Assembly: GCA_040754655.1 (NCBI GenBank)
Contig: JBFMCE010000105.1
Coordinates: 1-12,318, forward strand
Length of the DNA stretch: 12,318 nt
Reading direction: 5' to 3'
Source of the DNA: Bdellovibrionota bacterium
GTDB taxonomy: Bacteria > Bdellovibrionota > UBA1018 > UBA923
Part shown: in pieces, positions 1 to 12,318 of the stretch
How the letters are laid out: each line of letters starts with the position of its first letter
Numbering within the stretch: the stretch's first letter is position 1
Notes under the pieces: model-generated
Database searches by the model: none
The model's input: only the letters and a program-made list of their open reading frames with translations
What the model was told of the DNA's origin: nothing
Made by a program: the position numbers and the translations under genes

Positions 1-58
1 TGATGGGGGGTTTTTTCAGCGGAGCAAGGGCTTGTCCCTTCGTAAATACTGTCGCCAT
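1..58 (-). CDS. 5' fragment of a probable MaoC-family (hot-dog fold, HadB-like) dehydratase; runs off the window edge
   Basis: Not in the ORF track. ATG at 58 lies 3 nt after the stop of the upstream gene, preceded by AAGGG. It reads MATVFTKGQALAPLKKPPI..., which resembles the 'G..LP.L.KPPIT' N-terminus of MaoC dehydratases that pair with MaoC_dehydrat_N proteins. Confidence 0.6.
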   Translation of the reverse strand, partial: MATVFTKGQALAPLKKPPI

Positions 59-61
59 TGT

Positions 62-460
62 TTACCCTTTGACAATAATGGTGCTCGAACACTCGACGCA
101 GACTTCTGAGTCCTGATCGATCAGGTTCGTTTGAAAAACGTAGATGCTCATCTTGCCGCTTCCGCCAGACTTCTCTATTTGGCTCGCGACGAAAGTTTCG
201 CCCCTGTAAGTTTGATCCGGCCTCAATTCCTTGATGAACTTGTACTTTTGCTCGCCATGCAAAACTTTCTGCAACGGGATATTCAACTTCTTCAATGCTT
301 CAAACTCGCCATTTCGAAAAATGGTCGCAAGCGTCGGTGGAGCCAGCGGACGGAAATCTTGGCTCCAATCGGTCGCCTCAAAAAACAACTTTGCCTGCGC
401 GAATGGCACCGATGCCTCGAAGATAGCGATGGGATCTGTTGGGTCTAGTTGCGTCGTCAT
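62..460 (-). CDS. MaoC_dehydrat_N / FAS1-like dehydratase domain protein (HadA-like)
   Basis: 132 aa with APPTL, VLHGEQKYKFIKELRP and KSGGSGKM..YVFQT motifs typical of this hot-dog family. ATGA overlap with the oppA-like stop. Confidence 0.8.
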   Translation of the reverse strand: MTTQLDPTDPIAIFEASVPFAQAKLFFEATDWSQDFRPLAPPTLATIFRNGEFEALKKLNIPLQKVLHGEQKYKFIKELRPDQTYRGETFVASQIEKSGGSGKMSIYVFQTNLIDQDSEVCVECSSTIIVKG

Positions 461-1992
461 TTGGTGAATACGATGTCTCGAAAATAAACGTAGTTCAAGG
501 GATTAATCACGAAGTTCTTCACCTTGGGATTCAGGAGGTAGACCAGTGAGTCAAAATACAAAGGAACGATCACGGCCTCGTCTACCAATAAAATTTGAAG
601 CGCTTCCTTGTACAAGCGAGTGCGCTCTGCGCCTTCATTCAACGAGGCTGCTTTCTTCACGAGCGCGTCGTACTTCTCATTTTGCCAACCAGTTCTGCTG
701 TTTCCCGAGGTCGAAAGAAAAACACTCAAAAAACTATCAGGGTCGGCGTAATCAGCTCCCCAGCATCGGTGATAGAGGGCGCCAGTCATGAGCTCAAGTT
801 GGGTGCGGAACATCTTAAACTCAGGGGCTTGCAGTCGAAGCGCTAGGCCCATGTTCTTCTTCACCTGATCTTGCAGGTATTGGGCGAGCAACGTGTTTTC
901 ATCGCTTGCATAGGTGAAGAGTTCGATTCCGCTCAATGTCGTCGGATCAATGCCCACCTCTTTAAGCTTATTTTTCGCTTCGACTGGATTGAAGCTGATT
1001 CCGATGTTTTTTCCTGCCGGGAAAAGCGATTCCGGAACCAAAGTATCCGTATGCTGAATCGAATGGTGCATCACTTTCATGAGCTTTGACTTGTCGATCG
1101 ACATGGCGAGCGCTTTGCGAACCTTCGGCAGGTTGAAGGGATACTTCTTGGTGTTGATGTTGATGTAGCAATTCCTGTAGTACGGATCGACATGGAACGA
1201 GGGTTTATCGCTGAATTCCTTTACTTCCAGGAAGTTGATCGGACGCACAAAGTCGAGTTGCCCTGTTTTGAACAGGTTCAGCGCCGTGGAATCTTCATTG
1301 ATGATGGGCATGACCACCGTATCGACTTGCGGGGGAGGGCCGTAATACTTCTCATTTCTCTTAAGGGTGATTTGCGCCTGAGGTTGGTATGAAACCGGGA
1401 TATAGGGGCCCAAGACCACGACGTTACCCGGTCTTGGCCAATTCACCCCGTGTTTTGCGACCACGTCTTCACGCACCGGAAACGTGATCCAAAACGTGAG
1501 GATTTGCAAAAAATAACCCACAGGTTTTTTGAGTTTGATTTGGATTGTATACGGGTCAAGTGCCTTTACGCCGACAGAATCAAAGTCATTGCTCTTGCGC
1601 GTATTGAATTCTTCGGCGCCCTCGACGTCAAAGAGCATGTAAGCGTAAGGGGCCGCCGTGAGAGGGTCAAGCAGCCGCTTGAATGAATAGATGAAATCCG
1701 CGGCTTGCATTGATTTGCCGTCAGACCACTTCACGTCATTTCGAAGTTTAAAGGTATAGGTTTTTCGGTCTTTTGAGATCGTCCATGATTTGGCGAGCTT
1801 AGGCCTAATCTTCATTTTGCGATCTGACTCGACCAGCCCCTCCATGATGTTCATGACGATGGGAGTTTCCATCGAGGTGTGAGCGAGATTCCAATCCAAG
1901 GTCTGAGGATCCGCGATCAACCGCATCCGAAAGGTCGTCTCAGCATGGGCAAAAGAATAAGTGACGAGGAAGAAGGTTAGTAAGGTTCGCAT
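457..1992 (-). CDS. oppA: Peptide ABC transporter substrate-binding protein (SBP family 5, OppA-like)
   Basis: 511 aa. Signal peptide ends in AHA. Motifs DPQTLD, EGLV, LAKSWTIS.D.KTYTFKLR..VKWSDG, GPY, WGADYADPDSFL. Confidence 0.9.
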   Translation of the reverse strand: MRTLLTFFLVTYSFAHAETTFRMRLIADPQTLDWNLAHTSMETPIVMNIMEGLVESDRKMKIRPKLAKSWTISKDRKTYTFKLRNDVKWSDGKSMQAADFIYSFKRLLDPLTAAPYAYMLFDVEGAEEFNTRKSNDFDSVGVKALDPYTIQIKLKKPVGYFLQILTFWITFPVREDVVAKHGVNWPRPGNVVVLGPYIPVSYQPQAQITLKRNEKYYGPPPQVDTVVMPIINEDSTALNLFKTGQLDFVRPINFLEVKEFSDKPSFHVDPYYRNCYININTKKYPFNLPKVRKALAMSIDKSKLMKVMHHSIQHTDTLVPESLFPAGKNIGISFNPVEAKNKLKEVGIDPTTLSGIELFTYASDENTLLAQYLQDQVKKNMGLALRLQAPEFKMFRTQLELMTGALYHRCWGADYADPDSFLSVFLSTSGNSRTGWQNEKYDALVKKAASLNEGAERTRLYKEALQILLVDEAVIVPLYFDSLVYLLNPKVKNFVINPLNYVYFRDIVFTK

Positions 1993-2014
1993 ACTGCTCT
2001 ATTTACCAGCAGTG

Positions 2015-2305
2015 TTATGGAATGACGACAGCAATGTCACCATGCACTTTGGACTGGCAAGAAAGGCGTGACTCCGTTGTGCGACCGTCTTTGTATTCGA
2101 GGCGTTCGCTTTCCTCTTCATCCATCACAGAAAGATTTGCGGCGCCCTCTTTCACGTAAATATGGCACGTTGTGCAAGCGCAGAAGCCACCGCAGGCGTG
2201 ATTAAGGTCCACTTCGTTATCGAGCGCAGCGTCAAGAATCGTTTGCCCGTCTGCGACCTCGGTTGTCTTTGCAAGAGAGATCCAATGGATTTTATGACGC
2301 TTCAT
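2015..2305 (-). CDS. fdx: ISC-type [2Fe-2S] ferredoxin (96 aa)
   Basis: HACGGFCACTTCH...RLSCQ cluster motif. Start moved from 2449 to ATG 2305 (MKRHKIHW), 10 nt after the iscA stop. Confidence 0.92.
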   Translation of the reverse strand: MKRHKIHWISLAKTTEVADGQTILDAALDNEVDLNHACGGFCACTTCHIYVKEGAANLSVMDEEESERLEYKDGRTTESRLSCQSKVHGDIAVVIP

Positions 2306-2315
2306 GAGCCAAGTC

Positions 2316-2645
2316 CTAGACCGAAAATGAAGTTCCGCATCCACAGGTGCGTTTGGCGTTGGGATTGTTGAAGCTGAATCCCGTGCCTGAAAGGCCGCCG
2401 CTGTAATCGAGTTCGGTCCCGGCGAGGTACAGGTAGCTTTTAGGGTCAACTACCACTCTGACGCCGTCGCGTTCAAACACTTTGTCTTCGGGACGGGGTT
2501 CTTTGGTTTCAAAATCGAGCTTGTACGACATGCCTGAGCATCCGCCTCCGATCACCATTACGCGGATGTGAGAGTTTTTAGCTGAAGGGTCCGCTTCTTT
2601 AAGTCGCTTGATTTCATTTACGGCGTTGTCGGTCATGTTAATCAT
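2316..2645 (-). CDS. iscA: A-type Fe-S carrier (IscA/HesB family)
   Basis: GGGCSGMSY and NPNAKRTCGCGTSF motifs. ATGA overlap with the iscS stop. Confidence 0.93.
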   Translation of the reverse strand: MINMTDNAVNEIKRLKEADPSAKNSHIRVMVIGGGCSGMSYKLDFETKEPRPEDKVFERDGVRVVVDPKSYLYLAGTELDYSGGLSGTGFSFNNPNAKRTCGCGTSFSV

Positions 2646-3832
2646 AGATTACTCCTTAGATCTGTTTGAGCGAATTTCCAAGTCTGAGATTCTTCCCTTA
2701 ATTTTTGAACAGCTTCTTGAATACAATGTGCCGTCAATTCAACTTCTTCCAGTGTCGTAAATCTTCCGAGCCCCAATCGAATCGTTCCCCGGGCAAAGGG
2801 TTCTGAGAGTTTGATCGCTTTCAAAACGTGCGAGGGTTCCGCTTGGGCTGAAGCACATGCGCTTCCCGAGGATGCCGCGATGTCTCTCATCGCCGAAAGG
2901 ATCGAGCCACTTTCAAGAAACGCGAAGCTTAAGCTTAGGTTATTGGGCAGTCGATTGCTTAAATCTCCATTCACCTGCACTTGGGTCAGCCCAGCCAGAA
3001 CCCTTGCCTGCAGTTCGTCACGCAATTCTCCGATGCGAGCGGATTCCACTCGGCGAGACTCCAGGCAAAGCTGCGCCGCCTCTCCTAAACCAATGATGCC
3101 AGGCACATTCAGGGTGCCTGAGCGAATGCCGCGTTCATGCCGGCCTCCGTGCGTTTGAGGTTCGAGGCTCACTCGAGGCGAGCGGCGGCGTACATAAAGA
3201 GCGCCTACACCTTTTGGCCCGTATATCTTGTGCGCGCTCAGCGAAAGAAGGTCGATCCCTTCCGCATTAACATCATGTTCAATCAAACCCACGCTCTGTG
3301 CGGCATCGGTATGAAAATAAATGCCATGTTTTTTAGCAATTTTTCCGATCTCGCTAACAGGCTGGCGCGTTCCGATCTCGTTGTTGGCCGAAAGGACCGA
3401 GATCATGAAAGTGTCTTTTCCAATAGCGCCTTCAAGCTCCTCAAGATTGATTCTTCCAAGCGTATCAACGCTCAAATAAGTGACCCTGAAACCTTGGGTC
3501 TCAAGATAGCCACAAGTTTCTAAGACTGATGAGTGTTCGACTTGCGAGGCGATGATGTGCCCTGTTTTCCTCTCTCGCGCCGCACCAAGCAGGGCCAAGT
3601 TATTTGCCTCGGTCGCACCGCTGGTGAAAACGATCTCTTGCGGGTGAGCCTTGATCAAAGAAGCTACTTGCAGTCGCGCGGTCTCGACGGCTTCTTCCGC
3701 CTGCCACCCGAAAGCATGAGTGCGGCTTGCTGCGTTGCCAAACTTTTCAGTGAAAAAAGGAAGCATCGCTTCGAGCACCCGAGGGTCAACAGGAGTTGTT
3801 GAGTGGTGGTCTAGGAAGACCGGAAGTTTCAT
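2642..3832 (-). CDS. iscS: Cysteine desulfurase, group I (396 aa)
   Basis: FLDHHSTTP, FGNAASRTH, FTSGATEANN, SAHKIYGPKG (PLP Lys), RSGTLNVP, SSGSAC (catalytic Cys). Start at ATG 3832 has a GGAGAGGA RBS and an ATGA overlap with the Rrf2 stop. Confidence 0.95.
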   Translation of the reverse strand: MKLPVFLDHHSTTPVDPRVLEAMLPFFTEKFGNAASRTHAFGWQAEEAVETARLQVASLIKAHPQEIVFTSGATEANNLALLGAARERKTGHIIASQVEHSSVLETCGYLETQGFRVTYLSVDTLGRINLEELEGAIGKDTFMISVLSANNEIGTRQPVSEIGKIAKKHGIYFHTDAAQSVGLIEHDVNAEGIDLLSLSAHKIYGPKGVGALYVRRRSPRVSLEPQTHGGRHERGIRSGTLNVPGIIGLGEAAQLCLESRRVESARIGELRDELQARVLAGLTQVQVNGDLSNRLPNNLSLSFAFLESGSILSAMRDIAASSGSACASAQAEPSHVLKAIKLSEPFARGTIRLGLGRFTTLEEVELTAHCIQEAVQKLREESQTWKFAQTDLRSNL

Positions 3833-4329
3833 GGTTCCTCTCCGCTTGCGCCAAATACGACAGAGTCGTACGCACTTGCCGTCGAAGAATCGAATTCGAT
3901 TGAACGGGGAAGTGCTGCGCGGGTCAATTCTTCCACAGATATACGATTCAGGAAGTCGTAAAACCGGGTATTTAATGCCGACATCATAGATTTGATGTTG
4001 CAGTTCGTCGTGTATTCGCATGACGAATCTTTTCCATCGCATTCTTGCAAACAACTGACAATGGATACTGGTCCTTCCATAATGCTCAGAAATTCGGCAA
4101 AATTTATCCCTTTAAGATCGCGCGCCAGAATATATCCACCCCGCGTTCCATAGGTTGAGGTGATGACGCCTTGTTCTTTTAAACGTTGCAGGGTCTTAGC
4201 AAGAATCTCGAAGGGCAGTTGAAACTTTTCAGAGATCTCTCGAGCACTTGTAACTTCGCCATTTGTTTTTGAACGAATATAACTGAGCGCCATAAGTCCG
4301 TACTCGGTTGATCGGTTGAGCTTTAGCAT
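3829..4329 (-). CDS. Rrf2-family transcriptional regulator (IscR/SufR-like Fe-S sensor)
   Basis: TEYGL, SAREIS, S..G..GGY.LAR, EGP and Cys93/97/104/110. It is the first gene of the isc-like cluster, with a GAGGA RBS. Confidence 0.9.
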   Translation of the reverse strand: MLKLNRSTEYGLMALSYIRSKTNGEVTSAREISEKFQLPFEILAKTLQRLKEQGVITSTYGTRGGYILARDLKGINFAEFLSIMEGPVSIVSCLQECDGKDSSCEYTTNCNIKSMMSALNTRFYDFLNRISVEELTRAALPRSIEFDSSTASAYDSVVFGASGEEP

Positions 4330-4364
4330 GGGGTTTCCTCAAGCGTTATTACGCTAAAATCACT

Positions 4365-4389
4365 AAATGCGACTTTTATTATCGTACTT
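4365..4389. promoter_or_regulatory. Degenerate second copy of the putative Rrf2 operator
   Basis: TGCGAC-N7-ATCGTA (4368-4386) matches the TACGAT-N7-ATCGTA core of the 4456-4492 palindrome. It lies ~35 nt upstream of the Rrf2 start. Confidence 0.55.
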
Positions 4390-4455
4390 GTTTTGGAATT
4401 CGAAAACAATCGTTTTTATCATGCAAAGCGTTAATATTAAAGGTAATTTCTCCCC

Positions 4456-4492
4456 CCTTTTATATACGATAAAATTTATCGTATATAAAAGG
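4456..4492. promoter_or_regulatory. Perfect 18-1-18 inverted repeat, probable Rrf2 operator
   Basis: CCTTTTATATACGATAAA-A-TTTATCGTATATAAAAGG. The central 25 bp has IscR type-1-like geometry and overlaps a candidate minus-strand promoter TTGCCT-N18-TATCGT (4495-4466). Confidence 0.7.
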
Positions 4493-4512
4493 CAAGTGCA
4501 AATTTGAAGGCT

Positions 4513-4542
4513 TTGACTTCCGGCGTAAATAATGATTAATAT
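4513..4542 (+). promoter_or_regulatory. Candidate sigma70 promoter of the rpsU operon
   Basis: TTGACT (4513-4518)-N18-TAATAT (4537-4542), followed by a strong RBS GAGGAGGT (4563-4570). Confidence 0.5.
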
Positions 4543-4578
4543 CGAGCACTTATTTGCCAAGTGAGGAGGTGATGTCGC

Positions 4579-4782
4579 ATGCCAGGAGTTCGCATTAATG
4601 AAGGCGAATCTTTTGAGAACGCACTGAAACGATTTAAGAAACAGTGCGAGAAGGCTGGAATTCTTTCTGAGGTTCGTAAACGCGAGTCTTACGAAAAACC
4701 TAGCGTGAAGAAAAAGAAGAAAGCACTTGCTGCTCGAAAGAGGGCTCTCAAGAAGATTCGTAAGTCATCACCAAGGGATTAA
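4579..4782 (+). CDS. rpsU: 30S ribosomal protein bS21
   Basis: [33 protein letters not shown] motif, strong RBS, canonical position. Confidence 0.97.
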
Positions 4783-4790
4783 TTACACTT

Positions 4791-5240
4791 ATGGCGACAA
4801 TCAAAGAGCGCATTTCTGAAGACATGAAAGCCGCGATGAAGTCAGGCGAGAAAGCCAGGCTCGGAGCGATTCGCATGCTTCACTCTGCCATTCGAAAAAA
4901 AGAAATTGATGATCGCATCGAGCTTGATGACGCAGGCGTGATGAAGATCATTGGTTCTCTCGTCAAACAACGACAAGATTCGATAGACCAGTTTAGGGCT
5001 GGAGGCAGGGAAGATTTGGTTGAAAAAGAAACTGCCGAGCTTCAACTCTTGCAAGGCTACTTGCCTGCGCAGATGTCGCAAGAGGAACTTGTTCGGATTG
5101 TTGAAGCATCGATCCAAGAGGCTAACGCAAAGACGCAGAAAGACATGGGTGCCGTCATGAAAGTGCTCATGCCGAAAATTGCGGGGCGTGCAGACGGCAA
5201 GTTGGTCAACCAACTCGTTCGAGAACGATTGTCTGCGTAA
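4791..5240 (+). CDS. yqeY: GatB/YqeY domain protein
   Basis: DMKAAMKS, KQRQDSIDQF..GGREDL, YLP.Q, KDMGAVMK, GRADGK motifs. Conserved position after rpsU. Confidence 0.93.
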   Translation: MATIKERISEDMKAAMKSGEKARLGAIRMLHSAIRKKEIDDRIELDDAGVMKIIGSLVKQRQDSIDQFRAGGREDLVEKETAELQLLQGYLPAQMSQEELVRIVEASIQEANAKTQKDMGAVMKVLMPKIAGRADGKLVNQLVRERLSA

Positions 5241-5242
5241 AA

Positions 5243-5869
5243 GTGTATTCAGTTCAGGTTGAACGAGGGCGAGACTTGGTTTCGCCCTCGTTTTTTGATC
5301 GAAAGACTCTAAAGGTTGCCAGAGATCTCTTAGGACGAGAAATTATTAGGCAAGTGGGTCCGTCGTGGTTGCGGGCGCGAATTGTAGAAACTGAAGCTTA
5401 TTTGGAAAAGGATGATCCCGCGGCCCATTGCAGTAGGGGGCCGACGCCAAGAGCCAAGGTGATGTTTGGACCGCCCGGGGTTATTTACGTTTACTTCATC
5501 TACGGAAACTACTTCATGCTCAATTTCGTAACGGAAAAAGAGGGCAAAGCAGGAGCCGTGTTGATACGTGCCGTAGAGCCCGTTGAGGGAATTGAAACGA
5601 TGGTCCAGTTGAGGGGTATTCGGTCAGAGGTTTTGCGGGGAAGAAGTCTTTTACAGCTGACCAATGGCCCGGCGAAGCTCGTGCTTGCGCTGGGTATTGA
5701 CGGGAGTTTGAATGGAAAGCCTTTGGCTCTGCCTCATTTAGCAGTGGCCCGGGGTAAACCCGTAGCGGACAAGGATGTCGTGGTTACTACTAGAATTGGA
5801 ATTAATGTTGCGAAAGAGCTGCCTTATCGATTTTACGAGAAAGGGAACCCTTTCGTAAGCAAGTTATGA
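5243..5869 (+). CDS. mpg: DNA-3-methyladenine glycosylase (MPG/AAG family); exact start uncertain
   Basis: VARDLLG, IVETEAY, D.AAH, MFG..G..YVYFIYG, GAVLIRAVEP, NGPAKL, RIGI motifs. Confidence 0.9.
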   Translation: MYSVQVERGRDLVSPSFFDRKTLKVARDLLGREIIRQVGPSWLRARIVETEAYLEKDDPAAHCSRGPTPRAKVMFGPPGVIYVYFIYGNYFMLNFVTEKEGKAGAVLIRAVEPVEGIETMVQLRGIRSEVLRGRSLLQLTNGPAKLVLALGIDGSLNGKPLALPHLAVARGKPVADKDVVVTTRIGINVAKELPYRFYEKGNPFVSKL

Positions 5870-7734
5870 CAGATTTTATAAAACAGCTCAAAGAGCAAAT
5901 CAATGTTGCCGAGGTTGTGGGTGAATATGTTCGTCTGAAAAAGACGGGTTCAAACCACATGGGGCTGTGTCCCTTCCATGCTGAGAGATCTCCATCTTTT
6001 TCGGTCTCTGAGAAGAAGGGAATCTACCACTGCTTTGGTTGCCAACGCGGCGGCGATGCGATTTCTTTCGTTCAGGAAATTCAGGCGGTCTCTTTTCATG
6101 AGGCGGTTCGTATTCTTTGCTCGAAATACGGCATTAAGATTCCGGCCGAGTTTTCTTCAAAGAGCGCTCAGAGGAACGAGAAAAACGAAGATAAGTTTGA
6201 GATCTATTACAAGCTCAATCGATTTGTCGCCCAGTTCTATCATGAGAAACTCTTGGGTAGCGAGGGTAAAGAGGCGCGCGATTACCTTAAACGACGCGGC
6301 ATCCTCGATTCGACGGTGAAGACGGCATATTTAGGCTATGCATCCGCAGAATGGGCGGAGTTGCATGATTTCTTGAAGTCAAAGAAGGCTCCCCTGGATC
6401 GCGCCGAAGAATTGGGTTTGATCAGGAGGAAAGCGACCGGCGCGGATGCATCAGGCCGACTGCACTACGACTTGTTCCGCGATCGCGTCTTGTTCCCGGT
6501 GACTGATACCAAGGGAAGAGTGGTCGCTTTCGGCGGAAGAGCGTTGCATGATACTGACGGCCCTAAGTATTTGAATTCGACTGAAAGCCCTGTTTTCAAA
6601 AAGGGCTCGCAACTCTTTGGGCTTTTTTTCGCTCAGAAAGACATCCGAGCCGAAGACACTTGCGTTGTAGTCGAGGGCTTCATGGACTGCATCAGCCTTC
6701 AACAAGCAGGAATTGGTTATACGGTTGCAACTCTGGGTACGGCACTTTCTGAAAAACAGGTCGCGGTCTTGAAAAGGTTCACTAAGAACATTGTTTTGCT
6801 CTTCGACGGCGACTCCGCTGGTAAAGAAGCTCAAGCCAGAGCGATGGAAGTGTTTCTTAATGAGGACCTGGTGGTTCGAGGCGTGAGCCTGCCGGATGGT
6901 CTCGATCCCGATGAGTTTGTTCAAGAACGAGGGGTCGATGAGCTCAAGGCGCTTATAAAGAATGCTCCGTACCTTTTAGACCAACGCATTTTAGAACTTG
7001 CCAGCCAAGCTGGAGCTCATTCTGAAGAAAGAGCTCGAGCTGTAGACCAAGTCCTTCCTTGGGTAGCGAAGATCTCATCTGACACGGCAAGGTTGGTTCG
7101 CCTTCAAGAGTTGGCCGGTTTATTTGATGTCGGTTTTGAAGCGCTCAACAGAAGGCTCGGCGAGCTTCTTCCTCAGACGCAGAAACGACCACAGACTCAA
7201 CCTGCTCCAGCGATCCGCCACCTTCTTAAAGCGAGGCCTGCCGCGGGGGTTCCGTTGCTCGATCCACTGGATGTTCGTGTAGTGGAATGCCTTGTACGAT
7301 ATCCCGAATTGTTTAGTCAAATGACCGACTTTGATGGCATACTCAGTGGGCTTGAATCAGAGGTAGCTAAGAGTCTTGTCGAGAGTCTTATTAAAGAACT
7401 CAAATCCAAATTGGATTGGGATGCGGTTGGACTGCTTGATCGAGTCGGTGGCACGGTCTTTAGGCCAATAGTGACACGCGCGCTTCTTAGCGCTGAAGAA
7501 GACCATTCGAAAGTTCTCAACGAAGAAGAACGCCAGGACCTCGTCAGAGAACTGGGTGATTTAGAGCGCAAGTTGGTTCGCCGCGGACTGGAACGTCGGA
7601 AAGAGCGCCTTCGGGCCGTATTGCTCAAGGCAGACGGGTCAGGCGAAACGAACGAATATAAAAGATTGATGAACGAGTATAACGAGCTTGTGAAGCGATT
7701 GGATGAGACCAAAGGAGGTCAGGTAAACTTATGA
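5866..7734 (+). CDS. dnaG: DNA primase
   Basis: CHC2 zinc finger CPFH...[30 protein letters not shown] and FDGDSAG, DPDE. Confidence 0.97.
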
Positions 7735-9515
7735 CGAAAGCATCCCAAGGAATTGTGGCTGCTGCCAAATCCAAAGAAGTGAAGAAGATTTTGGAATTGG
7801 GTGTTCAGCGCGGGTTTCTAACCTATGAAGAGATTAATGATCTTCTTCCTCCGGATATTCTTGATTCGAGTCGCATCGATGAAATCATGCATGTTCTGAC
7901 TGAGAACGACATCGATGTAGTCGATTCAGTCAAACGCGGTCGTGAAGATGACGAAGGCGATGAAGACGAAACGGAGGAAGTTGAGGAAGAGGTAGAAGGA
8001 GTCGCCGCGGCCGAAGAGGCCTCTCGTAGCACTGATCCGGTGAAACTCTATCTCAAGAAAATGGGCGCTGTTTCGCTTCTCACTAGAGAGGGCGAAGTCG
8101 AGATCGCCAAGCGCATCGAGCAGGGTGAGATCGAGGTTCTTCGGGCTCTGCTTGCGACGCGTGAAGGCGTTGCTTCGATGCTTGAGCTTGAAGAGCGCAT
8201 GGAGAGCGGCAAGCTCAAAGTAAAAGACGTCATTCGCGGTGTTGACGAAGAAGTGAACATGGATGACGAGAAGATGTATTACAACAAGATCATGTCCGCT
8301 CTTGGTAAACTGCGCCAATTCGCGGGTTTGCAAGAAAAGATTTGGCCTAAGATTGAAGACAAGAAACAGCCGCCCAAGGTTCGCGAGAAATCGGTTCAAG
8401 AACTAGAAAAGGCGCGTGAGAAGATTGAAGAAGTGCTGAAAGACGTAGCATTCAACAGGAAGTCTATCAACGCGTTTTCTTACAAGTTGACAATCTGGTA
8501 CGAGCGCCTCAAAGACCTCAAAGAAGAAGAAAAGAAAATCTTCGATTTCTTGGAAGTCGCGGATCAAAAAGATTTCCGCGCCCTGGTGAAGAAATTCACC
8601 GCGGGTGGAAATGAACGTTTCCAGCTTTTAAGGTCGCTCGACACTTCAGAACAAAAGATCGATCAACTGATCAAGCAAGAAGAAGACATCTTGCGTCGTC
8701 GAGCGAAGGTCGAAGTCGAATGCACGATGGCTTACGATAAGCTTGAAAAATTGTATTACGCGATTTCATCGGGCGAACGAAAGGCGGATCTCGCAAAGAG
8801 CGAGCTTGTTGAAGCGAACTTGCGCTTGGTGGTCAGCATCGCGAAGAAATACACCAACCGGGGCTTGCAGTTCTTGGATTTGATCCAAGAAGGCAATATA
8901 GGCTTGATGAAAGCCGTCGACAAGTTCGAGTACCGTCGTGGTTATAAGTTCTCAACCTATGCTACGTGGTGGATTCGCCAGGCGATCACTCGCGCGATCG
9001 CAGACCAAGCACGCACGATTCGTATTCCAGTGCACATGATCGAGACGATCAATAAGTTGATCCGCACCAGTCGCCAGCTTGTTCAAGGATTGGGACGCGA
9101 GCCGACGCCAGAAGAGATCGCCGCTAAGATGGAACTTCCAGTTGAGAAAGTCAGAAAGGTTTTGAAGATCGCGAAAGAACCTATTTCGCTCGAGACTCCG
9201 ATCGGCGAGGAAGAAGATTCATACCTTGGGGATTTCATCGAAGATAAAAAGATCATCTCTCCTGCAGAGGCGGTGATGAGCATCAACCTTTCTGAACAGA
9301 CGCGTAAGGTTCTGGCAACGCTCACGCCTCGTGAAGAGAAGGTCTTGCGCATGCGCTTCGGCATCGGTGAAAAGTCAGACCACACTTTGGAAGAAGTAGG
9401 GCAAGACTTTTTCGTGACTCGTGAGCGTATCCGTCAGATCGAAGCTAAGGCTTTGCGCAAGCTTCGTCATCCGAGCCGCGCGAAGCTGCTGAAGGCTTTT
9501 GTCGACGGAAGTTGA
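7731..9515 (+). CDS. rpoD: Primary sigma factor RpoD
   Basis: Region 1.1, [53 protein letters not shown], region 4 [32 protein letters not shown]. Confidence 0.98.
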
Positions 9516-9550
9516 TCGATCGGATCGCGCGTGGATTGATCTTTTTATTT
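9514..9550 (+). terminator. Possible intrinsic terminator after rpoD
   Basis: GATCGATC/GATTGATC stem (8 bp, one G-U, 12-nt loop) followed by TTTTTATTT. A second weak hairpin lies at 9553-9574. Confidence 0.4.
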
Positions 9551-9577
9551 GCCTGTGCGAATTTTTTTGCGCAGTAA

Positions 9578-9675
9578 TTTTGCGTTCAGACGAGGAAAAC
9601 GAGCCTTTGCGAACGCAAGCGTACAAAAAGTACGCTGAGGAGCAAAGGTGAGTTTGACGAAGTATGAGCGCAAAA
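9578..9675 (+). other. ~98-nt rod-like structured element between rpoD and the tRNA
   Basis: Nested stems 9578-9588/9665-9675, 9597-9600/9652-9655, 9603-9610/9642-9649 and 9618-9624/9630-9636 (AGCGTAC-AAAAA-GTACGCT). Confidence 0.6.
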
Positions 9676-9687
9676 GAACAAGTAAGC

Positions 9688-9764
9688 GGGCCCATAGCTC
9701 AGTTGGTTAGAGCTTCCGGCTCATAACCGGGTGGTCGCAGGTTCGAGTCCTGCTGGGCCCACCA
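9688..9764 (+). tRNA. ileX: tRNA with CAT anticodon, most likely tRNA-Ile2 (lysidine-modified)
   Basis: 77-nt cloverleaf with GGGCCCA/TGGGCCC acceptor stem, anticodon CAT at 9722-9724, GGTTCGAGTCC T-arm and encoded CCA. C4-G69 and C5-G68 (TilS determinants) are present, initiator features are absent, and the position after rpoD matches E. coli ileX. Confidence 0.93.
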
Positions 9765-11431
9765 TTTGTCAAGCTGTTCGAACCATGGAACGCAAGAAGA
9801 TTTGAATGTCTCGACAAATGGTTTTGATTGGCAAGGTCGGTTCCCGTGCCCGCAAGTGGCGGGCGGGAGCCGACCGAAGCCAGCTCCCTTTCGATGTGAT
9901 CTCTCCCAATCAGATATTCGAGTTTGAACCCGTCTTTAGTGATTTTGATTTGATGGATCAGAGTTTGGATGACTTTACTGCAAGCGATTTCATCTTTGGC
10001 GACCTTGGTCAGGCCGACCAAGAGCGTACGGTAGCTTGAAAGACTTGCGGGCATTTGCTGGAAACCCAATTCTCTTTCTAAGTGTCTGAGTCGCTGACCT
10101 TCCTCCTTTTTTATTGCTTCGATTTTCTCCATCTGACGGAACACGGGTTCAGCCGAAACATTCTTGGGGAGTTGGGCTAATCTCTCGGCAAGAACCTCAA
10201 GTTGTCCATTCAGAGAATTTATTTTCTCCCGAGTTCGTTTGAGCTCCGTATTTTGAGTGCGCTTTACGTGGATCTGATTTGCTTTTTCGAGGATGAGTTC
10301 GGCAGTGGCTGGATTTTTGATTAGGTCACCCACTTTCTCCCAGACAGTCGGCTCTAGTCTCTTTGCTTGGACTCGAAACGGTGAACAATTGAAGCACTTC
10401 TTTACAAGACAGCCCTCCCTCCTCGTAGCCCAACCATGTTCGTAGTACGGAACTTTGCCAGCATTTCCGTGTGCTGATTTCCCAACCATTCTCTCGCCAC
10501 AACTCTCGCAAGAGACAAGTCCTGTTAAAAGGAAGGGATACCGCTTTTCATTTTCAGGCTTTCTTTTTCGATTTCTTTTCAGGATTTCTTGCACACGGCA
10601 AAACGTCAGTTCGTCGATGATGGGTTCCCATGCAGCCTTGGTTTCTCTTTTTTCTCCTTTGACTTTGTAGATTCGAATTCCAAGATAGGCTTTGTTTGTG
10701 AGTAAGTCGGAGAGATTTTGAACCGTAAAATGACCAAGTCTTGGTTTGCTACCACCTCCCGATGTTTTTCGACACACTCTGTAATTGTTCGCATTGAGCC
10801 ATTTGGCTGCGTGACTGAGAGATTTCTTTTGGAGAAGTGTTTTGAAAGCCGCTTTTACGATCTCCGCTTGCTCAGGGTCAATCTCCAAGAAACCTCGCTT
10901 TTCGGGAATAAGTTTATAGCCAATGGGCAATACCCCTCCGTTGTAAAGGCCGCGGGCTGCCCTTGTTTGAAAATGCGCAGCCACTCTTTCGGAGACTTGG
11001 CGTCTTTCAAACTGAGCAATGTTGGCAACGGTGTAGAGAACCATTTCTCCTGCCGCTGTTGTCGTGTCGAAGTTTTCGCGGAGACTCATGAATTGGCAGT
11101 TACACGCCTGCATCAGTTCCCAAATCGATGCGAAGTCTTTGATGGATCTCGAAAGCCTGGAAAGTTCAGTGACCATCACTAGACTGATTTCTCGTCTCCT
11201 AATGGCCGAGAGCATTCTTTGAAGTTCTGGCCGGTTCGTATCTTTTCCGGAACGGGCTCGATCAATAAAAACGTCAGAGACTTCTCCAAAAGAAGATTCT
11301 CCATTTTTGAAACGAATCATCTCCCGGAGTCGTTCCTCTTGGTTCTTGATCGATCCTTCCGGATTCTCTGCCTGTTCCTCAGTCGAAACGCGAATGTAGA
11401 GCGCAATTTTGTGAGCGATGGATTTACTCAT
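9707..11431 (-). CDS. Large serine recombinase (resolvase + recombinase + zinc-ribbon/coiled-coil), 574 aa
   Basis: ALYIRVSTEEQ (catalytic Ser), SGKDTNRPEL, LSRLSRS, AQFERRQVSER, G...GG..PIGY, LLTGLVSCESCG, then a coiled coil. Start moved to ATG 11431 (AAAGGAGG RBS). The TAA stop lies in the tRNA D-loop antisense. Confidence 0.93.
   Translation of the reverse strand: MSKSIAHKIALYIRVSTEEQAENPEGSIKNQEERLREMIRFKNGESSFGEVSDVFIDRARSGKDTNRPELQRMLSAIRRREISLVMVTELSRLSRSIKDFASIWELMQACNCQFMSLRENFDTTTAAGEMVLYTVANIAQFERRQVSERVAAHFQTRAARGLYNGGVLPIGYKLIPEKRGFLEIDPEQAEIVKAAFKTLLQKKSLSHAAKWLNANNYRVCRKTSGGGSKPRLGHFTVQNLSDLLTNKAYLGIRIYKVKGEKRETKAAWEPIIDELTFCRVQEILKRNRKRKPENEKRYPFLLTGLVSCESCGERMVGKSAHGNAGKVPYYEHGWATRREGCLVKKCFNCSPFRVQAKRLEPTVWEKVGDLIKNPATAELILEKANQIHVKRTQNTELKRTREKINSLNGQLEVLAERLAQLPKNVSAEPVFRQMEKIEAIKKEEGQRLRHLERELGFQQMPASLSSYRTLLVGLTKVAKDEIACSKVIQTLIHQIKITKDGFKLEYLIGRDHIERELASVGSRPPLAGTGTDLANQNHLSRHSNLLAFHGSNSLTNGGPSRTRTCDHPVMSRKL
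9740..9784. other. Putative hybrid attachment site (attL/attR) of the serine recombinase
   Basis: Inverted pair GGTTCGA (9740-9746, tRNA T-arm) and TCGAACC (9778-9784, element side) flanks the tRNA 3' end within a 45-bp span. Confidence 0.5.
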
Positions 11432-11636
11432 GTGTACCAGTCCTCCTTTGAGCGGGTTCGAGGTTGCTTGGAGAAATACCGGCATTAATAGGTTTGGCTT
11501 TGATTTTGGATCTGTCGAGCTGGCAAAAAAGATCATAGAGGACTTCTGCCAGTTCTGCAATTCGTTGATTGTATTCGTCTTGGTTTATAGTCATAGGAAT
11601 GCATTGAATGATTTGGGGTTTCCATCCCTTTCTCAT
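11424..11636 (-). CDS. Small hypothetical protein (70 aa) coupled to the recombinase
   Basis: GGAG RBS 6 nt before the ATG. 8-nt overlap (ATGAGTAA) with the recombinase start. Amphipathic helix EYNQRIAELAEVLYDLFCQL. Confidence 0.65.
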   Translation of the reverse strand: MRKGWKPQIIQCIPMTINQDEYNQRIAELAEVLYDLFCQLDRSKIKAKPINAGISPSNLEPAQRRTGTHE

Positions 11637-11661
11637 TCGTACTCCGTGTAAAAATTGTACT

Positions 11662-11774
11662 GCCCTGCACCCGCACCAGCTTTTATCGACCGGAAGCGCT
11701 GACCACTCTCACTCGTAGAGGGGGAGTGGTCAGCGGTGGAGATCGATCATTCGAAGAATGTGCGGGTGCAGGGC
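11662..11774. other. 113-nt branched inverted-repeat structure in the element intergenic region
   Basis: Perfect 15-bp outer IR (11662-11676/11760-11774), perfect 12-bp inner IR (11697-11708/11724-11735), ATCGA/TCGAT, and a mini-hairpin at 11748-11760. Confidence 0.8.
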
Positions 11775-11787
11775 TTTGTTTATAAAG

Positions 11788-12117
11788 TCATGGATTTAGC
11801 GAAGAATTGCCGTGCTTAAAAACTGGCCACTTACATCGAACACTGTCTGGTGAAATTCCCATCCGTATTCTGCCATGCTTCGTCAGTTGGAAACCCCAGC
11901 CTAGAAAAGGGGTTCGATAGAAAAAGCGAACAAGTTTCATCTTCTGGAGAATTCTCATTCTCCGAAAATGATGATGGTTGTTCTTTCCAGGCCAAAACGC
12001 TTGCCTGATTTTTTCGTAGTTTGGATGCGTTTGTGTGGCAATGAATTCTAAAATTCGGAGATCGCGCTTAGTCAGTCTGTGTCGCATGAGACGGGAGTTG
12101 ATCTCCAGTAGTTCCAT
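11788..12117 (-). CDS. Small basic winged-helix protein resembling the N-terminal domain of Replic_Relax proteins (109 aa)
   Basis: LTKRDLRILEFI...IRQAFW...RRMRILQKMKLV...FQLTKHG pattern. ATG 12117 is preceded by GGGAAGGAG and preferred over 12144. Confidence 0.6.
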   Translation of the reverse strand: MELLEINSRLMRHRLTKRDLRILEFIATQTHPNYEKIRQAFWPGKNNHHHFRRMRILQKMKLVRFFYRTPFLGWGFQLTKHGRIRMGISPDSVRCKWPVFKHGNSSLNP

Positions 12118-12238
12118 ATGAAATCTCCTTCCCAAACCTTTCATCTCGGTTCTCGGGTGGATCGTAAAAGCAATCTAAGGGCCAAAGGGCTAGCTTTGAA
12201 AAAAGTTGAATGATTTCAGCAAAAGCCTTATTCCGGGG

Positions 12239-12300
12239 GTGGCCCAAATTTGAGCCACTGGCTCAAATTACGGCCGGGGTGTGGCTCAGTTTTCGGCCAC
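12239..12300. repeat. Three ~20-bp quasi-palindromic repeats (iteron/operator-like)
   Basis: GTGGCCCAAATTTGAGCCAC (12239-12258), CTGGCTCAAATTACGGCCGG (12258-12277), GTGGCTCAGTTTTCGGCCAC (12281-12300). Confidence 0.7.
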
Positions 12301-12318
12301 TTGTTTTCAAGGATGAGG

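Follow-up and report, generated by a model that had tools for sequence, protein, structure and literature searches.

A tRNA T-loop motif and its inverted copy at a proposed attachment site of a large serine recombinase element in Bdellovibrionota

A tRNA-Met gene of a Bdellovibrionota bacterium abuts the tail of an integrase gene, and seven nucleotides of its T-loop recur beyond the gene in inverted orientation. Is this pair the mark of a site-specific integration, and where would the strands be exchanged? The window, the whole stretch of DNA that was analysed, is 12,318 nt long (GCA_040754655.1, contig JBFMCE010000105.1, positions 1 to 12,318, forward strand). Both motifs are present as an earlier note had read them: GGTTCGA occupies 9740-9746, TCGAACC occupies 9778-9784, and the two mirror each other about 9762. 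GGTTCGA belongs to the T-loop region because ARAGORN puts tRNA-Met(CAT) at 9688-9764. The translation agrees with the note that TCGAACC encodes Gly-Ser (GGT TCG), here in the minus-strand ORF 9707-11560. With the A of CCA numbered 0, TCGAACC occupies +14 to +20. The tRNA-Met gene lies downstream of rpoD, and the arrangement is the same in relatives. The features at this locus are:

9688-9764, plus strand: tRNA-Met(CAT) with encoded CCA (ARAGORN; Rfam tRNA, 72.8 bits)
9740-9746, plus strand: T-loop motif GGTTCGA at -24 to -18, positions 14-20 from the predicted centre
9707-11431, minus strand: large serine recombinase (LSR) gene in its integrated form (Pfam and translation)
11788-12144, minus strand: 118-aa ORF within the element, matching no family

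Probably an LSR mobilises a small integrative element here, and the region 9735-9785 is its attL, with a host half-site running from T-loop to acceptor end, exchange at about -5/-4, and an attP inside the integrase ORF. In the element-side half-site (P'), TCGAACC forms the conserved outer motif. As the host (B) half-site we propose the 3' part of tRNA-Met, which reaches from T-loop to acceptor end, with the T-loop GGTTCGA as its zinc-ribbon-domain (ZD) motif, a role suggested purely by geometry. Beside this tRNA-Met 3' end, the element half-site would begin at about 9759-9761 with ACCA and continue as GTCAA-N5-TCGAACC. The excised attP would be an imperfect palindrome of about 50 bp, carrying GGTTCGA and TCGAACC at its outer ends, at positions 19-25 from the centre. 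In the tRNA, the T-loop would present the same 7-mer at positions 14-20, 5 bp nearer the centre, and a shift of this kind is what separates attB from attP half-sites in LSRs. Strand exchange would take place at -5/-4 (9759-9760), and integration would replace a C-terminal HTH-like module of the integrase with a tRNA-antisense tail.

The enzyme has an N-terminal resolvase catalytic domain with a nucleophilic serine (Resolvase, PF00239, 1.6e-33), then a Recombinase domain (PF07508, 3.6e-17) and a zinc-ribbon domain (Zn_ribbon_recom, PF13408, 6.6e-07; 30.1 bits against a cut-off of 25.3). The catalytic domain contains YIRVSTEEQ, and S16, R14 and Y12 are invariant in alignment A1, as are the zinc-ribbon cysteines C308 and C311. 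Of 8000 scored candidates, 1498 are relatives at E <= 0.001. Only distant LSRs occurred on viral contigs, where the best relatives were at most 42% identical over the best segment. The clade is found mainly in Bdellovibrionota, in islands of ~3.5-34 kb and not in known phages. Once integrated, the gene takes its final ~17 codons beyond the core from the antisense of the tRNA.

Adjacency to a tRNA is a feature of the family, with one tRNA at the integrase 3' end, on the opposite strand, in 50 of 80 related genome loci. The tRNA identities vary, as the note had anticipated: 21 isoacceptors occur in 57 LSR-abutting loci, and a tree of 49 integrases implies at least 29 target changes. Downstream of CCA, these loci share an element arm:

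9761-9785, plus strand: P' half-site, composed of ACCA, TTT, GTCAA, a variable 5 nt and TCGAACC (conserved after CCA, 57 loci)

GTCAA lies at 9768-9772 (positions 9-13) and TCGAACC at positions 19-25. ACCA is supplied by the element, and the discriminator and CCA of the tRNA are therefore restored. The note had called for an alignment downstream of CCA beside homologous recombinases, and the distance is kept: TCGAACC is found at +14 to +20 in 22 of the 57 loci, TCGAAC at +14 to +19 in 34, and CGAA at +15 to +18 in 44. Conservation stops at +21, after TCGAACCA (alignment A2). Counting against the model, the T-loop reads GTTCAA in 24/57 targets, yet the element arms are mostly TCGAAC. Within the genome of the window, the reverse complement of a tRNA gene's own T-loop 7-mer occurs within 60 nt downstream of 4 of 41 tRNA genes. 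It starts exactly at +14 in three of the four (on C105, C24 and C1), and two of these three abut an LSR paralogue.

The far ends (attR) were located for 15 related elements, and a candidate was found for the element of the window:

C188:466-495: candidate attR of the window's element, followed by host-like genes
9758-9766: 9-nt block CCCACCATT, the short direct repeat shared with this candidate

Contig C188 is separate from the window and without physical linkage to it, and the C-terminal exon there is frameshifted, which counts against the candidate. Exact-word repeats, with no assumption of symmetry, gave the attR of G004 (15 nt) and of L017 and L062 (11 nt each). The point where similarity between two elements ceases gave those of L056 (tRNA-Phe) and L057 (tRNA-Ala), where similarity runs from -5 at attL to 0 at attR. 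A similarity end at ~7 kb in this pair was rejected as the element end; the true end is a 180-nt block ending at CCA. In G001, a second copy of the element end likewise stops at CCA. Five of the attR sites are independent of the symmetry search. Ten of the 16 came from a search that took mirror placement about -4.5 as given and scored tRNA-end matches, or from a matrix built on such hits, and the symmetry and identity blocks of those ten are partly built in for this reason. The position weight matrix scan gave 15 matches on the expected strand, two of them outside the training set, and one on the other strand. A GGTTCGA-like sequence starts at -29 in every located attR (the P arm), 5 bp beyond the T-loop at -24.

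Other searches for far ends returned little. Repeats of the tRNA end of 22 nt, or inverted P' copies, appeared in the 10-kb flanks of L050 only, and inverted CCA+P' copies with up to 7 mismatches gave chance-level matches. A generic GTTCRA-N-CCA scan showed no clear signal; the highest count, a modest 13, was at offset 20 on the expected strand. Synteny did not place the far end of the window's element, as sequences downstream of the relatives' tRNA-Met matched only mid-contig, and no empty site for the G001b flank was present in the 61 genomes searched. C115 was rejected as a far end, being without CCA, and a genome motif scan with 2 mismatches was too noisy. L223 is a P'-like arm with no integrase and was left aside, being regarded as a relic. 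A search of sequencing runs found one run with 0.05 of the words.

The modelled attP sites are imperfect palindromes of ~50 bp with distal ZD motifs, as expected of LSR sites, and are centred at -4.5, between 9759 and 9760 of the window. Across the 16 modelled sites, 190 of 320 pairs are complementary at -4.5, and no other centre gives more than 113. This centre is the best in 16/16 sites, a symmetry built in part by the search, with five sites independent of it. In the attP of G004, 15 of the 17 outer pairs are complementary. Summed over the 16 sites, GGTTCGA matches 93/112 at -29 in the P arms and 104/112 at -24 in the tRNAs, and TCGAACC matches 106/112 at +14 in P'. No TCGAACC-like motif was found in the host B' arms at any offset (at most 37/112, 16 sites); attB is therefore not a canonical two-armed site. 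Parts of Rutherford 2013 (PMC3783163) place the ZD motif of LSR sites at positions 16-24 in attP and 11-19 in attB. The 5-bp attP/attB offset on which the note relied is seen on the B side, where the P arm at -29 and the T-loop at -24 fit PMC3783163; the B' arm shows no motif.

Identity between attL and attR also bears on the exchange. The identity blocks are 6-15 nt long, in line with the very short duplication that had been expected, and include -5 to 0 in 16/16 pairs, which is partly built into the search for ten sites. Their left edge is never right of -5 and falls exactly there in 6/16, and the similarity of the L056 and L057 elements also starts at -5. The crossover predicted in the note, 9759-9760, coincides with the attP symmetry centre and the left limit of these blocks:

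9759-9760: predicted crossover dinucleotide CC, tRNA positions 71-72, -5/-4 (symmetry centre and identity-block edge)

We infer that strand exchange occurs at the 2 bp -5/-4, and at the least within -5 to 0. The -5/-4 dinucleotide is identical in 16/16 attL/attR pairs, and is the palindromic GC in 4/16 pairs and 16/57 loci. LSRs generally require a non-palindromic core for polarity, and the GC pairs count against -5/-4. As a separate observation, CC or CA of CCA would be a universal and non-palindromic alternative core.

One alternative, which we consider unlikely, places exchange at CC or CA of the universal CCA (-2 to 0), with the two arms bound asymmetrically. The identity blocks and the L056/L057 boundaries permit any position in -5 to 0, every target has CC and CA, neither of them palindromic, and GC stands at -5/-4 in 16/57 loci. 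However, centres at -1.5 and -0.5 give 72 and 56 complementary pairs of 320, against 190 at -4.5. The attP arms would also be 6 bp out of register, unlike the LSR sites described in parts of PMC3783163.

Less probable still is a crossover in the T-loop, as in T-loop-targeting tyrosine-integrase islands, where the element would carry the T-loop-to-CCA segment and TTTGTCAA...TCGAACC would not be a half-site. Tracts of this kind do exist and are left unexplained by a crossover at -5/-4: 26 nt in L050, 4105 nt from tRNA-Ala; 19-20 nt on C191 for the tRNA-Arg of C139; and 21 nt in G014:C102. Yet repeats are just 6-11 nt in most elements, and 16-24-mer repeats of the tRNA end are absent from six long regions (21-61 kb). 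The L050 P arm with its CCA sits 75 nt before the 26-nt fragment, and elements ~80% identical in tRNA-Phe and tRNA-Ala have nothing in common left of -5. Straight after CCA, two conserved blocks spaced by one helical turn fit a half-site, and at L222 the stacking of tyrosine-recombinase islands at one tRNA shows how longer fragments can be left behind. The idea that TCGAACC is a chance match, or kept only as Gly-Ser codons of the integrase tail, draws on its being a single 7-mer in frame in an ORF, but is very improbable: the match exceeds chance (28 of 20000 mononucleotide shuffles of 9765-9824), recurs with an unchanged offset in 22-44 of the 57 loci, does not vary at third-codon positions +15 (50 of 57) and +18 (53 of 57) despite degenerate Ser and Gly codons, is kept in relics without integrase (G014 and the C1 tRNA-Ser), and has its mirror motif at -29 in the P arms.

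The modelled attP lies within the integrase gene. In 15/15 modelled attP forms with an intact gene the ORF continues for 52-100 codons beyond the core, the C-terminal peptide encoded beyond attP is conserved, and P0086 is a contiguous full-length protein on record. Because attP is within the ORF, integration would swap a conserved C-terminal HTH-like module (~50-100 residues) for a short tRNA-antisense tail. Pfam assigned no family to this module. Foldseek gave no match at E <= 0.001, and its top rows (E 0.1-1) were HTH DNA-binding domains. Loss of the module on integration may be a built-in switch. A broader reading, possible rather than probable, is that of a Bdellovibrionota-wide serine-integrase clade that takes the tRNA as a one-armed attB, with the T-loop as zinc-ribbon motif and the acceptor end and CCA as core region, so that almost any tRNA gene may be a landing site. 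Its attP would lie in its own gene, and integration, by cutting off a DNA-binding module, would be a self-contained directionality switch without a separate factor.

How does this family compare with known systems? Classically, it is tyrosine integrases that target tRNA genes, and tyrosine-integrase islands in tRNA genes are reportedly the subject of Williams 2002. SSV1-type archaeal integrases have a gene that contains attP; integration splits the gene, and the integrated and excised forms encode different proteins. The attP within the integrase gene is alike, but those enzymes are tyrosine recombinases of archaeal viruses, whereas the serine recombinase here loses only a C-terminal HTH-like module. 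SCCmec Ccr is an LSR whose insertion, at a conserved gene's 3' end, leaves that gene preserved and involves a repeat of ~15-18 bp; its target is a single protein-coding gene (rlmH), unlike the set of tRNAs here. Durrant et al. 2022 reportedly described multi-targeting LSRs with more than one genomic site, and tRNA targets are reportedly not mentioned there. Here, in contrast, multiplicity would stem from a universal feature of a structural RNA gene.

The Listeria A118/LI-type LSRs, as described in parts of PMC3783163, share the three-domain enzyme, a palindromic attP of ~50 bp whose distal motifs measure 7-10 bp, recurrence of the motif 5 bp nearer the centre on the host side, and short identity between sites. 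The present family differs in its targets, tRNA genes of many identities entered at their 3' end, in having one recognisable host half-site only, in an attP inside the integrase ORF, and in its occurrence in Bdellovibrionota islands of ~3.5-34 kb rather than known phages. The tyrosine-integrase tRNA islands (Islander/TIGER), as covered in parts of Hudson 2015 (PMC4383910), also insert at the tRNA 3' end with the gene restored, have the integrase adjoining the intact tRNA, and stack in tandem. The enzyme family here is unrelated, the adjacent gene being an LSR, and repeats are 6-15 nt instead of long tDNA fragments, with none of >=16 nt in the six long regions. The same parts of Hudson 2015 (PMC4383910) state that serine-family integrases are not known to target tDNAs. 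The literature searched gave no description of a tRNA-end serine-integrase family, nor of a serine-integrase family with a gene spanning attP.

The universality of T-loop and CCA, together with the lack of any recognisable reading of host sequence past CCA, would account for a family that lands in many tRNA genes with only 6-15-nt repeats. If the T-loop is read, frequent target switching would have a simple explanation, small islands with 6-15-nt repeats would form a class missed by repeat-based island finders, and cofactor-free integrases would have a landing site in every genome. The split integrase gene would make the long-standing question of serine-integrase direction directly testable.

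Two further features lie beyond the P' arm:

9799-9821, plus strand: inverted degenerate second copy of CCA+P' (GATTTGAATGTCTCGACAAATGG), 17/23 matches
9835-9875: G+C-rich hairpin within the integrase ORF tail (fold z = -7.4 for 9761-9885)

An Rfam search of hairpins returned nothing credible; the loop-proximal stem of this one is kept in the C24 paralogue. The second CCA+P' copy was equalled in 0/200 shuffles and is confined to the family of the window (the window, L124, L131 and L116).

The window is the complete contig G000:C105 (12318 bp). Here, G-numbers denote genomes (G000 is that of the window), C-numbers contigs, L-numbers locus stretches, and P-numbers proteins. Its features are as follows.

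Host genes: the iscS/iscR region, dnaG, and rpoD, leading up to tRNA-Met(CAT)
9688-9764: tRNA-Met(CAT)
9740-9746: GGTTCGA, in the T-loop region of this tRNA
9778-9784: TCGAACC, 14-20 nt past its CCA end
9707-11560, minus strand: integrase ORF, conserved protein start at 11431

The minus-strand ORF 9707-11560 translates TCGAACC as Gly-Ser and reads on into the tRNA antisense; the earlier note gave the positions and translation of the motif pair correctly. TCGAACC turns up in 28 of 20000 shuffles of 9765-9824. By its Pfam domains (Resolvase, 1.6e-33; Recombinase, 3.6e-17; Zn_ribbon_recom, 6.6e-07), the predicted enzyme is a large serine recombinase (LSR). Offsets are counted from the tRNA 3' end, with the A of CCA as 0. 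B (tRNA side) and B' are the host half-sites, P and P' those of the element; the window carries attL (B + P'), attR (P + B') is the far end, and attP is modelled from P + P'. Comparative sequence evidence supports reading the motif pair as part of a putative att site at the tRNA end.

All 41 tRNA genes of the window's genome encode CCA, and the mirror 7-mer lies at exactly +14 in three of them. Two of these, tRNA-Met in the window and tRNA-Arg(TCT) on C24, adjoin LSR paralogues (63% identity). The third, tRNA-Ser on C1, has no integrase and resembles a relic. A third paralogue, on C139 (L010), adjoins tRNA-Arg(TCG) and is broken up by IS transposase genes; C191 (L243) holds a 19-20-nt copy of the 3' end of this tRNA beside another transposase. 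The tRNA-Ser(CGA) on C1, tRNA-Leu on C8 and C95, and tRNA-Lys on C130 have CGAAC(C) at about +12..+20 with no LSR detected; they are likely to be relics or remote members of the family. C130 also has an ORF similar to the C-terminal part of P0061.

Relatives of the integrase at E <= 0.001 numbered 1498 among 8000 scored candidates. A scan of species-representative genomes gave 80 loci, nearly all in Bdellovibrionota metagenome-assembled genomes. In 50 of the 80, the integrase 3' end adjoins a single tRNA, in every case on the opposite strand; the other 30 include several contigs ending at the integrase and three distant Firmicutes LSRs. A 57-locus set, composed of the tRNA loci, the window, C24, three family relatives, two metagenome hits, and a second G001 copy, covers 21 isoacceptors. 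Its consensus directly 3' of CCA is TTTGTCAA-N5-TCGAACC. CGAA occupies +15..+18 in 44/57 loci, so the motif is kept at the same distance next to homologous recombinases, a positive outcome of the check that the earlier note had proposed; TCGAAC is present in 34 and TCGAACC in 22. Conservation of P' ends past +21 (alignment A2), and its blocks GTCAA and TCGAAC are spaced about 10.5 bp. Third-codon positions are fixed (+15 in 50/57, +18 in 53/57) and the arm is retained in relics without an integrase, which places the constraint on the DNA rather than the protein. At L130 (G010:C104), an LSR sharing just about 23% identity with the window's enzyme adjoins tRNA-Met, with GCGAAC at +12..+17; tRNA-end targeting thus reaches well past the close clade.

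Several further structures are observed beside P'. An inverted, degenerate second copy of CCA+P' lies at 9799-9821, 14 nt past P' (17/23 matches to 9761-9784). It is clearer in the relatives L124 (20/23), L131, and L116, and was found in 0 of 50 other loci. The tail-to-tail orientation of the arms means that this is not an ordinary crossover site. Read on the plus strand, the copy folds into a hairpin, with TTTTGATT after it. A strong G+C hairpin at 9835-9875, within the integrase tail ORF, shares its inner stem and loop with the C24 paralogue, whereas the outer stem differs yet still pairs. The fold of 9761-9885 has z = -7.4. In L133 (G014:C102, 1575-1865), a ~182-nt unit of P'-like arm, G+C hairpin, and spacer follows tRNA-Arg(TCT) and restarts after a 21-nt tRNA-end copy; it may be a tandem miniature derivative or a contig-end assembly loop.

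Long tRNA-end repeats and inverted P' copies were sought as far-end markers without success. Exact words of at least 11 nt from tRNA[-32..+4], searched over 616 kb, gave repeats of 15 nt in G004 (34.3 kb away) and G001a, 12 nt in L065, and 11 nt in L017 and L062; chance would give about 3.8 11-mers and about 0.01 15-mers. To their left, GGTTCGA or GTTCAA begins at -29/-28, 5 nt farther out than the T-loop. Motif-independent evidence comes from two sources. The L056 and L057 elements, in tRNA-Phe and tRNA-Ala respectively, share about 80% identity; their similarity begins at -5 on the tRNA side and stops exactly at the A of a CCA 8.5 and 10.6 kb away. In G001, similarity to a second copy of the element end likewise stops at CCA. 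This identical 53-nt end occurs at L097 5787-5839 and L241 1478-1530, 275 kb apart, with no integrase match nearby in the stretch of L241 examined.

Further attR sites came from a locus-specific search that combined the tRNA end with a mirrored P' at -29..-13. Within the genome of the window, the best match was C188:466-495 (GGTTCGACCAGGATGGCGTAGCCCCCACCA), the candidate attR of the window element, beyond which lie host-like GST, Tag, and TetR genes. The block common to both is CCCACCATT (9758-9766). A 14-arm matrix scan gave 15 matches scoring 14 bits or more on the expected strand, two of them new sites (23.6 and 26.7 bits), vs one (14.5 bits) on the other. Ten of the 16 attR sites came from searches favouring symmetry about -4.5 and tRNA-end identity; five (G004, L017, L062, L056, L057) involved no symmetry assumption.

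Across the 16 attL/attR pairs, the summed 7-mer match peaks sharply at -24 in the tRNA (104/112), -29 in P (93/112), and +14 in P' (106/112). Modelled attP sites centred on -4.5 have 190/320 complementary pairs, vs 49-113 at 20 other centres. This centre is best in 16/16 sites, 10 of which were found by symmetry-favouring searches. The 50-bp attP of G004 has 15/17 outer pairs complementary. The crossover previously placed at 9759-9760 coincides with -5/-4, the symmetry centre. Identity blocks span 6-15 nt and always include -5..0; on the left they begin at -5 in 6/16 and never farther right, and on the right they end between 0 and +4. These blocks and the similarity boundaries are also compatible with crossover at the CC or CA of CCA, an improbable alternative that symmetry alone disfavours. 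We infer the exact cleavage position, with -5/-4 preferred, and the protein-motif contacts.

In Rutherford 2013 numbering, GTCAA occupies positions 9-13, the stretch at which a recombinase domain helix contacts DNA in the LI structure; TCGAACC occupies 19-25 in P and P', and the T-loop 14-20 in B. In that paper, the LSR zinc-ribbon motif spans 16-24 of attP but 11-19 of attB (Rutherford 2013, PMC3783163). The site logic of the P, P', and B arms is like that of the A118/LI model. The system here differs in its tRNA targets, one-armed attB, multi-tRNA use, and split integrase gene.

Other features fit the canonical model less well. In the host B' arms, no offset gave a motif (37/112 at best, 16 pairs). 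In G005 and L035 the arm past attR resembles another P', which suggests elements stacked on an intact B arm. In a canonical LSR, a palindromic core would be expected to remove polarity; -5/-4 is palindromic GC in 4/16 pairs and 16/57 loci. The T-loop reads GTTCAA in 24/57 targets. Longer T-loop-to-CCA fragments (L050, C191, G014:C102) lie outside the model. L222 (1-2090) has two islands, with integrases of different families, stacked at one tRNA: immediately to the left of a P' arm with its LSR are a 416-aa ORF of tyrosine-recombinase type and a tRNA 3' fragment of 32-34 nt. Such stacking could be the source of the longer fragments.

On a tree of 49 integrases (5 of 54 rows dropped as short or broken, final 45 residues cut), 20 tRNA states require at least 29 changes. 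Sister pairs in different tRNAs are L056 (Phe)/L057 (Ala), with end branches of 0.03, L021 (Leu-GAG)/L024 (Leu-TAA), G003 (Met)/L062 (Val), and the window (Met)/C24 (Arg). The earlier suggestion that the family uses or switches among many tRNAs with a very short duplication is borne out by the isoacceptors, tree changes, and identity blocks. The tree also clusters by target (Leu and Ala clades), and the inner P arm is often similar to the acceptor strand of the resident tRNA; tRNA specificity is therefore partial, not absent.

The word "tRNA" is reportedly absent from the text of Durrant 2022. Sections of Hudson 2015 (PMC4383910) state that serine-family integrases are not known to target tDNAs, and part of Hackl 2020 records a minority of LSRs among tRNA-linked island elements, without site analysis there. 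No description of a tRNA-end serine-integrase arrangement was found in literature outside subscription journals.

The integrase gene extends across attP. Modelled as excised, its ORF runs 52-100 codons past the core in 15/15 elements with an intact gene (that of L026 is broken), vs 0-35 codons when integrated. The extra C-terminal peptide is conserved (W, DLxELAxLRW, LAxxFGxS), and its profile weakly matches HTH regulators in PDB (E 2e-4 to 0.1). The AlphaFold model has three helices (pLDDT 82-87); Foldseek returned weak matches only, all HTH domains, and a Pfam search of the module gave no family. P0086 (658 aa) is a contiguous full-length protein on record, and P0061 is probably another. The candidate C-terminal exon of the window's integrase, at C188 (L242) 275-545, is split in two frames, VEYRLQW...ELAD vs REGWSITRLSKHF..., which could reflect decay or an assembly error.

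Follow-up and report, generated by a model that had tools for sequence, protein, structure and literature searches.

A large serine recombinase gene that runs into the antisense strand of a chromosomal tRNA gene, and a possible switch of integrase isoform by integration

Why does the gene of a large serine recombinase (LSR) end inside the antisense strand of the neighbouring tRNA gene, and what becomes of the C-terminus of the enzyme when the DNA that carries it is not integrated there? These questions are raised by a 12,318-nt stretch of DNA from a Bdellovibrionota bacterium (contig JBFMCE010000105.1), which was analysed at its full length and is called the window here.

The integrase gene and its tRNA neighbour in the window

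On the minus strand, an LSR reading frame is open from 11560 to a stop codon at 9707-9709. Its start codon is the ATG at 11431, preceded by AAAGGAGGA, and its product of 574 aa has the C-terminus TNGGPSRTRTCDHPVMSRKL. The original prediction had described this frame as lacking a stop before the tRNA gene and overlapping it by 58 nt (9707-9764), and these coordinates proved to be correct. The 19 open codons in tRNA antisense could be due to chance in one locus. The main features are as follows:

5866-7734, host dnaG, upstream of rpoD (Pfam)
7731..9515, plus strand, host rpoD (Pfam)
9688..9764, plus strand, tRNA gene with anticodon CAT and encoded CCA, the putative integration target (ARAGORN, tRNA-Met(cat); Rfam, 72.8 bits, 9688-9761)
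9707..11431, minus strand, integrated (short) form of the LSR gene, int, with 574 codons and a stop (Pfam and ORF scan)
9905..11431, minus strand, canonical LSR core (residues 1-509), made up of the resolvase catalytic domain, the recombinase domain, a zinc ribbon bearing the coiled coil, and the closing strands to FKLEYLIG
9761..12318, no strand assigned, part of the putative integrative element within the window, about 2.5 kb, with the distal junction and the helix-turn-helix (HTH) exon beyond the right end
11424..11636, minus strand, conserved small ORF of 70 aa that ends at the start of int, a candidate directionality factor or regulator
11788..12144, minus strand, ORF of 118 aa, probably cargo

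The host genes dnaG and rpoD in front of it show that the tRNA(CAU) gene is chromosomal rather than element-borne. In the explanation that we prefer, whose probability as a whole we put at about 60%, a small integrative element has inserted at the 3′ end of this tRNA gene, downstream of rpoD, and the window contains its integrase-proximal junction.

Judged by its domain set, the integrase of the window is a canonical LSR. The Pfam matches comprised Resolvase (PF00239, 1.4e-33, residues 10-161), Recombinase (PF07508, 3.1e-17) and Zn_ribbon_recom (PF13408, 5.8e-07); they were serine-recombinase domains alone, and no tyrosine recombinase catalytic domain was found in this protein. Among 52 sequences, the nucleophile S16 of the resolvase-type catalytic domain and the zinc-ribbon residues C308 and C311 were invariant. 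The AlphaFold model of a relative (L047) was confident to about residue 528 and predicted a coiled-coil insertion, formed by long helices at 357-481 between the zinc-ribbon strands.

Relatives of the 70-aa ORF were detected by tblastn (E<0.01) in 39 of 80 related loci, and in each of these they lie just upstream of int; this ORF gave no Pfam match and no usable ESM Atlas match. The 118-aa ORF gave no Pfam match either, and had a clear relative in locus L002 only. The loci frequently show tandem arrays, remnants and an int-less satellite (L047, L030, L044, L056 and L067).

The attachment-site motif and its register with tRNA ends

The comparison set comprised these 80 related loci, every relative being a MAG contig of Bdellovibrionota type. 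Next to the tRNA gene, int encodes the peptide motif GSNSLTNG, whose consensus at the DNA level is GGTTCGAAT..TTGACA..TGG. A full tRNA or tmRNA gene abuts this motif in register, at most 1 nt from the ARAGORN end, in 49 of the 80 loci, and the tRNA/motif boundary is interrupted by a contig end in 4 further ones. The targets among the 49 loci were tRNA genes for Leu (29), Arg (5), Val (3), Ala (2) and Pro (2), the tmRNA gene (3), and tRNA genes for Glu, Lys, Gln, Asn and Met (1 each); the targets were counted as 11 amino-acid specificities of tRNA, plus tmRNA. The features around the site in the window are as follows:

9785..9904, minus strand, variable linker that joins the core to the att-encoded motif over 40 codons, with the frame kept open
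9761..9784, minus strand, P′ half-site of attP, codons GSNSLTNG, residues 550-557: GGTTCGAACAGCTTGACAAA followed by TGGT, the antisense of ACCA
9759..9760, no strand assigned, putative crossover dinucleotide at tRNA positions 71-72, ±1-3 nt, within the 6-nt block 9759-9764, as placed by the identity block, the symmetry centre and LSR geometry
9740..9758, no strand assigned, putative B half-site of attB, formed by the acceptor and T arm of the tRNA, with G53-T54-T55-C56 at 9741-9744
9707..9760, minus strand, tRNA-antisense tail of the LSR, 17 codons and a stop, GPSRTRTCDHPVMSRKL, a sequence that is not conserved

GTTC of the P′ motif was present in all 61 motif sequences. The third codon positions are fixed as well: GGT was used in 61/61 sequences vs 26% in the rest of int, TCG in 58/61 vs 15%, and TTG in 53/61 vs 16%. 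Moreover, the motif DNA is retained despite an altered peptide in L007, L013, L009, L034, L035 and L042. On this comparison, the GSNSLTNG motif is conserved as DNA, and the last conserved codons of int are the P′ half-site. A promoter and terminator scan of 9400-12318 was uninformative (0 promoter-like sites; 5 terminator-like sites vs 4.1 expected); since it gave no promoter site, TTGACA in the P′ arm was taken as part of the binding site rather than as a promoter.

The int frame reads through the motif in 57 of the 61 motif sequences. The linkers, 8-54 codons long in 51 sequences, contained no in-frame stop in 1569 codons, vs 66 and 137 stops in the other two frames, and int is kept open up to the attachment site by selection. 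The original prediction had allowed that homologs might stop before the tRNA, or that the junction might lie well downstream of it; these counts speak against the former, and the latter is at odds with the identity of the two element ends, which extends over no more than the final 6-11 nt of the tRNA. Because the exact register recurs in so many loci and the frame is kept in nearly all motif sequences, the overlap with the tRNA gene is not due to chance.

The arms of attP carry P′ GGTTC at offsets −20 to −16 and P GAACC at offsets +25 to +29, with the symmetry centre at 4.5, and GAAC of the tRNA lies at offsets +20 to +23; the T-loop G53TTC56 is thus 5 bp nearer to the putative crossover than this motif is in either attP arm. 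In characterised LSRs, as given in the available text of PMC3783163, the ZD motif occupies positions 16-24 in attP and 11-19 in attB, and the geometry of the present sites appears to fit this published rule. In L041 and L051 the P arm is common from offset 6 on, and offsets 3-5 differ, each matching the locus's own tRNA. No conserved motif was found in the host-side B′ half-site among 20 junctions. We infer strand exchange at tRNA positions 72/71, and the element would therefore supply an identical copy in place of the final few tRNA nucleotides. A centre at offsets 4/5 would make the 2-bp core GG for the window, GC for the tRNA-Leu lineages and CG for those with tRNA-Pro; palindromic cores such as GC and CG would abolish polarity in the LSRs characterised in the sources consulted. 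A crossover inside CCA, although the sole placement that is non-palindromic in all lineages, was set aside as less likely, since it would spoil both the symmetric layout of the attP arms and the 5-bp shift between attP and attB.

Distal junctions and the long form in relatives

The distal ends of the elements were sought with a pattern made up of the locus's own 6-mer, N19 and GAAC[TC]. This gave 21 same-strand matches upstream, spread over 18 loci; downstream there were 0, the opposite strand had 1, and shuffled sequences averaged 0.3. A matrix derived from these matches added 5 loci, so that it was trained on 18 of the 23 loci in which a distal junction was found. These 23 are drawn from 67 motif loci; the yield was 21 of 36 when at least 9 kb was present on the element side. 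L016 and L064 were considered as attP-type junctions and rejected, their downstream arms being degenerate, with stops and no HTH. In the window, no distal end was detected by pattern, matrix or HTH profile (six frames), and the element runs off the right end.

In the 23 relatives with a far end, the element is 3.1-10.2 kb long, and the far end consists of a matching P arm (GAACC) followed by an in-frame HTH domain of about 65-100 codons, degenerate in 2. When attP was rebuilt, int remained open for 38-101 further codons in 23/23 loci, all joins being in frame, and the HTH pattern was recognisable downstream of the rebuilt site in most of them, with L032 and L067 degenerate. The GAACC arm at the far end and the in-frame conserved HTH codons place attP inside the int ORF; its position in the 3′ part of the gene had been proposed in the original prediction and is now seen in all relatives with both element ends. 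Conservation of the HTH domain begins at the first codon past the crossover, and its residues G1, E9 and P10 are encoded by the P arm. On the host side, the frame upstream of the HTH exon closes within 1-59 codons and has no conserved start.

Contiguous long forms also occur naturally, in a tandem array (L047, 9854-11764) and as P0122 (631 aa) and P0086 (658 aa). In the 23 relatives, integration leaves one part of the gene at each end of the element; the window shows the proximal part alone. The excised or tandem form of these relatives encodes a long integrase, and what integration leaves is the short one, whose tail is tRNA antisense. The prediction that integrated and excised forms differ in their C-termini therefore holds in 23/23 relatives, whereas its picture of a swap of short tails does not, since the excised form gains a conserved HTH domain.

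AlphaFold predicted the HTH exon to be a 3-helix HTH (pLDDT 77), and in the full-length model of L047 the att-encoded stretch had pLDDT<50. Searches of Pfam, PDB sequences and the PDB by Foldseek gave weak generic HTH matches for this domain; the top Foldseek matches were DNA-binding domains of LuxR, DeoR and MntR type, none at E≤0.001, and the ESM Atlas leads for the exon were all <0.9. Of cluster representatives, the HTH profile matched 835 at E≤1e-3 and, at the stricter E≤1e-10, 238; short orphan ORFs made up the majority of the best 150 listed. A search for longer HTH-containing proteins, by a weak method, returned 3 matches, of which 1 was a natural long integrase.

Recombination state, integrase isoform and competing explanations

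Since attP lies in the linker between the core and a conserved DNA-binding domain, the integrase isoform would be set by the recombination state. The explanation to which we gave about 60% is accordingly, in full, that an attP within int splits the gene and so acts as an isoform or directionality mechanism. In the 23 relatives, the excised circle or a tandem array encodes the long integrase, composed of the core, a disordered attP-containing linker and the HTH. Integration cuts int in the linker and yields the short form that ends in tRNA antisense. The long form may be the integration-proficient enzyme while the element is free, and the short form would be left for excision, perhaps with the 70-aa upstream ORF as directionality factor, so that the recombination state would bias directionality or stability. 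At the same time, the T-loop G53-T54-T55-C56 may act as the zinc-ribbon-domain motif of the attB half-site; reading of the universal T-loop GTTC as an attB motif would explain the use of many tRNA genes and tmRNA by one clade. The specific proposal that directionality is set by the topology of int, with the HTH needed for or biasing integration, the short form excision-only or inert, and T-loop GTTC as the attB motif, is tentative and, in our judgement, less likely than not to be correct.

Several points count against the preferred explanation: the window ends before its own distal junction and HTH exon, the cores of the tRNA-Leu and tRNA-Pro lineages would be palindromic, the B′ half-site lacks a conserved motif, a distal junction came to light in only 23 of 67 motif loci, with a matrix trained on 18 of them, and every relative is a MAG contig. 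In addition, gene finders call the HTH exon as a separate small ORF, which could be an independent gene. The distal ORF might then be an excisionase or regulator whose in-frame join to int is incidental, the C-terminus of int being irrelevant in both states. Excisionases with an HTH are frequently located at element ends, the gene finders' stand-alone ORF measures 60-200 aa, and the Pfam matches to generic HTH families are weak. This reading is nonetheless improbable, given a conservation that sets in immediately past the crossover and includes G1, E9 and P10 of the P arm, an upstream host frame that soon closes and lacks a conserved start, joins that are in frame and stop-free throughout the 23 relatives, the contiguous long ORFs in nature, and an int that is kept open to the site by selection. 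It is far less credible still that a stop codon was merely lost in this copy and the tRNA overlap is meaningless. The 17-aa tail is indeed not conserved, and 19 open antisense codons alone are not improbable; against this, 57 of 61 relatives cross the same motif in the same frame, no motif-bearing relative stops before the motif, and the register with the tRNA end is invariant. The thought that the tRNA is cargo of the element rather than its target draws on the adjacency of int and tRNA in every locus and deserves equally little credence: the tRNA of the window follows host dnaG-rpoD, close integrase relatives have different tRNA species with the same P′ arm, no more of the tRNA than its final 6-11 nt is repeated at the distal junction, and the far end of L031 abuts host metG.

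A weightier alternative, which we nevertheless consider unlikely, is a lock-in or "suicidal" integrase, in which the HTH is essential for all recombination and the short chromosomal form is inert; integrated copies would then stay in place unless a circle or tandem neighbour supplied the long form in trans. Such logic is described for SSV-type tyrosine integrases in the accessible part of PMC8371274, and was raised for dsiB by McMurdie et al. (PMC3146451, as available). The frequent tandem arrays, remnants and an int-less satellite are likewise what would be expected of accumulating elements. On the other hand, the short form retains all canonical LSR domains, most integrated copies have kept an intact HTH exon (degenerate in 2/23, the above-mentioned L032 and L067), and the family has diversified across many tRNAs and cargos. 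Intact exons and diversification together argue for regular passage through the excised state, which needs excision of single-copy insertions.

The closest precedents are dsiB of Dehalococcoides (serine, tmRNA) and the integrases of Mx8 and SSV1 (tyrosine). Mx8 integrates into a tRNA gene, and tRNA genes are also the targets of SSV1-type integrases. In integration-dependent immunity of mycobacteriophages, attP is within a gene whose C-termini differ between the free and integrated forms, and the difference is used as a switch; the present case differs in that there the repressor gene is split, integration depends on a tyrosine enzyme, and a degradation tag does the switching. In A118/LI, Bxb1 and phiC31, attP is located outside the int ORF. 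The original prediction named Mx8 and SSV1 as tyrosine precedents for an attP within int; it overlooked the serine precedent, dsiB of the Dehalococcoides ssrA islands (PMC3146451).

As far as the available text of that report goes (PMC3146451, 2011), DsiB is a large serine recombinase of about 540 aa whose gene borders small non-conjugative islands inserted at the 3′ end of the tmRNA gene, and the authors suggested that full function of the enzyme may require the circle or a second island alongside. Compared by description, the serine recombinase gene of the window likewise overlaps attL and has its stop outside the element, and tandem islands in Dehalococcoides are paralleled by tandem arrays among the present loci. 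In contrast, the islands use ssrA only, whereas the target is a tRNA in the window and tmRNA in 3 of the 80 relatives; they have a 20-bp direct repeat and a deduced insertion in the T-loop, against 6-11 nt of identity and a probable crossover at about 71-72 here; and their module includes a second, small serine recombinase, DsiA, in the same operon, whereas none is seen here, the int-adjacent ORFs of the window lacking Pfam matches. The description available in PMC3146451 is without a conserved far-end C-terminal domain, a DNA-level half-site analysis or a tRNA range.

For IntP/IntX of the Myxococcus phage Mx8, the part of PMC6070905 consulted (citing Tojo 1996 and Magrini 1999) places attP within the 3′ part of int and describes the prophage form as altered in properties. 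Integration replaces the 3′ end of int there as it appears to do here, where the short form keeps every LSR domain and its tail is tRNA antisense; however, Mx8 uses a tyrosine recombinase, its attP is long and there are arm sites, and the removal of a separate folded domain is not reported in that text. The SSV1-type "suicidal" integrases of archaeal viruses and plasmids have att inside the int ORF and the gene split to both ends (PMC8371274 and PMC7253208, in the sections available), but they are tyrosine enzymes in which the split is thought to be inactivating (PMC8371274), whereas a complete LSR core survives here. The integrases of A118/LI, Bxb1 and phiC31 share the domain set of the window enzyme, including the coiled coil predicted here, and phage LSR sites of about 50 bp (attP) and 40 bp (attB) with a ZD motif shifted by 5 bp have the geometry proposed here; according to the same available text (PMC3783163), these phage LSRs rely on a separate directionality factor.

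How an LSR chooses between integration and excision is an active question, and the current explanation invokes separate directionality factors on the coiled coil. If the proposed mechanism is true, integration itself removes the HTH, and therefore no separate factor would be needed to signal the state of the element. The clade is also at odds with the published statement that tRNA genes are not serine-integrase targets, and it suggests a target rule, namely that GTTC of the T-loop stands at a constant spacing from the CCA end; if T-loop GTTC is the attB motif, nearly any tRNA or tmRNA 3′ end would be a potential landing site. Such a rule could help to find island borders and to choose integrases for genome engineering. 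The elements of 3.1 kb would be among the smallest self-integrating units, and in the relatives of the window integrase the removal of the last DNA-binding domain by insertion may be a built-in switch.

The integrase frame and its register with the tRNA

The features of the window are listed below.

left of the tRNA, forward strand: yqeY and a methylpurine glycosylase gene, host genes (Pfam)
5866-7734, forward strand: dnaG, host gene (Pfam)
7731-9515, forward strand: rpoD, host gene (Pfam)
9688-9764, forward strand: tRNA, anticodon CAT, encoded CCA (sole tRNA called by ARAGORN; Rfam, 72.8 bits)
9707-11431, reverse strand: int, 574 residues, ATG at 11431 and TAA at 9709-9707, frame open from 11560
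9741-9744: GTTC
9759-9760: putative crossover core
9761-9784: P' arm, the attP half-site at the int-proximal end
11424-11636, reverse strand: 70-aa ORF that ends where int starts, no Pfam match

Because the host genes yqeY, methylpurine glycosylase, dnaG and rpoD lie left of the tRNA, the tRNA is chromosomal, and the foreign DNA is on its right side, extending past the window end at 12318. The original prediction held that the C-terminus and stop codon of a large serine recombinase (LSR) are supplied by the antisense strand of its target tRNA. As an observation, the overlap was confirmed by the ARAGORN and Rfam tRNA calls and the ORF at 9707-11431, and its claimed length of 58 nt was borne out (9707-9764). 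The protein carries the three LSR domains of Pfam (Resolvase, Recombinase and Zn_ribbon_recom) and ends in TNGGPSRTRTCDHPVMSRKL; the region upstream of the int ATG reads AAAGGAGGA. The CAT tRNA, which may be elongator tRNA-Met or tRNA-Ile2, lies directly downstream of dnaG-rpoD, and the same tRNA species is the target at one related locus, L061.

A protein search scored 8000 candidates, 1498 of them relatives. Those listed, 120 in number, were 47-68% identical, the named ones coming from Bdellovibrionota-type MAGs. The C-termini of the relatives share a GSNSLTNG-like motif followed by unrelated tails resembling the antisense of differing tRNAs. A genome search with an alignment of 52 of these proteins detected 210 encoded relatives; the top 80 of them, outside the window's own genome, were analysed together with flanks of up to 10 kb each. 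Two contigs are binned outside Bdellovibrionota (L002, 4.4 kb, Candidatus Aenigmatarchaeota; L072, 73 kb, Polynucleobacter), which reflects either mis-binning or a broader host range.

The results showed that in 49 of the 80 loci the motif adjoined, in exact register, a complete opposite-strand tRNA or tmRNA. In these 49, the antisense of CCA provides the T of the codon preceding the final Gly and the GG of the Gly codon, and the discriminator provides its third base. The targets were Leu (29 loci, five anticodons), Arg (5), Val (3), tmRNA (3), Ala (2), Pro (2), and Glu, Lys, Gln, Asn and Met (1 each). At the three tmRNA loci (L011, L037 and L062), the 3' end of ssrA is used in the same register as at tRNAs. 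Another 4 contigs ended less than 76 nt past the junction, and 13 loci had no motif found, int being cut by the contig end or truncated in 8 of these. The remaining 14 had the motif without a full tRNA: 3 with a tRNA match of at most 10 nt, 1 tandem junction, 4 unclear cases, and 6 with tRNA 3' fragments of 19-59 nt (L003, L009, L031, L038, L041 and L076). In L031 (11419-12536) and L009 (11647-12001), a full copy of the fragment's tRNA lies 0.3-1 kb beyond; it looks as if the fragments were displaced by later insertion of another element into the same tRNA.

The attP half-site within the coding sequence

The P' motif, read as the GSNSLTNG codons, was compared between the window and 60 loci. 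GTTC was present in 61/61 motifs, and the TTGAC positions matched in 52-58 of 61. Codon choice in the motif differed from that in the rest of int: GGT was used in 61/61 motifs against 26% elsewhere, TCG in 58/61 against 15%, TTG in 53/61 against 16%, and ACA in 49/61 against 25%. This fixing of third codon positions far beyond int codon use indicates that the motif is conserved as a DNA site. One-base spacing shifts altered the peptide (VRPMLTNG in L007; ID, VD or LD in L013, L009, L034, L035 and L042) and retained the DNA words. The motif was read in the integrase frame in 57/61 sequences, the exceptions being L018 (437 codons) and three loci with a broken gene (L032, L059 and L079). The linker from the last core strand to the motif spans 8-54 codons in the 51 sequences matching the core-end pattern (10 without a match were omitted), with no in-frame stop over 1569 codons, whereas the two alternative frames have 66 and 137 stops.

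Positions were counted on the int strand, with offset 0 at the T of TGG. GGTTC of the P' arm occupies -20 to -16, and GAACC of the P arm, the matching half-site at the far end, occupies +25 to +29; the site is therefore symmetric about offsets 4/5, which are tRNA positions 72/71. The GAAC of the tRNA (antisense of G53-T54-T55-C56) lies at +20 to +23, 5 bp closer to the centre than the attP-arm word. With the centre at 4/5, the two attP arms have GTTC/GAAC at positions 21-24, and the tRNA has it at 16-19; Rutherford et al. (PMC3783163) place the zinc-ribbon (ZD) motif at 16-24 in attP half-sites and 11-19 in attB. The related elements L041 and L051 have a common P arm from offset 6 on and differ at 3-5, each matching its own tRNA, so the host/element boundary lies at 5|6. 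The putative core at offsets 4/5 is GC in tRNA-Leu and CG in tRNA-Pro lineages (e.g. L020, L048 and L022), both palindromic. Such a core is a poor fit; by the rule for characterised serine integrases, it would not fix polarity. The host-side B' arm showed no motif in 20 junctions, a misfit to LSR geometry.

The far end of the element and the HTH exon

Distal ends were searched with each locus's own six tRNA-end bases followed by GAAC[TC] 19 nt later. The results revealed 21 same-strand matches upstream of int, spread over 18 loci, with none downstream and a single opposite-strand match; shuffled sequence averaged 0.3 across all loci. A matrix from the 18 sites gave five more junctions (L017, L020, L038, L044 and L067), scoring 11-33 against a best background below 7; only these five are independent, the 18 seed sites being high-scoring by construction. 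Distal junctions were thus located in 23/67 motif-bearing loci, and in 21/36 where the element side is at least 9 kb. With both ends visible, the elements measure 3088-10213 bp, and their ends share 6-11 nt from CCA inward only (one mismatch, L038), with essentially no identity left of CCA.

To rebuild attP in silico, the two element ends were joined at 23 loci, and the integrase frame stayed open for 38-101 further codons in 23/23. The distal exons, read straight from the loci without joining, align well, with G1, E9, W21 and L31 invariant and a recurrent YPIQW...LAELAKLRW-type pattern; degenerate exons occur in L032 and L067. Exon codons 1-10 are the P arm itself, the invariant Glu-Pro coming from GAA-CC. 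In the host DNA upstream of the exon, the frame closed within 1-59 codons and lacked a conserved start, except in L030, where a remnant int precedes the exon. Natural long forms, in which int continues into the exon, were found as a 636-codon contiguous int ORF spanning a tandem attP in L047 and as two proteins with the exon domain at the C-terminus, P0122 (631 aa) and P0086 (658 aa).

An exon profile matched 835 cluster representatives at E<=1e-3, 238 of them reaching E<=1e-10. Among the best 150 listed of the 835, most are 60-200-aa proteins whose start lies a few residues ahead of profile position 1, and they were therefore marked as orphan ORFs at distal junctions; the remainder are long multi-repeat HTH proteins. 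Named matches are nearly all 'hypothetical protein' from Bdellovibrionota MAGs. Against Pfam, the exon gave weak, generic HTH matches only (HTH_23 in 8/20 members, Sigma70_r4 in 7/20, best E 2.5e-6 for HTH_38), and against PDB sequences no match better than E=0.019. AlphaFold, given a 20-sequence alignment, predicted three helices arranged as an HTH plus a fourth helix (mean pLDDT 77). Foldseek with this model returned nothing at E<=0.001; LuxR-, DeoR- and MntR-type DNA-binding domains were the nearest structures (TM about 0.45). In the model of the L047 long ORF, confidence in the LSR core extends to about residue 528. Residues 529-579 (pLDDT<50), which include the att-encoded codons, come next, and then the HTH; the alignment over that part is only three sequences deep.

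L047 also carries, at 11519-15887, an int-less 4.4-kb element between int and tRNA-Leu(tag), in tandem with the int-bearing element. It has its own P' motif beside the tRNA and also its own P arm, with an HTH exon that is divergent. It resembles a satellite dependent on its neighbour's integrase, and its cargo is a LysR regulator and a HEAT-repeat protein. Degenerate P'-like arms precede the distal junctions of L030 (8167), L044 (1833), L056 (7146) and L067 (3550), that of L030 being also preceded by a 282-codon int-frame remnant. These arms and the remnant are remains of older tandem insertions.

Cargo differs among elements, comprising a 118-aa ORF, probably cargo, in the window and a 184-aa protein in L061. 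The 3.1-kb element of L031 encodes at 8753-9365 a ParE-like toxin, whose match (E=7e-4) did not reach the Pfam cut-off, together with an Xre-type HTH partner; the pair is likely an addiction module on a minimal integrative element. Relatives of the 70-aa ORF occupy the same position in 39/80 loci (tblastn E<0.01), and the family had no match in Pfam or Atlas. Its last residues (..RTGTxx) overlap the conserved int ribosome-binding region, and the ORF may encode a directionality factor or a regulator.

Predicted forms of the integrase

The original prediction also placed attP in the 3' end of int, a reading that is supported and extended in relatives, both element ends being visible in 23 loci, not in the window. 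As judged from sequence, attP in relatives with both ends lies inside the int ORF, within the linker; the integrated state encodes a complete LSR core with a tRNA-antisense tail (short form), and the excised or tandem state adds the conserved HTH domain (long form). This structural reading is well supported in relatives.

Mx8 (PMC6070905) and SSV-type integrases (PMC8371274) represent the tyrosine-enzyme version of the arrangement. A Prochlorococcus preprint reports a large serine recombinase on 27/937 elements. In literature mostly outside subscription journals, we found no description of a tRNA-targeting LSR clade, of a split-off C-terminal HTH domain of an LSR, or of T-loop use as an attB motif.

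The main rival to a functional switch between the two forms is a lock-in model with an inert short form. For dsiB of Dehalococcoides, the authors suggest that full function may require the circle or a neighbouring island (PMC3146451). Under the functional switch that we infer, the long form would be needed, most simply for integration, and the short form, perhaps acting with the small upstream ORF, would be the sole enzyme available to excise a single insertion. Because the exon is intact in most integrated copies, the elements are presumably circular often enough for selection to act.
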